NCBI RefSeq assembly: GCF_965641715.1 | Contig: NZ_OZ282453.1 | Strand: one strand, 5' to 3' | DNA length: 64,000 nt | DNA from: Escherichia coli | Lineage (GTDB): Bacteria; Pseudomonadota; Gammaproteobacteria; Enterobacterales; Enterobacteriaceae | Shown here: piece after piece, positions 1 to 64,000 of the stretch | Position numbering within the stretch: the first letter of the stretch is position 1 | Layout of the letters: each line of letters begins with the position of its first letter | Made by a program: the position numbers and the translations under genes | The notes under the pieces: model-generated | Told to the model about the DNA's origin: nothing | The model's database searches: none | The model's input: the letters and a program-made list of their open reading frames with translations, nothing else

Positions 1-239
1 GATATTCCCGGCGGGATCGTAGTTTTGTTGCCAGAGATTCATTGCAGGTCTCCTGGAGTCCACGCACATCGTGTAATGAGTCTGTTGCTCATCTACTTGT
101 CACACGTTGTGTAAAAGTGGCACTGCCAATTGTGTTGTGTAGGGATAATGACAATGAATGGTTAACTAAATGTTATGTATTGGCAACATTGATGTGAGTT
201 TTAATTGGGGAATTGTGAACCAGAGGTCAGATAAGCGAA

Positions 240-258
240 GAATTGGTAGGGCCAATTC
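240..258. promoter_or_regulatory. Inverted repeat GAATTGG-N5-CCAATTC; candidate GntR-family (LldR/PdhR-type) operator in the promoter region of the lldP operon, whose coding sequence would lie just beyond the window start
   Basis: Palindrome read directly at 240-258. By K-12 synteny lldP follows yibL and would be transcribed away from this region on the minus strand. Confidence 0.3.
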
Positions 259-326
259 TTGTGGGGGGAGATGTCTGGTAAAGAAAAGGGCAATCCTCAT
301 CAGAGAATTGCCCTTAGATTGTTGAC

Positions 327-430
327 CCGGAGCGCCTTATCTTGCCAGATGCTGCGTGAACACCTTACCCGGCCTATAGGAATGTGCAGAATCACCCTGT
401 AGGCCTGATAAGCGTAGCGCATCAGGCAAT
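327..430. repeat. REP/BIME cluster downstream of the adhesin gene
   Basis: Canonical REP unit gtaggcctgataagcgtagcgcatcaggcaat at about 400-430 plus a degenerate REP-like unit at about 327-380; short direct repeat ttgcccttag at 308-317 and 438-447 flanks the cluster. Confidence 0.55.
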
Positions 431-468
431 TTGGCGTTTGCCCTTAGTCACACTAACTTAATGGATCA

Positions 469-3400
469 TTACCACTGAATACCGGCACCGAGTGCGGCGG
501 AGTATTCACCCTGGCTATTGGTACTACCTTGTAATTTGTAGACCCAACGACCATTGGCGCTCACCATCGACACACCTAAAGCAACTGCCGATTCACCGTT
601 GTAAGTACCGCCACCAATAGAGGCCATGCTGGCACCTGGAGTGTAAGCCTGCGGCAGACCGGTCATTGCCATTGCAGAAGCGATACCACCGCTCAACTTG
701 CTTTCAGTTTTAGACAGTTTGTTATCCATCTCAACCATCCGCTGATCGGTGTATTGCTTCGTTTCCTGCACGCTTTGCTTCAACTGCGCGTAGTTCACCG
801 CGTCGTTGTTGTTGACGCCAGCGGAGACGTTGCTGATACGAGTCGTACCGCCGTTGCCCCCACCGAGGGTGATATTGCTATAGTCAACAGAACCATCAGC
901 GTTGGTGTCGTAACGTACACCGCCCGCCTCAGAAGACTTCAACTGTGCCACGTTAACAGCATCGGTGTCGTTTTTACCTGCGGCTACGTTGGTGATACGA
1001 CGTTGATTAGTAGATGAGCCTACAGAGATCGTATTTTCTTCGGTTGCCACAGACCCTGTACCCAGTGCGACGCTGTTATCCGCGGCAGCAATGGAACCAG
1101 AACCAATCGCGACGCTATCTTTACCCTGCGCGCTGGCATCTACACCATCGGTATTGGTCTTGAAGTACTTGGTGCTACCGGTGGTGACGATATCGCCAAT
1201 ACCGTTTTCGATATTAGTAACGCGAGTATCCAGATTAGTGACCTGATTGTTCAGGTTAGTAATGCTCTGGGTATTCTGGGAAACCTGCGCATCCGTTACT
1301 TTCAACTGACCTACGTTGACCGCATCGGTATCCGCTGAACCAGCTGCGACGTTGGTGATCTGACGTTGACCGTCTTCACTACCAACAGAAAACTCACCTA
1401 CAGAGTTCTGCGGTGCGTCCATGTTGTAGGCGGTGTAGCCAGTCTGTGCACCACGGGTGGTCTGAGAACCGTTACCCATTGCAATACTGTTTGCATGGTT
1501 TGCGCGTGCGTTACTGCCGATAGCAATGCCGTTGATCGCATCAGCCAGAACCAGAGTGTTCAAACCGATACCAATACCTGCATTACCATTAACGACAGTT
1601 TTCGCACCCATTGCCAGCGAGTCTTCACCAACGGCCAGTGAGTCTTCTGCCGTTGAGTTGGCGTGAAAGTACTTGGTTGGCGTGGTTGCGACCGCACCAA
1701 TCGCATTCTGCAATTGACGAACCGTAACGGCGTCATGGGCTTCGGAACCATCAGCTACGTTGATGATTTGGCGGTATTTACCGTCATTACCAATTGACAA
1801 TGCACCTAGCAGTTCGCCGTCAGTGGTGTCATAACCAATCACCACGCCATTTTCCGTTACGCTAGTGTCACGAGAACCTTTGGCAATCACACGGCTGGAA
1901 ACGGAGCTGCTACCCAGCGCAATACCGGTATCAACGGTGCTATTGCTGTTCTGACCAATGGCTACGCTGCTGGCACCAGACGCGACAGCGTTATAACCTA
2001 CAGCTGTAGCGCCGACACCAGAGGCGCTTGCATCGTTAAAGGCTAAACCGTTGTCGTTAGTACGAACGTAGTTGATACCAGCGCCATTTTCTTCGATATA
2101 GGTTGCGTCGGTGTTACCAGCAAGCTGATTGATGATTTGGCTGTTCTGCTCAATCATCATATTCGTCGCATTCAACTGAGAACCGTTCACTGCATCGGTA
2201 CTGTCCTCACTAATACTGCCATTAGCGACATTAGTGATGATGCTGGCTTTACCGTCATGGCTGGCATTGTAGGCTCCTGCACCGCCATTGGCAGTCTCAT
2301 CCCACAGCAGGGCGTTATCATCAAGCGCATCCAGGGCGTCACCGACGTTGTTGTACTCGGCGTTCGCAATGGTGTAAGTCGGTGCGGTGATGGTGCCGTC
2401 AGCGTTAACTTCTGCATCACCACCCAGCGCATCAGCGATGTACTTGTTGGTGGTATACAGTTGTGAGCCGTTAATAGCATCGCTGCTGGTTGCGGAGACT
2501 GTACCGGCTGCAACATTAGTGATCTTGCTGGCGGAGTTATCTTTCCCGTGACCAGCACTGAATGCACCTTTACCATCATTGGCTGTTGCATCCCACAGCA
2601 GAGCATCATCGAGAGTGGTGTCGATGGCGTTCAGGGCATCACCGACGTTATCGTAATCAGCATTAGCAATGGTGTACGTCGGCGCAGTGATGGTGCCGTC
2701 TGCATTGATTTCGGCACCACCACCCAACGCATCTACGACGTACTTATTGGTGGTATAGAGTTGCGAGCCGTTCACAGCATCAGAGCTTGTGCTTGAAACA
2801 TCCCCGTTTGCGACATCAGTGATCACGCTTGCGTCACCATTAGTACCGTGTTTGGCACTAAATTTATCTACGGAAGCGTCCCAAAGCAGGGCATCGCCGA
2901 GAGACGTGCTAAATGAGGAGTTAATCGCAGCTAGTGCATCGCCGACGTTATAATAATTTGTTTCACCGATTTTGTAGGTTGGACCGGTAAACACACCGTC
3001 AGTATTCACAGAAGCATTGCCGCCGAAGTAGGTGGCGATATTGCTGCTTAAGTCATAAAGCTGGCTGCCGTTAATGGCATCGGAACTGGTTGCAGTGACT
3101 GCGCCGTCCAGGATATTGGTGATTTTGCTGGCGGCGTTGTTGCCATGAGCAGCCGTGAAGACACCATTGTCCTTATCCCATTTCAGCGCATCTTCACCAA
3201 GGTTAGTCACCGTCTCAGTCAGGTTAGAGATGTTGGTGGTGTTAGTGGCAATATTGGTGGTATTCGTCGCCACAGCATCGTTGGTGGTTTTCAGCTGGGA
3301 GCCGTTAACGGCATCAGTGCTGCCAGCCGTCAGGTCGGCATCTTTAACGTTGGTGATTTTGCTGGTGGCGTTGTTGCCGTGAGCTGCCGTGAATACACCA

Positions 3401-5358
3401 TTGTCCTTATCCCATTTCAGCGCATCTTCACCAAGGTTAGTCACCGTCTCAGTCAGGTTAGAGATGTTGGTGGTGTTAGTGGCAATATTGGAAGTGTTAT
3501 TGGCGATATTGGTGGTATTCGTCGCCACAGCATCGTTGGTGGTTTTCAGCTGAGAGCCGTTAACGGCATCGGTGCTGTCAGCCGTCAGGTCGGCATCTTT
3601 AACGTTGGTGATTTTGCTGGTGGCGTCGGTGCCATGAGCTGCCGTGAATACACCATTGTCCTTATCCCATTTCAGCGCATCTTCACCAAGGTTAGTCACC
3701 GTCTCAGTCAGGTTAGAGATGTTGGATGTGTTAGTGGCGATATTGGTGGTGTTGGCTGCCACGGCATCGTTGGTGGTTTTCAGCTGAGAGCCATTAACCG
3801 CGTCAGTGCTGCCAGCCGTCAGGTCGCCAGCGGTGACGTTGGTGATTTTGCTGGTGGCATCAGTACCGTGTGCGGCGCTGAATGCTGTACCCTTCCAGAG
3901 GAGGGCATCATCCTTAAGGTCGCCAACGGAATCCGTCAGGTTGGTGATATTGGTGGTGTTAGTGGCGATATTGGTGGTGTTGGTTGCCACATTATCATTG
4001 GTGGTTTTCAGCTGAGAGCCGTTAACGGCGTCTTTACTGGTAGCCGAAATATCGCCATCTTTTACATTGATGATTTTGTTTTCTGCTACGGTACTGGTAA
4101 TCGTTCCATCAGCATTTTTAACAATATAATTGGCGCTGAAAGCCCCTTTAGCTGAGTCCCAGTGCAGAGTTTCATTGTCAAGGTACTGGAGTGCTTCACC
4201 AACGTTATTGAAATTCTTTTTCTTCAGTTGAAAAGACATATCCATTATTGTTCCGTTAGTAGCAACATTTGCTCCGCCTCCCAGCCTGTCTGCTACTGAC
4301 CTACTAATGGCGTAAAGTTGTGAACCGTTAATGGCTTCTTTACTGTCCGTTGAGATTGTACCTGCCGCCATATTGACGATGCGACGCTGCGCTGACCCAG
4401 AGCCTACCGATACAACGTTGTCTTCACCTGCTGTAGAGTTTGCACCAATCGCGACGGAGTTATTCCCTCCTGCAGAGGATGAACTTCCTAATGCAAGACT
4501 GTTTGATCCAACCGCAGAACTTCCTGTACCGATCGCAATAGCATTTGCGGTTGATGCGCAGCTGTTCTGGCCTAATGCGATGGTGTTTGTGTTTGATGCT
4601 TGCGCATTTTGCCCCAAGGCAAGAGCACTTGCGCCAGTAGCCGCTGCTGTATATCCCAGGGCAACAGAACCTTCACCTGTTGAATCACTGTTTGCACCTA
4701 ATGCAAGACTGTTTTTGCCTCGAGCTTTCGCTTTAGTACCTACAGCCGTCGCATTTTCAGCGGCTTCGGTCTCAGCACCTATCGCAATGGAGTTTGCTGC
4801 ACTGGCAAGTGATTGCCTGCCTAATGCCAGAGAGTCTGCGCCGTTCGCCTTTGCAGATTTTCCCAGCACTAAAGAGTTGCTGGCAGTAGTAGCAGCTTGT
4901 GCTCCGACCCCCAGGACAACTGAATATTCTGCCAGTCCGTCGGCCCCACTACCGATTGCGATCGCTCGGTTTCCGGAAGCTTCTGCCACTTGTCCGATTG
5001 ATACCGATCTCTCTCCGGTTGCGTAGCTTTGGTAACCTAATGCAGTCGAACCAATACCTGTAGCCCAGGCGTTCGCGCCCACCGCAACTGCACCAGTCCC
5101 ATTGCCCACTGAGGACGCTCGTGCACCCTGGCCAATAGCTACCCAGACATCAGTGATTTCTGTTGGATCAGAGAATGTGCCACCATCAAGTGACGCACTG
5201 GCGTTTGCCCCAAACGACGAAAACATTCCACCCGCAACCAGGGCAGAAATTAACAGCTTACTGCGACCAGATTTCTTACCACGGCTCTTCGCTGTTTCGC
5301 TGGCAACGCTATAACTGCCCGTCGCCGGATTCCAGATGACTTTAAATATTTTGTTCAT
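469..5358 (-). CDS. upaG: Trimeric autotransporter adhesin, SadA/UpaG/EhaG family, 1629 aa
   Basis: N-terminal extended signal peptide [10 protein letters not shown]...; Ala/Gly/Ser-rich head repeats (NSLALG, NSVAIG); many neck motifs S(T)DAVNGSQL; Asn/Thr-rich coiled-coil stalk; C-terminal YadA-like anchor ending ...[10 protein letters not shown]. Symbol assigned by family and position only, allele not determined. Confidence 0.85.
3140..4110. repeat. Four near-identical tandem repeat units (about 234-255 bp, 78-85 aa each) inside the adhesin stalk, with 7-aa NTTNIAT-type sub-repeats
   Basis: The string cattgtccttatcccatttcagcgcatcttcaccaaggttagtcaccgtctcagtcaggttagagatgttgg recurs at about 3165, 3399 and 3654; the antisense ORF 3145..4155 shows the same peptide three times, confirming DNA-level identity. 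Confidence 0.75.
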
Positions 5359-5401
5359 TATTGATGTTCTCTATTCCTTGATATAAGCGCAGAAGCTGCA
5401 T

Positions 5402-6085
5402 TTATTTTTTGTTTTTTCGCTGCCGAGTTTCAGCAGATTGAACAGTGTCGAACTGGAGATTGGCCATATTGATGGACAACTTCAGATACTTCAGGTTATT
5501 AGGCGAAACGCCTTTTAATGTCAGATTAATGTCTTGCCATTGACCAGGCATTAATTGCAGAGTGGAATTCAGAGCGGTATTGAAAAGTAATTGTTGCCAC
5601 TTCGCCAGAGCTTTGGCATCGGTGGGCCTTTCATTGCCCCATGTAGCATGAAAACCAATATTTGATACGGGAACGCTTAATAGGTTGACCAGCGAAATAC
5701 GAATAACGCTGCCGTTTTCAACTGCATCAATAGCCAGCACCCGACCCGCCAAACCGACAGAGCCGTTATTTAAAATGAAGTAGTGTGTTTGTGCTGGGTT
5801 AAATTCTGTGAAGACAAATTCATCCTGCTTTTCTTTAACTCCCTTCACCACACTAGCAAGCGTTTTGGTACTACTTATGATGGCAGTTTGCTGTTTTTCA
5901 AATAGTTCTATCTTGCGTTTATCTTGTTCTTGTTGTTTTTCAAGTTGCTCTATTTTACTTTTTTGCAACTCTTGCTGTTTGGAAAGATCGTCGATTAGTT
6001 TTGCTTTTCCAATATAGTCACACCCTGTCAACATGCAGAGTGGCGATATCATTAACAAGCTTAATAGTATCTTTTTTAGATTCAT
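5402..6085 (-). CDS. SadB-like inner-membrane lipoprotein, 227 aa, putative adhesin surface-display helper
   Basis: Signal peptide with lipobox LTGC followed by Asp at +2 (CDY), an inner-membrane retention signal; coiled-coil-prone Gln/Glu/Lys-rich region; start has SD aaaggaa; 43 bp upstream of and co-oriented with the adhesin gene, as in Salmonella sadB-sadA. Confidence 0.7.
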   Translation of the reverse strand: MNLKKILLSLLMISPLCMLTGCDYIGKAKLIDDLSKQQELQKSKIEQLEKQQEQDKRKIELFEKQQTAIISSTKTLASVVKGVKEKQDEFVFTEFNPAQTHYFILNNGSVGLAGRVLAIDAVENGSVIRISLVNLLSVPVSNIGFHATWGNERPTDAKALAKWQQLLFNTALNSTLQLMPGQWQDINLTLKGVSPNNLKYLKLSINMANLQFDTVQSAETRQRKNKK

Positions 6086-6630
6086 AGGATGAATTCCTTT
6101 TCATAATCCTGATGCGTTGAAAATTACTTTACAATCATTTGCTTTATGAATGATCAAGCTAAATAAATTCACGGTGAAAATTTATAATATTTTTAATTGG
6201 TCGTTACTGTGAATGTGTTATTCAATGCAGAAATATTTTAGTTTGTTGCCGATTATTATATTAATCGCGCGGATTCTAATGATTGGTGTCAATCGATGTC
6301 AAATTTTTAAAGGGATAAGGTGAGAAAAAGTCAAAGGATAATATTTGTATGGTGAATGTTTTATAGTGATAAGGACAGTTTGAGTTGGAAAATATAAATA
6401 AATAGTTATGATATAAGCATGTTTATGCTGATATTTATAGCTGTAAATTATATATTAATTTTTATTGCGTAGCATATTTTCAGATTTTAACCTGCTAAAA
6501 TTATTCAGGTGAGTGGGAAGAATTGAAAAGATAATGTTAATAGATTTCGATATCTGAAATATGCTCCTGCATTTGCCAGCAGGAGCGAATAAAAATGAGG
6601 AAACTTTAGTTGTATTGACCAGTAGGGGAC
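6086..6630 (-). promoter_or_regulatory. Long AT-rich intergenic region holding the yibL terminator and the presumed promoter of the lipoprotein-adhesin operon
   Basis: 545 bp of very AT-rich sequence (for example ttataatatttttaattgg, aaatataaataaatagttatgatataagc) between yibL stop and the lipoprotein start. Confidence 0.4.
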
Positions 6631-6993
6631 TTAAAACGCGGTCTTTGAGAAGCCGGTCATCTCTTCCAGGCCCATTTCGCGGCCCAGCGCGGTCATTGGG
6701 TGAACAACCACCAGTCCGCGAACACTTTTCTTCAGCTTGCCCATATCAGCCTGCTCTTTTTTGGTAATTGCGCGCTGAAACGGCATCTTCATCAGCTTCT
6801 GTGCTTCTTTACTCAGTTTCTGGCTGTGAACTTCACGCAGGCGGGCAATTTCTGCTTCCAGCGTGGCTTTCTCTTTTTCCAGCTCGGCATATTTGTCTGC
6901 GGCTTCAACCAGCGACAGATCGGCCTGCTGGTGGCGGATGGCGTCCAGACGATCGCTGAGACGTTTGATTTCGTTTTTTTCGACTTCTTTCAT
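6631..6993 (-). CDS. yibL: YibL, ribosome-associated protein of unknown function, 120 aa
   Basis: Translation [28 protein letters not shown]... matches recalled K-12 YibL in length and position next to mtlR/yibT. Confidence 0.85.
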
Positions 6994-7277
6994 GTGATGG
7001 CTTCTGATAAAGATAAATTTATAGCCCCTAGTATGCGCGACCAGGTGCTTTGTTCACAACTGATGACATTGCAATAGTTCCGCAACGTAATCATTTATAT
7101 GCTTAAAAACTACGCAATTTATTGATTAATTAAGAAATCTATAGAAAAAAGATAATAAACAGAAGCGGATGATTATTGAGGATTCAGCACGTTTTCCTTA
7201 ATGTCATCTTTACCGGGAACCTAAACTAAAATTGGCGGCCGCGCATTCCCGGCGCGGGGTAATACGGAGATATCATC

Positions 7278-7487
7278 ATGGGCAAATTAGGTGAAAACGT
7301 TCCGCTTCTTATCGATAAAGCCGTAGATTTCATGGCATCAAGCCAGGCGTTCCGGGAGTATCTGAAAAAACTTCCTCCCCGTAACGCGATTCCGTCCGGA
7401 ATACCCGATGAAAGCGTGCCGTTATATCTACAACGTCTGGAGTATTATCGTCGGCTTTATCGGCCGAAGCAGGTAGAGGGACAGTAA
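7278..7487 (+). CDS. yibT: YibT small protein, 69 aa
   Basis: 69-aa [31 protein letters not shown]... convergent with mtlR, matching K-12 gene order. Confidence 0.8.
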
Positions 7488-7497
7488 GCGAAAGTAC

Positions 7498-8085
7498 TTA
7501 CTTTTGGAAGGCTTTTTTTAAGCTGATTCTGGAAATCAGCTCTGTCAGTGAAAGGACCATTGTTGATCGCACAGCCTGTTGATAGCGCTGAATTTGCATT
7601 GCATACAAACTGGAGTCTGCTGGTTCAAACTGTGGCGGCGGTGGCAACGCCGCCACGCAGTGCAGTTCACCAAAGGGTCCAAGGATCTCGTCGTCGGTAA
7701 AGGCGTACTCGTTGCCGTCGTGATTTAGTTCTTCACGCAATGCCATCAGCAGCTCCGCATCTTCGTATTCCTGGCGGTTAATGACGCCCAACCCGTAAAT
7801 GAGTTTTAAACGCACAGAAAGATCGCCCAGCGGACCATCGCCGTCGAGTAACGGTTCTACAGCATACTTCACCGCGTAATCGTCTTTGCGGAATACCTGA
7901 AGCACCAGAAGATTTACCGCCTCGGTCAGGAGCTCGACGGCGGTGATCAGAAAGCTTCGCACGGTTTTGCCAGCATTCAGACGCTCAAGCACACGGTTTT
8001 CAAAGGCCTGGGTTTGTTCCATTGTTGCCTGCATATCTGACAATCTGTTATTCGGGCGCAGGGTGTCCTGCGCCTGGTCCACCAT
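7498..8085 (-). CDS. mtlR: Mannitol operon repressor MtlR, 195 aa
   Basis: Length and sequence [36 protein letters not shown]...; immediately downstream of mtlD, start overlapping the mtlD stop (TAATG). Confidence 0.93.
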   Translation of the reverse strand: MVDQAQDTLRPNNRLSDMQATMEQTQAFENRVLERLNAGKTVRSFLITAVELLTEAVNLLVLQVFRKDDYAVKYAVEPLLDGDGPLGDLSVRLKLIYGLGVINRQEYEDAELLMALREELNHDGNEYAFTDDEILGPFGELHCVAALPPPPQFEPADSSLYAMQIQRYQQAVRSTMVLSLTELISRISLKKAFQK

Positions 8086-9233
8086 TATTGCATTGCTTTA
8101 TAAGCGGTTACCGCCTCAGATACAACCTCGCTGTTGGCATCAAGCCCGGAAATCTGTGCCAGCGCCGCCTGCGGACCTTTGTCAGCGATCAGTGCTGCCA
8201 GTTCCTGAGCCTGCGGATCATCTTCACTGCGGAAGTGCATTGCAGCGGCAATACCTTCAATCAGGTTTTTATGTGGCAGACCATATTCCAGCGTACCGAG
8301 CAGTGGCTTGATCAGACGGTCGCCTGCGCTCAGTTTACGCAGCGGCTGACGGCCTACGCGCTCTACATCATCTTTCAGATACGGGTTCTCAAAACGACCG
8401 AGGATTTTCTGGATGTACGCCGCATGCTTGTCAGCGTCAAAGCCGTAACGCTTGATCAGTACCGCGCCACTTTCTTCCATCGCACCTTTTACCACCGCGC
8501 GGATTTTCTCGTCGAGAATAGCGTCACGAATGGTCTGATGACCGGCCAGTTTTCCGAGGTACGCGGTTATAGCATGACCCGTGTTCAGGGTGAAGAGTTT
8601 ACGTTCGACAAATGCCATCAGGTTGTCGGTTAACTCCATGCCTGGGATGTTCGGCAGTGCGCCTTTGAACTGAGTTTTATCGACAATCCATTCGCTGAAG
8701 GTTTCTACCGTCACTTCCAGCGGATCGTTAGTTGCAGAAGCCGAAGGCGGTACGATGCGGTCAACGGCGGAATCGACAAAGCCAACGTGTTCTTCTACCC
8801 ACGCTTTGGCGTCTTCCGGCAGGGCGTTCATCACATGGCCTTTCAGTTGCGTGGTGCCGCGGACCATGTTTTCACAAGCGATGATGTTCAGCGGAGATTC
8901 ATTACCTTGTTCTTTACGTTTCACCAGCCCTTTGGCGATAGCCGGAGCAATACGTTCCAGCACTACCGGGCCAACGGCGGTAGTGACTAAATCAACCTGA
9001 GCAATGAGATCAACGACATCATCACCAATGCTGCTGACAGCATTGACGCCAGAAACGGTATCTACCTGCTCGGTTTCACCGACCACATGAACCTGATAGC
9101 TATGACGGGCATTCAGGGCATCAAGTACCACCTGATTGACATCGGCAAACGTCAGTTGTATACCCGCGTCTGCCAGCAGTTTACCGATAAAGCCACGACC
9201 GATATTACCTGCGCCAAAATGTAATGCTTTCAT
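8085..9233 (-). CDS. mtlD: Mannitol-1-phosphate 5-dehydrogenase, 382 aa
   Basis: ORF track gives a 485-aa frame; true start taken at [17 protein letters not shown] (Rossmann motif), ATG confirmed at 9233, giving the K-12 length. Confidence 0.93.
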
Positions 9234-9244
9234 AGTATTAACCT

Positions 9245-9460
9245 TCATCAATGTTTTTACCCGAGAGGGCTGGGGTGAGGCTTTTCCCTCACCCAAACCC
9301 TCTCCGTGAGGAGAGGGGCAGCGCCGGAGGCGGCGTAAACGCCTTATCCGGCCTACAAGAACGTGCAAATTCAACAAATTGTGATGCATCCTGTAGGCCT
9401 GATAAGCGAAGCGCATCAGGCAATCAGCCCCACCGTCTCCATGTGGAGAGGGTGGGATTG
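9245..9460. repeat. REP/BIME cluster in the mtlA-mtlD intergenic region, with flanking CTCTCC...GGAGAGGG-type palindromes
   Basis: REP units at about 9322-9357 and 9390-9424; flanking imperfect palindromes ccctctccgtgaggagagggg (about 9293-9313) and cgtctccatgtggagagggtg (about 9433-9453). Confidence 0.65.
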
Positions 9461-9462
9461 GG

Positions 9463-11376
9463 TTACTTACGACCTGCCAGCAGTTCCAGCACTTCATCCA
9501 CACTGGTGGTGTGTGCCAGACGCTCGATGACAGACTCATCATCCAGTGCGTTGGTCAGGCTGGTGATAACCTGAATGTGCTCGTTGTTACGGGCTGCAAT
9601 ACCAATCACCAGACGGGCAATGTCATCTTCTTCTTCGCCGAAGCGCACGCCTTCCGGGTACTGGCAGAACACGACGCCAGTTTTCAGTACGCGATCTTTC
9701 GCTTCAACCGTACCGTGCGGCACTGCGATAGACTCACCCAGATAAGTCGGGGTCAGTTTTTCACGATCCAACATCGCCTGAACGTACTCCGGCTCAACGT
9801 AACCACCTTTCACCAGCTGCTCGCCAGCAAAACGAATCGCTTCTTCTTTGGTGGCAGCTTTGCGACCGAGGAAGATGTTCTCCGCGCCCAGTTTGAACAG
9901 GTTAGCACTGGAATCGTCAAAGCTGTCTTTCAGACTGTCTTTCACTTTCACTTCGTTTTCAGTATGGCGCTGGGCAGCAACCAGACGTTCGGTCAGGCTG
10001 GTGTACAGGCCGCTGTCGAGGAAGTTGGTCAGCGAAATATGCTGTGCCTGCGGAACCTGGCGCATAGCGCGTTCGGTCAGGTCACGGTGAGTGATGACGA
10101 GGTCCACATCTGGCGGCAGGTTGTTGATCGCGCTGTTAGTGACCGAAATCTGCGACAGACCTGCATCCTGAATTTTCTTACGCAGCACGCCTGCGCCCAT
10201 CGCACTTGAACCCATACCGGCGTCACAGGCAACGATGATTTTACGTACGTGGCTCAGGTCGTTAGTCACATCGCCCGCAGACAGCGGAGATGCACCTTTA
10301 GACTCAGCTTTCATGTCCTGCATACGACGAGTTGCTGCTTCAATATCATCTTCTTCTTTCACTTTGCTGGTTTTCAGCAAAATAGCAGAGACAACAAAGG
10401 AGACAGCCATCGCCGCACACACACCCGCGATGTTAGCGAAATAAGCACCTTTTGGTGTCATCGCCAGTACAGCAAGGATAGAACCCGGAGATGCCGGAGA
10501 AACCAGACCACCGCCCAGGATAGTCAGCGTGAACACGCCAGTCATACCGCCGAGGATAACGGCCAGGATCAGACGCGGATTCATCAACACATACGGGAAG
10601 TAAATTTCGTGGATACCACCCAGGAAGTGGATAATTGCCGCACCGCCCGCAGACTGTTTAGCGCTACCACGACCAAAGAACATGTACGCCAGCAGCACGC
10701 CCATACCCGGACCTGGGTTAGCTTCAATCAGGAAGAATATGGATTTACCCAGTTCATGGGACTGCTGAATACCCAGCGGCGAGAAGATACCGTGGTTAAT
10801 GGCGTTGTTGAGGAACAGGATTTTCGCCGGTTCAACAAAGATAGACGCCAGCGGCAGCATGTCATGGACAACCATGAAGTTAACGCCCGCAGCCAGCATT
10901 TTGGACAGGGCTTCAACAATCGGGCCAATGCCGAGAAATGCCAGAATGGCGAGGATCATCCCGATGATGCCTGCGGAGAAGTTATTCACCAGCATCTCAA
11001 AACCGGATTTGATCTTACCGTCTACCCAGCGGTCGAAGTGCTTAATGCACCAGCCGCCCAGCGGACCTGCAATCATAGAACCGAGGAACATCGGCATGTC
11101 TGCGCCGACGATAACGCCCATGGTGGTGATGGCACCGACTACGCCGCCACGTTCGCCGCCTACCAGCTTACCACCGGTATAACCGATCAGCAGCGGCAGG
11201 AGATAAGTGATCATCGGCCCGACCAGCTTCGCCAGCGTCTCGTTCGGTAACCACCCTGTTGGAATAAATAACGCGGTGATGATACCCCACGCGATAAACG
11301 CGCCGATATTTGGCATCACCATGTTGCTGAGGAAACGACCAAAGCTTTGCACTTTGATCTTAATATCGGATGACAT
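9463..11376 (-). CDS. mtlA: Mannitol-specific PTS enzyme IICBA, 637 aa
   Basis: Full-length match in size and sequence to MtlA ([25 protein letters not shown]...). Confidence 0.95.
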
Positions 11377-11912
11377 AAAAACACCCCTTCTTATGTTTGC
11401 TGTCGCGCAGGCTGGAAGCCCGAGGTTTTTTGTTAATGTGGCGGCAGAGGTAGCCGGACCTTGTAGATACTGCGAAATCTGGCACTGAATCGGTTAACTG
11501 TCCAGTCGACGGCCTTTTGTGTGATATCAATCACATAAATATAGGGGGTAGAGAGGTAATTGACGTGACGTTCATCACAAAACGCTTGTGTAAAAAAGCA
11601 ACAAGGCGGCGATTTTCGCTAAAAATGGCATTTAAATGTGAGTAGTGTCACATTTTTGTTTTGATGGTTTGTTGAATCTTTGTGATCTGAATCACAAGAT
11701 ATTTTCTTACGGCGTTCACCTGATGTGATCTACAGCATGTTATGCCTTCGTCATACAATCGTTATGTAACTAAGCAACTCATCACCTCTAAAAATTATTC
11801 TTTGGTGTTATGGCGAGAATCGCGAACCCGGATTATTGTCAAAATATCAGCCTGACTCCCTTCTGGCTGCCAGCCAAAAAACAACACTGATAAACGTGAA
11901 TCCGAGGCAAAT
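11377..11912. promoter_or_regulatory. mtl operon regulatory region, divergent from yibI, with multiple CRP sites
   Basis: Perfect CRP consensus TGTGA-N6-TCACA at 11520-11535 (tgtgatatcaatcaca) and 11681-11696 (tgtgatctgaatcaca), plus a half-site-rich element at 11565-11579; the mtl promoter is known to carry several CRP sites. Confidence 0.7.
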
Positions 11913-12275
11913 ATGTTTCTAAACTATTTCGCGTTGGGAGTGCTGATCTTCGTCTTTCTGGTGATTTTTTATGGAATCATCGCGATACATGACATCCCTT
12001 ATTTGATTGCCAAAAAGCGCAACCATCCCCATGCCGACGCTATTCATACGGCGGGCTGGGTGAGCCTGTTTACTCTGCATGTTATCTGGCCGTTTCTGTG
12101 GATCTGGGCGACGCTCTATCAACCGGAGCGCGGCTGGGGCATGCAGTCACATGTTGCGTCGCAGGAGAAAGTGACTGACCCGGAAATCGCCGCACTTTCT
12201 GACCGAATTTCCCGGCTGGAGCACCAACTCGCCGCCGAGAAAAAGACTGACTATTCCACGTTCCCGGAGATCTAA
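11913..12275 (+). CDS. yibI: DUF3302-type small membrane protein YibI, 120 aa
   Basis: N-terminal transmembrane helix and conserved [20 protein letters not shown] motif; paralogue of yiaW at 21011. Confidence 0.85.
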
Positions 12276-12277
12276 TT

Positions 12278-13414
12278 ATGGATCTATTGATTGTTTTAAC
12301 TTACGTGGCGCTGGCGTGGGCGGTCTTTAAAATCTTTCGTATTCCGGTGAATCAATGGACGCTGGCGACGGCGGCGCTGGGAGGCGTGTTTCTGGTGAGT
12401 GGTTTGATTTTGTTGATGAACTACAACCACCCTTACACTTTTACCGCGCAAAAGGCTGTGATAGCGATCCCCATCACGCCACAGGTGACGGGAATTGTTA
12501 CTGAAGTCACTGACAAGAATAATCAGCTTATTCAAAAGGGCGAGGTGCTTTTTAAGCTCGACCCGGTTCGTTACCAGGCGCGAGTTGACAGACTTCAGGC
12601 TGACCTGATGACGGCGACGCATAATATAAAGACGCTGCGCGCGCAGCTCACTGAAGCGCAGGCCAACACCACCCAGGTTTCAGCGGAGCGCGACCGTCTG
12701 TTTAAAAATTATCAACGTTATCTGAAAGGCAGCCAGGCGGCGGTGAATCCGTTCTCGGAACGTGACATCGACGATGCGCGGCAAAATTTCCTCGCGCAGG
12801 ATGCGCTGGTGAAAGGCTCGGTGGCGGAGCAGGCGCAGATCCAGAGCCAGCTCGACAGTATGGTCAACGGCGAGCAATCGCAGATTGTGAGCTTAAGAGC
12901 GCAACTTACTGAAGCAAAATATAATCTTGAGCAGACTGTCATTCGCGCACCAAGCAATGGCTACGTCACTCAGGTACTGATCCGCCCAGGCACATACGCA
13001 GCTGCCTTGCCGTTGCGTCCGGTGATGGTTTTCATCCCCGAGCAAAAACGGCAAATTGTCGCCCAATTTCGGCAAAACTCGCTGTTACGTCTGAAACCTG
13101 GTGATGATGCGGAAGTGGTGTTTAACGCGCTACCTGGGCAGGTGTTCCACGGCAAACTGACCAGTATTTTACCTGTCGTGCCAGGCGGTTCTTATCAGGC
13201 GCAGGGGGTATTGCAATCATTAACGGTCGTGCCCGGCACGGACGGTGTGCTGGGAACCATTGAACTGGACCCTAACGATGATATCGATGCCTTACCCGAC
13301 GGCATTTACGCCCAGGTGGCAGTTTACTCCGACCATTTCAGCCATGTTTCGGTGATGCGGAAAGTGCTGCTAAGAATGACCAGCTGGATGCATTATCTTT
13401 ATTTGGATCATTGA
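12278..13414 (+). CDS. yibH: HlyD-family membrane-fusion-like protein YibH, 378 aa
   Basis: N-terminal transmembrane helix, long coiled-coil, C-terminal beta domain; 2 bp downstream of yibI; paralogue of yiaV. Confidence 0.85.
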
Positions 13415-13484
13415 GACTTATATCACCTGTGTTTTGCGTGAGCCTGAGCCATACTGATATTTTTCCTCGCACAAAGGACTCGGC

Positions 13485-14093
13485 ATGAAACTCGTCGGTA
13501 GCTACACCAGCCCGTTTGTACGCAAACTTTCTATTCTGTTGTTAGAAAAGGGCATAACTTTCGAATTTATTAATGAACTGCCCTATAACGCGGACAACGG
13601 CGTGGCGCAATTTAACCCGTTAGGAAAAGTGCCGGTGCTGGTGACCGAAGAGGGCGAATGCTGGTTTGATTCGCCGATCATCGCTGAATATATTGAATTA
13701 ATGAATGTCGCTCCGGCGATGTTGCCGCGCGATCCGCTGGAGTCGTTGCGGGTGCGCAAAATTGAGGCACTGGCGGATGGCATTATGGATGCCGGGCTGG
13801 TATCGGTGCGTGAACAGGCGCGTCCAGCGGCGCAGCAGTCTGAAGATGAATTGTTACGCCAGCGGGAGAAAATCAACCGTAGTCTGGATGTGCTGGAAGG
13901 ATATCTGGTCGATGGCACACTTAAAACCGATACGGTCAATCTGGCGACGATCGCCATTGCCTGTGCCGTCGGATATCTCAATTTCCGCCGCGTTGCGCCA
14001 GGCTGGTGTGTCGACCGCCCACACTTAGTCAAACTGGTCGAAAACCTGTTTAGCCGCGAAAGTTTTGCTCGCACCGAACCGCCAAAGGCTTGA
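13485..14093 (+). CDS. yibF: Glutathione S-transferase-like protein YibF, 202 aa
   Basis: Thioredoxin-like GST N-terminal signature ([28 protein letters not shown]); position upstream of selA. Confidence 0.88.
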
Positions 14094-14190
14094 TGCGCGA
14101 TATGTCCTCCTGACCCATCTCACGTTACAATCCGTGGTTATGTTAAACGCCCTTCTCCGTGTGAGAGGGCCTTGATCAGCCAGGTTTCCT

Positions 14191-15582
14191 ATGACAACCG
14201 AAACGCGTTCCCTCTATAGTCAACTTCCGGCTATTGATCGCTTATTGCGCGATAGCTCCTTCCTTTCTTTGCGTGATACTTATGGTCACACCCGCGTGGT
14301 GGAATTGCTGCGTCAGATGCTTGACGAAGCGCGAGAAGTGATTCGTGACAGCCAGACGCTTCCCACGTGGTGTGAAAACTGGGCGCAAGAAGTCGATGCC
14401 CGGTTGACGAAAGAGGCGCAGAGCGCGCTGCGTCCGGTGATAAACCTGACGGGAACCGTGCTGCATACCAATCTTGGGCGAGCTTTACAGGCGGAAGCTG
14501 CGGTGGAAGCCGTTGCGCAGGCTATGCGTTCGCCAGTGACCCTCGAGTACGATTTGGACGACGCCGGACGCGGACATCGCGATCGGGCGCTGGCGCAGCT
14601 GCTGTGCCGCATTACCGGCGCGGAAGATGCCTGTATCGTTAATAACAATGCGGCGGCGGTGTTATTGATGTTGGCGGCCACTGCCAGCGGGAAAGAGGTG
14701 GTGGTTTCTCGCGGCGAATTGGTGGAGATTGGCGGCGCGTTTCGTATTCCCGATGTTATGCGTCAGGCAGGCTGCACACTATACGAAGTAGGGACCACCA
14801 ACCGCACGCACGCGAATGATTATCGTCAGGCGGTGAATGAAAATACCGCACTGTTGATGAAAGTACATACCAGTAACTACAGCATTCAGGGGTTCACCAA
14901 AGCGATAGACGAAGCTGAACTGGTGGCGCTCGGCAAAGAGCTGGATGTTCCAGTGGTGACTGATTTAGGCAGTGGCTCGCTGGTCGATCTTAGCCAGTAC
15001 GGTTTGCCGAAAGAGCCAATGCCGCAGGAGTTGATTGCGGCGGGCGTCAGTCTGGTGAGCTTCTCCGGCGACAAGTTGTTAGGCGGGCCGCAGGCAGGGA
15101 TTATCGTTGGTAAAAAAGAGATGATCGCCCGCCTGCAAAGCCACCCGCTGAAGCGTGCATTACGCGCGGATAAAATGACCCTCGCGGCGTTGGAAGCCAC
15201 GTTGCGTCTTTATTTACACCCTGAAGCTCTGAGTGAAAAATTACCGACCCTGCGCCTGCTTACCCGCAGCGCAGAGGTCATTCAAATCCAGGCACAACGT
15301 TTACAGGCTCCCCTTGCCGCACATTACGGCGCGGAGTTTGCGGTACAGGTTATGCCATGTCTTTCGCAGATTGGCAGTGGTTCGCTGCCGGTTGATCGCC
15401 TGCCGAGCGCGGCATTAACGTTTACACCCCATGATGGACGCGGTAGCCACCTTGAGTCATTAGCCGCCCGCTGGCGTGAATTGCCAGTGCCGGTGATTGG
15501 TCGTATTTATGACGGACGATTGTGGCTGGATTTACGCTGCCTTGAAGATGAGCAACGGTTTTTGGAGATGTTGTTGAAATGA
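14191..15582 (+). CDS. selA: L-seryl-tRNA(Sec) selenium transferase, 463 aa
   Basis: Length and sequence match; stop overlaps the selB start (ATGA at 15579-15582). Confidence 0.95.
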
Positions 15583-17423
15583 TTATTGCGACTGCCGGAC
15601 ACGTTGACCACGGCAAAACAACCTTATTGCAGGCGATTACTGGCGTAAATGCCGATCGTCTGCCGGAAGAAAAAAAGCGCGGCATGACTATCGATCTCGG
15701 CTATGCCTACTGGCCGCAGCCGGATGGCCGCGTGCCTGGTTTTATCGACGTACCCGGTCATGAAAAGTTTCTTTCCAACATGCTGGCGGGCGTTGGTGGT
15801 ATCGATCACGCGCTGTTGGTGGTGGCGTGCGATGACGGCGTGATGGCACAGACCCGTGAGCATCTGGCGATTTTGCAGCTGACCGGTAACCCGATGCTGA
15901 CAGTGGCGCTGACCAAAGCCGATCGCGTGGACGAAGCGCGTGTTAATGAGGTTGAACGCCAGGTAAAGGAGGTGCTGCGGGAATACGGTTTTGCTGAGGC
16001 AAAACTGTTTATCACCGCAGCAACCGAAGGTCGGGGAATTGATGCCCTGCGCGAGCATCTGCTTCAGTTACCAGAACGTGAACACGCCAGCCAACATAGT
16101 TTCCGCCTCGCGATCGACCGCGCATTTACCGTAAAAGGTGCCGGGCTGGTCGTCACCGGTACGGCGTTAAGCGGGGAAGTGAAGGTAGGCGATTCACTAT
16201 GGCTGACTGGTGTAAATAAACCGATGCGTGTACGTGCACTGCATGCACAAAACCAGCCAACAGAAACCGCTCATGCCGGCCAGCGTATCGCGCTTAACAT
16301 CGCGGGGGATGCGGAAAAAGAGCAGATTAACCGTGGCGACTGGCTGCTTGCCGATGTGCCGCCAGAGCCGTTCACGCGGGTGATTGTCGAGCTTCAAACC
16401 CATACGCCGCTGACCCAGTGGCAGCCGCTGCATATTCACCACGCCGCCAGCCACGTTACGGGACGCGTTTCGCTGCTGGAAGATAACCTTGCCGAGCTGG
16501 TGTTCGACACGCCGCTGTGGCTGGCGGATAACGATCGCTTAGTGTTGCGCGATATCTCGGCCCGCAATACGCTGGCGGGGGCGCGTGTGGTGATGCTTAA
16601 CCCGCCGCGTCGCGGTAAACGTAAGCCGGAATATCTGCAATGGCTGGCGTCTCTTGCACGGGCGCAGAGCGATGCCGATGCGTTATCTGTTCATCTGGAA
16701 CGCGGAGCGGTTAACCTTGCGGATTTCGCCTGGGCGCGCCAGCTCAACGGCGAAGGGATGCGCGAACTGCTGCAACAGCCTGGCTATATTCAGGCTGGTT
16801 ATAGCTTGTTGAATGCGCCGGTTGCCGCCCGCTGGCAGCGGAAAATTCTCGACACATTAGCGACTTATCATGAGCAACATCGCGATGAACCTGGTCCTGG
16901 GCGCGAGCGTCTGCGACGTATGGCGTTGCCAATGGAAGATGAAGCGCTGGTACTGTTGCTGATTGAAAAGATGCGCGAAAGCGGCGACATCCACAGCCAT
17001 CACGGCTGGTTGCATCTGCCAGATCACAAAGCGGGCTTCAGCGAAGAGCAGCAGGCCATCTGGCAAAAAGCAGAGCCGCTGTTTGGTGACGAGCCGTGGT
17101 GGGTGCGTGACCTGGCAAAAGAGACGGGAACCGACGAGCAGGCAATGCGTCTGACGCTACGCCAGGCGGCCCAACAGGGGATAATTACCGCGATCGTCAA
17201 AGATCGTTATTACCGTAACGATCGGATTGTCGAGTTTGCCAATATGATCCGCGATCTCGATCAGGAATGTGGTTCAACCTGCGCGGCGGATTTCCGCGAT
17301 CGCTTAGGGGTTGGGCGAAAACTGGCGATTCAAATCCTGGAATATTTTGACCGCATTGGCTTTACGCGTCGTCGTGGAAATGATCATTTATTGCGCGACG
17401 CATTATTATTTCCGGAAAAATAA
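15579..17423 (+). CDS. selB: Selenocysteine-specific translation elongation factor, 614 aa
   Basis: GTP-binding motif [11 protein letters not shown] at the N-terminus; length and position match. Confidence 0.95.
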
Positions 17424-17483
17424 GGAAATGATTAATTAAGTTTTAAAATAAATTAATACAAAATTCTTATGATTTTAAAAAAA

Positions 17484-17516
17484 GCACATTGTTTAATGAA
17501 TACAATGTGCTTTTTA
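17484..17516 (+). terminator. Rho-independent terminator downstream of selB
   Basis: Stem gcacattg / caatgtgc with an 11-nt loop followed by TTTTT. Confidence 0.7.
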
Positions 17517-17612
17517 TTAGATTAATTTTGCTAAACAATAATACTGATCATATTTTCGAATGAAAATCCTCAGTAAGCTGCCCGCCCTTTTTTACACTTT
17601 CAGGAGTGTGTT

Positions 17613-18764
17613 ATGGCAGCTTCAACCTTTTTTATTCCTTCTGTGAATGTCATCGGCGCTGACTCATTGGCTGATGCAATGAATATGATGGCAGAATATG
17701 GGTTTCGCCGTACATTGATTGTCACTGACAGTATGTTAACGAAATTAGGTATGGCGGGCGATGTGCAAAAAGCACTGGAAGAACGCAATATTTTTAGCAT
17801 TATTTATGATGGCACCCAACCTAACCCAACCACGGAAAACGTCGCCGCAGGTTTGAAATTACTTAAAGAAAATAATTGCGATAGCGTGATTTCCTTAGGC
17901 GGTGGTTCTCCGCATGACTGTGCAAAAGGTATTGCGCTGGTGGCAGCCAATGGTGGTGATATCCGTGATTATGAAGGCGTTGACCGCTCTGCAAAACCGC
18001 AGCTGCCGATGATCGCCATCAATACCACTGCGGGTACAGCATCAGAAATGACTCGTTTCTGCATCATCACCGACGAAGCGCGTCACATCAAAATGGCGAT
18101 TGTTGATAAGCACGTGACTCCGCTGCTTTCTGTCAATGACTCCTCTCTGATGATTGGTATGCCGAAGTCACTGACCGCCGCAACGGGTATGGATGCCTTA
18201 ACGCACGCTATCGAAGCGTATGTTTCTATTGCCGCCACGCCGATCACTGACGCTTGTGCACTGAAAGCCGTGACCATGATTGCCGAAAACCTGCCGTTAG
18301 CCGTTGAAGATGGCAGTAATGCGAAAGCGCGTGAAGCAATGGCTTATGCCCAGTTCCTCGCCGGTATGGCGTTCAATAATGCTTCTCTGGGTTATGTTCA
18401 TGCGATGGCGCACCAGCTGGGCGGTTTCTACAACCTGCCACACGGTGTATGTAACGCCGTTCTGCTGCCGCATGTTCAGGTATTCAACAGCAAAGTCGCC
18501 GCTGCACGTCTGCGTGACTGTGCCGCTGCAATGGGCGTGAACGTGACAGGTAAAAACGACGCGGAAGGTGCTGAAGCCTGCATTAACGCCATCCGTGAAC
18601 TGGCGAAGAAAGTGGATATCCCGGCAGGCCTACGCGACCTGAACGTGAAAGAAGAAGATTTCGCGGTTCTGGCGACTAATGCCCTGAAAGATGCCTGTGG
18701 CTTTACTAACCCGATCCAGGCAACTCACGAAGAAATTGTGGCGATTTATCGCGCAGCGATGTAA
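17613..18764 (+). CDS. yiaY: Fe-containing (group III) alcohol dehydrogenase YiaY, 383 aa
   Basis: Iron-ADH family sequence with GGGSPHD motif; K-12 position between selB and aldB. Confidence 0.9.
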
Positions 18765-18928
18765 TCATCATTTCCACAACGGCTGGCAAATTGTCAGCCG
18801 CTTTTTCAACTATCTCTGTAACCCTTGCCCGTAAATTCGTGATAGCCGTCGAAAAGCTGTTACCGACTGGCGAAGATTTCGCCAGCCACGTCTACCCTTG
18901 TTATACCTCACACCGCAAGGAGACGATC

Positions 18929-20467
18929 ATGACCAATAATCCCCCTTCAGCACAGATTAAGCCCGGCGAGTATGGTTTCCCCCTCAAGTTAAAAAACCGC
19001 TATGACAACTTTATTGGCGGCGAATGGGTAGCCCCTGCCGATGGTGAGTATTACCAGAACCTGACGCCGGTGACCGGGCAGCTGCTGTGCGAAGTGGCGT
19101 CTTCGGGCAAACGAGACATCGATCTGGCGCTGGATGCTGCGCACAAAGTGAAAGATAAATGGGCGCACACCTCGGTGCAGGATCGCGCGGCGATTCTGTT
19201 TAAGATTGCCGATCGAATGGAACAAAACCTCGAGCTGTTAGCGACAGCTGAAACCTGGGATAACGGCAAACCCATTCGCGAAACCAGTGCTGCCGACGTG
19301 CCGCTGGCGATTGACCATTTCCGCTATTTTGCCTCGTGTATTCGGGCGCAGGAAGGCGGGATCAGTGAAGTTGATAGCGAAACCGTGGCCTATCATTTCC
19401 ATGAACCGTTAGGCGTGGTGGGGCAGATTATCCCGTGGAACTTCCCGCTGCTGATGGCGAGCTGGAAAATGGCTCCCGCGCTGGCGGCGGGCAACTGTGT
19501 GGTGCTGAAACCCGCACGTCTTACCCCGCTTTCTGTACTGCTGCTAATGGAAATTGTCGGTGATTTACTGCCGCCGGGCGTGGTGAACGTGGTCAATGGC
19601 GCAGGTGGGGAAATTGGCGAATATCTGGCGACCTCGAAACGCATCGCCAAAGTGGCGTTTACCGGCTCAACGGAAGTGGGCCAACAAATTATGCAATACG
19701 CAACGCAAAACATTATTCCGGTGACGCTGGAGCTGGGCGGTAAGTCGCCAAATATCTTCTTTGCTGATGTGATGGATGAAGAAGATGCCTTTTTCGATAA
19801 AGCGCTGGAAGGCTTTGCACTGTTTGCCTTTAACCAGGGCGAAGTTTGCACCTGTCCGAGTCGTGCCTTAGTGCAGGAGTCAATCTACGAACGCTTTATG
19901 GAACGCGCCATCCGCCGTGTCGAAAGCATTCGCAGCGGTAACCCACTCGACAGCGTGACGCAAATGGGGGCGCAGGTTTCTCACGGGCAACTGGAAACCA
20001 TCCTCAACTACATTGATATCGGTAAAAAAGAGGGCGCAGACGTGCTCACCGGCGGGCGGCGCAAGCTGCTGGAAGGCGAACTGAAAGACGGCTACTACCT
20101 TGAACCGACGATTCTGTTTGGTCAGAACAATATGCGGGTGTTCCAGGAAGAGATTTTTGGCCCGGTGCTGGCGGTGACCACCTTCAAAACGATGGAAGAA
20201 GCGCTGGAGCTGGCGAACGATACGCAATATGGCCTGGGCGCGGGCGTCTGGAGCCGCAACGGTAATCTTGCCTATAAGATGGGGCGCGGCATACAGGCAG
20301 GGCGCGTGTGGACCAACTGTTATCACGCTTACCCGGCACATGCGGCGTTTGGTGGCTACAAACAATCAGGCATTGGACGCGAAACCCACAAGATGATGCT
20401 GGAGCATTACCAGCAAACCAAGTGCCTGCTGGTGAGCTACTCAGATAAACCGTTGGGGCTGTTCTGA
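18929..20467 (+). CDS. aldB: Aldehyde dehydrogenase B, 512 aa
   Basis: ORF track frame begins at 18791; start refined to ATG 18929 ([17 protein letters not shown]) preceded by SD aaggagacg, giving the K-12 length. Confidence 0.93.
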
Positions 20468-20494
20468 TATAAGAAGCTGGTCGCATTGGGTATT

Positions 20495-20582
20495 CATTGC
20501 CTGATGCGACGCTTACGCGTCTTATCATGCCTACGGGACCTGACCGTAGGCCGGATAAGGCGTACACGCCGCATCCGGCATA
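20495..20582. repeat. REP pair (BIME) downstream of aldB
   Basis: Units gcctgatgcgacgcttacgcgtcttatcatgcctac and gtaggccggataaggcgtacacgccgcatccggc. Confidence 0.65.
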
Positions 20583-21010
20583 AACAAAGCGCACGTTGTT
20601 ACAATTTACGTTTTAAACCTACGTGCGCAATAACCCAGACTACGCCAACAGAAGTGCGTTTCTGGGGCGTGTTTTGCCAGGAGTTTAATCTCGCGTTTCG
20701 ATGGTGAGCGGGCGAACCAGGCCATAAATCACCATTGGCGTTCCGAGGCCAATCAGCAATAAACGGTAGATAATTGAAGGTTTAATACGCTTAATCTGCA
20801 TTGTGGATGTTTTACTGAAGTTATTCATTAGTTTGGCTGATAGTTCCATTATTTCAATATGATAAGCCTCGACCTGTTAAAAAGCCAGGCAGCACACTTC
20901 AGGAAGTATATAAAAAACAATATGTCGTTATATAAATAAGGAAATTGCACTGCATCATGGCATTTAATAATATGCGTTAATTGTTCATTTTTATATTCTC
21001 TGAGGGAAAT

Positions 21011-21334
21011 ATGTTCCTGGATTATTTTGCACTGGGAGTGCTTATTTTTGTATTTCTGGTGATATTCTATGGGATTATTATTTTACATGATATTCCCTAC
21101 CTGATTGCTAAAAAACGTAATCATCCTCATGCCGACGCCATTCATGTTGCTGGTTGGGTGAGTCTTTTTACGCTGCATGTTATCTGGCCATTTTTGTGGA
21201 TTTGGGCCACGCTTTACCGCCCGGAGCGGGGATGGGGAATGCAAAACCATGATTCATCCGTTATGCAACTGCAACAGCGCATTGCCGGGCTGGAGAAACA
21301 GCTCGCCGACATCAAATCCTCTTCTGCCGAGTAA
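21011..21334 (+). CDS. yiaW: DUF3302-type small membrane protein YiaW, 107 aa
   Basis: ORF track starts at a TTG (20981); ATG at 21011 gives [23 protein letters not shown]..., nearly identical at the N-terminus to YibI. Confidence 0.85.
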
Positions 21335-21339
21335 TACTT

Positions 21340-22476
21340 ATGGATTTACTGATTATTTTGACCTATGTGGCTTTTGCATGGGCAATGTTTAAGATCTTCA
21401 AAATTCCCGTAAATAAATGGACCATTCCCACAGCGGCCCTGGGTGGAATATTTATTGTCAGCGGTCTAATTCTGTTAATGAACTATAACCATCCGTATAC
21501 CTTTAAAGCGCAAAAAGCGGTTATTTCTATTCCTGTTGTCCCACAGGTGACTGGTGTGGTGATTGAAGTGACGGATAAGAAAAATACGCTGATTAAAAAA
21601 GGTGAAGTGCTATTTCGACTGGACCCGACGCGTTATCAGGCGCGGGTGGATCGGCTGATGGCGGATATCGTTACCGCAGAACATAAACAGCGGGCGTTGG
21701 GCGCAGAGTTAGATGAGATGGTGGCGAATACTCAGCAGGCAAAGGCCACGCGGGATAAATTCGCTAAAGAGTACCAGCGTTACGCACGCGGCAGCCAGGC
21801 GAAAGTAAACCCGTTTTCAGAACGCGATATTGATGTGGCACGGCAAAATTATCTGGCGCAGGAAGCCTCCGTAAAGTCATCGGCGGCGGAACAAAAACAG
21901 ATCCAGAGCCAGCTGGATAGCCTGGTGTTGGGTGAACATTCTCAAATCGCCAGCCTGAAAGCGCAGCTCGCGGAAGCAAAATATAACCTTGAGCAGACGA
22001 TAGTGCGTGCGCCGAGCGATGGTTATGTGACCCAAGTGCTGATTCGTCCGGGTACCTATGCCGCGTCGCTGCCGCTACGTCCGGTGATGGTGTTTATACC
22101 CGATCAGAAACGACAAATCGTGGCGCAGTTCCGTCAGAACTCCTTGCTGCGACTGGCTCCTGGCGACGATGCGGAAGTGGTGTTTAATGCTCTGCCAGGT
22201 AAGGTATTCAGCGGTAAGCTGGCAGCCATTAGTCCAGCCGTTCCCGGCGGAGCTTATCAGTCGACCGGCACCTTACAGACGTTAAACACAGCGCCGGGTT
22301 CAGATGGCGTTATCGCGACCATTGAACTGGATGAGCATACTGATTTGAGCGCATTACCAGACGGTATTTACGCCCAGGTGGCGGTCTACTCTGATCATTT
22401 CAGCCATGTCTCGGTGATGCGCAAAGTACTGTTACGCATGACCAGCTGGGTGCATTACCTTTATCTCGATCATTAA
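21340..22476 (+). CDS. yiaV: HlyD-family membrane-fusion-like protein YiaV, 378 aa
   Basis: Same architecture and length as YibH; C-terminus [20 protein letters not shown] is nearly identical to that of YibH. Confidence 0.88.
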
Positions 22477-23447
22477 TCTTCGCTTTCCGCCGCTTGTTCA
22501 GGCCGCAGTTGCTGCGACTGAGCAAGCTGGTGGCGAATTTCACGCAGCATTTCATCCAGCACATACTGGACCCGCCAGGGCTGGTATTCCCGTTTACGGA
22601 AGATAGCCACCAGATCCAGCCACCATTCATACGGGTGCTGAAAGCAGGGCACCAGCGTGCCGTCTTGCAGATCGCTCTGCACACTTTTGTCTGGCGCAAA
22701 CACAATCCCCAGGTGATTTCGTGCCAGCTCCAGCGCCGATTGCGTGTTATCGCAAACGTAATTTCCCTTCACGCGATAATCCCGCACCTCTTTACTCCCG
22801 GCGACGTTGAAGCGCCAGATATTCGCGTCGTCGATCATCATCGAGTCGATCAAAATACAGGAGTGATGTTCGAGTTCGTCAGGACGGCTAATGGGATGTT
22901 TCTCAAGATAGCGCTGGCTGGCATAAGCGGTTACGGCATATTGGGTAATAAAACTGGCAACCAGCGATTCATCTTTTGGTGGGGCATAGCTGATTAAAAC
23001 ATCACAATCATCAGGAAATTCGACGCCTTCATAAAAGGCATTACGCTCAAGATTGCAGGTTTTTAGCGATAAGGTGATATCACCGATATCTTTAATTTTA
23101 TCGATTACATGTTTGGATAAATAGGTAATTATGCCGGTTGGGGCGTAGATGGTGACCCGACCACGTTTCTCATGCTTATAATCTGCAATAAAATTATTAA
23201 GCTGCTCGTTTCTGTCCAGCATGTCGTTGATGTACGGTAACAGCGCGGTACCAAAAGGTGTGAGCATCAGCTGCCGGGTGGTTCGGTCAAAGACTTTTAA
23301 ACCCACTTTTGATTCAAAATCAGCAAGGTATTTGCTGACGTTGGCCTGTGCGATGCCAAGTACAGTCGCGGCATGGCTGATATTTTCACTGGCAGCGATT
23401 ACCGAGATAATTTTTAACTCCCGGTACTTAAGTTGTAATTTTGTCAT
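22473..23447 (-). CDS. yiaU: LysR-family transcriptional regulator YiaU, 324 aa
   Basis: N-terminal LysR helix-turn-helix; convergent with yiaV, stop codons overlapping. Confidence 0.88.
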
Positions 23448-23570
23448 CGCAACAGCCCAATTATATATAATTTTATATATTACTATATAAATATGAATCT
23501 TGCACCGGAGAAATTGTAAGCATTACTATGCCGACTCTTTTTTATCTTATTTTAAAATGGAATACCGGAC

Positions 23571-24311
23571 ATGTTAATTAACCGCAATATTGTGGCGTTA
23601 TTTGCGTTGCCTTTTATGGCAAGCGCAACTGCTTCTGAATTATCCATTGGTGCCGGTGCGGCTTATAATGAATCGCCTTATCGCGGTTATAATGAAAATA
23701 CAAAGGCAATTCCCCTGATTAGTTATGAAGGTGATTCTTTTTATGTTCGTCAGACCACGTTAGGTTTTATTCTGTCGCAAAGTGAAAAAAATGAACTTAG
23801 CCTGACCGCATCCTGGATGCCGCTGGAATTTGACCCTGCCGATAATGACGATTATGCCATGCAACAGCTTGATAAGCGTGATAGTACGGCTATGGCGGGG
23901 GTTGCCTGGTATCACCACGAGCGTTGGGGAACCGTGAAAGCCTCTGCAGCTGCGGACGTTCTGGATAACAGCAACGGCTGGGTGGGGGAGCTATCGGTAT
24001 TCCACAAAATGCAGATAGGTCGTCTGTCGCTGACACCTGCGCTAGGCGTTCTCTATTATGACGAGAATTTCAGTGACTATTACTATGGCATTTCAGAGAG
24101 TGAGTCCCGTCGTAGCGGTCTGGCAAGTTATTCCGCGCAGGATGCCTGGGTGCCCTATGTCAGCCTGACGGCAAAATACCCGATAGGAGAGCACGTCGTA
24201 TTGATGGCGAGCGCAGGATACAGCGAGCTGCCGGAAGAGATTACCGACAGCCCGATGATTGATCGTAATGAGAGTTTTACCTTTGTCACCGGCGTGAGCT
24301 GGCGTTTTTAA
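23571..24311 (+). CDS. yiaT: MipA/OmpV-family outer-membrane protein YiaT, 246 aa
   Basis: Signal peptide and C-terminal aromatic residue (...GVSWRF), typical of a beta-barrel protein. Confidence 0.85.
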   Translation: MLINRNIVALFALPFMASATASELSIGAGAAYNESPYRGYNENTKAIPLISYEGDSFYVRQTTLGFILSQSEKNELSLTASWMPLEFDPADNDDYAMQQLDKRDSTAMAGVAWYHHERWGTVKASAAADVLDNSNGWVGELSVFHKMQIGRLSLTPALGVLYYDENFSDYYYGISESESRRSGLASYSAQDAWVPYVSLTAKYPIGEHVVLMASAGYSELPEEITDSPMIDRNESFTFVTGVSWRF

Positions 24312-24361
24312 TTCACCGGTGGATGTCGGTGCGGCTGGCCTACGCTCTCGCACCGACTTGT

Positions 24362-24447
24362 ATGCCTGATAAGACGTGTTAAGCGTCGCATCAGGCAATG
24401 TGCTCCTTACGTTGGATGCGGCGCGAGTGCCTTATCCAACCTACGGA
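24362..24447. repeat. REP pair between yiaT and the accessory hydrolase gene
   Basis: Units gcctgataagacgtgttaagcgtcgcatcaggc and ggatgcggcgcgagtgccttatccaacctacgg; the second overlaps the hydrolase stop. Confidence 0.55.
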
Positions 24448-26411
24448 TGGCAATGCTTTTCCTCATTCACCCAGATCCGCATTTCGCCTTCACCCCGGTT
24501 GGCCCAGCTAAACCACGGGATAAAGGTCAGAGTTTGCGTCTGGCGTTTGGCTGGCGCGCTGTCGTAATGCCACAGCGGTTGCTGCTCTGGATTGCTCTGT
24601 TCATACCGGTAACCCGGTGCCTGGATTAAGATCTTATGGCTAAACAATCCCTTGCCTTCAAATGTCGTAAATGGCGCATCGGTGGGCAGCCACAGATTAT
24701 GCAGTGACTCGCCGTTGTCGGCCTGTTCCAGGCAATACACCAGCGGGCCGCGCTGAATCGCCACTTTTCCGGCGACGTGACGCACCAGCGGGTTACCGTA
24801 AACGCGGCGTACCGGCATCGGCAAAGTCAGATTCAGCGTATCGCCCTCCTGCCATTCGCGGGTAATGTGCAAATACCCTTTACGAATATCCTGCTCGACC
24901 TCTTCCCCATTCAATATGATCTGCGGCTGTGTGCACCAGTCCGGCAGACGTAAAGCCAGCGTATGACGTACCGGCTGGGGCGATTCAACCGCAATCGTCA
25001 CCTGCTCCTGCCACGGATAGTTCCCGCTAACCCGCAGGCGCAGCGTGCCATTTTCTACCGGCACTTCCATGCTGTTTCCTGCGTATATGTTGATATACAA
25101 CGCATCTTCACGCGGCGTGTAGAGATAATGACCAATCGAGGTCAGCACGCGGGCGATATTTGGCGGACAACAAGCGCAGCCAAACCAACGCTGGCGGATC
25201 GGTTTAACGTGATCGTAGATATGGTTGAATTTCAGCGATTTTGGATGTACTTCCAGCGGATTCACATAGAAGAAATGTTTGCCATCCAGCGCCATGCCGC
25301 CGAGCACGGTGTTGTACAGTGCACGCTCCATCACATCGGCATATTGACTGTCGCCTTCCATTTCCAGCATTCGTCGGGCAAACATCATCAGGCCGATGGA
25401 GGCGCAACTTTCAGCGTATACCGTGTCATTCGGCAGATCGTAATCGCTAGTGAACGCTTCGCCGCTGCTTTGCGAGCCAATGCCGCCGGTAATATATAAC
25501 TGACGCTGGGCCATATTGTTCCACAGCCGCAGGCAGTCCTGACGCTTGCTGTCATCGTGACTTAAACGCGCGAGATGCGCGACGCCGGTCATCAGATAGA
25601 CAAAACGTACCGCGTGACCGATGGCGGTTTGCTGTTGCGCAAGGGGTAAATGTGCCTGGCTGTAGGCTTTGTCTTTCACCATCCACGCCGGGCCGTAGGT
25701 GTGCCAGTGCGATGTCTGCCCGCGCTTTTCATATTCCTGGTCGTAATAGTGCGGTTGCGCACCACGCTGTTCGACAAAATAGTTCGTCAGCGCCAGGTAG
25801 CGCGGCTCTTCAGTCACTTCATACAGGCGCATTAGTGCCAGTTCAATTTCCGGGTGACCAGGATAACCGTGTAACTTACTTTCATCTGGACCAAATACGC
25901 TGTCGATATGATCGGCCAGGCGGCAAACGACCCCCAGCAAGCGCCGTTTTCCCGTGGCCTGGAAGAAGGCGACTCCGGCTTCAATCAGATGACCTGCGCA
26001 GTAAAGTTCATGACACTCCGCCAGATTGCTCCAGCGTTCTTCGGGTGCTTTTACCGTAAAGTAAGTATTGAGATAGCCGTCTTCGCATTGGGCGGAGGCG
26101 ATCAGTTCGATTACCTCGTCGGCGGTTTTTTCCAGTTCGGCGTCCGGCTTCTGGCACAGCGACCAGGCTACCGCTTCCAGCCATTTGGCGACGTCGCTGT
26201 CCTGAAACACCATCCCGTAAAATTCACCCTCCTGAAGTCCGGCGGCAATGCGAAAGTTTTCAATCGCATGGCTGGGTTCCGCTTCTGGGATACGATCGTT
26301 CAAGGCATCCCACTGATAAGGAATCACCACGTCGCGGACCAGTTGTTGGTACTGACCGAGGAACGGATCGCTGACCGTCAGTTTATGCAGATCGACTTCC
26401 GAAATGTTCAT
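24441..26411 (-). CDS. Glycoside hydrolase family 127-like protein (DUF1680; beta-L-arabinofuranosidase-type), about 656 aa
   Basis: Motifs AESCASIG (Glu-x-Cys) and WFGCACCPPN (Cys pair) resemble the Zn/catalytic-Cys site of GH127 HypBA1; start refined to ATG 26411 with SD aaggag overlapping the upstream stop. Confidence 0.75.
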   Translation of the reverse strand: MNISEVDLHKLTVSDPFLGQYQQLVRDVVIPYQWDALNDRIPEAEPSHAIENFRIAAGLQEGEFYGMVFQDSDVAKWLEAVAWSLCQKPDAELEKTADEVIELIASAQCEDGYLNTYFTVKAPEERWSNLAECHELYCAGHLIEAGVAFFQATGKRRLLGVVCRLADHIDSVFGPDESKLHGYPGHPEIELALMRLYEVTEEPRYLALTNYFVEQRGAQPHYYDQEYEKRGQTSHWHTYGPAWMVKDKAYSQAHLPLAQQQTAIGHAVRFVYLMTGVAHLARLSHDDSKRQDCLRLWNNMAQRQLYITGGIGSQSSGEAFTSDYDLPNDTVYAESCASIGLMMFARRMLEMEGDSQYADVMERALYNTVLGGMALDGKHFFYVNPLEVHPKSLKFNHIYDHVKPIRQRWFGCACCPPNIARVLTSIGHYLYTPREDALYINIYAGNSMEVPVENGTLRLRVSGNYPWQEQVTIAVESPQPVRHTLALRLPDWCTQPQIILNGEEVEQDIRKGYLHITREWQEGDTLNLTLPMPVRRVYGNPLVRHVAGKVAIQRGPLVYCLEQADNGESLHNLWLPTDAPFTTFEGKGLFSHKILIQAPGYRYEQSNPEQQPLWHYDSAPAKRQTQTLTFIPWFSWANRGEGEMRIWVNEEKHCHP

Positions 26412-26421
26412 CTTGTGCTCC

Positions 26422-27822
26422 TTAAGGCTGTACATGACGCTGACGCAGGTCGGTAGCTATGCGTGACATCATAGGATTATTGAGTTTGCAAAAGCGGATC
26501 GCCCCTGCCAGCAGCAGGTGGAATAGCGCAGGCAGTAATGTTTCCATCGCCGCGATCCCGCCAAGCGAACTGGCGGTCTGGTTTTCCACGCCAGGCTGGT
26601 AGGCGACAAAAATAAACAGCAGGCTGATGATCCCGGCGCTGGAGGCCCAGGCCAGCTTGATGAAAAACAGATTGAAGGCGAAGTTCATGCCGGAAGAACG
26701 TACGCGGGTTTTCCACTCGCCGTAGTCATCGGCAAAGGCCATCAATGAGAAGTGCAGTGGCAATGTGAAGCCAAGAATCACGCCATTACCGAGGATCACC
26801 GCCAGCCACAGCGTTTGATAAGCCGGGCCGGAGGGCAGGAACCACATCAACACCGCCAGCGCAGCGAGGAGCTGGTTGGTGTAGTAGTAAATTTTGACGG
26901 TATCGAAACGCCGCGTTAACGGGCTGACAATCACCGAGCCGATAATGGAGGCGAAGGTGACCATGGTGAAGAACAGCGACGTGTAGCCCGTACTGCCTTG
27001 TAAGACGTAGGTAATGAAGTACATATACCCACCGCCGCGAATGTTAAAGACGTTAATCAGCAGGAAAGACATGACCAGCATCAGCAGCAGTTGGTCGTTG
27101 TTCCGCAGCCCGGCAAGATGTTCGCGCAGGGTAAATTTCCCCATTGTGGAGAGTGGCACCCGTTCACGAACCCAGAAGAAACAGCACAGAAACATCACCA
27201 CGGCGATGGCGCACAGCACGCCGACGCCCAGTTGATAGCCGCGCGCGGCATTACCCTGACCGAAGAGATCTACCATCCACGGTAAGCCTACCGAAACCAG
27301 AAATCCCGCTACGCCACAGAGAACGAATCGCCAGGACTGGCAGGAGATCACTTCATTGTGGCGGGTGGTCATGGTGTTGATCAGCGCGCAGTACGGTACG
27401 TTGATGGCGGTATAACCGACTGAAAGGAGCAGGTAAGTACCGAACGCCCAGGCGATTTTTACTCCCATGCTGGCATCTGGCACGGTGAACGTCAGGATGC
27501 CGATAATGCCGATGGGAATGGCAATCCATAGCTGCCACGGACGAAAGCGCCCCCATCGGCTTTGCGTCCGGTCGGCAATGACGCCCATCACCGGGTCGGA
27601 GATAGCATCAAACACGCGCAGTGCAATAAACAGCGTGCCAACCAGCGCCGGAGTTAATCCAAAAACGTCGGTGTAGAAAAAGGTGAGAAAGTTCATGATC
27701 AGGCAAGTTATTACGGTGCCGCCTGCGTCACCCAGGCCGTAGCCTATTTTTTCCCGTACAGATAACGCATCGTCAATTTTACCTTTAGCGATATCAGCGG
27801 TAGTAATCGGTGTAGAGGTCAT
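26422..27822 (-). CDS. Glycoside-pentoside-hexuronide (GPH) family sugar:cation symporter, 466 aa
   Basis: About 12 predicted transmembrane segments; GYGLGD motif near the N-terminus as in MelB/YicJ-type transporters; SD gagga upstream of the start. Confidence 0.75.
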
Positions 27823-28047
27823 AGATATTCCTCGTGAATAGGGAGCAATTTTTAGTTTTATTGAAATGACCTGATTAATTCTGCCGTGAACGGGAATATC
27901 AACAAGGCGAGAAAAGAGTAAAAAAAGGTGACGATTCCGACCTGAATTTAAAAGTGTGAAATGGATCAGGTGAAATTAATGTTTTTGATTAATAATCAAA
28001 AGGTAATGTGTTTAATCATTGATGAATAAGCGGGAAATTACATATCA
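27823..28047. promoter_or_regulatory. AT-rich divergent promoter region between the symporter operon and the AraC-type regulator, with direct repeat GTGAAAT-N7-GTGAAAT
   Basis: Read directly; direct repeats at 27954-27977 are typical of AraC/XylS-type operator half-sites. Confidence 0.35.
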
Positions 28048-28863
28048 ATGCTCGAATTATCCATGACGTTACCGATTAAAGTGCAAAATGGTGGATTATT
28101 TATTTCCCGTGGCGTAGGGAGGCATCCTGCAAGGCGGCTGGAGTCATGGGAAATTATCTTTGTCGAAAAAGGTCGATTAACGATTCAGGAAGAAGAACGG
28201 ATATTTCTGGTCGATGCGGGAGAGAGTTTATTACTCTGGCCGAACCGACAACATGTTGGGGTGGAGGATTTTCCCGCCGATCTCAAATTTTACTGGCTGC
28301 ATTTTGAGGTTAAAGCGCCGGACAACGACCCTCGCTGGCTTACTCATCTTAGCGTGCCGCAACAAACGAAGGTTGTCGATCCGCAGGCGCTGGTGGCCCT
28401 GTTTCGCCAGTTCTTAAGCGAACAGGAAAAGCATCAACGCACTCCGGCGCTGGAGTTTATTGTGCTGCTCATTTTGCAGCAGCTCACCCGTGACGCGCGT
28501 CTTGATGAACAGGCCGATGGCGCAGGCACCACCCTTGCCTGGAAAGCGCAGAAACTGATCCGCACGCAATATCATCGCCCGCTTTCTACGGCGCTTCTGG
28601 CCCGCGAGCTGTACTGCAATGCCGATTATCTTGGGCGCGTCTACCGGCGGGTGTTTCATCTGACGTTAACAGAAGCAATCCATCGCCAGCGGGTGCGCGA
28701 AGCCGAAAAGCTGTTAATTAGCGAAGCGCGATCGCTCACGGAAGTGGCGGCGTTGTGCGGGTTTAATGACGTTGGCTATTTCCGGCAGATTTTTCGCAAA
28801 CACACCGGTTTAACGCCAGCAGCGTGGAAGCGGCGTTACAGCAAGGAACATATCAATTCGTAG
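28048..28863 (+). CDS. AraC/XylS-family transcriptional regulator, 271 aa
   Basis: N-terminal cupin-like sugar-binding domain and C-terminal dual helix-turn-helix (ALCGFNDVGYFRQIFRKHTGLTPAAWKRRY); start could alternatively be Met6 at 28063. Confidence 0.75.
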   Translation: MLELSMTLPIKVQNGGLFISRGVGRHPARRLESWEIIFVEKGRLTIQEEERIFLVDAGESLLLWPNRQHVGVEDFPADLKFYWLHFEVKAPDNDPRWLTHLSVPQQTKVVDPQALVALFRQFLSEQEKHQRTPALEFIVLLILQQLTRDARLDEQADGAGTTLAWKAQKLIRTQYHRPLSTALLARELYCNADYLGRVYRRVFHLTLTEAIHRQRVREAEKLLISEARSLTEVAALCGFNDVGYFRQIFRKHTGLTPAAWKRRYSKEHINS

Positions 28864-28865
28864 TG

Positions 28866-28890
28866 CCGGGGCGATGAAGCCCCGGCGTGA
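28866..28890. terminator. GC-rich hairpin between the convergent AraC-type gene and sgbE (possible bidirectional terminator)
   Basis: gccggggcgatgaagccccggc palindrome directly after the AraC-type stop. Confidence 0.45.
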
Positions 28891-28894
28891 GGGA

Positions 28895-29590
28895 TTACTG
28901 CCCGTAATAGGCATTGTCTCCATGCTTACGCAGGTAGTGCTTATCCAGCAGTTCGTTTTGCATGGCAGGGAGCTGCGGCGCAAGCTGGCGCGAGAACAGG
29001 CCCATATAGGCGCACTCTTCCAGCACCACGGCGTTATGCACCGCATCGGCGGCGTTTTTTCCCCAGGCGAACGGGCCGTGAGAATGTACCAGTACCGCCG
29101 GGATTTGTGCCGGGTTCAAACCACGTTCTTCGAAGGTTTGAATGATCACTTCGCCAGTCTGGTATTCATACTCGCCGTTGATCTCCTCTGCTGTCATCTG
29201 GCGCGTGCAGGGGATGGTACCGTAAAAATAATCGGCGTGGGTGGTGCCCCAGGCGGGGAGATCCAGCCCGGCCTGCGACCAGATGGTAGCGTGGCGCGAG
29301 TGGGTATGCACAATACCGCCAATTTCGGCATAGCGACGGTAGAGCGCCAGATGCGTTGGCGTGTCGGACGAGGGCTTTTTGCTGCCTTCCACCACTTTAC
29401 CGCTGGCTATCTCAACCACCACCATATCGTCGGCGGTCATCACGTCGTACTCGACGCCGGAAGGTTTGATTACCATCCATTGCCGCGTTTCGTCTACCGC
29501 GCTGACATTGCCCCAGGTGAACGTCACCAGATGGTGAGCGGGAAGTGCCAGATTTGCCGCCAGCACGTCGGCTTTCAGTTGCTCTAACAT
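28895..29590 (-). CDS. sgbE: L-ribulose-5-phosphate 4-epimerase, 231 aa
   Basis: Class II aldolase/epimerase sequence; length and order sgbH-sgbU-sgbE. Confidence 0.92.
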
Positions 29591-30444
29591 ATAAATCCAG
29601 CCTCCTGCATACGCGCTTCAATCCAGCGCCGCGCCTGAATAATCTCCAGCACCGGCTCTTTGGCTTTTTCGGTCCACATCTCAATCAGGAAAGAACCGCG
29701 ATAGTTCAGTTCATGCAGCGTTTTGAAGATGCCAACGAAATCGACGCAGCCTTCGCCAAACGGCACATCACGGAACTGTCCGGGACTTTGCTCGGTGACT
29801 GGCTGGGTGTCTTTCAGGTGGATGGCGGCGATACGGTCAATGCCCAGTTTCAGTTCGGCGGGAACATCATTGCCCCAGGCGCTGAGGTTGCCGACGTCCG
29901 GGTAGACGGTGAACCACGGCGAGGCGAGCATCTCGTCCCATTTTTTCCATTTGCTGATGGAGTTCATAAACGCGGTATCCATAATCTCCACCGCCAGCAT
30001 TACTTGTGATGCCGCCGCCTGTTCGACTGCCCACGCCAGCCCTTCAGCAAAACGTTGTTGGGTGCCTTCGTCGTGGTCTTCGTAATAGACGTCATAACCT
30101 GCCAGCTGGATTGTGCGAATGCCGAGATCGCGCGCCAGGCGAATCGCTTTACTCATTATTTCCCGCGCCCGTTCGCGCACTGCCTCGTCCCGGCTGCCAA
30201 AGGGAAAACGACGATGGGCAGACAGGCACATTGACGGAATGGCAACACCCGTTTCGATCATCGCAGTGACCAGCGAAGCACGTTGTGCGGCGCTCCAGTC
30301 AAGACGTGAGAGCCGTTCGTCGGTTTCATCCACCGACATTTCGACGAAATCAAAACCGCAGCTTTTTGCCAGCACCAGCCGCTCCGGCCAGGAGAGATCT
30401 TTCGCCAGCGCTTTTTCATAAATCCCTAACGGATGATTACGCAC
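29584..30444 (-). CDS. sgbU: L-xylulose-5-phosphate 3-epimerase, 286 aa
   Basis: ORF track frame is longer; start placed at GTG 30444 ([11 protein letters not shown]...) to give the K-12 length; overlaps sgbH 3' end by 8 nt. Confidence 0.85.
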
Positions 30445-31099
30445 GCTTGCCTCCCCAGATAGCGTCGATTTGCGCATGAAAATCAGCGGCCACCTGTGCC
30501 GGATTTGCCGCGCCTGCCAGTGCTCTCCCGGCAATAAACGCTTTCACGCGGATATCTTTAAACAGCGGCAGGTCAGCAGGGGTAATCCCGCCAGTAATGG
30601 AAAGCTCAAGGCCGATATCTGAAAGCGCCTTCATGCGTGCCAGATCGGCTTCACCCCACTGTTGCCCGCTGGCCTGTGCATCACGACCGCGATGATAAAT
30701 GGCCTGCCGCACGCCAATACGATGCCAGTCGCGGGCGTCGTCCAGCGTCCAGTTACCGAACAGCTCTATCTGAATTTCACCCCCGCAGCGTTGCGCCATT
30801 GCGTGGCCTTTTTCTACCGTCGCGAGCGGCGCGGCGCAGATGATGGTCATCCAGTTAGCGCCTGCGCCAAACGCCTGTTGCGCGAGCGTTTCACCAGCGT
30901 CGGCGACCTTCCAGTCAGCAACGATGATTTTGTCCGGGCACTGTTCGCGCAAGGCTTTCACCGCGCCCAGCCCTTCGTTTAAACAGAGAATGGTGCCAGC
31001 TTCGACGATATCGACGCTGTCTTTTAACAGCGTCACGTCGCGCTGTGCGTCTTCAAGTGATGAGTGGTCGAGGGCCAGTTGCAGAAGTGGTCGGCTCAT
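30437..31099 (-). CDS. sgbH: 3-keto-L-gulonate-6-phosphate decarboxylase, 220 aa
   Basis: OMP-decarboxylase-like fold sequence; start overlaps the lyxK stop. Confidence 0.92.
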
Positions 31100-32592
31100 A
31101 ATGTGTGCTCCTTGATGCGGGCGTGAAAGCCCTGAAGTGCGGCAATGAGATGCTGATAGCGTTGATATTTTTGTTGGTAAAGCTGATGGGCGGTCATATC
31201 CGGTAGCAGGGTGCGTACCGGGTGCTGCAAGTCACGTTGGGCTTCGCTGAAATCGCGATAAACCCCGGTGCCGACGCGGGCGGCAAGTGCCGCACCAAAG
31301 CAGCCGGTTTCTTCCACCTGCGGCAGCTCAATACGCAGGCCGCTAACGTCCGCCAGCATTTGCATCCAGACATCGGAGTGCGCCGGGCCGCCAGTCACGC
31401 GCAGGGTGTGCACATCAGTAAAACGTTCGCGCATCCGGTTGAGATGAGTCATATGGCAGAACACCACCCCTTCATAGATGGCCTGCAACAGGTGCGCGCG
31501 GGTGTGAATGGCCTGCATCCCGTAGAAACCGCTGGTCATCTCGAGTCCGGCGTTGCTGCCGTACAGGAATGGCAGGAAAAAGAGATCGCCACCGGCCTTC
31601 GGTAAGCTGGCAACGGCCTGGTTGATCTCATCAAACGAGATTTCTCCCCACTGTGCGGTAAACCATTCGAGGTTGCCGGAAGAGGTAGGGCTGGCTTCGT
31701 GAACGATAAATTCACCATCGTTAACGTAGCGACCATAGACATACGGATGCGCTTCACCGTCACGTAAACCACGGGTTATGCCGCTGGTCACCGCCCAGGT
31801 GCCCATCACCGCATTAAGGGTAAATTCGTCTTCGATCCCGGCACAGAGTGCGGTGGAAACCACATCAAACAGGCCGCCGACAACGGGCGTACCCGCTTTC
31901 AGACCGGTCAGTACGGCTGTCTGAGCGGTGATCTCCCCGCAGATTTCGGCAGATCCGACAACAGGCGGCAGGGTGTGATTGATTTCAGCGATCCCCAGCC
32001 AGTCGGTGAGGCACGGGTCATATTCCCCAAGACTCATGTTGTAGAGATTGGACTCAGAAATATTGCTCTCTTCACAGCCTTTGACGCCGGTTAAACACCA
32101 GCGCAGGTAGTCGTGCGTCATCATCACGCAGCCAATTTGCGCGTAGCGTTCTGGTTCGTGCTCTTTCAGCCAGCGTAACAGCGACACCGGATGCCCGGTC
32201 CACAAGGTTTGTCGGGTCAACGGGTAGAGTTTTTCCGGGATGCCATCTTCCTGCCAGCGACGAACGATTTCCATCGCCCGGCGATCCGAGGACAAAATGG
32301 CGTTACCGAGCGGCTTGTTGTTTTTATCCAGCAAAAACAAGCCCTTTCCCTGTGCGGAGATACCGATACCCACTATTTGCTCCCCGCTAACGCCGGAATG
32401 GGTAAGCAGGGCGCGAATGACAGCCATGCAGCATTGCCACAGTTCTGCCATATCGCGCTCTGCCCAACCTGGCTGCGGGCTTAATGCGCACAGCGGCAGG
32501 CGCTGCACGCCTGCCTCCCGGCCTTCGCGGTCATACAGCCCGGCTTTCAGCCAGCTACCGCCACAATCTAACCCCAGCCAGTATTGCGTCAT
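31096..32592 (-). CDS. lyxK: L-xylulose/3-keto-L-gulonate kinase, 498 aa
   Basis: FGGY carbohydrate kinase family; length and position match. Confidence 0.92.
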   Translation of the reverse strand: MTQYWLGLDCGGSWLKAGLYDREGREAGVQRLPLCALSPQPGWAERDMAELWQCCMAVIRALLTHSGVSGEQIVGIGISAQGKGLFLLDKNNKPLGNAILSSDRRAMEIVRRWQEDGIPEKLYPLTRQTLWTGHPVSLLRWLKEHEPERYAQIGCVMMTHDYLRWCLTGVKGCEESNISESNLYNMSLGEYDPCLTDWLGIAEINHTLPPVVGSAEICGEITAQTAVLTGLKAGTPVVGGLFDVVSTALCAGIEDEFTLNAVMGTWAVTSGITRGLRDGEAHPYVYGRYVNDGEFIVHEASPTSSGNLEWFTAQWGEISFDEINQAVASLPKAGGDLFFLPFLYGSNAGLEMTSGFYGMQAIHTRAHLLQAIYEGVVFCHMTHLNRMRERFTDVHTLRVTGGPAHSDVWMQMLADVSGLRIELPQVEETGCFGAALAARVGTGVYRDFSEAQRDLQHPVRTLLPDMTAHQLYQQKYQRYQHLIAALQGFHARIKEHTL

Positions 32593-32595
32593 GGT

Positions 32596-33582
32596 TTATT
32601 GCACCTCATCCACGGCTTTCAGCAGATCAGCGCCCTGCGGCACATCTTTAACAAACATGTCACGAACCTGATTCCCCAGTGCGTCACTAAAGGCTTTGCG
32701 GTCGAGATCGGTAATCACTTCCACGCCCGCTTCTTTCATGCCGTCGATGATTTTTTGCTGATCTTCAGCAACCAGTTTGCGCTGATAGTTACCCGCTTCT
32801 TGTGCAGATGAAACTAGCGCCTGCTGGAACTCCGGACTTAAGTCATCAAACTTCGCTTTGTTGATCACCACCAGAAGCGGGGAATAGGCGTGGTGCGTCA
32901 GAGAAAGATACTTCTGTACTTCGAAAAATTTTGCTGACCAGACGACGTTGATCGGGTGTTCCTGAGCATCGATAGTGCGCGTTTCCAGCCCGGTATAGAC
33001 TTCGGCAAACGGCATCGGGATCGGGTTAGCGCCAAAAACTTTGAATGCCGCGATATTCATCGGACTATTGTTGGTGCGGATTTTCAGCCCTTTCAGGTCG
33101 GCGGGGGTTTTAACCGGTGCGCGCGAGTTGGTGACATCGCGCCAGCCGTTTTCCCAGTAGGCCAGTACTTTCAGTCCCTTACCTTCAAGGGAGACTTTCA
33201 GGTCATCACCGACTTTGCCGTCGAGCGTTTTATGCGCGTGAGCGGTATCGCGGAACAGGAAAGGGACGTCGAGCAGGTTGATGACGGGCGAGAGCCCCGT
33301 AAAGTTGTTAGAGCCAGACATCTCCATATCAATAGTGCCGCCACGTACGCCGCTGATCATCGCCTGCGCGTTACCGAGGGTGCTATCCGGGAACAGTTTT
33401 AATTTCAGCTCGCCTTTGGTTCTCTCCTGCAATAACTCATTGAATTTTTTCGCCGCAATATGTTGCGAGTCGGTTTGTGATGTTTCATAACCGAAACGTA
33501 AAGATTGTGCCGCCAGAGAAGATGTGCTGAATGCAGCCAGGCCAGCAATGAATAATGCATAGGTTACAGAGCGTAATTTCAT
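32596..33582 (-). CDS. yiaO: TRAP transporter periplasmic substrate-binding protein, 328 aa
   Basis: Signal peptide plus DctP-like sequence; order yiaM-yiaN-yiaO. Confidence 0.92.
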   Translation of the reverse strand: MKLRSVTYALFIAGLAAFSTSSLAAQSLRFGYETSQTDSQHIAAKKFNELLQERTKGELKLKLFPDSTLGNAQAMISGVRGGTIDMEMSGSNNFTGLSPVINLLDVPFLFRDTAHAHKTLDGKVGDDLKVSLEGKGLKVLAYWENGWRDVTNSRAPVKTPADLKGLKIRTNNSPMNIAAFKVFGANPIPMPFAEVYTGLETRTIDAQEHPINVVWSAKFFEVQKYLSLTHHAYSPLLVVINKAKFDDLSPEFQQALVSSAQEAGNYQRKLVAEDQQKIIDGMKEAGVEVITDLDRKAFSDALGNQVRDMFVKDVPQGADLLKAVDEVQ

Positions 33583-33594
33583 AATATTTTCCTT

Positions 33595-34872
33595 TTAATT
33601 AATCCATTTCAAAGGGAGGATGATGAGATCGGGAATAAAAACAAATACGACTAATAAGGAATATAAAACCAGGACATAAGGGAAAACGCCTCTGACTGCA
33701 TCATCGAATTTGAGTTTTGCCACCCCTGAAATAACGTTAAGCACATTACCGATAGGCGGTGTAATTAAGCCGATTGAGCAGTTAATGATAAACATGACAC
33801 CGAAATAAATCGGATCGATTCCTGCCTCTTTAACTAAAGGCATTAATACCGGGGTAAGAATTAATACCGTCGGCGTTAAATCCATGACCATGCCAACAAT
33901 CAGGATAGCCACCATAATGACGATAAACAGCAGACGCGGTGAATCGACCAACGGTTGTAGTAAATCAGAAACCATCATCGGCAGTTCAGCAATGGTAATC
34001 AGCCAGGCGGAAACTTGTGCCGAGGCCACCAGAAACATCACCACTGAGGTGGTTTTCGCCGCGCCAATAAGCACATGCCAAAGTGTGGCGAAGGTCATTT
34101 CACGGTAAATAACCGTGGCGACAAATAACGCATAGAAAGCAGCAACAGCCCCGGCTTCGGTAGGGGTAAACAGACCGGAGCGAAAACCCCCAATAATGAT
34201 GACCGGAAGAAACAGCGCCCAAATACCGGAGACAAAAGAGTGCCAGATTTCCTGCATCGTCGCTTTTTGCTGGCGGGGTAAATTAAGACGACTGGCCTGC
34301 CACCACCAGGTAAGCATCAGTGTTGCGCCCATCATAATGCCTGGGGCAATGCCCGCCATAAACAGCTTACTGATGGATAATCCGCTGGAAACACCGAAGA
34401 TAATAAATGGAATGGAAGGGGGAATAATTGGCGCGATAATTCCGCCAGAGGCAATTAGCCCCGCCGCCCGGTTGACCGGGTAGTTGGCGCTGCGCATCAT
34501 CGGCACCAGTAGAGCTGCAACGGCAGCGGTATCTGCAACGGCAGAACCGGAAAGGCTCGCCATAATCATTGCCGCCAGCACGCCGACGTAGCCAAGCCCA
34601 CCAGGCTTATGCCCCACCAGTTTCATCGGCAGGTCAACAATGCGTTTCGACAAGCCGCCCGCATTCATGATTTCACCCGCCAGCACAAAGAACGGGATCG
34701 CCAGCAGGGAGAAGCTGTCGGCACCGTTCACCAGCGTTTGTGCCATGATCTGGACATCAAACATATCCAGCCAGAACATTAACGCTGCGCCACATAACAA
34801 AAGCGCCCAGGCAATAGGCAAACCGATAGCAATGCCACCCAACAGGCAGCCCAGAAAAATCAGCACAGCCAT
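33595..34872 (-). CDS. yiaN: TRAP transporter large permease (DctM-like), 425 aa
   Basis: Polytopic membrane protein, DctM family. Confidence 0.92.
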   Translation of the reverse strand: MAVLIFLGCLLGGIAIGLPIAWALLLCGAALMFWLDMFDVQIMAQTLVNGADSFSLLAIPFFVLAGEIMNAGGLSKRIVDLPMKLVGHKPGGLGYVGVLAAMIMASLSGSAVADTAAVAALLVPMMRSANYPVNRAAGLIASGGIIAPIIPPSIPFIIFGVSSGLSISKLFMAGIAPGIMMGATLMLTWWWQASRLNLPRQQKATMQEIWHSFVSGIWALFLPVIIIGGFRSGLFTPTEAGAVAAFYALFVATVIYREMTFATLWHVLIGAAKTTSVVMFLVASAQVSAWLITIAELPMMVSDLLQPLVDSPRLLFIVIMVAILIVGMVMDLTPTVLILTPVLMPLVKEAGIDPIYFGVMFIINCSIGLITPPIGNVLNVISGVAKLKFDDAVRGVFPYVLVLYSLLVVFVFIPDLIILPLKWIN

Positions 34873-34874
34873 GA

Positions 34875-35348
34875 TTAAGCTCCTTGCGGTGGCGGCGTTA
34901 GAGAATTGCTACGCGTGATGAGTTGATATAAATGACGCAGTTCAAAGAAAGCGATAACGAGGCTGGTGGGCAGACAAGCGGCATACATCAGGCCGATGGG
35001 CAAACCGAGGATCGGTGAATAATCGCTCCAGTCCTGAATTGTTTTTAGCGTTGCGCCCCAGGCCAGTGCACTACAAATAAATAAGATTAAGGAATGGGTG
35101 ACCAGAGCGACTCGTCGCTGCCATGCGGGGGAGAGTTTCTCCACCAGAAAGGTGACCTGAACGTGGGCGTTATCCATAAAAGCCACAATCGCGCCAATAA
35201 ACGTTAACCAGACAAATAAATAACGTGACAATTCATCTACAGATAAAATGCTTGTCTGAAAACCATATCTTAAAATAATGTTTATAAACACAATACAGGA
35301 AAGTACGGCGAGATTAATCGCCAGTATTGCTTCGAGTATTTTTTTCAT
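34875..35348 (-). CDS. yiaM: TRAP transporter small permease (DctQ-like), 157 aa
   Basis: Four predicted transmembrane helices; immediately upstream of yiaN. Confidence 0.9.
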
Positions 35349-35465
35349 AGCTATTCCTTGAGGCGATGTCTGTCATAATTCAAGTTGCATGTGCAGCAAC
35401 CTGAATTATTAATATAGTTAGAGCAATAACATTACCCAGGCGTTCTGGCGTAGACGATTATTCGA

Positions 35466-35936
<471 letters not shown>

Positions 35937-35944
35937 TTATCTCC

Positions 35945-36943
35945 TCATAACGCCTGGATTTTGGCCCACACGCTGTCATCAACAGTGATGCCGTTACGGC
36001 GGTTTTCGGCCAGCAGGGTAGTAAATTCATGGCCGGGTAAGCGGATGGCCTGGTTTTCGTCAGCGCGTTCAGCGGTAGTAACGTAATCCATGATGCGTTG
36101 CAGCTTGGCATCGCGGGTGGGGCCGTCGATCAATTTATCCACTTCGATGGCGATAAAGATTTGCGAAACGCCGTATTCGTCGCTGTTGTCCTGGGTGACT
36201 TCGGCAACCGATGCGCCGTCGGAAAGGAGAGTAGCGATCATATCCAGCACAATCGACATGCCAGAACCTTTCCAGTAGCCCATCGGCAAAATGCGGCGAT
36301 TCTTCTCGATAACGCCAGGTTCTTTGGTCAAATTGCCCTCATCATCAAAGCCACCATCGACCGGGAGCTGACGGCCCGCCAGGCGGTTAACTTCTAACAT
36401 GCCGTAAGAGAACATCGACATCGACATATCGACCATGGTGATCGGCGTGGAAGGAATGGCGACGATCAGCGGGTTAGTGCCGATGCGACACTCTTTTGCG
36501 CCCCACGGCGGCATTACGGCGATGGAGTTGGTCCAGCAAATGCCAATATAGCCTTTTTCCGCCGCCTGCCAGCCGTAGCTGCCGCCGCGCATCCAGTGGT
36601 TGGCATTACGAAGTGCCACCAGACCAATACCGTGATCGGCAGCCAGTTCAATGGCGCGATCCATCATCTTTTTCGCCGTCAGGTTGCCGATCGAACGCTG
36701 GGCATCCCACTGTTCAATTGCGCCGAGGCTGGTTATACGTTTGGGTTGGGCATCAGGAATGATATCGCCGTTTTCCAGTTGTTGAATGAAACGAGGGAAA
36801 CGATTAACGCCGTGAGAATAAACGCCGGATTCGGTGGTGCGGGCGAACATCTCTGCACAGGCGTCAGCCGTTTCACTGTCAACGCCGCGTGAAATTAAGA
36901 CTCGATTAAAGGCTGCTTTTAACTGCTCAAATGTCACTTTCAT
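35945..36943 (-). CDS. yiaK: 2,3-diketo-L-gulonate reductase, 332 aa
   Basis: Ldh2-family dehydrogenase sequence; first gene of the operon, divergent from yiaJ. Confidence 0.92.
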
Positions 36944-37144
36944 CCCAGGCTTCCTTGTTTTTTTTGATCGCTTTTTTGGCTTAAAATTTCAATATGCGAA
37001 ACTTGATTTCAAATATATCGATCACTTTTTAACAAAGCAATCGGATTGACGAATTCAAAAAAACTTAAGAATCAAGTGGTTATAAATTATCTGTCGAGAT
37101 CGTGAACTACGGCACACTTTGCGCTACCATCAGGACGCGACAAA
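36944..37144. promoter_or_regulatory. Divergent yiaJ / yiaK-operon promoter region (site of YiaJ autoregulation and operon repression)
   Basis: Intergenic position between divergent genes; function from established knowledge of the yiaK-S operon; no specific operator resolved by eye. Confidence 0.4.
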
Positions 37145-37993
37145 ATGGGGAAAGAAGTGATGGGGAAAAAAGAGAACGAGATGGCGCAGGAAAAAGAGCG
37201 TCCAGCCGGAAGCCAGAGTCTGTTTCGCGGGTTGATGCTGATTGAGATTTTGAGCAACTATCCAAACGGTTGTCCGTTGGCTCATCTTTCGGAGCTGGCT
37301 GGTTTAAATAAGAGTACCGTCCATCGCTTATTGCAGGGATTACAGTCCTGCGGCTATGTGACCACCGCGCCCGCTGCAGGGAGTTATCGCCTGACCACCA
37401 AATTTATTGCCGTCGGGCAGAAGGCGCTATCTTCGCTGAATATCATTCATATCGCCGCTCCGCATCTTGAGGCACTGAACATCGCCACTGGTGAAACCAT
37501 TAACTTCTCCAGCCGCGAAGACGATCACGCTATTTTGATTTATAAGCTGGAACCCACAACCGGGATGCTGCGAACCCGTGCCTATATTGGCCAGCATATG
37601 CCGCTCTACTGTTCCGCAATGGGCAAGATCTACATGGCGTTTGGTCACCCGGACTACGTGAAGTCATACTGGGAAAGCCATCAGCATGAGATCCAGCCGT
37701 TAACCCGCAATACCATTACCGAGCTGCCCGCGATGTTCGACGAACTGGCGCACATTCGTGAAAGCGGAGCGGCGATGGACAGAGAAGAAAACGAACTCGG
37801 CGTCTCCTGTATTGCTGTTCCGGTGTTTGATATTCATGGGCGGGTGCCGTACGCCGTGTCGATTTCGCTTTCGACATCACGTCTGAAACAGGTGGGAGAG
37901 AAAAATCTCCTGAAACCACTGCGTGAAACCGCGCAGGCTATTTCTAATGAACTGGGATTTACTGTCAGGGATGACCTGGGCGCGATCACATAA
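37145..37993 (+). CDS. yiaJ: IclR-family transcriptional repressor of the yiaK-S operon, 282 aa
   Basis: IclR-type N-terminal helix-turn-helix (LSELAGLNKSTVHRLLQGL) and C-terminal effector domain. Confidence 0.9.
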   Translation: MGKEVMGKKENEMAQEKERPAGSQSLFRGLMLIEILSNYPNGCPLAHLSELAGLNKSTVHRLLQGLQSCGYVTTAPAAGSYRLTTKFIAVGQKALSSLNIIHIAAPHLEALNIATGETINFSSREDDHAILIYKLEPTTGMLRTRAYIGQHMPLYCSAMGKIYMAFGHPDYVKSYWESHQHEIQPLTRNTITELPAMFDELAHIRESGAAMDREENELGVSCIAVPVFDIHGRVPYAVSISLSTSRLKQVGEKNLLKPLRETAQAISNELGFTVRDDLGAIT

Positions 37994-38094
37994 CGCTTTG
38001 GACAAGTGCCAAAACTTTAACATTTCCTTCGTTGGATCAAAGCAGTAGGGACGCGCTCTCTGGCACTCTGCTGTTTTAGTGCAAAGGAGTGATC

Positions 38095-38568
38095 ATGAAC
38101 CGGTTTATTATTGCGGATGCGACGAAATGTATCGGTTGCCGTACCTGTGAAGTGGCTTGCGCAGTGTCGCATCAGGAAAATCAGGATTGCGCTGCGTTGT
38201 CACCAGACGAGTTTATTTCCCGTATTCGTGTTATTAAAGACCACTGCTGGACCACGGCAGTAGCCTGTCATCAGTGTGAAGATGCACCGTGCGCGAATGT
38301 CTGCCCTGTTGACGCGATAAGCCGCGAACATGGGCATATTTTCGTTGAACAATCACGTTGCATTGGCTGTAAAAGCTGTATGCTGGCTTGCCCGTTTGGT
38401 GCGATGGAGGTCGTTTCTTCGCGCAAAAAGGCGAGGGCGATTAAGTGCGATCTGTGCTGGCATCGGGCGACGGGACCGGCCTGTGTTGAAGCCTGCCCGA
38501 CAAAGGCGTTGCAGTGCATGGATGTCGAGAAAGTGCAGCGGCATCGGCTACGGCAGCAGCCTGTTTGA
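38095..38568 (+). CDS. ysaA: 4Fe-4S ferredoxin-type protein, 157 aa
   Basis: Multiple CxxCxxCxxxCP clusters; ATG 38095 preceded by SD aaggag (ORF track begins at GTG 38089). Confidence 0.88.
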   Translation: MNRFIIADATKCIGCRTCEVACAVSHQENQDCAALSPDEFISRIRVIKDHCWTTAVACHQCEDAPCANVCPVDAISREHGHIFVEQSRCIGCKSCMLACPFGAMEVVSSRKKARAIKCDLCWHRATGPACVEACPTKALQCMDVEKVQRHRLRQQPV

Positions 38569-38614
38569 AACGTTTTTCCGGCGTTTCTCAACGCCGGAAT
38601 AGTGCGCTTTGTTT

Positions 38615-38717
38615 ATGCCAGATGCGGCGTAAACGCCTTATCCGGCCTACAAATTCTTCCAAATTCAATATATTGCAGAAATCATGTAGGCCTGATAAGC
38701 GTAGCGCATCAGGCAAT
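38615..38717. repeat. REP pair (BIME) between ysaA and avtA
   Basis: Units gatgcggcgtaaacgccttatccggcctac and gtaggcctgataagcgtagcgcatcaggcaat. Confidence 0.65.
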
Positions 38718-38719
38718 TT

Positions 38720-39973
38720 TTAGTGACTTTCAGCCCAGGCTCTTTCTATCTCTTCTGCCAGAATCTTCACACCCGCCTCAATTTTATCCGGCTCCGGCAC
38801 GTAGTTCATGCGCATACATTGATGTGTATGTGGCCACGGTTTATCCAGTCCTGGGAAGAAGTTGTGCCCCGGCACCATCAGCACGCCGCGTGCTTTCAGG
38901 CGCTGATAGAGCTGCTCGGTCGTAATGGGCAAATCCTTAAACCATAGCCAGAGGAAAATGGCTCCTTCCGGTTTATGAATCAGGCAGCGATTTTCCGGTA
39001 AATAGCGGCGAATGATGGCGATAGTTTCCTGAACACGCTGGTAGTAAAACGGTTTGATGACTGTTTCAGACAGGCGCAGCAGATCGTTACGCTTAATCAT
39101 TTCATACATCATCGCCGGACCAATACCGCCAGGTGCCAGGCTGATAATGCCGTTCATATTGGTGATGGCGGTGATGATTTTTTCATTGGCGATGATAATG
39201 CCGCAGCGGGAGCCAGGTAGACCCAGCTTGGAAAGACTCATGCACAGCACGATATTCGGATTCCATAGCGGGCGCGCTTCACTGAAGATGATACCCGGGA
39301 ACGGGACGCCATAAGCGTTATCAATTACCAGCGGAATACCGTGTTGATTCGCCAGCGCGTCAAGCTTCAGCAACTCTTCGTCAGTAATCACATTGCCTGT
39401 TGGATTCGTCGGCCGGGAGACGCAAATCATCCCGGTTTCTTCGCCAATATGCAGATGCTCAAAATCGACGTGGTATTTAAACTGGCCTTCAGGCAGCAGT
39501 TCAATATTCGGACGCGCAGAGACAAACAGATCTTCTTCCAGTCCGGCGTCAGCGTAGCCAATGTATTCCGGTGCCAGCGGGAACAGCACTTTTTTGACCC
39601 GACCATCGGCACGGCGTCCGGCAAACAGATTAAATAAGTAGAAAAACGCGCTCTGGCTGCCGTTTGTTAGTGCAATATTCTGTGGTTCGATATCCCAACC
39701 CAACTTCTCGCGCAGCATTCCGGCAAGCAGTGTGAGTAGCTCCGTTTTCCCCTGTGGACCGTCGTAGTTACACAGTGCATCAGTCGCTTTGCCACTTTCC
39801 AGCATGTCGGTCAGTAGCGTCTGGAAGTAGTCCTGCATTTCCGGGATCTGCGCCGGATTACCGCCGCCGAGCATAATCGCGCCAGGCGTGCGTAAACCGT
39901 CGTTCAGATCTTCCATCAGCAGCGTAATGCCGGAGTGGCGGGTAAATTTGTCACCAAAAAGGGAGAATGTCAT
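38720..39973 (-). CDS. avtA: Valine-pyruvate aminotransferase, 417 aa
   Basis: Start refined to ATG 39973 (MTFSLFGDKFTRHSGITLLMEDL...), giving the K-12 length; class I aminotransferase. Confidence 0.9.
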   Translation of the reverse strand: MTFSLFGDKFTRHSGITLLMEDLNDGLRTPGAIMLGGGNPAQIPEMQDYFQTLLTDMLESGKATDALCNYDGPQGKTELLTLLAGMLREKLGWDIEPQNIALTNGSQSAFFYLFNLFAGRRADGRVKKVLFPLAPEYIGYADAGLEEDLFVSARPNIELLPEGQFKYHVDFEHLHIGEETGMICVSRPTNPTGNVITDEELLKLDALANQHGIPLVIDNAYGVPFPGIIFSEARPLWNPNIVLCMSLSKLGLPGSRCGIIIANEKIITAITNMNGIISLAPGGIGPAMMYEMIKRNDLLRLSETVIKPFYYQRVQETIAIIRRYLPENRCLIHKPEGAIFLWLWFKDLPITTEQLYQRLKARGVLMVPGHNFFPGLDKPWPHTHQCMRMNYVPEPDKIEAGVKILAEEIERAWAESH

Positions 39974-40150
39974 AGCGGGATATCTGTCGAACTCTGTAGC
40001 AAGGAAGGTAACAATAACGCTACATTTGCTGGGGTGCAAATCGGTCTGTTGAAGAGTGATTGGTGCTTTATCCTGCAACGCTGATTAGGGCTGACATTTT
40101 ATCCTGGTTGGCGGCTTCCCGAGGTACTGACGAACGGGAAGCCGGAAAAG

Positions 40151-42181
40151 TCACTGTTGCCCAGCCCAGATGACCAGCACTTTATCGTCGCCATGCTCAC
40201 GAACAAAGCCGTAGCCCTGCTTCAGCGAAAGTGTCGTTTGTTTGCCCGCGCCAATTGCGGGATGGCGGGCGCGGAACTGGCTGATTTTCTGCCAGTGCGC
40301 GACGCTGGCGGCAGATTTACCGCTAACATCCTGCCAGTTCATATCCGAACGTGTACCTTGCAGCGGATCAGAACCTGTAGGACCGAACGGACGCGAGGAT
40401 TCATCACCATAAAAGATTTGTACCGCGCCTGGCGCTAATAGTAATAACTCTGCTGCTTTGTCGCCCCCTTCACGGAACAGGCGGGTATCATGCGACGAGA
40501 GGTAGCTCAACACGTTGAAACCCTGCAATTTCTCCGCCATTTGCTGCCAGGTCGTATCCATCTGCGCCAGACAATCGACTGCTTTCGCCGCCTGCTCCTG
40601 ATAATCGAAATTGATCATCGCATCGAAGCCGTGGCGATAGTAGTCACTTTGCATCACGCCGTGGCCCCAGGCTTCACCGGTCATCCAGAAAGGTTTGTCA
40701 TCTAATGCTTTGTCGGGGTTAGCTTTTTTCCATTCGCGAAGCGCGGCGCTGGCTTCGGTTTTCAGTTGCTGCCAGGCGGGCAACTCAACATGTTTGGCGG
40801 TATCAACTCGAAAACCATCAATCCCATAGTCGCGGACCCACTGACTTAACCAGTGGGTTAAGTAATCGCGAGGGGTAAAGCCGTCGATGACTTTAGCGTG
40901 GGTATCCGTTTTGTTTTTATAGAACACCGGCAGACCAGAAGCGGTCGTTGATTCGGTTTTGATATCCGGCAAAAAGGCCAGCGACATAGTGAGATCGTCA
41001 AATCCAGGATTGTCGTAATCGCCGATATCCGTTCTGATCCAGTTTTTTCCCCACCATTTATCCCAGCCTGTTTTGTCGCTGAAATTAATGTAATCGTTAA
41101 AGCTATGCCAGGTTTGCCCGGCGGCAGGTTCCCAGTCGCTCCAGCGTTCACCCAGCGTTTTTTTTACTTCGTCACCAGAAAGATATAACGCGCCAAACTG
41201 ATACTCCTGCATATCCGCCAGCGTGGCATAGCCGGTGTGGTTCATCACGACATCAAAGAGAATACGAATACCGCGCTGATGCGCGCTATCAACCAGCGTC
41301 CGTAGATCGGCTTCGCTGCCCATATTGGCATCAAGATTCGTCCAGTCCTGTGTGTAATAACCGTGGTAGGCATAATGCGGGAAATCACCTTTTGTACCGC
41401 CGCCGACCCAGCCGTGAATTTGCTCAAATGGGGCGCTTATCCACAAAGCATTGACGCCCAGCTGCTGGAGATAATCCAGTTTGTTGGTCAGGCCGCGTAA
41501 ATCGCCGCCGTGAAAAGTACCTATTTCTGCCATACCGTCTTTATGACGTCCGTAACTCTGGTCATTACTGGGATCGCCGTTTTCGAAACGATCTGTCAGC
41601 ACAAAGTAAACCGTGGCGTTATGCCAGTCGAAAGGGGCAGGGACGTCAGTTTCTGCCCGTTCCAGCAGGAGTAAACCGTTGCTGGTGGCAGCGGGTTGTA
41701 ACGTTATTTGACCGTTCTTCACTATCGCAATTTGCTGGCTGTAATAATCCCGTACGGCGGCTCCTTCCGGAAAAGTGGCGCTGACATCCAGCGTGAGCGG
41801 TAATCCATCCCATTTCGGGCATACACGGACCTGGTTTGCTACCGGTTCGGCGGCGTTCTGGATGGAAATCATCAATGTTGGCGTGCCGGAGCGGGTGTCT
41901 ATTTGCAGCGTATATTCGCCGTCCCTGAACAATCGCCATTGAGGCGGCGTGTTGCTACAAGGTTGCAGGGAAAGCATCTGATTGAGTTTTATCGCATCCG
42001 CAGGCTGCCAGCACTGTTGGTCAAAATTTAGCGTTAGTGGACGCGTACCTTTGGGCAACTGCGCGTGGCTGACAAATGTTCCCGCTCCCTGTTCACTAAA
42101 GGCAGGGAACCCCGGAGAAGTCCAGCTGGCGGCAACGGCGAAGCCAGGAAGGAGTGTCAGAAAACAGGCGGCGAGTTTCAT
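40151..42181 (-). CDS. malS: Periplasmic alpha-amylase, 676 aa
   Basis: Signal peptide plus GH13 catalytic regions (GFRVDTAKH, FDVVMNH); length match. Confidence 0.93.
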   Translation of the reverse strand: MKLAACFLTLLPGFAVAASWTSPGFPAFSEQGAGTFVSHAQLPKGTRPLTLNFDQQCWQPADAIKLNQMLSLQPCSNTPPQWRLFRDGEYTLQIDTRSGTPTLMISIQNAAEPVANQVRVCPKWDGLPLTLDVSATFPEGAAVRDYYSQQIAIVKNGQITLQPAATSNGLLLLERAETDVPAPFDWHNATVYFVLTDRFENGDPSNDQSYGRHKDGMAEIGTFHGGDLRGLTNKLDYLQQLGVNALWISAPFEQIHGWVGGGTKGDFPHYAYHGYYTQDWTNLDANMGSEADLRTLVDSAHQRGIRILFDVVMNHTGYATLADMQEYQFGALYLSGDEVKKTLGERWSDWEPAAGQTWHSFNDYINFSDKTGWDKWWGKNWIRTDIGDYDNPGFDDLTMSLAFLPDIKTESTTASGLPVFYKNKTDTHAKVIDGFTPRDYLTHWLSQWVRDYGIDGFRVDTAKHVELPAWQQLKTEASAALREWKKANPDKALDDKPFWMTGEAWGHGVMQSDYYRHGFDAMINFDYQEQAAKAVDCLAQMDTTWQQMAEKLQGFNVLSYLSSHDTRLFREGGDKAAELLLLAPGAVQIFYGDESSRPFGPTGSDPLQGTRSDMNWQDVSGKSAASVAHWQKISQFRARHPAIGAGKQTTLSLKQGYGFVREHGDDKVLVIWAGQQ

Positions 42182-42500
42182 GGCGGATGAGTCCTTATTG
42201 CTGCGATTTCAGACAGTTTGCCAGCGATAAGCCAAACAAAACTCATCCCTGAGCGGTAAGTCCACAGGATGAGAAGCAAGGTTGAGCGATCTCGCGCAAA
42301 AAACGGCTGAATTTTGCGATAAACCCCACATTTTCTGCGATTTAGCGCCAATCTGAATCGTTAACACGTGACATAGTTTCAGATTTGGACTATTCCTTGG
42401 GGTGCTCTTGACAGCTATTTTTGATATGATTTGAGATTCAACTCTCAAATTTGTGAAAAATATAAGGTGTTGGAATGATTAAATCCGACCAGGAGACCTG

Positions 42501-43325
42501 ATGATTTTGACTCCCATACGACGATATGGGGCGATGATTCTTATGTTACTCACTCTGGTGTTTTCGAGTGAGGTGTTAGCGAAGACGCACACAACAACAG
42601 CGAGTCAAAAGTCCCACTTAACTAAAGCTAGTAATAAACAGGTAAGCAGTAAACAAGAGTATTCTCGCAATAGTGCAAAGAGTAGTTCACTTCCTGATTT
42701 GCGAAAATACCCTTCCGGAACACCAAGGAAAAAGGCGTTTCTCCGGACCGTAATGCCTTACATTACCAGCCAAAATGCAGCCATTACTGCAGAACGTAAC
42801 TGGCTGATTTCAAAACAGTATCAGGGCCAATGGTCACCTGCTGAGCGTGCGCGTCTGAAAGACATCGCCAAACGCTACAAGGTGAAGTGGTCTGGTAATA
42901 CGCGAAAAATCCCGTGGAATGCCTTGCTTGAACGCGTAGACATTATCCCTACCAGTATGGTGGCGACGATGGCTGCAGCAGAAAGCGGTTGGGGAACGTC
43001 GAAGCTGGCGCGCAACAACAACAATCTTTTCGGCATGAAATGCATGAAAGGACGTTGTACCAATGCGCCGGGTAAAGTGAAAGGGTACTCACAGTTTAGT
43101 TCTGTCAAAGAATCGGTGAGCGCCTATGTCACTAACCTCAATACGCATCCGGCTTACTCTTCGTTCCGTAAATCGCGTGCGCAGCTGCGTAAAGCTGATC
43201 AGGAAGTGACTGCCACAGCGATGATTCACAAGCTGAAGGGCTACTCGACCAAAGGGAAGAGTTATAACAACTACCTGTTCGCAATGTACCAGGATAACCA
43301 ACGGTTAATCGCGGCGCATATGTAA
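42501..43325 (+). CDS. bax: Bax protein (putative glucosaminidase-like), 274 aa
   Basis: Length and sequence match; between malS and xylR. Confidence 0.88.
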   Translation: MILTPIRRYGAMILMLLTLVFSSEVLAKTHTTTASQKSHLTKASNKQVSSKQEYSRNSAKSSSLPDLRKYPSGTPRKKAFLRTVMPYITSQNAAITAERNWLISKQYQGQWSPAERARLKDIAKRYKVKWSGNTRKIPWNALLERVDIIPTSMVATMAAAESGWGTSKLARNNNNLFGMKCMKGRCTNAPGKVKGYSQFSSVKESVSAYVTNLNTHPAYSSFRKSRAQLRKADQEVTATAMIHKLKGYSTKGKSYNNYLFAMYQDNQRLIAAHM

Positions 43326-43343
43326 TTGTATTTCCTCGAGCCT

Positions 43344-43412
43344 TATCCGACTTGTCGGTCGGATAAGGCTTTTGATCGCATCAGGTGGTTGTGCTGAGTT
43401 ACCTGATGCGAC
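43344..43412. terminator. Two adjacent hairpins between convergent bax and xylR (terminator / REP-like)
   Basis: gccttatccgacttgtcggtcggataaggc palindrome followed by gcatcaggt...acctgatgc palindrome. Confidence 0.5.
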
Positions 43413-43432
43413 GCCGACAATTCTCATCATCG

Positions 43433-44611
43433 CTACAACATGACCTCGCTATTTACATCGCGATACTCTTTTGGCGTCGTGTCATATGCTTTTTTAAAAA
43501 CAGAGTAGAAATATTGCAGCGATGGATAACCGCACATTTGCGATATCTCATTGATCGACAAGGTGGTTGAAATCAGCAGACTGCGCGCTTTCTCCAGCTT
43601 CTCGGCATGAATCATGGCATGGATGGTTTCACCCACCTCTTCTTTAAAACGCTTCTCAAGATTGGAGCGCGAGATCCCGACCGCATCGAGTACCTGATCC
43701 ACTTTAATCCCTTTACAGGCGTGATTACGAATGTAATGCATGGCCTGAATAACGGCGGGATCGGTCAGCGAACGGTAATCTGTTGAGCGCCGTTCAATGA
43801 CGCGAACTGGAGGGACCAAAATCCGCTGTAGCGGCATTTCTTCTTTATCTAATAATCGATGCAACAGTTTTGCCGCCTGATAGCCCATTTGCCGCGCGCC
43901 CTGAGCGACCGAAGAAAGGGCGACACGCGACAGATAGCGGGTCAGTTCTTCGTTATCGATGCCAATCACGCATAATTTTTCCGGTACGGGAATGTGTAGA
44001 TGTTCACATACTTGCAGAATATGCCGCGCCCGGGCGTCAGTAACGGCAATAATCCCGGTTTGCGGTGGCAGAGTTTGTAGCCAGTCTGCCAGCCGATTTT
44101 GCGCGTGTTGCCAGTTCTCTGGTGCGGTTTCTAACCCCTGATAAACCACTCCGCGATACTTTTCTTCGGCGACAAGCTGACGAAATGCATATTCGCGTTC
44201 AGTGGCCCAACGTTTGCCGCTTGATTCCGGAAGACCATAAAAAGCAAAGCGGTTAACGCCTTTCTCTTTTAAATGCAAAAATGCGCTTTCAACCAGCGCA
44301 TAGTTATCGGTGGCAATGTAATGAACGGGTGGGTAACTTTCTGCAAGGTGATACGAGCCGCCAACCCCAACAATGGGGACGTCGACATCAGCCAGCGCTT
44401 GCTCGATCTGTTTGTCGTCGAAGTCGGCAATGACGCCATCTCCTAACCAGTCCTTGATTTTATCAATGCGGGCGCGGAAATCTTCTTCAATGAAAATATC
44501 CCATTCCGATTGTGACGCCTGTAAATATTCCCCTACGCCTTCTACTACCTGCCGGTCATAGGCTTTATTGGCATTGAACAGTAATGTGATGCGGTGACGT
44601 TTAGTAAACAT
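43433..44611 (-). CDS. xylR: Xylose operon transcriptional activator (AraC family with periplasmic-binding-protein-like sensor), 392 aa
   Basis: Length, sequence and position after xylFGH. Confidence 0.95.
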   Translation of the reverse strand: MFTKRHRITLLFNANKAYDRQVVEGVGEYLQASQSEWDIFIEEDFRARIDKIKDWLGDGVIADFDDKQIEQALADVDVPIVGVGGSYHLAESYPPVHYIATDNYALVESAFLHLKEKGVNRFAFYGLPESSGKRWATEREYAFRQLVAEEKYRGVVYQGLETAPENWQHAQNRLADWLQTLPPQTGIIAVTDARARHILQVCEHLHIPVPEKLCVIGIDNEELTRYLSRVALSSVAQGARQMGYQAAKLLHRLLDKEEMPLQRILVPPVRVIERRSTDYRSLTDPAVIQAMHYIRNHACKGIKVDQVLDAVGISRSNLEKRFKEEVGETIHAMIHAEKLEKARSLLISTTLSINEISQMCGYPSLQYFYSVFKKAYDTTPKEYRDVNSEVML

Positions 44612-44639
44612 GGTTCTTTTCCTGCTGAATCATGCAAAA

Positions 44640-44670
44640 ACTCAAAACCGGTAATACGTTACCGGCTTTG
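44640..44670 (-). terminator. Rho-independent terminator after xylH
   Basis: On the minus strand, hairpin accggtaa / ttaccggt followed by a U-rich run (ttttgagttttt). Confidence 0.5.
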
Positions 44671-44688
44671 AGAAAATTTTTATCAAAA

Positions 44689-45870
44689 TCAAGAACGGCG
44701 TTTGGTTGCGGAGTCCATCCATACTGCCAGCAACAGAATCGCACCTTTAACGATATACTGCCAGAAGGTCGGTACATCCATCATACTCATACCGTTATCC
44801 AGTGAAGCCATGATGAATGCCCCCATTACCGCTCCAGCCACGCTCCCGACGCCGCCTGCCAGACTGGTGCCGCCAATCACGCATGCTGCAATTGCGTCCA
44901 GCTCGGCGATATTCCCCGCAGAAGGTGAACCAGCGCCAAGTCGAGAACTGAGGATTAATCCGGCGATGGCTACCATTAATCCGTTAATAGCGAACACGGC
45001 AAGTTTGGTGCGTTCAACGTTAATCCCGGAGAGACGTGCTGCTTCCAGATTGCCGCCGATGGCATAAATGCGTCGTCCAAATGCTGTCCGCGTTGCCATA
45101 AACATTCCGCCGAGTAACAGCAACGTCAGCAGCAGAACAGGAGTGGGAACGCCACGGTAATCATTCAACAGCCAGATTGCGCCTAATACGATGATAGCGG
45201 TTAAAGCCTGGCGACCGACTACTGCGGTAGAGGCCGGAGACTGCAAACCCAAAGCCTGACGGCGCATTCTTCCGCGCCATTGCCAGCCAACAAAAGCCAT
45301 TAAGCCAAGCGCGCCAATGATGAAGCCGGTGCTGGCGGGGAGATAGCTTTGCCCAATTTGTGACATCGCGGCGCTGGTGGGGGATACAGTCGTGCCGTTG
45401 GTGATGCCAATGAGTATGCCGCGAAATGCCAACATGCCCGCGAGAGTGACAATAAATGAAGGGACTTTGCGGTACGCGACCCACCATCCGTTCCAGGCAC
45501 CGAGAAGCAGTCCCAGAACCAACGTCACAATGATGGTAAGTGGCAAAGGCCAGCCTAGCCAGACGTCACAAATCGCCGCGACGCCACCTAATAGCCCCAT
45601 CATTGAGCCGACGGAAAGGTCGATTTCAGCAGAAATTATGACGAACACCATTCCTACCGCGAGGATGCCGGTAATCGCGGTCTGGCGTAACAGGTTGGAG
45701 ACGTTACGGGCGCTTAAGTAGGCACCATCGGTGGTCCAGGTAAAGAACAGCATGATTGCGATGATAGCTGCAATCATCACGAAGACCTGCAAATTCAGTG
45801 ATTTCAGCCCGGAGAAGCCACCGGATGTCGGTACGGCCAATTTCACTTCAGACGGATTGCTTTTCGACAT
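44689..45870 (-). CDS. xylH: Xylose ABC transporter permease, 393 aa
   Basis: Polytopic permease; start overlaps xylG by 23 nt. Confidence 0.95.
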
Positions 45871-47389
45871 GATGTTCGCTCCTCAATGCGGCTTCCATCA
45901 CCTGCTCCTGAGTCAGGTTATGATTTATCAGGTTGGCTTTTAGTTTCCCTTCATGCATCACCAGTACACGATCGCTAAGGCCGAGCACTTCAGGTAATTC
46001 AGAAGAGATGACAATAACGGCAATACCCTGCTGGACGAGTTGGTTAATTAATTTGTAGATCTCGTATTTCGCGCCAATATCAATACCCCTGGTAGGTTCA
46101 TCAAGAATGAGAATGCGCGGGTTGAGTAACAGACAGCGGGCGAGGATCGCTTTTTGCTGATTGCCGCCGCTCAAACGTCCAATAGCAAGGTCGGGGGACG
46201 ACGTTTTAACTTTGAGTTGCTGGATTGATTCCAGAATACATTTTTGCTCTGCCGCGTCATCAAGCTGGCTAATGCCACCGGTAAATTTATTGAGTGCGGC
46301 GAGGGTAATATTTTTACCAACCGCCATTACCGGAACGATGCCGTCGCGCTTTCTGTCTTCGGGGACCATCGCAATCCCCTGGGCGATGGCTTGCTGACAG
46401 TTACGAATATCTACCTGTTTGCCATCAATATAAATTTTTCCTTCCCATTGTCCGGGCCACACACCAAACAGGCACTGAATGGTCTCGGTACGTCCGGCAC
46501 CAACGAGTCCGGCAATACCCAGTATTTCGCCACGTTTCAGGGAAAACGAGACATCATTAACTCGTTTAATATGACGATTAACCGGATGCCATGCCGTCAG
46601 ATGTTCAATACGTAATATTTCATCTCCGGTGGTATGTGGTTCATTAGGGTAAAGCGCGGTTAACTCTCGCCCGACCATCATGGTGATAATATCGTCTTCA
46701 CTCATTCCGGCAGCATCACGCGTACCAATGTGCTGTCCGTCGCGAATAACGCAAATCGTATCGGAAATCGCTTTGACTTCGTTGAGTTTGTGCGAAATAT
46801 AAATACAGGCGATACCGTGCTGTTGTAGATCGCGAATAATATCCAGTAAAACCGACGTTTCCTGCTCAGTTAATGAGGCTGTCGGTTCATCGAGAATTAA
46901 CAAGCGCACCTGTTTATTAAGTGCCTTGGCAATTTCAACCAGTTGTTGTTGCCCAAGCCCTAAATCGCCAACGCGGGTATCAGGTGAAATGGATAAACTG
47001 ACCTGTGCGAGCAGCTTCTGACAGCGTAGCGTCATCAGGTCATAATCCATAATGCCATTGTGGGTTATTTCGTTACCCAGGAAGATATTTTCCAGCACGG
47101 TCAATTCTTTCACCAGGGCCAATTCCTGGTGAATGATGGCGATACCTTTGCGTTCGGTATCGCGGATGTGACTCGCCTGAATCTCTTCTCCCGCAAAAAT
47201 AATTTCGCCTTCGTAGGAGCCATGGGGATAAATACCACACAGCACTTTCATCAGCGTTGATTTACCAGACCCATTTTCCCCACAGAGTGAGACGATTTCG
47301 CCAGCATTCAACCGCAAGCTGACGTTATCAATCGCCTTCACACTGCCGAAGGTTTTGGTAATGTTCTTCATTTCAAGTAGATAAGGCAT
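45848..47389 (-). CDS. xylG: Xylose ABC transporter ATP-binding protein (duplicated ABC domains), 513 aa
   Basis: Two Walker A motifs ([18 protein letters not shown]). Confidence 0.95.
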
Positions 47390-47466
47390 AACGACTCCAC
47401 CTAAGCCAATTCATTCACGCGGCATGGAGAGAAATCACGCCCCCGCTCCGCGCTGGGGCGTAACGC

Positions 47467-48459
47467 TTACAGCTCGCTCTCTTTGTGGAATCCGTCTTTA
47501 ATTACCGTATCTTTGATGTTGTTTTTATTCACATCGATCGGTGTCAGGAGGCGGGAGGGGACATCTTTCAGGCCATTATTCAGTGAGGTATCTGCTTTTG
47601 GCTCCTGACCATTGCCCAACTCAACGGCAATTTCTGCGGCAGTATTTGCCAGCAATGTAATAGGTTTATATACCGTCATAGTTTGCGTACCGGCAGCAAT
47701 ACGTTTAATACCTGCGAGATCCGCATCCTGGCCAGAAATTGCTACTTTCCCTGATAAACCTTGCGCGCTTAATGCCTGAATTGCCCCACCTGCGGTGGCA
47801 TCGTTTGAGGCAACTACAGCATCAATTTTGTTATTATTGGCGGTTAGCGCGTTTTCCATAATTTTCAATGCGTTTTCCGGTAACCAGCCATCAACCCATT
47901 GGTCACCAACGACTTTAATTTTTCCGGAATCAACGTAAGGTTGTAACACTTTCATTTGTCCGGCGCGGAACAGCTTGGCGTTGTTATCTACCGGCGAGCC
48001 GCCCATCAGGAAGTAATTACCTTGCGGAACAATATCGACCAGGGCTTTTGCCTGCAGTTCACCGACTTTTTCGTTATCGAAAGAAATATAAAAATCGATA
48101 TCCGCATCGTTAATCATACGGTCGTAAGCTAATACTTTAATGCCTTCTTGTTTGGCTTCTTTTACAACGTTACTTAATACCTGACCGTTATACGGAATAA
48201 TGACAAGAACATCGACACCCCGGTTTATCATGTTTTCAATCTGCGACATTTGTGTTTCTTCATTGCCATTTGCAGACTGTACAAATACTTTCGCGCCGAG
48301 AGATTCTGCCTTTTTCACAAAGATATCTCGATCTTTTTGCCAGCGTTCAAGACGGAGATCATCAATCGCCATACCTATTTTGACTTCTTTGGCGTGTGCC
48401 GCAACGTTGGTAAGCAGAAGTGAGGTGCAAAGGGTGAGTAGAATGTTCTTTATTTTCAT
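47467..48459 (-). CDS. xylF: Xylose ABC transporter periplasmic binding protein, 330 aa
   Basis: Start refined to ATG 48459 (MKIKNILLTLCTSLLLTNVAAHA signal peptide). Confidence 0.93.
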   Translation of the reverse strand: MKIKNILLTLCTSLLLTNVAAHAKEVKIGMAIDDLRLERWQKDRDIFVKKAESLGAKVFVQSANGNEETQMSQIENMINRGVDVLVIIPYNGQVLSNVVKEAKQEGIKVLAYDRMINDADIDFYISFDNEKVGELQAKALVDIVPQGNYFLMGGSPVDNNAKLFRAGQMKVLQPYVDSGKIKVVGDQWVDGWLPENALKIMENALTANNNKIDAVVASNDATAGGAIQALSAQGLSGKVAISGQDADLAGIKRIAAGTQTMTVYKPITLLANTAAEIAVELGNGQEPKADTSLNNGLKDVPSRLLTPIDVNKNNIKDTVIKDGFHKESEL

Positions 48460-48824
48460 GGTGTAGGGCCTTCTGTAGTTAGAGGACAGCTTTAATAAGT
48501 AACAATCACCGCGATAAACGTAACCAATTTTTAGCAACTAAACAGGGGAAAACAATTACAGATTTTTATCTTTCGATTACGATTTTTGGTTTATTTCTTG
48601 ATTTATGACCGAGATCTTACTTTTGTTGCGCAATTGTACTTATTGCATTTTTCTCTTCGAGGAATTACCCAGTTTCCTCATTCCATTTTATTTTGCGAGC
48701 GAGCGCACACTTGTGAATTATCTCAATAGCAGTGTGAAATAACATAATTGAGCAACTGAAAGGGAGTGCCCAATATTACGACATCATCCATCACCCGCGG
48801 CATTACCTGATTATGGAGTTCAAT
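48460..48824. promoter_or_regulatory. Divergent xylAB / xylFGHR control region (XylR and CRP binding region)
   Basis: Intergenic position between divergent xyl operons; AT-rich with TGTGA-like motifs; regulation from established knowledge. Confidence 0.55.
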
Positions 48825-50147
48825 ATGCAAGCCTATTTTGACCAGCTCGATCGCGTTCGTTATGAAGGCTCAAAATCCTCAAACCCGTTAGCATTCCGTC
48901 ACTACAATCCCGACGAACTGGTGTTGGGCAAGCGTATGGAAGAGCACTTGCGATTTGCCGCCTGCTACTGGCACACCTTCTGCTGGAACGGGGCGGACAT
49001 GTTTGGTGTGGGGGCGTTTAATCGTCCGTGGCAGCAGCCTGGTGAGGCACTGGCGTTGGCGAAGCGTAAAGCAGATGTCGCATTTGAGTTTTTCCACAAG
49101 TTACATGTGCCATTTTATTGCTTCCACGATGTGGATGTTTCCCCTGAGGGCGCGTCGTTAAAAGAGTACATCAATAATTTTGCGCAAATGGTTGATGTCC
49201 TGGCAGGCAAGCAAGAAGAGAGCGGCGTGAAGCTGCTGTGGGGAACCGCCAACTGCTTTACAAACCCTCGCTACGGCGCGGGTGCGGCGACGAACCCAGA
49301 TCCAGAAGTCTTCAGCTGGGCGGCAACGCAAGTTGTTACAGCGATGGAAGCAACCCATAAATTGGGTGGTGAAAACTATGTCCTGTGGGGCGGTCGTGAA
49401 GGTTACGAAACGCTGTTAAATACCGACTTGCGTCAGGAGCGTGAACAACTGGGCCGCTTTATGCAAATGGTGGTTGAGCATAAACATAAAATCGGCTTCC
49501 AGGGCACGTTGCTTATCGAACCGAAACCGCAAGAACCGACTAAACATCAATATGATTACGATGCTGCGACAGTCTATGGCTTCCTGAAACAGTTTGGTCT
49601 GGAAAAAGAGATTAAACTGAACATTGAAGCTAACCACGCGACGCTGGCAGGTCACTCTTTCCATCATGAAATTGCCACCGCCATTGCGCTTGGCCTGTTT
49701 GGTTCTGTCGACGCGAACCGTGGCGATGCGCAACTGGGCTGGGACACCGATCAGTTCCCGAACAGTGTGGAAGAGAATGCGCTGGTAATGTATGAAATTC
49801 TCAAAGCAGGCGGTTTCACCACCGGCGGTCTGAACTTCGATGCCAAAGTACGTCGTCAAAGTACTGATAAATATGATCTGTTTTACGGTCATATCGGCGC
49901 GATGGATACGATGGCACTGGCGCTGAAAATTGCAGCGCGCATGATTGAAGATGGCGAGCTGGATAAACGCATCGCGCAGCGTTATTCCGGCTGGAATAGC
50001 GAATTAGGCCAGCAAATCCTGAAAGGCCAAATGTCACTGGCAGATTTAGCCAAATATGCTCAGGAACATAATTTGTCTCCGGTGCATCAGAGTGGTCGCC
50101 AGGAGCAACTGGAAAATCTGGTAAATCATTATCTGTTCGACAAATAA
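48825..50147 (+). CDS. xylA: Xylose isomerase, 440 aa
   Basis: Start refined to ATG 48825 ([16 protein letters not shown]...). Confidence 0.95.
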
Positions 50148-50218
50148 CGGCTAACTGTGCAGTCCGTTGGCCCGGTTATCGGTAGCGATACCGGGCATTT
50201 TTTTAAGGAACGATCGAT

Positions 50219-51673
50219 ATGTATATCGGGATAGATCTTGGCACCTCGGGCGTAAAAGTTATTTTGCTTAACGAGCAGGGTGAGGTGGTTGCTTCGCAAA
50301 CGGAAAAGCTGACCGTTTCGCGCCCGCATCCACTCTGGTCGGAACAAGACCCGGAACAGTGGTGGCAGTCAACTGATCGCGCAATGAAAGCTCTGGGCGA
50401 TCAGCATTCTCTGCAGGACGTTAAAGCATTGGGTATTGCCGGCCAGATGCACGGAGCAACCTTACTGGATGCTCAACAACGGGTATTGCGCCCTGCCATT
50501 TTGTGGAACGACGGGCGCTGTGCGCAAGAGTGCGCTTTGCTGGAAGCGAGAGTTCCGCAATCACGAGTGATTACCGGCAACCTGATGATGCCCGGATTTA
50601 CTGCGCCTAAATTGCTATGGGTTCAGCGGCATGAGCCGGAGATATTCCGTCAAATCGACAAAGTATTATTACCGAAAGATTACTTGCGTCTGCGTATGAC
50701 GGGGGAGTTTGCCAGCGATATGTCTGACGCAGCTGGCACCATGTGGCTGGATGTCGCAAAGCGTGACTGGAGTGACGTCATGCTGCAGGCTTGCGACTTA
50801 TCTCGTGACCAGATGCCCGCATTATACGAAGGCAGCGAAATTACTGGTGCTTTGTTACCTGAAGTTGCGAAAGCGTGGGGTATGGCGACGGTGCCAGTTG
50901 TCGCAGGCGGTGGCGACAATGCAGCTGGTGCAGTTGGTGTGGGAATGGTTGATGCTAATCAGGCAATGTTATCGCTGGGGACGTCGGGGGTCTATTTTGC
51001 TGTCAGCGAAGGGTTTTTAAGCAAGCCAGAAAGCGCCGTACACAGCTTTTGCCATGCGCTACCGCAGCGTTGGCATTTAATGTCTGTAATGCTGAGTGCA
51101 GCGTCGTGTCTGGATTGGGCCGCGAAATTAACCGGCCTGAGCAATGTCCCAGCTTTAATCGCTGCAGCTCAACAGGCTGATGAAAGTGCCGAGCCAGTTT
51201 GGTTTCTGCCTTATCTTTCCGGTGAGCGTACGCCACACAATAATCCCCAGGCGAAGGGGGTTTTCTTTGGTTTGACTCATCAACATGGCCCCAATGAACT
51301 GGCGCGAGCAGTGCTGGAAGGCGTGGGTTATGCGCTGGCAGATGGCATGGATGTCGTGCATGCCTGCGGCATTAAACCGCAAAGTGTTACGTTGATTGGT
51401 GGCGGGGCGCGTAGTGAGTACTGGCGTCAGATGCTGGCGGATATCAGCGGTCAGCAGCTCGATTACCGTACGGGGGGGGATGTGGGGCCAGCACTGGGCG
51501 CAGCAAGGCTGGCGCAGATTGCGGCGAATCCAGAGAAATCGCTCATTGAGTTGTTGCCGCAACTACCGTTAGAACAGTCGCATCTACCAGATGCGCAGCG
51601 TTATGCCGCTTATCAGCCACGACGAGAAACGTTCCGTCGCCTCTATCAGCAACTTCTGCCATTAATGGCGTAA
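50219..51673 (+). CDS. xylB: Xylulokinase, 484 aa
   Basis: FGGY kinase; length and position match. Confidence 0.95.
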   Translation: MYIGIDLGTSGVKVILLNEQGEVVASQTEKLTVSRPHPLWSEQDPEQWWQSTDRAMKALGDQHSLQDVKALGIAGQMHGATLLDAQQRVLRPAILWNDGRCAQECALLEARVPQSRVITGNLMMPGFTAPKLLWVQRHEPEIFRQIDKVLLPKDYLRLRMTGEFASDMSDAAGTMWLDVAKRDWSDVMLQACDLSRDQMPALYEGSEITGALLPEVAKAWGMATVPVVAGGGDNAAGAVGVGMVDANQAMLSLGTSGVYFAVSEGFLSKPESAVHSFCHALPQRWHLMSVMLSAASCLDWAAKLTGLSNVPALIAAAQQADESAEPVWFLPYLSGERTPHNNPQAKGVFFGLTHQHGPNELARAVLEGVGYALADGMDVVHACGIKPQSVTLIGGGARSEYWRQMLADISGQQLDYRTGGDVGPALGAARLAQIAANPEKSLIELLPQLPLEQSHLPDAQRYAAYQPRRETFRRLYQQLLPLMA

Positions 51674-51841
51674 ACGTTATCCCCTGCCTGACCGGGTGGG
51701 GGATAATTCACATCTATATATCTCAGTAATTAATTAATATTTAGTATGAATTTATTCTGAAAATCATTTGTTAATGGCATTTTTCAGTTTTGTCTTTCGT
51801 TGGTTACTCGTAATGTATCGCTGGTAGATATGGAGATCGTT

Positions 51842-52183
51842 ATGAAAACCTCAAAAACTGTGGCAAAACTATTATTTGTTGTCGGGGCGCTGGTTTATCT
51901 GGTTGGGCTATGGATCTCATGCCCATTGTTGAGTGGAAAAGGCTATTTTCTTGGCGTGTTAATGACAGCAACTTTTGGCAACTATGCATATCTTCGCGCA
52001 GAAAAACTCGGGCAACTGGATAATTTTTTTACCCATATTTGCCAGTTAGTTGCGTTAATCACTATCGGTCTCTTGTTTATCGGTGTTTTAAATGCACCTA
52101 TCAATGCTTATGAAATGGTGATCTACCCCATCGCCTTTTTTGTCTGCTTGTTTGGTCAAATGCGTTTGTTTCGCTCGGCATGA
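51842..52183 (+). CDS. yiaB: Small inner-membrane protein YiaB, 113 aa
   Basis: ATG 51842 preceded by SD ggag; single YiaAB-type hairpin domain. Confidence 0.8.
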   Translation: MKTSKTVAKLLFVVGALVYLVGLWISCPLLSGKGYFLGVLMTATFGNYAYLRAEKLGQLDNFFTHICQLVALITIGLLFIGVLNAPINAYEMVIYPIAFFVCLFGQMRLFRSA

Positions 52184-52228
52184 GCAACATAAAGCTCTTA
52201 CACATTCAGGAATGAAAGGAATACTGTG

Positions 52229-52666
52229 ATGGACAACAAAATATCAACCTATTCACCGGCCTTTAGTATTGTGTCATGGATAGCTCTCGTTGGTGGTATC
52301 GTTACCTATCTGTTAGGGCTATGGAATGCAGAGATGCAGTTAAATGAAAAAGGATATTATTTTGCCGTACTGGTATTAGGACTGTTTTCTGCGGCGTCTT
52401 ATCAAAAGACCGTTCGGGACAAGTATGAAGGCATACCGACCACTTCCATTTATTATATGACCTGCCTGACTGTCTTTATTATCTCTGTTGCATTACTGAT
52501 GGTAGGTCTGTGGAATGCGACATTATTACTCAGCGAAAAAGGTTTTTATGGACTGGCTTTCTTCTTAAGCTTGTTTGGTGCAGTAGCGGTGCAGAAAAAT
52601 ATTCGTGATGCCGGAATAAACCCACCAAAAGAAACACAGGTTACCCAGGAAGAATACAGCGAATAA
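52229..52666 (+). CDS. yiaA: Inner-membrane protein YiaA, 145 aa
   Basis: Two tandem YiaAB-type domains ([17 protein letters not shown]... and [17 protein letters not shown]...). Confidence 0.8.
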
Positions 52667-52707
52667 CTCACGTAAGCCCGGTCTGTCCAATGTGACCGGG
52701 CTTTTAC

Positions 52708-53703
52708 TTAACTCACTAATCTGTTTCTGTCGATTCGTTGTACCAGCATAGAAAGTAACAAACTCGCTGCCAACGTCGCGCAAAAAATCCAAATAATATC
52801 CAGTATTGGCCAATTTTTAAGCTCAATTCCCCGGGTGCGCAGCGCATGGATAATCAAGGCGTGGAATCCGTATATACCCAACGAATGGCGGGAGATTAAG
52901 CCAAGTCCGCGAATGGTACGCGTATCCAGCGTGTTTTTAACCAGAGTCAATAGCGCGATTGCGCAGATAAAAACCATCGGCCCACAGTAAAGATACCAGG
53001 TATCGGCAAAATTTCCGCGCCACTGCAATTCATATAATGTCCCGCGAGAGATAATAAAAACTCCCGTCGCAAACAGTGCGGTGCTCACCCACGACAGTGC
53101 TTTATGCTGTGTGTCCATCATCCCTATAGCGCGGCCCAACATGCCATACAGAATGTAATAAAAAGTATCGCCATTGATATATAAGTTAATTGGCAGCCAT
53201 TCAAAACCGTCGATTTTCTGCGGCACGGTGTTTGGGTTAGCGATGATACCAATCACCACCATTAGCACCAGCAACATTTTTCCGCCGACGTTCTTCACCT
53301 GAATCAGCGGTGAAACCAGATAAATCACCGCAATCGCGAAGAAAAACCATAAGTGGTAAAACACTGGCTTTTGCAGCAGGTTTTTCAGCGCTAACTCCAC
53401 ATTAATGGAGGTAAACAGTGCAATGTAGAGCAGCGCGATTGCGCTATAAAAAAACAGACATAAGCCGATACGCAAGAAATGGCGCGGCTGGGCGCTGCGT
53501 TCGCCAAAAAAGAGATAGCCGGAAATCATGAAAAATAGCGGCACGCTGACACGAGAGGCAGAGTTCAGAACATTGGCGATATCCCAGGTGACGGGGCTAA
53601 CACTATGAGCATTGGTCACATACCAGGTAGTGGTGTGAATCATCACCACCATTAAACACGCTATCCCTCGCAGGTTATCAATCCAGTAAATTTTGGGCTG
53701 CAT
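52708..53703 (-). CDS. wecH: Acyltransferase-3 family O-acetyltransferase, 331 aa
   Basis: About 10 transmembrane helices, acyltransferase-3 family; position between yiaA and ysaB. Confidence 0.88.
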
Positions 53704-53877
53704 CTGTGTCTCTGTATCTGGTTAAAAAAAGTCTGACCGATAAATCATTCAGTTGGCGCACTGGAATAATCTGAGTTTTAACACTACAGCTTATAGAGGC
53801 TTAAGGAAATTCGTAAGATATCAGCCACTATACCGATATAAATAATAAGACTCACCTGCAAACCAGACGGTAATTTA

Positions 53878-54177
53878 ATGATGATGAACTCTTTCTTTCC
53901 GGCAATGGCGCTTATGGTGCTAGTGGGTTGTTCTACACCGTCACCCGTGCAGAAAGCACAACGGGTAAAGGTTGATCCTCTGCGTTCGTTGAATATGGAA
54001 GCGTTATGCAAGGATCAGGCGGCAAAACGTTATAACACCGGCGAGCAAAAAATCGACGTCACCGCCTTCGAACAGTTCCAGGGAAGCTATGAAATGCGCG
54101 GTTATACCTTCCGTAAAGAGCAGTTTGTCTGTTCTTTTGACGCAGATGGCCATTTTTTGCATCTTTCCATGCGTTAA
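53878..54177 (+). CDS. ysaB: Lipoprotein YsaB, 99 aa
   Basis: Signal peptide with lipobox LVGCS; upstream of glyQ. Confidence 0.8.
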   Translation: MMMNSFFPAMALMVLVGCSTPSPVQKAQRVKVDPLRSLNMEALCKDQAAKRYNTGEQKIDVTAFEQFQGSYEMRGYTFRKEQFVCSFDADGHFLHLSMR

Positions 54178-54271
54178 GCCCTGCTTTTTCCCGTTTCGTA
54201 CTGTATATCTTCCATCCAGCGGGTATACTGATCCCTTCCTTTAAATCCACACGTATCCAGCACGAAATAAT

Positions 54272-55183
54272 ATGCAAAAGTTTGATACCAGGACCTTCCA
54301 GGGCTTGATCCTGACCTTACAGGATTACTGGGCTCGCCAGGGCTGCACCATTGTTCAACCATTGGACATGGAAGTCGGCGCGGGAACCTCTCACCCAATG
54401 ACCTGTCTGCGCGCGCTGGGGCCAGAACCGATGGCGGCTGCTTATGTTCAGCCTTCTCGTCGCCCGACCGATGGTCGCTACGGCGAAAACCCCAACCGTT
54501 TACAGCACTACTATCAGTTCCAGGTGGTCATTAAGCCATCGCCGGACAATATTCAGGAGCTGTACCTTGGTTCTCTGAAAGAGCTGGGCATGGACCCGAC
54601 TATCCACGATATCCGTTTCGTGGAAGATAACTGGGAAAACCCGACGCTGGGTGCCTGGGGACTGGGCTGGGAAGTGTGGCTAAACGGCATGGAAGTGACG
54701 CAGTTCACTTACTTCCAGCAGGTTGGTGGTCTGGAGTGTAAACCGGTTACCGGCGAGATCACCTACGGTCTGGAACGTCTGGCCATGTACATTCAGGGCG
54801 TGGACAGCGTTTACGACCTGGTCTGGAGCGACGGCCCGCTGGGTAAAACCACCTACGGCGACGTGTTCCATCAGAACGAAGTGGAGCAGTCCACTTACAA
54901 CTTCGAATACGCGGATGTGGACTTCCTGTTCACCTGCTTTGAGCAGTACGAGAAAGAAGCGCAGCAGCTGCTGGCGCTGGAAAATCCGCTGCCGCTGCCA
55001 GCTTACGAGCGTATTCTGAAAGCCGCCCACAGCTTCAACCTGCTGGATGCGCGTAAAGCCATCTCCGTCACTGAGCGTCAGCGCTACATTCTGCGCATTC
55101 GCACCCTGACCAAAGCAGTGGCAGAAGCATACTACGCTTCCCGTGAAGCCCTCGGCTTCCCGATGTGCAACAAAGATAAGTAA
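54272..55183 (+). CDS. glyQ: Glycine--tRNA ligase alpha subunit, 303 aa
   Basis: Full-length match. Confidence 0.96.
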
Positions 55184-55192
55184 GAGGCGGCT

Positions 55193-57262
55193 ATGTCTGA
55201 GAAAACTTTTCTGGTGGAAATCGGCACTGAAGAGCTGCCACCAAAAGCACTGCGCAGCCTGGCAGAGTCCTTTGCTGCGAACTTTACTGCGGAGCTGGAT
55301 AACGCAGGCCTCGCACACGGCACCGTTCAATGGTTTGCTGCTCCGCGTCGTCTGGCGCTGAAAGTAGCTAACCTGGCGGAAGCGCAACCGGATCGTGAAA
55401 TCGAAAAACGCGGCCCGGCGATTGCCCAGGCGTTCGACGCTGAAGGCAAACCGAGCAAAGCGGCAGAAGGTTGGGCGCGTGGTTGCGGTATTACCGTTGA
55501 CCAGGCTGAGCGTCTGACTACCGATAAAGGCGAATGGCTGCTGTATCGCGCCCATGTGAAGGGCGAAAGCACTGAAGCACTGCTGCCGAATATGGTTGCG
55601 ACTTCGCTGGCGAAACTGCCGATTCCGAAACTGATGCGCTGGGGTGCAAGCGACGTGCACTTCGTGCGTCCGGTGCACACCGTGACCCTGCTGCTGGGCG
55701 ACAAAGTCATTCCGGCAACCATTCTGGGCATTCAGTCCGATCGCGTGATTCGCGGCCACCGCTTTATGGGCGAGCCGGAATTCACCATCGATAACGCCGA
55801 TCAGTATCCGGAAATTCTGCGTGAGCGCGGGAAAGTCATCGCCGATTACGAAGAACGTAAGGCGAAGATTAAAGCCGATGCCGAAGAAGCAGCGCGTAAG
55901 ATTGGCGGTAACGCTGACTTAAGCGAAAGCCTGCTGGAAGAAGTGGCTTCGCTGGTGGAGTGGCCGGTCGTTCTAACCGCGAAATTTGAAGAGAAATTCC
56001 TCGCGGTGCCGTCTGAAGCACTGGTTTACACCATGAAAGGTGACCAGAAGTACTTCCCGGTGTATGCGAACGACGGCAAACTGCTGCCGAACTTTATCTT
56101 CGTTGCCAACATCGAATCGAAAGATCCGCAGCAAATTATCTCTGGTAACGAGAAAGTCGTTCGTCCACGTCTGGCTGATGCCGAGTTCTTCTTCAACACC
56201 GACCGTAAAAAACGTCTGGAAGATAACCTGCCGCGCCTGCAAACCGTGCTGTTCCAGCAACAGCTGGGTACGCTGCGTGACAAGACTGACCGCATCCAGG
56301 CGCTGGCTGGCTGGATTGCTGAACAGATTGGCGCTGACGTTAACCACGCTACCCGTGCGGGCCTGCTGTCTAAGTGTGACCTGATGACCAACATGGTCTT
56401 CGAGTTCACCGACACCCAAGGCGTTATGGGGATGCACTATGCGCGTCACGATGGCGAAGCGGAAGACGTAGCCGTGGCGCTGAATGAGCAGTATCAGCCG
56501 CGTTTTGCTGGTGATGACCTGCCGTCCAACCCGGTAGCTTGTGCGCTGGCGATTGCTGACAAGATGGATACTCTGGCGGGTATCTTCGGTATCGGTCAGC
56601 ATCCGAAAGGCGACAAAGACCCGTTTGCGCTGCGTCGTGCCGCGCTTGGCGTGCTGCGTATTATCGTTGAGAAGAACCTCAACCTTGATCTGCAAACGCT
56701 GACCGAAGAAGCGGTGCGTCTGTATGGCGATAAGCTGACTAATGCCAACGTCGTTGATGATGTTATCGACTTTATGCTCGGTCGCTTCCGCGCCTGGTAT
56801 CAGGACGAAGGTTATACCGTTGACACCATCCAGGCGGTACTGGCGCGTCGTCCGACTCGTCCGGCTGATTTCGATGCCCGCATGAAAGCGGTATCGCACT
56901 TCCGTACCCTGGAAGCAGCTGCAGCACTGGCGGCGGCGAACAAACGTGTATCTAACATCCTGGCGAAATCTGACGAAGTGCTGAGCGATCGCGTGAATGC
57001 CTCTACTCTGAAAGAGCCGGAAGAAATTAAACTGGCGATGCAGGTTGTGGTGCTACGTGACAAGCTGGAGCCGTACTTTGCGGAAGGTCGTTACCAGGAT
57101 GCGCTGGTCGAACTGGCAGAGCTGCGTGAACCGGTCGATGCCTTCTTCGATAAAGTGATGGTCATGGTTGATGACAAAGAATTGCGTATCAACCGTCTGA
57201 CCATGCTGGAGAAACTGCGCGAACTGTTCCTGCGCGTTGCGGATATTTCGCTGTTGCAGTAA
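55193..57262 (+). CDS. glyS: Glycine--tRNA ligase beta subunit, 689 aa
   Basis: Full-length match; 9-bp spacer after glyQ. Confidence 0.96.
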
Positions 57263-57275
57263 TAACGCCGTTATT

Positions 57276-57306
57276 AAAAAGCCTGCCATCTGGCAGGCTT
57301 TTTTTA
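57276..57306 (+). terminator. Rho-independent terminator of glyQS
   Basis: Stem gcctgcca / tggcaggc followed by TTTTTTT. Confidence 0.85.
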
Positions 57307-57585
57307 TCGCTAAATAATAGAGCAACCTTTAATAATCTTCTGCTGAATAAAGATTATCTCATATATTAATTTTATGAGATTTTTTTAGGATTATATCAAG
57401 GAGAAGAAACAAACTTATTAAGCTAGAATAGCCACGGGTGCTTGAGACTGTTTGTCTCAGGTATTCACCGAAAGGCAGACAGAGAAAAGCCCCACCTGAC
57501 TATAAATCAAAGTGAGGCCCCTCTATGCATAGACACCATAAGGTTAGCCTCTTACTCGTTGGAAATCAACACAGGGGGGCTGGGA

Positions 57586-57738
57586 ATGCCGCAGAAATAT
57601 AGATTGCTTTCTTTAATAGTGATTTGTTTCACGCTTTTATTTTTCACCTGGATGATAAGAGATTCACTGTGTGAATTGCATATTAAACAGGGGAGTTATG
57701 AGCTGGCGGCATTTTTAGCCTGCAATTTGAAAGAGTAA
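57586..57738 (+). CDS. hokA: Hok-family type I toxin, 50 aa
   Basis: MPQKYRLLSLIVICFTLLFFTWMIRDSLCELHIKQGSYELAAFLACNLKE: one transmembrane helix and conserved Hok C-terminus; an in-frame upstream extension exists in the ORF track (57442). Confidence 0.8.
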   Translation: MPQKYRLLSLIVICFTLLFFTWMIRDSLCELHIKQGSYELAAFLACNLKE

Positions 57739-57870
57739 GAGTCTTTGGCGGGAAATTATTCCCGCCTTTCTTACGGCGTTGGCATTCTCATTGCACCCAA
57801 ATTTATTTTTCACAAAAATAATACTAGATTTTATTACGCGATCGATTATTTATTTCCTGAAAAACAAATA

Positions 57871-57897
57871 AAAAAATCCCCGCCAAATGGCAGGGAT
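57871..57897 (-). terminator. Rho-independent terminator of cspA
   Basis: On the minus strand, hairpin atccctgcc / ggcgggga (one mismatch) followed by a U-run. Confidence 0.65.
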
Positions 57898-57924
57898 CTT
57901 AGATTCTGTGCTTTTAAGCAGAGA

Positions 57925-58137
57925 TTACAGGCTGGTTACGTTACCAGCTGCCGGGCCTTTAGCGCCGCTTTCGATGGTGAAGGACACTTTCTGACCTTCG
58001 TCCAGAGATTTGTAACCATCGTTCTGGATAGCAGAGAAGTGTACGAACACGTCTTTAGAGCCATCGTCAGGAGTGATGAAGCCGAAGCCTTTGTCAGCGT
58101 TGAACCATTTTACGATACCAGTCATTTTACCGGACAT
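57925..58137 (-). CDS. cspA: Major cold-shock protein CspA, 70 aa
   Basis: Exact CspA-type sequence with RNP motifs KGFGFI and VFVHF. Confidence 0.97.
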
Positions 58138-58297
58138 AGTGTATTACCTTTAATAATTAAGTGTGCCTTTCGGCGATATGGCGTGCTTTACAGATTTTGA
58201 AGCGTTAAAGGAATGTGCACTACGAGGGGTATCAACGATAACTCTTGAAGGGACTTGCCTTACTACACTGCTTTAATGGTCTGTACGTCAAACCGTT
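58138..58297 (-). promoter_or_regulatory. cspA long 5' UTR (cold-responsive RNA thermosensor region)
   Basis: About 160 nt upstream of the cspA start; role from established knowledge; exact transcription start not determined here. Confidence 0.6.
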
Positions 58298-58360
58298 GAT
58301 GTGCATTAAGCCACGCATTGGCGGGTGATGCAACAATTATTTTTCATATTTATGATTAAT

Positions 58361-58390
58361 CGGTTGGAAAACGGTCCTGTCATCAGGACC
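58361..58390 (-). terminator. Terminator hairpin downstream of yiaG
   Basis: Palindrome cggtcctg-tcat-caggaccg followed on the minus strand by a U-rich run. Confidence 0.55.
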
Positions 58391-58417
58391 GTAAACAGCA
58401 ATAAAGTGGATAAAAGT

Positions 58418-58708
58418 CTATTCCATCAACTGATTACTTAATGCCGGGTTGGCTTGAATCAAACGCATCAATTTTAGTTCGGCACTTGAAGGCTTCACGC
58501 GTCTGGATTCCCATTCCTTTACCATGGCGACTGATACGCCCAAAACCCGGGCGAAATCATCGATTTTTAATCCTGTCCCTTTTCGTAACTGCTCAATTTC
58601 GGTACAGGACGTTGTTCTGTGCGTCAGGGTAATTTTCTGCGTTTCATCTTTAAAAACAATCTGTTCCAGGCTGCTCAACAGCTCATGCATTGGATCTTTA
58701 TATTCCAT
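58418..58708 (-). CDS. yiaG: XRE-family helix-turn-helix protein YiaG, 96 aa
   Basis: Cro/C1-type helix-turn-helix (LRKGTGLKIDDFARVLGVSVAMVKEWE). Confidence 0.85.
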   Translation of the reverse strand: MEYKDPMHELLSSLEQIVFKDETQKITLTHRTTSCTEIEQLRKGTGLKIDDFARVLGVSVAMVKEWESRRVKPSSAELKLMRLIQANPALSNQLME

Positions 58709-59141
58709 TGAAAACTCCTCAAATCACACTGCGGGATCGTGAATTGCATCGAAGCTCATTAAGAATAGTCGGGAAAAGCAGACACAGCGGGGTGAAGTCA
58801 GGGCATGCTCTGGCTATGATTCGATTCAGCCAGTCATTTAGCGTGACTTATAGCCACCTAACGATCTGATAAATGCCGATATATCTCTTACCACTCCTGG
58901 TTTGTAAAGATTTCGAAAATCTAACCTTCTGCGAAGGCGTAAATCTCTGGCTACAAAAAAGGCAACGGCAATATCATTTTTTAACAATGAAACAACAAAT
59001 TAACCTTGTTTCATTTTCTCCATGATTTTACCAGGAAGATTACGTAGAAAGGGTATCCTGCAAGCCTGTCCTGGACTATCCTTGTCACGTCAGACACGCG
59101 TGTGTCGTTGTGCGCTTTTTTTGGGTGAAAGGAGTAAGAAA

Positions 59142-59852
59142 ATGGCGACAGGAAAGTCCTGCTCTCGCTGGTTTGCGCCTCTTGCGGCGTTATTAATGGT
59201 AGTTAGCCTGAGTGGGTGTTTTGATAAAGAAGGCGATCAGCGTAAAGCGTTTATCGACTTCCTGCAGAATACAGTGATGCGTAGCGGTGAACGTCTACCA
59301 ACCCTGACTGCCGATCAGAAAAAACAGTTTGGTCCTTTTGTCTCTGATTACGCGATTCTGTATGGTTATTCTCAGCAGGTGAATCAGGCGATGGATTCCG
59401 GTCTGCGCCCGGTTGTAGACAGCGTTAACGCAATTCGCGTACCGCAGGATTACGTTACGCAAAGCGGTCCGCTGCGTGAAATGAATGGTTCGCTGGGTGT
59501 GCTGGCGCAACAACTGCAAAATGCGAAGTTGCAGGCCGATGCTGCGCACTCTGCGCTAAAACAGAGTGATGACCTGAAACCGGTCTTTGATCAGGCATTC
59601 ACCAAAGTGGTAACGACGCCAGCTGATGCATTGCAACCGTTGATTCCGGCGGCACAAACTTTCACGCAACAACTAGTGATGGTTGGAGACTACATTGCCC
59701 AACAAGGTACTCAGGTGAGCTTTGTAGCAAATGGCATCCAGTTCCCGACTTCACAGCAGGCAAGTGAATATAACAAACTGATTGCGCCATTACCGGCACA
59801 GCATCAGGCGTTTAATCAGGCCTGGACTACAGCAGTTACTGCAACCCAATAA
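59142..59852 (+). CDS. yiaF: DUF3053 lipoprotein YiaF, 236 aa
   Basis: Start refined to ATG 59142 with SD aaaggag; lipobox LSGC. Confidence 0.85.
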   Translation: MATGKSCSRWFAPLAALLMVVSLSGCFDKEGDQRKAFIDFLQNTVMRSGERLPTLTADQKKQFGPFVSDYAILYGYSQQVNQAMDSGLRPVVDSVNAIRVPQDYVTQSGPLREMNGSLGVLAQQLQNAKLQADAAHSALKQSDDLKPVFDQAFTKVVTTPADALQPLIPAAQTFTQQLVMVGDYIAQQGTQVSFVANGIQFPTSQQASEYNKLIAPLPAQHQAFNQAWTTAVTATQ

Positions 59853-59857
59853 AGAGT

Positions 59858-59886
59858 AAAAGCCCGAGCGATTATCGGGCTTTACT
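59858..59886 (+). terminator. Terminator hairpin after yiaF
   Basis: Stem agcccga / tcgggct with a 7-nt loop, followed by ttt. Confidence 0.5.
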
Positions 59887-59901
59887 CCACGCAGTCGCGG
59901 C

Positions 59902-60876
59902 TTAGTCCGCGACGTGCGGATTCACACAGTTCTTCTCAACCTTTCCTTGTAACGCATCAATCAAATTATCCACGGCACAGGCGGCCATGCCATAACGCGT
60001 CTCATGGGTGGCAGATCCAATATGCGGTACTGCGACGACGTTGGCCATTGAGAGCAACGGCGAATCTACGGAAAGTGGCTCTTGTTCGAAGACATCCAGC
60101 CCGGCAGCGTGAATTTCGCCTTTCTGCAATGCAGCAATCAGTGCATTTTCATCAACCACCGGGCCACGTCCGGCATTAATGAATATGGCGGAGGATTTCA
60201 TTTTGGCGAATTGTTCTGCGCCAAATAGATGATACGTCTCATCAGTTAACGGCAGGATCAGGCAAACGAAATCTGACTCTTGTAACAGTGTATCCAAATC
60301 GCAGTAGCGGGCGTTGAAGCGTTCTTCTGCTTCTTTATGGTGGCGGCGCGCGTTATAGAGGATGGGCATGTTGAAGCCAAAGTGCGCACGTTGTGCCAGC
60401 GCCATACCGATCCGTCCCATCCCGACAATGCCCAGTGTTTTATGGTGAACGTCAGTGCCGTACCAGTCCGGGCCTATGCTCGCGGTCCATTCGCCTGCTT
60501 TTACCCGTTCTGCTACCTCCACAACCCGACGAGCGGTAGACAACACCAGCGCCATCAGCGTATCGGCGACGGTTTCTGTTAATACGGTTGGCGTGTGCAT
60601 CAGCAGAATTTTTCGGGCGGTAAGCGCATCGACATCAAAATTGTCATAGCCGACGGAGATCGTTGATGTGGCACGCAGTTTCGGCATTTTTTCCAGCAAT
60701 GCGGCATCTACATTCTCGTTTGAACCCAGTAAACCTTCAGCTTCTGCAAAAATTGCTGCATTTTGATCGACGGTTTGTGGGCTGAGGTTTGCCACCTGGT
60801 GAACGGTGAAATGCTCTTGCAGGCGTTGCAGTAAATCATCAGGTAAGGCTTTGTAGAGGATAACGGACGGCTTCAT
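59902..60876 (-). CDS. ghrB: Glyoxylate/hydroxypyruvate reductase B, 324 aa
   Basis: Start refined to ATG 60876 ([16 protein letters not shown]); D-2-hydroxyacid dehydrogenase family with GMGRIG nucleotide-binding motif. Confidence 0.92.
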
Positions 60877-60979
60877 GCTTCTCTCCATTCACTGATAAGG
60901 CGATCACCTTAGCCTGAAATATGATGAAGGAAAACTGAAGAATGCCAGGTGATTTCTGCATCACCTGGCATGAAAGGGA

Positions 60980-61639
60980 TTACAGCGGGCTTAAGGTAAT
61001 TTCTACACGGCGGTTTTGCGCCTTACCTTCTGCGGTGCTGTTGCTGGCGATTGGGTTAGCCGGGCCAAGGCCCTGAGTACGGATGCGGCTGGCGTCCACG
61101 CCTTGGGTGATCAACGCGCTGGCAACGGAATCCGCACGTTGCTGGGAGAGACGCATGTTCAGGTCGTGACCACCCGTGCTGTCGGTATAACCAATCACGT
61201 TAACCGCCGTTTTCGGATACTCTTTCAGTACCATTGCCACGCCGGTCAGGGTGTTAGCGCCCGCCGGTTTCAGGGTCGCGCTGCTGCTGTCGAAGGTCAC
61301 ATTGTTCGGCATATTGAGGATAATGTTATCCCCGCTGCGGGTTACGCTAACACCAGTGCCGCGCATTTTGTCACGCAGCTTCGCTTCCTGCACATCCATG
61401 TAATAACCCACGCCGCCGCCCAGAGCTGCGCCTGCTGCTGCGCCAATCAGCGCGCCTTTACCGCGATCTTTCTTCGAAGAAGAGAGCGCACCAATACCCG
61501 CGCCCACGAGAGAGCCCAGACCTGCGCCGATAGCAGATTTACCTGCTTCGCGTTCGCCGGTGTAAGGGTTAGTTGTGCAGCCAGATACCGCCAGAGCGCC
61601 ACTCACTACGGCGGCAATAAGATAAACACGTTTCTTCAT
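60980..61639 (-). CDS. yiaD: OmpA-domain lipoprotein YiaD, 219 aa
   Basis: Lipobox VSGC, Gly-rich region, C-terminal OmpA-like peptidoglycan-binding domain. Confidence 0.9.
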   Translation of the reverse strand: MKKRVYLIAAVVSGALAVSGCTTNPYTGEREAGKSAIGAGLGSLVGAGIGALSSSKKDRGKGALIGAAAGAALGGGVGYYMDVQEAKLRDKMRGTGVSVTRSGDNIILNMPNNVTFDSSSATLKPAGANTLTGVAMVLKEYPKTAVNVIGYTDSTGGHDLNMRLSQQRADSVASALITQGVDASRIRTQGLGPANPIASNSTAEGKAQNRRVEITLSPL

Positions 61640-61791
61640 TGTTAATCCTTAATAACCTTTTTATTCTTTGCCACGGGTTCCGTGGCGGGAGATTATGCCG
61701 CGTGAACATGAAGATTATTCCTGGGAATACTCGGAAATTTGTAAGTAATATTTAACTGCTCAATACATCTAACCTTTCAGGAGTCTTCGGT

Positions 61792-64000
61792 TTGGCCAAC
61801 TCATCCTCACGATATTCCGTTCTGACTGCCGCCCATTGGGGGCCCATGCTGGTTGAAACCGACGGCGAAACCGTGTTTAGCTCGCGTGGCGCGTTAGCCA
61901 CAGGAATGGAAAACTCCTTGCAGAGCGCGGTTCGTGACCAGGTTCACAGCAATACGCGGGTACGATTTCCAATGGTGCGCAAAGGCTTTCTCGCGTCACC
62001 GGAAAACCCGCAAGGCATTCGTGGGCAGGATGAATTTGTTCGCGTGAGTTGGGATGAGGCGCTGGATCTTATTCACCAACAACATAAACGCATTCGTGAG
62101 GCTTATGGTCCGGCATCGATTTTTGCTGGTTCCTACGGCTGGCGTTCAAACGGCGTGCTGCATAAGGCCTCGACATTATTACAACGCTATATGGCGCTGG
62201 CAGGCGGTTATACCGGGCATCTGGGGGATTATTCGACCGGCGCGGCACAGGCGATCATGCCGTATGTCGTGGGTGGTAGTGAAGTTTATCAACAGCAGAC
62301 CAGTTGGCCGCTGGTGCTGGAACATAGCGATGTCGTGGTGCTGTGGAGTGCTAACCCACTCAATACGCTGAAAATTGCGTGGAATGCATCCGATGAGCAG
62401 GGGCTTTCTTACTTTTCTGCACTGCGTGACAGCGGGAAAAAGCTGATCTGCATTGATCCAATGCGATCGGAAACCGTCGATTTCTTTGGCGATAAAATGG
62501 AGTGGGTGGCACCGCACATGGGCACCGATGTTGCGCTGATGCTGGGGATCGCCCATACGCTGGTGGAAAATGGTTGGCACGACGAAGCGTTTCTGGCGCG
62601 TTGCACCACAGGTTATGCCGTCTTCGCCTCTTATTTGCTGGGCGAGAGTGACGGAATAGCGAAAACCGCCGAATGGGCAGCAGAGATTAGTGGTGTTAAC
62701 GCAGAGAAAATCCGCGAGCTGGCGGCTATTTTCCACCAAAATACCACCATGCTGATGGCTGGCTGGGGAATGCAGCGCCAACAGTTTGGTGAGCAAAAAC
62801 ACTGGATGATCGTCACGCTGGCGGCAATGTTGGGGCAAATCGGCACACCCGGCGGCGGTTTTGGTCTTTCTTATCATTTTGCCAATGGTGGTAACCCCAC
62901 GCGGCGTTCTGCGGTGCTCTCTTCCATGCAGGGCAGCTTGCCGGGTGGCTGCGATGCGGTGGATCAAATACCTGTTGCCCGCATTGTTGAAGCACTGGAA
63001 AACCCCGGTGGCGCATATCAACACAACGGTATGGACCGACATTTCCCGGATATTCGTTTTATCTGGTGGGCGGGCGGTGCCAACTTTACTCATCATCAGG
63101 ATACCAATCGCCTGATCCGTGCCTGGCAAAAACCGGAGCTGGTGGTGATCTCTGAATGCTTCTGGAAGGCGGCGGCAAAACACGCGGATATCGTTCTGCC
63201 TGCGACTACCTCTTTTGAGCGTAATGATCTCACCATGACCGGTGATTACAGTAATCAGCATCTGGTGCCGATGAAGCAAGTGGTGCCGCCACGCTATGAA
63301 GCGCGTAATGATTTTGATGTTTTTGCCGAGTTAAGTGAACGCTGGGAGAAGGGCGGTTATGCACGTTTTACGGAAGGAAAAAGTGAGCTGCAATGGCTGG
63401 AAACGTTTTATAACGTTGCCCGACAGCGCGGGGCAAGCCAGCAGGTTGAATTGCCGCCATTTGCTGAGTTCTGGCAAGCCAATCAGTTAATTGAGATGCC
63501 GGAAAACCCGGACAGCGAGCGGTTTATTCGCTTCGCTGATTTTTGCCGCGATCCGCAGGCGCATCCATTAAAAACCGCCAGCGGTAAGATTGAAATCTTC
63601 TCGCAGCGTATTGCCGATTACGCTTATCCGGATTGCCCGGGGCATCCAATGTGGCTGGTGCCGGACGAATGGCAGGGCAATGCCGAACCGGAACAGTTAC
63701 AGGTACTTTCTGCTCATCCGGCGCATCGTCTGCACAGCCAGCTGAATTACAGTTCTCTGCGCGAATTGTACGCGGTGGCAAACCGTGAGCCTGTCACCAT
63801 TCATCCTGACGATGCCCAGGCGCGCGGCATACAAGATGGCGATACTGTTCGGCTGTGGAACTCACGCGGGCAAATTCTTGCCGGAGCGGTCATTAGCGAG
63901 GGAATTAAACCTGGCGTGATTTGCATTCACGAAGGGGCATGGCCGGATCTGGATTTAACCGCTGACGGTATTTGTAAAAACGGCGCAGTGAACGTGCTGA
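61792..64000 (+). CDS. bisC: Biotin sulfoxide reductase (molybdopterin oxidoreductase), 5' part only; continues beyond the window
   Basis: Frame open from 61792 to the window end, so absent from the ORF track; translation from TTG 61792 reads (M)[28 protein letters not shown]..., matching recalled BisC. Confidence 0.85.

Follow-up and report, generated by a model that had tools for sequence, protein, structure and literature searches.

YiaA and YiaB of Escherichia coli: tandem two-hairpin membrane proteins with an ancient internal duplication and a divergent enterobacterial paralogue

YiaA and YiaB of E. coli are the name-giving members of a family catalogued in both Pfam (PF05360, 'yiaA/B two helix domain') and TCDB (9.B.44, YiaAB family), in which each protein is described as carrying two tandem two-helix domains, the helices of each pair being joined by a conserved linker. 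PMC3061005, which cites Saier 2003 and TC 9.B.44, already describes a duplication from two to four helices for YiaAB, and groups the family with the F-type ATPase c subunit and the duplicated V-type proteolipids as cases in which a two-helix unit was duplicated. YiaA and YiaB are reminiscent of these proteins in that a hairpin with a short, conserved polar turn has been duplicated in tandem. However, the mid-helix ion-binding carboxylate of the c subunit is absent from both, E40 and E103 lying at helix ends by the turn; furthermore, the ATP-synt_C profile was unmatched in 53 YiaAB members, no ATPase genes were seen among the gene neighbors, and the structure searches gave no specific match. 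The likeness is one of evolutionary mode only. The internal duplication of YiaA is real but already known, both Pfam and TCDB having recorded it for some twenty years; what is added here is the order of the duplications, the fixed 63-residue period, the degenerate second hairpin and faster rate of YiaB, and the lineage-specific loss of yiaA at this locus. The significance is small, as these are two among many small inner-membrane proteins of E. coli that lack an assigned function.

The window analysed here is a 64,000-nucleotide stretch of an E. coli chromosome, in which yiaB and yiaA together occupy positions 51842-52666 and, according to the RefSeq annotation, are arranged in the order xylB-yiaB-yiaA-wecH, with wecH on the opposite strand (Table 1). 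The coordinates, the lengths (113 and 145 aa) and the three peptides quoted in a preliminary description of this locus were all exact, the peptides mapping to YiaA residues 29-64 and 92-127 and to YiaB residues 21-52. Both proteins lie above every curated cutoff: PF05360 is matched by YiaA with 135.5 bits (E 7e-40) and by YiaB with 44.4 bits (E 1.9e-11) against a gathering score of 26.6 bits, the NCBIfam YiaA model NF008482 gives YiaA 197.8 bits (cutoff 150), and the YiaB model NF008492 gives YiaB 169.8 bits (cutoff 130). As the NCBIfam cross-matches between the two (75.9 and 46.4 bits) fall under the cutoff, yiaA and yiaB are each placed in their own model. No difference from the described family was seen in these genes: both proteins carry the two tandem two-helix domains, and the helix pairs with their conserved linker are recovered by prediction (AlphaFold2, hydropathy and the turn GLWNA..L.EKG[YF]Y).

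The 1.3-kb stretch around the two genes was matched in 5425 of 5426 complete E. coli genomes. The yiaB ORF is intact in 5369 of the 5426, making it a core gene, and yiaA is present in 5419 and intact in 5370. In E. coli FDAARGOS_944 (NZ_CP065613.1) an IS1 family transposase splits the xylB-yiaB-yiaA-wecH stretch (equivalent to window 51600-52900), and a divergent allele class of yiaA, at 90-95% identity, is found in 1119 E. coli genomes.

Table 1. Positions of the features discussed in the text, in window numbering unless preceded by an L-number, which denotes a related locus
Feature	Position	Strand	Remarks
14-bp stem-loop	51676..51707	+	3 nt past the xylB stop; -21.5 kcal/mol, z = -3.7, 0/200 shuffles as stable
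yiaB Shine-Dalgarno GGAG	51832-51835	+	6 nt 5' of ATG
yiaB CDS	51842..52183	+	113 aa plus stop; ORF list, NCBIfam NF008492, RefSeq annotation
YiaB hairpin 1	51866..51991	+	residues 9-50; repeat-HMM i-E 3.6e-7; keeps GLW...SGKGYF
YiaB hairpin 2	52025..52159	+	residues 62-106; repeat-HMM i-E 2.4e-7; degenerate: GVLNAPINAYEMVIY
yiaA Shine-Dalgarno AAGGA	52216-52220	+	8 nt 5' of ATG
yiaA CDS	52229..52666	+	145 aa plus stop; ORF list, NCBIfam NF008482
YiaA hairpin 1	52253..52423	+	residues 9-65; repeat-HMM 106.8 bits; motif YQKTVRD
YiaA hairpin 2	52442..52609	+	residues 72-127; repeat-HMM 100.7 bits; motif VQKNIRD
GC-rich stem-loop	52672..52707	both	between convergent yiaA and wecH; candidate bidirectional terminator
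yiaB-only loci	L012:3260-3440, L013:3260-3460, L007:4270-4400, L008:4001-4384		compare window 52184-52707
Loci with ~500-aa ORF	L023, L025, L026, L037, L044, L049, L055, L056, L066, L069		e.g. L066:7543-9048
Further loci with ~500-aa ORF	L070, L084, L102, L103, L105, L116, L120 and others		
Crp/Fnr-like loci	L030, L054, L063, L067, L100, L106, L113, L119, L132		e.g. L067:222-785

The preliminary description had proposed that YiaA contains two copies of a hairpin-like domain and had named internal self-alignment as the check. This alignment recovered a highly significant repeat, the N-terminal half of YiaA aligning to the C-terminal half with a Smith-Waterman score of 102 (z = 17), as against 24.4 +/- 4.5 for 2000 composition-preserving shuffles, none of which reached 102. 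The two quoted cores are identical at 18 of 36 residues and the whole hairpins at 18 of 57, without a gap. Likewise, an hhalign comparison of repeat-1 and repeat-2 profiles, each built from 44 diverse family sequences, returned a probability of 99.8% and E = 5.7e-28 over 57 ungapped columns, so that the proposed pair of hairpins stands. PF05360 also matches YiaA in two stretches, one of which covers residues 12-64, and the second hairpin starts 63 residues past the first. The positions common to both repeats are polar motifs rather than the hydrophobic stretches: a turn motif G-L-W-N-A-x-[ML]-x-L-x-E-K-G-[YF]-Y is found between the helices of every YiaA hairpin, and a Q-K-x-x-R-D motif ends the second helix of each.

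YiaB had been credited with a single copy of the hairpin, and on this point the preliminary description has to be corrected, since PF05360 matches YiaB too in two stretches and its C-terminal half aligns with the second hairpin of YiaA (z = 12.3). The N-terminal halves of the two proteins align with z = 9.8, and in a full-length local alignment YiaB is colinear with all of YiaA (z = 17), which upholds the description of the genes as tandem paralogues. The first half of YiaA and the second half of YiaB show no such similarity (z = 0.3), and the two halves of E. coli YiaB are not significantly alike (z = -0.2), its second hairpin being recognised only via YiaA-type profiles and via orthologues. 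In E. coli the second repeat of YiaB reads IGVLNAPINAYEMVIY and has lost the LWN/EKG motif, which explains why it was missed earlier. It is still legible in Citrobacter (VGVWNAPLAPIEKALY), and further YiaB orthologues preserve the family motif in repeat 2 (VGVWNAPLLPVERVVY and VGVWNAPLSPLEKGLY); the Salmonella and Citrobacter proteins retain GVWNAP..P.EK/ER. In a joint alignment G22, K33, G34 and E91 are invariant in YiaA and YiaB; three of these columns lie in repeat 1 (the G of GLW and the K-G of its EKG), and the fourth is the EKG glutamate of repeat 2.

Profiles specific for each repeat, built from 44 YiaA-type proteins with YiaB excluded, assign the two halves of YiaB to different repeats. 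Hairpin 1 of E. coli YiaB scores 26.4 bits with the repeat-1 profile and 13.9 with the repeat-2 profile, and hairpin 2 scores 30.5 bits with the repeat-2 profile and 12.6 with the repeat-1 profile. The same assignment, with a margin of 12-23 bits, was obtained in all five species profiled (E. coli, two Citrobacter, Salmonella and Klebsiella oxytoca). Because the halves of YiaB match the respective YiaA hairpins and the corresponding repeat-specific profiles, the duplication of the hairpin predates the split of YiaA and YiaB. Judged from these sequence comparisons, the order is a hairpin duplication first, ancient and shared across phyla, and a gene duplication later, in the Enterobacteriaceae. 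The earlier notion of a family built by serial duplication thus holds as far as duplication is concerned, with the order being hairpin before gene. Nothing found contradicts the two-hairpin architecture or this order of events.

The breadth and fixity of the architecture were apparent from several searches. An exhaustive search of 1.84 billion cluster representatives yielded 524 clusters at 50% identity, a search with YiaA gave more than 7900 matches, and a DNA-motif scan of one genome per species identified at least 120 loci in at least seven phyla. At least 69 of these loci are from Bacteroidota, the others being from beta- and gamma-Proteobacteria, Actinomycetota, Chloroflexota, Cyanobacteria, Desulfobacterota and Acidobacteriota. 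Among the loci listed, 116 of 122 family ORFs contain two hairpins, and 107 of these 116 have a period of exactly 63 residues, the value of E. coli YiaA, which stays fixed from Bacteroidota to Enterobacteria. Five of the six one-hairpin ORFs among the loci listed are cut by the end of the locus, and a 106-aa ORF of Holophagaceae (L087:3643-3963) is the sole one-hairpin case lying within its locus.

One-hairpin members were also considered as possible ancestors of the family, and nearly all proved to be fragments or frameshifts. Four complete one-hairpin proteins (P0240, P0248, P0261 and P0169) were rejected as ancestral forms, their scores with the repeat-1 and repeat-2 profiles being equal; from their sequences they look like repeat-collapse hybrids, in which a repeat-1 front is joined to a repeat-2 back at the GLWNA/EKG turn. 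The 82% identity of P0169 to E. coli YiaA fits an inter-repeat deletion. A different anomaly is seen in the 158-aa protein P0243 (L006:70-546), both halves of which are repeat-1-like (55.6 and 60.0 bits, versus 43.5 and 42.7 bits on repeat 2) and unusually alike to each other; this points to a possible independent re-duplication or gene conversion between the repeats. A Pfam scan of 53 family members found no consistent related family, only scattered sub-threshold matches to DUF3040, HupE_UreJ, DUF1218 and EamA.

The preliminary description had called these small membrane proteins and had suggested topology prediction, and both hydropathy and AlphaFold2 indeed predict four transmembrane helices in each. 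The AlphaFold2 model of YiaA, computed with a 53-sequence alignment (pLDDT 92.6, pTM 0.83), places helices at residues 10-33/38-66 (pLDDT > 96) and 73-96/101-130, with 4-residue turns. The YiaB model (pLDDT 86.7) has the same layout, with helices at 5-25/30-55 and 61-84/89-112, and is not fully independent of the former as its alignment contained YiaA homologues. Lysines and arginines number seven in the N-terminal end, middle loop and proximal C-tail taken together, versus two in the two turns, and under the positive-inside rule this suggests an N-in/C-in orientation. The W-N...E-K-G-Y turns would consequently be periplasmic and the Q-K-x-x-R-D motifs cytoplasmic. We observed no soluble domain, catalytic motif or mid-helix charge in either protein. 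A PDB sequence search with YiaA gave only a chance aquaporin match (E = 2.9), and Foldseek against the PDB returned nothing at E <= 0.001 and no informative structural neighbor.

YiaB has a far narrower distribution and a faster tempo. A search for YiaB homologues gave 141 matches, the named sources of which are all Escherichia, Shigella, Citrobacter or Klebsiella. Between E. coli and Salmonella or Citrobacter, dN is 0.33-0.35 for yiaB versus 0.10-0.11 for yiaA, a roughly threefold excess that also holds against xylB and wecH. At the same time dN/dS for yiaB, taken within Escherichia as inter-genus dS is saturated, is 0.06-0.18 between species, implying purifying selection. YiaB has lost 4-5 linker residues, resulting in a period of 59, and neither of its hairpins retains the Q-K-x-x-R-D motif; the Escherichia proteins have, in addition, lost most of the hairpin-2 turn motif. 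YiaB is, on the sequence evidence, a narrow, fast-evolving enterobacterial paralogue under purifying selection, and the pair offers a clean case of asymmetric divergence after gene duplication.

We also found yiaB without yiaA between xylB, or what replaces it, and wecH on contigs encoding the YiaB proteins of E. albertii, E. fergusonii, C. freundii and K. oxytoca, where the species labels are the names attached to identical proteins. In the two Escherichia loci of this kind the yiaA ORF and its terminator have been cleanly deleted, and a remnant of the yiaA ribosome-binding site, CTGAAAGGAA, is kept; the survival of this remnant implies that yiaA was deleted there rather than inserted elsewhere. 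The paralogue lost at the yiaB-only loci is the conserved one, yiaA. The retention of YiaB where yiaA was excised might reflect a distinct, lineage-specific role for YiaB rather than redundancy, a proposal that we regard as tentative and rather doubtful. The repeated loss of yiaA from these loci with yiaB kept, and the conserved regulator neighbors in Bacteroidota, are two leads on the function of the family.

Taken together, the best overall explanation is that yiaA and yiaB are catalogued YiaAB members that arose by an ancient hairpin duplication and a later enterobacterial gene duplication giving YiaB, to which we assign a probability of roughly 0.85. Under this explanation each is a compact, predicted four-helix membrane protein made of two tandem two-helix hairpins of about 57 residues, and a whole-gene duplication in Enterobacteriaceae produced YiaB, which then evolved about threefold faster and lost motifs, yet under purifying selection. 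The halves of YiaA could conceivably be alike by convergence on a shared transmembrane-helix composition rather than by common descent, since both are hydrophobic helices and short membrane segments often align spuriously; yet hydrophobic composition is no explanation for a repeat that exceeds all 2000 composition-preserving shuffles, and with polar conserved positions, a gapless profile-profile alignment and a fixed 63-residue period the chance of convergence is practically negligible. It is also extremely improbable that YiaB consists of one hairpin and an unrelated C-terminal half, YiaA having gained its second hairpin after the gene split. The dissimilarity of the halves of YiaB to each other and of its C-terminal half to the YiaA N-terminal half would fit that history, as would the lack of a visible LWN/EKG motif in residues 80-95 of E. 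coli YiaB, but the C-terminal half does match YiaA hairpin 2 and PF05360, with a composition artefact excluded by the shuffles, its assignment by repeat-specific profiles is reproduced in five species, GVWNAPL.P.EK/ER is kept in repeat 2 of Citrobacter and Salmonella YiaB, and proteins with two hairpins and a 63-aa period occur across phyla without YiaB. The loss of family motifs, the threefold amino-acid rate and the many truncated variants in databases might instead suggest that YiaB no longer functions and is decaying towards a pseudogene. This is very unlikely given its low dN/dS between Escherichia species, its intact ORF in nearly all E. coli genomes, its status as the copy kept where yiaA is deleted, and its confidently predicted four-helix fold.

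The preliminary description had asked for co-expression data with xylAB, which suggests a link of yiaBA to these genes. The tandem yiaB-yiaA pair lies between xylB and wecH also in Salmonella, one Citrobacter species and K. pneumoniae. A stable stem-loop just past the xylB stop, not picked up by a simple terminator scan, is the probable 3' boundary of the xylAB transcript; between it and yiaB lies an AT-rich spacer of some 135 nt, the whole xylB-yiaB gap being 168 bp. A promoter consensus scan of this spacer found no plus-strand site and fewer matches than in shuffles. In a ChIP study (PMC10127797) yiaB and yiaA are treated as separate transcription units, each with its own promoter. The stem-loop between yiaA and wecH is stable in both directions (-19.1 kcal/mol and z = -4.9 on the plus strand, -18.8 kcal/mol and z = -4.1 on the minus strand), and the E. 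albertii-like and E. fergusonii-like loci have lost it along with yiaA. In the E. albertii-like locus yiaB is present with xylAB absent upstream, and in Hafnia and Providencia yiaA occurs alone among unrelated genes that provide no functional clue.

In the Bacteroidota we observed two recurrent kinds of neighbor. In 20 of the 56 listed Bacteroidota loci with sufficient upstream DNA, the yiaA homologue is preceded, at a distance of 70-320 bp, by a divergently transcribed ORF (about 490-505 aa) that is helical and TPR-like; this ORF spans Flavobacteriia, Sphingobacteriia and Chitinophagia and belongs to no Pfam family. One such ORF matches the NCBIfam model BT2802 (RusR, a candidate ribose-PUL activator) over its full length, with 39 bits against a cutoff of 550 (E 5e-10). 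Nine other listed Bacteroidota loci have a Crp/Fnr-like, cyclic-nucleotide-binding ORF of about 187 aa located 9-83 bp upstream, on the same strand in eight and divergent in L030. From these gene neighborhoods it appears that about half of the listed Bacteroidota yiaA homologues adjoin a candidate dedicated regulator, either distantly RusR-like or Crp/Fnr-like. On a likewise tentative and rather doubtful reading, the adjacent regulators could offer a first experimental handle on the signal that induces the YiaAB family.

With respect to the role of the proteins, the preliminary description spoke of an unknown function, and in agreement with this the literature searched on yiaA, yiaB, PF05360 and YiaAB mentions them only in lists, in strain genotypes and in a single Lrp-mutant ChIP example, and gives neither a phenotype nor a mechanism. 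A role for yiaBA as accessory genes in xylose use, transcribed together with xylAB as part of the xylose operon, might be surmised from their position on the same strand directly 3' of xylB in E. coli, Salmonella, Citrobacter and Klebsiella, but the hairpin and the 168-bp AT-rich spacer after xylB, the separate promoters in the literature, the persistence of yiaB without xylAB in the E. albertii-like locus, and the unrelated contexts of yiaA in Hafnia and Providencia, as of the homologues in other phyla, make it highly improbable, and the suggested link to xylAB is accordingly not supported. Both genes would rather be expressed from their own promoters, outside the xylAB transcript. The lack of a catalytic motif, soluble domain or mid-membrane charge makes a non-enzymatic mode of action the most likely, in which conserved interfacial polar belts may mediate helix packing and contacts. 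We give even odds to the more specific proposal that YiaA and YiaB form a non-enzymatic, self-associating or partner-binding membrane module. The main alternative is an oligomeric channel or porter for small solutes, made up of YiaA alone or of YiaA and YiaB together. Such a role would accord with the TCDB class 9.B (putative transporter) listing, the very high conservation of all four helices (about 50% identity between phyla) with their small-residue packing motifs, the Bacteroidota regulators, which suggest inducible expression, and the appearance of yiaB in round one of a D-alanine export screen. Nevertheless, yiaB was not seen again in later rounds of the screen, none of the helices has a charged or polar residue at its middle, there is no structural match to known channels, and the literature searched yielded no transport data for YiaA or YiaB; we therefore consider a channel or porter unlikely, and favor the self-associating or partner-binding module.

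Finally, the segment around yiaBA differs from its flank in its synonymous divergence. Between Escherichia species (window 50219-53703 versus 54272-55183, compared with L012 and L013) dS of xylB, yiaB and wecH is 0.85 to above 2 and partly saturated, while that of the adjacent glyQ is 0.08-0.22. Together with the divergent yiaA allele class within E. coli, this suggests that the xylB-wecH segment contains old recombining alleles or has undergone exchange, and the strong codon bias of glyQ may contribute to the difference. Between wecH and glyQ the window also has a plus-strand ORF of 99 aa (53878-54177) with a lipoprotein-type signal (…LMVLVGC|STP), and in related loci the ORF at this position matches the Pfam family PF13983 (YsaB).

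What the first reader, a model, noticed from the sequence alone, without database searches (positions are those of the whole stretch)
57263..57900. Intact hokA type I toxin-antitoxin locus without the IS150 found in K-12
A complete 50-aa Hok-family toxin ORF (57586-57738) lies between glyS and cspA with a 323-bp upstream region. In K-12 the hokA locus is, as I recall, disrupted by IS150 (insJK). Here the leader, including the region where the in-frame upstream ORF (57442) and the antisense Sok RNA would be encoded, is uninterrupted, so the locus may still be functional.
Basis: partly seen in the sequence, partly recalled or inferred. Interest (0 to 1): 0.45.

Follow-up and report, generated by a model that had tools for sequence, protein, structure and literature searches.

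The report
Known hokA toxin-antitoxin locus, IS-free form
This is the ordinary, already described E. coli hokA/mokA/sokA toxin–antisense-RNA locus in the uninterrupted form carried by about half of sequenced E. coli strains, differing from the laboratory strain K-12 only in lacking an inserted mobile element (plus two tiny strain-specific changes).

Summary
A 50-aa Hok/Gef ORF (57586-57738, Pfam E=9e-24) lies between glyS and cspA, and the 323-bp leader is uninterrupted. K-12 has IS150 there plus a 38-bp deletion (window 57514-57551) that removes the mokA start and the sokA promoter and 5' end.

All hok/sok-type elements of plasmid R1 can be mapped:
- hokA promoter -10
- 5' tac element pairing with a 3' fbi element
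- ucb box sequestering the mokA Shine-Dalgarno
- sokA promoter (TTGATT-17-TAACCT) and a hairpin/U-tail antisense RNA
- 3' stem-loop

This is not new. The uninterrupted locus is present in 2830 of 5426 complete E. coli genomes. An IS-free hokA from E. coli C was characterised in 1999 and reported not to kill plasmid-free cells.

The mok homologue starts at ATG 57525. A rare extra G (G6 tract; 4 of 5426 genomes) puts it out of frame here, so it stops after 25 codons instead of giving the usual 70-codon in-frame MokA. A C missing in no other genome (57781/57782) frameshifts the small antisense gene ysaE.

Low interest; already known.

The parts
57424..57429 (+). hokA mRNA promoter -10 hexamer TAGAAT. 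There is no good -35, so the promoter is weak, as for R1 hok. The start site is inferred at G 57436.
   Evidence: Read from the sequence. It lies 6 nt upstream of the position that aligns with R1 hok mRNA +1 and with position 1 of the Rfam model. It is invariant in 8 of 9 IS-free alleles and mutated to TGGAAT in strain CH436. Promoter activity was not tested.
57436..57830 (+). Full-length hokA mRNA (inferred). The 5' end is at 57436. The 3' end lies somewhere after the fbi element, possibly at the AT-rich hairpin 57803-57821 and its U-run.
   Evidence: Alignment to R1-type hok mRNA, Rfam RF01794 at 57436-57588 (118 bits) and the MFE folds. The 3' end is not determined.
57436..57447 (+). tac (translational activator) element, GGGUGCUUGAGA, at the 5' end of the mRNA.
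   Evidence: In the full-length fold it pairs with 57786-57798. In the 3'-truncated fold it pairs with 57487-57493. The same procedure recovers tac/fbi in an R1-type locus.
57487..57493 (+). ucb (upstream complementary box / anti-SD), AAGCCCC.
   Evidence: In the full-length fold its C-run (57490-57493) pairs with three of the four bases of the mokA SD (57514, 57516, 57517). In the truncated fold it is captured by tac.
57514..57517 (+). mokA Shine-Dalgarno, GAGG.
   Evidence: Aligns with the R1 mok SD and lies 7 nt upstream of ATG 57525. It is deleted in K-12.
57525..57602 (+). mokA reading frame in this strain: 25 codons (MHRHHKVSLLLVGNQHRGAGNAAEI), out of frame with hokA, with a stop that overlaps the hokA start region.
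   Evidence: In six of the eight other IS-free alleles sampled the same ATG opens a 70-codon frame fused in frame to hokA.
57479..57534 (-). sokA antisense RNA (inferred, about 56 nt). It would be complementary to the mokA SD, the start codon and the first codons. It has a single-stranded 5' tail, one long hairpin and a CUUUUCUCU tail.
   Evidence: The 3' part (57479-57513) equals the K-12 'sokA' pseudogene annotation. The 5' end is placed by analogy with R1 Sok (own knowledge). The transcript itself was not observed.
57541..57569 (-). sokA promoter: -35 TTGATT (57569-57564), 17-nt spacer, -10 TAACCT (57546-57541).
   Evidence: It is at the same position as the R1 Sok promoter TTGCGC-17-TATCCT in the alignment. 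It is invariant in all nine IS-free alleles compared. The -10 hexamer is lost in K-12 through the 38-bp deletion. It was not picked up by the strict consensus scan.
57574..57579 (+). G6 tract in the hokA Shine-Dalgarno region. It is one G longer than in nearly all E. coli, and this sets the mokA/hokA frame relationship.
   Evidence: other alleles have G5, GGAGG or GGGAG. In one search only 4 of 5426 genomes have G6 exactly, and 3 more carry a one-base-longer variant, probably G7.
57586..57738 (+). hokA toxin CDS, 50 aa, with Cys29 and Cys46 encoded directly.
   Evidence: The nucleotide sequence is identical to hokA of strain 33F4 (WP_001135738.1). It differs from K-12 HokA at E35G and K47N.
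57747..57766 (+). GC-rich 3' stem-loop (GGCGGGAA-AUUA-UUCCCGCC followed by UUUCUU). It corresponds to the R1 stem-loop that halts 3' processing and stabilises the truncated mRNA.
   Evidence: Terminator-like hit, the folds and its position homologous to the R1 GGCGGGC...GCCCGCC hairpin.
57786..57798 (+). fbi (fold-back inhibition) element, UCUCAUUGCACCC.
   Evidence: It pairs with the 5' end in every full-length fold tried. The duplex energy is -18.4 kcal/mol, and 2 of 2000 shuffled 3' UTRs do as well.
57781..57782 (.). Site of a 1-nt deletion (a missing C) private to this sequence. It lies in the hokA 3' UTR and in codon 2 of ysaE on the opposite strand.
   Evidence: All eight other IS-free alleles and K-12 have the C. 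A 50-nt probe across the site finds no match in 5426 genomes. The ysaE frame reads MPTP* here. The predicted hokA mRNA fold is unchanged.

Best explanation
The region is the chromosomal hokA/mokA/sokA type I toxin-antitoxin locus of E. coli in its insertion-free configuration.

Inferred mechanism, by homology with plasmid R1 hok/sok:
1. A weak promoter (-10 at 57424) makes a stable hokA mRNA starting at 57436.
2. The 5' end of that mRNA (tac) pairs with a 3' element (fbi, 57786-57798). In this closed form the mokA Shine-Dalgarno is held by the ucb box, and the hokA SD and AUG are buried in a long helix, so nothing is translated.
3. Slow 3' trimming back to the stem-loop at 57747-57766 removes fbi.
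4. tac then captures ucb, which frees the mokA ribosome-binding site.
5. That site is the target of the roughly 56-nt antisense RNA SokA, transcribed from a promoter inside mokA (57569-57541, minus strand). SokA blocks mokA translation and should trigger duplex cleavage.
6. If SokA is lost, ribosomes translating mokA open the hokA start, and the 50-aa membrane toxin HokA is made.

In this strain an extra G makes mokA a 25-codon ORF that stops 14 nt past the first base of the hokA AUG (57586). This arrangement is compatible with termination-reinitiation coupling. The usual allele has a 70-codon MokA-HokA in-frame fusion.

What is shown here: the identity of the locus, the uninterrupted state, the presence and position of every element, and the predicted alternative folds.

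What is inferred: transcription, processing, SokA action and toxicity of this allele.

The physiological activity is most likely low or conditional, as reported for other IS-free chromosomal hok loci.
For: - Pfam HOK_GEF E=9e-24.
- Rfam hok/sok leader, 118 bits, at 57436-57588.
- The orthologous position between glyS and cspA is annotated hokA in RefSeq genomes.
- K-12 comparison shows IS150 plus a 38-bp deletion there and none here.
- Alignment with an R1-type hok/sok locus lines up the 5' end, the AGCCCC box, the GAGG SD, the Sok promoter region and the 3' hairpin.
- MFE folds give 5'-3' pairing in the full-length RNA and tac-ucb pairing in the truncated RNA.
- The same method recovers tac/fbi in the R1-type control, and only 2 of 2000 shuffled UTRs match the duplex energy.
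- The sokA promoter hexamers are invariant in nine alleles.
- SokA folds as a 5' tail plus hairpin plus U-tail.
- HokA from MG1655 is toxic when expressed (bioRxiv 10.1101/2025.08.07.668861).
Against: - No expression data exist for this strain.
- The IS-free hokA locus of E. coli C did not mediate post-segregational killing and was not activated by rifampicin (Pedersen & Gerdes 1999, as cited). Structural completeness therefore does not guarantee activity.
- The sokA -10 (TAACCT) and the hokA promoter are weak matches, and the consensus scan did not report either.
- The mokA frame here is atypical, and its effect on coupling is unknown.
- HokA here differs from the tested K-12 protein at two residues.
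Confidence: 0.88

Rival explanations
1. The locus is complete and fully active. Loss of SokA (for example on transcription arrest) would lead to HokA synthesis and cell killing or dormancy, so this strain carries a working toxin-antitoxin system that K-12 lacks.
For: Every R1-type element is present and the predicted folds behave as in R1. HokA encodes both cysteines needed for toxicity without RNA editing, and K-12 HokA is toxic on overexpression.
Against: Published tests of IS-free hokA (E. coli C) found no post-segregational killing and no rifampicin activation (citing Pedersen & Gerdes 1999). PMC11551753 calls all five chromosomal hok-sok pairs 'putatively inactivated'. The mokA frame here is atypical.
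Confidence: 0.2
2. The locus is free of IS150 but is decaying by point mutation. The extra G uncouples mokA from hokA, so HokA cannot be made from the native transcript. The missing C is a further lesion. On this reading it is a silent remnant.
For: The G6 tract is found in only 4 of 5426 genomes, and the missing C in none. Other IS-free alleles show independent lesions: a -10 mutation and a 1-nt deletion in CH436, and a disrupted mokA SD in RM10425-C1. This suggests weak selection on the regulatory region.
Against: R1 mok is itself out of frame with hok (own knowledge of the R1 sequence), so coupling does not require an in-frame arrangement. A mok stop 14 nt past the first base of the hokA AUG is a classical coupling geometry. 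Neither indel changes the predicted mRNA folds. The hokA ORF is intact and identical to a widespread allele.
Confidence: 0.25
3. The two single-base indels (G6 homopolymer, missing C) are sequencing or assembly errors. The real locus would then be the common allele with a 70-codon in-frame mokA and an intact ysaE.
For: One indel is in a homopolymer, the classic site of length errors. The other is unique among 5426 genomes. Three of the four exact G6 genomes belong to one set of near-identical assemblies, 32F4/33F4/33E.
Against: G6 is shared with an unrelated assembly (ECNB21-M121) and with the nearest relatives of the window. The missing C is not in a homopolymer. No read data are available to decide.
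Confidence: 0.3

Closest known systems
hokA/sokA locus of IS-free E. coli strains (E. coli C; Pedersen & Gerdes 1999, Mol Microbiol 32:1090)
   Same: Same chromosomal position (glyS-hokA-cspA). No IS150. All hok/sok regulatory elements are present. The same HokA protein family member is annotated hokA in RefSeq, and 2830 of 5426 complete genomes carry the uninterrupted form.
   Different: This sequence has one extra G in the G tract (57574-57579), which shortens mokA to 25 out-of-frame codons. It also lacks one C at 57781/57782. I could not read the 1999 paper itself, only later summaries of it.
E. coli K-12 MG1655 hokA (b4455) / mokA (b4647, pseudogene) / sokA (b4614, pseudogene)
   Same: The flanking sequence is 97-99% identical, and HokA is 48/50 identical.
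   Different: K-12 has IS150 32 nt upstream of hokA and lacks window 57514-57551. This removes the mokA SD and ATG, the 5' end of sokA and the sokA -10, and separates hokA from its promoter. Its tract reads GGAGG rather than G6.
Plasmid R1 hok/mok/sok (parB) post-segregational killing system
   Same: The architecture and order of elements match: tac, ucb, mok SD and start, the Sok promoter inside mok on the opposite strand, hok, the 3' hairpin and fbi. Both show the predicted closed-to-open refolding. The toxin family is the same.
   Different: This locus is chromosomal. The coding part shares only patchy nucleotide similarity with R1. mok is 25 codons here, against 70 codons overlapping nearly all of hok in R1. 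There is no GC-rich terminal terminator after fbi. The chromosomal homologues were reported not to stabilise plasmids.

Membership tests
Hok/Gef toxin family (Pfam PF01848) | Peptide of about 50 aa that matches the HOK_GEF profile over its full length | tested here: met
   83.2 bits against a cut-off of 22, E=9.1e-24, profile positions 1-42 of 42.
Hok/Gef toxin family (Pfam PF01848) | Two conserved cysteines (positions 29 and 46 in HokB numbering) that form the disulfide linked to toxicity | tested here: met
   C29 and C46 are encoded directly in the ORF. Their significance is taken from bioRxiv 10.1101/2025.08.07.668861.
Hok/Gef toxin family (Pfam PF01848) | Toxicity on expression (membrane damage) | not testable with these tools
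   K-12 HokA is reported to be toxic. This allele (E35G, K47N) has not been tested.
hok/sok-type type I toxin-antitoxin locus | hok mRNA leader with the family's conserved sequence and structure | tested here: met
   Rfam RF01794, 118 bits (gathering score 59), model positions 1-157 of 157, at 57436-57588 on the plus strand.
hok/sok-type type I toxin-antitoxin locus | Long-range 5'-3' fold-back (tac/fbi) in the full-length mRNA, with a switch to tac/ucb pairing after 3' truncation | tested here: met
   In the MFE folds 57436-57447 pairs with 57786-57798, and after truncation 57436-57443 pairs with 57487-57493. The R1 control behaves the same way, and the shuffle test gave 2 of 2000. This is prediction only, with no probing data.
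hok/sok-type type I toxin-antitoxin locus | Antisense RNA gene with its own promoter, complementary to the mok translation-initiation region | tested here: inconclusive
   Promoter-like TTGATT-17-TAACCT lies at the position homologous to the R1 Sok promoter and is invariant in nine alleles. The predicted RNA has the tail plus hairpin plus U-run form. The strict consensus scan did not report the promoter, and no transcript data exist.
hok/sok-type type I toxin-antitoxin locus | mok reading frame with an SD upstream of hok and overlapping the hok start, so that hok translation is coupled to it | tested here: met
   GAGG 57514-57517 and ATG 57525. The frame runs across the hokA SD and AUG and stops at 57600-57602. 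It is atypically short (25 codons rather than 70). Coupling itself was not tested.
hok/sok-type type I toxin-antitoxin locus | Post-segregational killing or rifampicin-induced activation | not testable with these tools
   Reported as negative for IS-free hokA of E. coli C (citing Pedersen & Gerdes 1999).
hokA orthologue (as opposed to hokB-E) | Location between glyS and cspA, and near-identity to annotated hokA | tested here: met
   5425 of 5426 complete E. coli genomes match the region, with hokA annotated under the match. Synteny glyS-hokA-cspA-yiaG-yiaF holds.

The most novel reading that the evidence does not exclude
The G tract that forms the hokA Shine-Dalgarno (G5 in nearly all strains, G6 here, probably G7 in three genomes) could act as a slippage switch. 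One state would be a 70-aa in-frame MokA-HokA fusion. The other would be a short 25-codon leader ORF coupled to free 50-aa HokA. Rare variants such as this one would then express the toxin differently from the common allele.
Probability: 0.04. Interest if true: 0.4.

Novelty: already known. Interest (0 to 1): 0.08.

Why it matters
It matters little beyond correct annotation. The locus should be labelled hokA with mokA (57525-57602 in this strain) and sokA (about 57534-57479, minus strand). It should not be treated as a discovery.

The IS-free state is the majority condition in E. coli and was characterised in 1999.

The only points of modest value are population-level. IS150 has entered the same few bases of the hokA leader at least twice, in opposite orientations. 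IS-free alleles show scattered small lesions. Both fit the published view that chromosomal hok loci are under weak or fluctuating selection.

Anyone wishing to test chromosomal hok function should note that this allele has an atypical mokA frame.

Tried and rejected
- I considered whether the TTG-57442 in-frame ORF is mok and rejected it. It begins inside the tac element with no SD, and its frame joins hokA only through the rare extra G.
- I considered reading the plus-strand Rfam 'sok' hit as the antitoxin gene and rejected it. The 157-position model spans the hok mRNA from +1 to the hok AUG, so it is the leader in the sense orientation.
- Weak Rfam hits (STnc370, Phe/Trp leaders, istR and others) at 57206-57385 are all below gathering score. 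They sit on the glyS terminator hairpin, so I treated them as terminator look-alikes.
- The consensus promoter scan found only one unrelated site and neither the hokA nor the sokA promoter. Promoter assignments therefore rest on homology with R1, not on consensus strength.
- The first literature search on hokA/sokA/IS150 was swamped by unrelated words.
- The primary 1999 paper is not in the library, so I relied on later papers' summaries.
- The plasmid search showed only leader-level similarity to plasmid hok loci. Two 'plasmid' records are evidently chromosomes.
- I did not run structure prediction, protein database searches or metagenome scans. Identity was already unambiguous.

Full report
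**1. Observation**

The sequence at 57263-57900 is as described.
- glyS ends at 57262.
- An ATG at 57586 opens a 50-codon ORF ending at TAA 57736-57738.
- cspA lies on the minus strand at 57925-58137, with its complete mRNA (thermoregulator) at 57870-58297.

The 50-aa product matches Pfam HOK_GEF end to end (83 bits, E=9e-24). Rfam's hok/sok leader model RF01794 scores 118 bits (gathering score 59) at 57436-57588.

A megablast of 57263-57900 against 5426 complete E. coli genomes hits 5425 of them, always on the chromosome, with 'hokA: type I toxin-antitoxin system toxin HokA' annotated under the match. The feature is real and is hokA.

**2. Comparison with K-12**

In MG1655 the order is cspA, ysaE, hokA, mokA (pseudogene), IS150 (insJ/insK), sokA (35-nt pseudogene), glyS.

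Splicing IS150 out of K-12 and aligning it to the window shows that K-12 also lacks window 57514-57551, which is 38 bp. That stretch holds:
- the mokA Shine-Dalgarno and ATG;
- the 5' end of sokA;
- the sokA -10 hexamer.

The window has all of it, uninterrupted.

**3. Anatomy**

I aligned the window with an R1-type hok/sok locus fetched from an IncFII plasmid (L003) and folded the RNAs. Every element of the R1 paradigm can be placed.

| Element | Window coordinates | Note |
|---|---|---|
| hokA promoter -10 | 57424-57429 | TAGAAT, 6 nt before G 57436, which aligns with hok mRNA +1 |
| tac | 57436-57447 | 5' end of the mRNA |
| ucb | 57487-57493 | AAGCCCC |
| mokA SD | 57514-57517 | GAGG |
| mokA ATG | 57525 | |
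| sokA promoter (minus strand) | 57569-57541 | TTGATT-17-TAACCT, collinear with R1's TTGCGC-17-TATCCT |
| hokA SD | 57574-57579 | the G tract |
| hokA CDS | 57586-57738 | |
| 3' hairpin | 57747-57766 | GC-rich, followed by UUUCUU; counterpart of the R1 processing-stop hairpin |
| fbi | 57786-57798 | |

The predicted folds behave as in R1.
- In the minimum-free-energy fold of the full-length RNA (any 3' end from 57800 to 57846), nucleotides 57436-57447 pair with 57786-57798. Three of the four mokA SD bases pair with the ucb C-run. The hokA SD and AUG lie inside a long helix.
- When the RNA is cut after the 3' hairpin, the 5' end instead pairs with 57487-57493.
- As a control, the same procedure recovers the known tac/fbi pairing in the R1-type locus (nt 1-10 with 382-391).
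- Only 2 of 2000 shuffled 3' UTRs bind the hokA 5' end as well as the real one (-18.4 kcal/mol).

The predicted SokA (about 57534 to 57479, minus strand) has an unpaired 5' tail, one long hairpin and a U-rich tail. Its 3' 35 nt coincide with the K-12 sokA annotation.

The sokA promoter hexamers are invariant in all nine IS-free alleles I aligned.

These are sequence-level and prediction-level results. Transcription, processing and antisense action are inferred from the R1 system as summarised in PMC9841398.

**4.

The 'in-frame upstream ORF (57442)' is not mok.
- It starts at a TTG 6 nt into the mRNA, inside tac, with no SD.
- The mok homologue is the ATG at 57525.

I sampled eight other IS-free alleles.
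- In six of them this ATG opens a 70-codon frame that runs in frame into hokA and shares its stop.
- The closest relative, strain 33F4, shares the window's 25-codon frame.
- In strain RM10425-C1 no mokA start was found.

The window has one extra G in the tract 57574-57579 (G6 instead of G5, GGAGG or GGGAG). This puts mokA out of frame, so it ends at TAG 57600-57602 after 25 codons.

I used a 49-nt probe designed so that only genomes sharing the tract length can seed a match. It found 4 genomes with G6, of which three are near-identical calf and farm isolates. It found 3 more with a one-base-longer variant, probably G7, out of 5426.

A mok frame ending just inside hok is still a plausible coupling geometry, and R1's own mok is out of frame with hok (my knowledge of the R1 sequence). 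I therefore do not read this as inactivation, but it is atypical.

**5. A second private change**

One C present in every other allele is missing between 57781 and 57782. A 50-nt probe across it finds no match in any complete genome.
- It lies in the hokA 3' UTR just upstream of fbi.
- It does not alter the predicted folds.
- It frameshifts the 23-aa antisense small-protein gene ysaE, which here reads MPTP-stop.

Either indel could be a sequencing error; I cannot tell without reads.

**6. Population picture**

Of the 5426 genomes, 2830 carry the region in one uninterrupted piece (at least 80% of the query in one place).

Most of the rest have IS150. From the evenly spaced sample of the ranking there are two types.

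| | Type 1 (K-12-like) | Type 2 (e.g. CFSAN064035, AW1.7) |
|---|---|---|
| Sample rows (of 30) | about 8 | about 5 |
| Match resumes at | 57553 | 57508 |
| Transposase direction | opposite to hokA | same as hokA |
| Other features | 38-bp deletion | 3-bp AAG duplication at 57510-57512 (read in CFSAN064035), no deletion |

These are supported. IS150 has therefore entered the same few bases at least twice. PMC11551753 reports the same habit at sokE.

Some IS-free alleles carry their own lesions.
- CH436 has the hokA -10 changed to TGGAAT and a 1-nt deletion.
- RM10425-C1 has GTGTACTG, the IS150 terminal repeat, in place of the mokA SD, which looks like an excision scar.

**7. Function**

HokA from MG1655 is toxic when expressed and needs no RNA editing, because both cysteines are encoded (bioRxiv 10.1101/2025.08.07.668861). 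The window's HokA keeps both cysteines. It differs from K-12 at E35G and K47N, and is the widespread allele WP_001135738.1.

The same preprint summarises Pedersen & Gerdes 1999 (reference confirmed). The IS-free hokA locus of E. coli C did not mediate post-segregational killing and was not activated by rifampicin. This led those authors to regard chromosomal hok/sok loci as inactive.

My best reading is therefore a structurally complete hok/sok-type locus that, if it acts at all, works by the R1 mechanism, with native activity probably low or conditional.

**8. Novelty and verdict**

The locus, its IS-free form and its regulatory anatomy have been in the literature since 1999, and the gene is routinely annotated. 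The finding is a correct recognition of a known element with one misassigned part (mok). Novelty: already known. Interest: low.

The most novel reading the evidence does not exclude is that G-tract length variation switches between a fused and a coupled mokA-hokA arrangement. It rests on 7 of 5426 genomes and may reflect sequencing error, so I give it about 4%.

Noticed in passing
window 57715-57785 (-), indel at 57781/57782: The 23-aa small-protein gene ysaE, annotated in K-12 antisense to the hokA 3' end, is frameshifted in this sequence (ATG at 57785 reads MPTP-stop). One C is missing that every other allele examined has. No complete E. coli genome has the deletion.
   Followed up: yes
L001 (K-12) against L004 and L005, at window 57508-57553: IS150 sits in the hokA leader in roughly 45% of complete E. 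coli genomes, in two opposite orientations. The K-12 type also has a 38-bp adjacent deletion. The other type has a clean 3-bp AAG target duplication (read in L004; the L005 junction is slightly different). This means at least two independent insertions within a few bases, so it is a hot spot. The literature reports the same for sokE.
   Followed up: partly
L008 (E. coli O145 RM10425-C1), equivalent of window 57513-57518: The mokA Shine-Dalgarno GAGG is replaced by GTGTACTG. TGTACTG is the IS150 terminal inverted repeat, so this looks like a scar left by loss of IS150.
   Followed up: no
L013 (strain CH436), equivalents of window 57425 and 57585: An IS-free hokA allele has the promoter -10 changed from TAGAAT to TGGAAT. 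A 1-nt deletion just before the hokA ATG gives a 29-codon out-of-frame mokA. This is independent small-scale decay of the regulatory region.
   Followed up: no
L006 (strain E21), insertion at about window 57305: IS200C is inserted just after the glyS terminator, upstream of the hokA promoter. yidD rather than cspA follows hokA, which indicates a rearrangement at this locus in that strain.
   Followed up: no
window 57436-57588 (+): Rfam family RF01794, named 'sok antitoxin', matches the hok mRNA strand from +1 to the hok AUG (157 positions). It does not match the roughly 60-nt antisense RNA on the other strand. The strand of such a hit should not be taken as the direction of the antitoxin gene.
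   Followed up: partly
window 57354-57386 (+): An AT-rich inverted repeat (ATCTCATA...TATGAGAT) followed by a run of seven T lies between the glyS terminator and the hokA promoter. Its role is unknown.
   Followed up: no
window 38651-38693 (+) and 469-5358 (-): There is an Rfam ES036 (CssrF) sRNA hit above gathering score (46 bits) at 38651-38693. There is also a 1629-aa ORF near the start of the window. Neither was examined.
   Followed up: no

Follow-up and report, generated by a model that had tools for sequence, protein, structure and literature searches.

At the end of the 64,000-nt stretch of Escherichia coli DNA analysed here (the window), a plus-strand reading frame that resembles bisC, the gene for biotin sulfoxide reductase, opens with TTG at position 61792 and runs into the window edge. 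This raises the question of whether bisC truly begins at a codon of this kind and, if it does, whether the codon is kept by selection or by chance. The TTG start is already known for bisC, from reference annotation and published ribosome profiling. Our analysis agrees with both, and adds a family-wide comparison of the start codon.

Identity and extent of bisC in the window

Translation of the window showed that the frame stays open from TTG 61792 up to base 64000. Using the O157:H7 and MG1655 annotations, which give a full-length bisC of 2334 nt and 777 aa, we found that the window holds 2209 nt of the gene (codons 1–736 plus 1 base), while 125 nt, equivalent to 41 codons and the stop, are absent. 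The original prediction that bisC is cut by the window edge and missing from the open reading frame list was thus borne out, the list being one that omits frames running off the window end.

Despite the 41 missing C-terminal residues, the protein scored 1046.4 bits against the TIGR00509 bisC_fam profile (curated cutoff 1017.55), with BisC residues 13–736 aligned to profile positions 1–729 of 772. It scored under the cutoffs of the TorA models (769 vs 909 and 728 vs 1465) and of the DmsA model. Molybdopterin_N, Molybdopterin and Molydop_binding domains are present in the order found in the BisC / S- and N-oxide reductase subfamily. Among solved structures, TorZ (7l5i, E = 8.5e-268) and Rhodobacter DMSO reductase (1eu1, E = 1.5e-236) gave the best matches. 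In the alignment with the latter, the query motif gdyst pairs with gdyst of 1eu1_A (chain residues 145–148), which includes Ser147, taken here to be the molybdenum ligand seen in DMSO reductase structures. BisC is a cytoplasmic molybdenum (bis-MGD) enzyme, and it has been described as the cytoplasmic reductase of biotin sulfoxide and free methionine-S-sulfoxide (PMC11572973).

The gene order yiaF, ghrB, yiaD, bisC is common to the window, MG1655 and O157, with yiaD divergent from bisC. A scan of species-representative genomes returned 80 further loci from about 25 Enterobacteriaceae genera; in this set of 81 sequences, window included, an N-terminal motif check identified yiaD as the divergent neighbour in 63. 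Matches to the region were found in 5422 of 5426 complete E. coli genomes and, the partial match in NZ_CP040643.1 aside, the underlying features were always ‘bisC: biotin sulfoxide reductase’ and ‘yiaD’. The best complete-genome identity was 99.4% over 61500–64000, which places the window in a separate E. coli lineage. Taken together, positions 61792–64000 are almost certainly the 5′ 95% of an ordinary, TTG-initiated E. coli bisC.

Four of the 5426 genomes contained no match, and another nine covered less than 80% of the query. In NZ_CP040643.1 (strain BE104), only the yiaD-proximal 18% of the query was matched, over a feature annotated as ‘hypothetical protein’; this strain appears to have lost bisC through disruption or deletion. 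Beyond the window end, bisC and the convergent yiaC share 32 nt at the 3′ end of bisC in reference genomes (L001 4095–4126; MG1655 3714061–3714092). Elsewhere in the open reading frame list, yiaF appears as a 276-aa frame (59022–59852, plus strand), compared with an annotated K-12 gene of 711 nt (236 aa). The real yiaF start is probably the internal MATGKSCSRWFAPLAALLMVVSLSGC, with a lipoprotein-type signal, and the extra length is an artefact that comes from opening the frame at the earliest start codon downstream of a stop.

Table 1. Coordinates of features in and upstream of the window's bisC (nucleotide positions in the window, or BisC residues)
Feature	Position	Strand	Basis or remark
Sigma-70-like promoter match, predicted (TTGCCA, 17 nt, GATTAT)	61668..61696	+	Consensus scan
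In-frame TAA closing the frame upstream	61753..61755	+	13 codons before TTG
Shine-Dalgarno AGGAG	61779..61783	+	Read from sequence; 8 nt before TTG
TTG initiation codon, decoded fMet	61792..61794	+	Annotation, TetRP, comparative alignment
Internal ATG, Met19	61846..61848	+	54 nt downstream of TTG; 2006 K-12 annotated start, now rejected
Internal ATG, Met39	61906..61908	+	Downstream start candidate, rejected
Ser148 codon, GDYSTGAAQ motif	62233..62235	+	Aligned with Ser147 of 1eu1_A
Molybdopterin_N PF18364	residues 12–52		Pfam search
Molybdopterin PF00384	residues 56–517		Pfam search
Molydop_binding PF01568	residues 636–736		Pfam search; cut by window end

Evidence for initiation at TTG 61792

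The plus-strand start region reads caggagtcttcggtTTGgccaac, within the longer stretch tttcAGGAGtcttcggtTTGgccaactcatcctcacga, with TTG at 61792–61794 in both. The distance between AGGAG and TTG is a normal Shine-Dalgarno spacing. Reading back from TTG, the 12 codons that separate it from the in-frame TAA contain no ATG, GTG or TTG, in keeping with the earlier statement that there is no in-frame ATG upstream. The start predicted from the letters was then compared with RefSeq annotation, ribosome profiling of K-12 and family alignments, and all three agree on TTG 61792.

In current RefSeq annotation, the start is this same TTG. The MG1655 gene (b3551, NP_418007.3, NC_000913.3 complement(3714061..3716394), 777 aa) has ttg as its first codon, and K-12 BisC, aligned from there, is identical to the window protein at 725 of 736 residues (differences at 11 residues and at 33 of 2209 nt). 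Across 61640–61860, 221 nt that span the intergenic and start regions, the window and MG1655 are identical. The PGAP coding sequence of O157:H7 strain Vac_07.1 (2334 nt, 777 aa) starts at locus base 1793, which corresponds to window position 61792, and the same TTG is annotated in four further E. coli strains, picked because their start regions differ from that of the window.

Initiating ribosomes of K-12 have been mapped by tetracycline-inhibited ribosome profiling (TetRP; Nakahigashi et al. 2016, PMC4909307). Row 52 of Table S2 in that study lists a new bisC initiation site at a TTG codon 54 nt upstream of the 2006 start. TetRP depth was 78.6/80.1/91.1 at this TTG and 0/0/0 at the 2006 ATG (PMC4909307 Table S2), in an entry that carries the code ‘6. 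nt’ and was listed without manual inspection by its authors (PMC4909307). The profiled strain was K-12, whose start region is identical to that of the window strain. The 2014 record U00096.3 moved the bisC start by the same 54 nt on independent grounds (PMC4909307 Table S3). No N-terminal peptide of bisC is given in Table S2 of PMC4909307, and the TRAINSPOTTER supplements (PMC13245402) contain no bisC entry.

Homology to relatives sets in early in the protein. The TIGR00509 profile matches from its position 1 at BisC residue 13 and the Pfam N-terminal domain from residue 12, and alignment with the solved structures 7l5i, 1eu1 and 1dms opens at residues 7–10. Similarity to BisC, TorZ and DorA thus starts at residues 7–13 and, therefore, a downstream start would cut into the conserved N-terminal domain; initiation at Met19 or Met39 would remove the conserved VLTAAHWG segment.

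These data bear on three other placements of the start. The first takes ATG 61846 (Met19) as the initiation codon and the TTG as in frame by chance. ATG is the usual start codon, and this is the position used by the 2006 annotation (GenBank U00096.2), the only one to do so and since superseded. Against it, TetRP depth is nil at this ATG and about 80 at the TTG, and the bases that precede it (ttgggggccc) hold no Shine-Dalgarno sequence at a workable distance. The codon aligned with Met19 encodes Ile, Val or Leu, not Met, in Citrobacter and Salmonella, and the VLTAAHWG segment that would be deleted is aligned to family profiles and solved structures. We consider a Met19 start very improbable. 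Met39 was likewise rejected as a start: it lies inside the Molybdopterin_N match and the region aligned to solved homologues, and it is Leu in L004, one of the 81 sequences.

The second placement combines two sites, so that BisC would be made in two forms, from TTG and from an internal ATG (Met19 or Met39). Dual start sites have been reported for some other genes (Nakahigashi et al., PMC4909307), but the 2006 bisC ATG carries no TetRP signal and no second bisC candidate is listed (PMC4909307 Table S2). Neither Met19 nor Met39 is conserved, and a shorter BisC would be without part of its N-terminal domain. We give this possibility as little weight as a Met19 start.

The third moves initiation further upstream, to the CTG that directly follows the TAA (61756) or another non-canonical codon. 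Very low-level initiation at CTG is possible, and nothing closes the frame between this CTG and the TTG; however, the CTG has no preceding Shine-Dalgarno sequence and the TetRP peak is at the TTG. The 12 intervening codons show no conservation as protein: the in-frame upstream stop of other genera lies 4 to 73 codons before the start (only 4 codons from the TTG in L036) and the upstream translation is not conserved. Such an origin seems to us remoter still than the two preceding ones. Initiation at TTG 61792 is thus the reading we retain.

Within E. coli, the start region varies little. An identical 61-nt segment is found in 4162 of 5404 complete E. coli genomes, and the sampled variants change only the AGGAG–TTG spacer (T/C at 61784, 61785 and 61788) or codon 2 (61795–61797), which is GCC (Ala) in the window and K-12 and ACC (Thr) in O157:H7 Vac_07.1. 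AGGAG is invariant in the Escherichia alignment.

These findings leave the understanding of BisC and of translation initiation unchanged; their practical weight lies in annotation. Pipelines that list only complete open reading frames miss bisC here, and those that prefer ATG shorten it by 18 codons, as the K-12 annotation did until 2014. A 2012 study of ribosome-binding sites used the ‘pre-AUG’ region of bisC (PMC3310771); it seems to have taken the wrong region, that before ATG 61846, and so to have inherited the 2006 annotation error.

The BisC N-terminus and the region upstream

Placing the start at TTG 61792 also fixes how BisC relates to its exported homologues. DorA (1eu1, 1dmr) and TorZ (7l5i) belong to the same fold family as BisC, align with it end to end (E 1e-236 to 1e-268) and have in common with it the GDYST motif with the Mo-ligand serine. 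They differ in that DorA and TorZ carry an N-terminal Tat signal, whereas BisC carries none and the upstream stop leaves no room for one: its N-terminus contains no twin-arginine (RR) motif, and the frame is closed 13 codons upstream. In the alignment with mature DorA (chain 1eu1), BisC residue 10 pairs with residue 8; in those with the 823-residue DorA chains, which retain the signal peptide, BisC residue 7 pairs with residue 47. From these alignments, BisC would begin where the mature periplasmic enzymes DorA and TorZ begin, because it has no Tat export signal. A mature-type N-terminus and an upstream stop fit a cytoplasmic protein without such a signal, as judged from alignment.

Upstream of bisC, a consensus scan found a sole sigma-70-like match on the plus strand, and a weak one (1 vs 0.3 expected). 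Its GATTAT lies in a GATTATG that is invariant in 23 genus representatives, and may just as well serve the divergent yiaD as its −10 element (CATAAT). GATTATG is one of the blocks conserved over about 23 genera between 61691 and 61757, together with AAAATTCC and TTTGTAAnnAACATTGAAC; the second of the three, in E. coli, forms the palindrome TATTCCTGGGAATA at 61716–61729. Presumably the blocks serve as promoters or regulator sites, whether of bisC, of yiaD or of both genes.

A candidate upstream open reading frame from ATG 61709 to TAA 61755, encoding MKIIPGNTRKFVSNI, was rejected. Its ATG is absent in most genera, the TetRP list of intergenic starts has no nearby entry, and the conservation is at the DNA level.

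On the minus strand, the yiaD side, the inverted repeat GCCACGG-gtt-CCGTGGC (61670–61686) forms a hairpin that is kept across genera with co-varying arms. Among 34 distinct sequences, 95% of cells pair and three of the six pairs have changed on both sides, while versions slid by 1–3 columns pair in only 20–63%. Read on the yiaD strand, 25 cells are G·U pairs that would be A·C mismatches on the bisC strand, so that single-base changes keep pairing (G·U) on the yiaD strand only. The repeat follows the invariant CATAAT (61692–61697, minus strand) by about 6 nt, and the yiaD mRNA may therefore begin with this stem-loop. The hairpin may mark the 5′ end of that mRNA, and it is unrelated to the bisC start. 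It has no match in Rfam, and an Rfam search over 58500–64000 returned nothing except a chance sR60 match (E = 0.078).

Retention of a weak start codon across Enterobacteriaceae

At the position aligned to the start of E. coli bisC, 76 of the 81 sequences have TTG, 4 have GTG (L024, L033, L035 and L080), 1 has TTA (L004) and none has ATG; every sequence carries GGAG 5–10 nt ahead of this codon. We used as a neutral control 13 four-fold degenerate sites that have T in the window, taken from the same gene and the same taxa. T was kept at these sites in 28% of other species on average and in 51% at most, and four-fold divergence from the window is 0.43–0.68 outside Escherichia. That 75 of the 80 other species keep TTG, against 28% at control sites, reflects constraint and not shared ancestry, and the weak TTG start codon itself is thus constrained. 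This is a modest addition to what is known of bisC.

Whether ATG is avoided relative to GTG is a separate matter. At least three independent switches to GTG against none to ATG give about p = 0.09, assuming roughly equal rates of UUG>AUG and UUG>GUG change (PMC5622118). With only these few events (at least three), we do not claim significant avoidance of ATG over GTG.

The only sequence among the 81 without a canonical start codon is L004 (labelled Escherichia coli SCPM-O-B-8794, NZ_JAATUR010000010.1), in which TTA stands at the start position (1501–1503) ahead of an intact 777-codon frame, with AGGAG kept. Possible reasons for this TTA are that expression was lost recently, that the base was misread in sequencing, or that translation begins at Met19.

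At the E. coli start, the 30S subunit would bind AGGAG, which would position the ribosome so that the initiator tRNA reads UUG 61792 as fMet. The initiator Met would then probably be removed, since residue 2 is Ala, which methionine aminopeptidase is known to favour at this position. Of the three main start codons of bacteria, UUG is the weakest. It is also rare, accounting for 258 of 19,210 reconstructed gamma-proteobacterial starts, and stronger Shine-Dalgarno sequences tend to accompany sub-optimal start codons (PMC5622118), a trend matched by the invariant AGGAG beside the bisC TTG. Selection may keep the TTG and the strong Shine-Dalgarno sequence together so that BisC is made at a fixed and probably low level; that TTG has persisted for so long suggests a BisC output that is tuned and not driven to its maximum. 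That the codon is an actively maintained throttle, not a neutral quirk, is a reading we put forward tentatively, as possible but short of probable. If it is true, higher BisC synthesis may be harmful, for example through a drain on molybdenum cofactor, or expression must stay low but reliable. The family-wide retention of TTG adds a clean, if small, case to the weak start codons known to be conserved.

Parallels are offered by cya (UUG) and infC (AUU), E. coli genes whose weak non-ATG starts limit expression. For bisC, unlike these two, no autoregulatory loop is known or indicated, and there is no conserved RNA structure around the start: an RNAalifold consensus of 79 distinct sequences, from −45 to +39 of the start, revealed none, and the folding z-scores of the individual sequences had a median of +0.45. 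Neither RNA structure nor a translated upstream frame thus lends support to a more elaborate mode of regulation. What bisC has in common with cya and infC is a sub-optimal start codon that is conserved between species.
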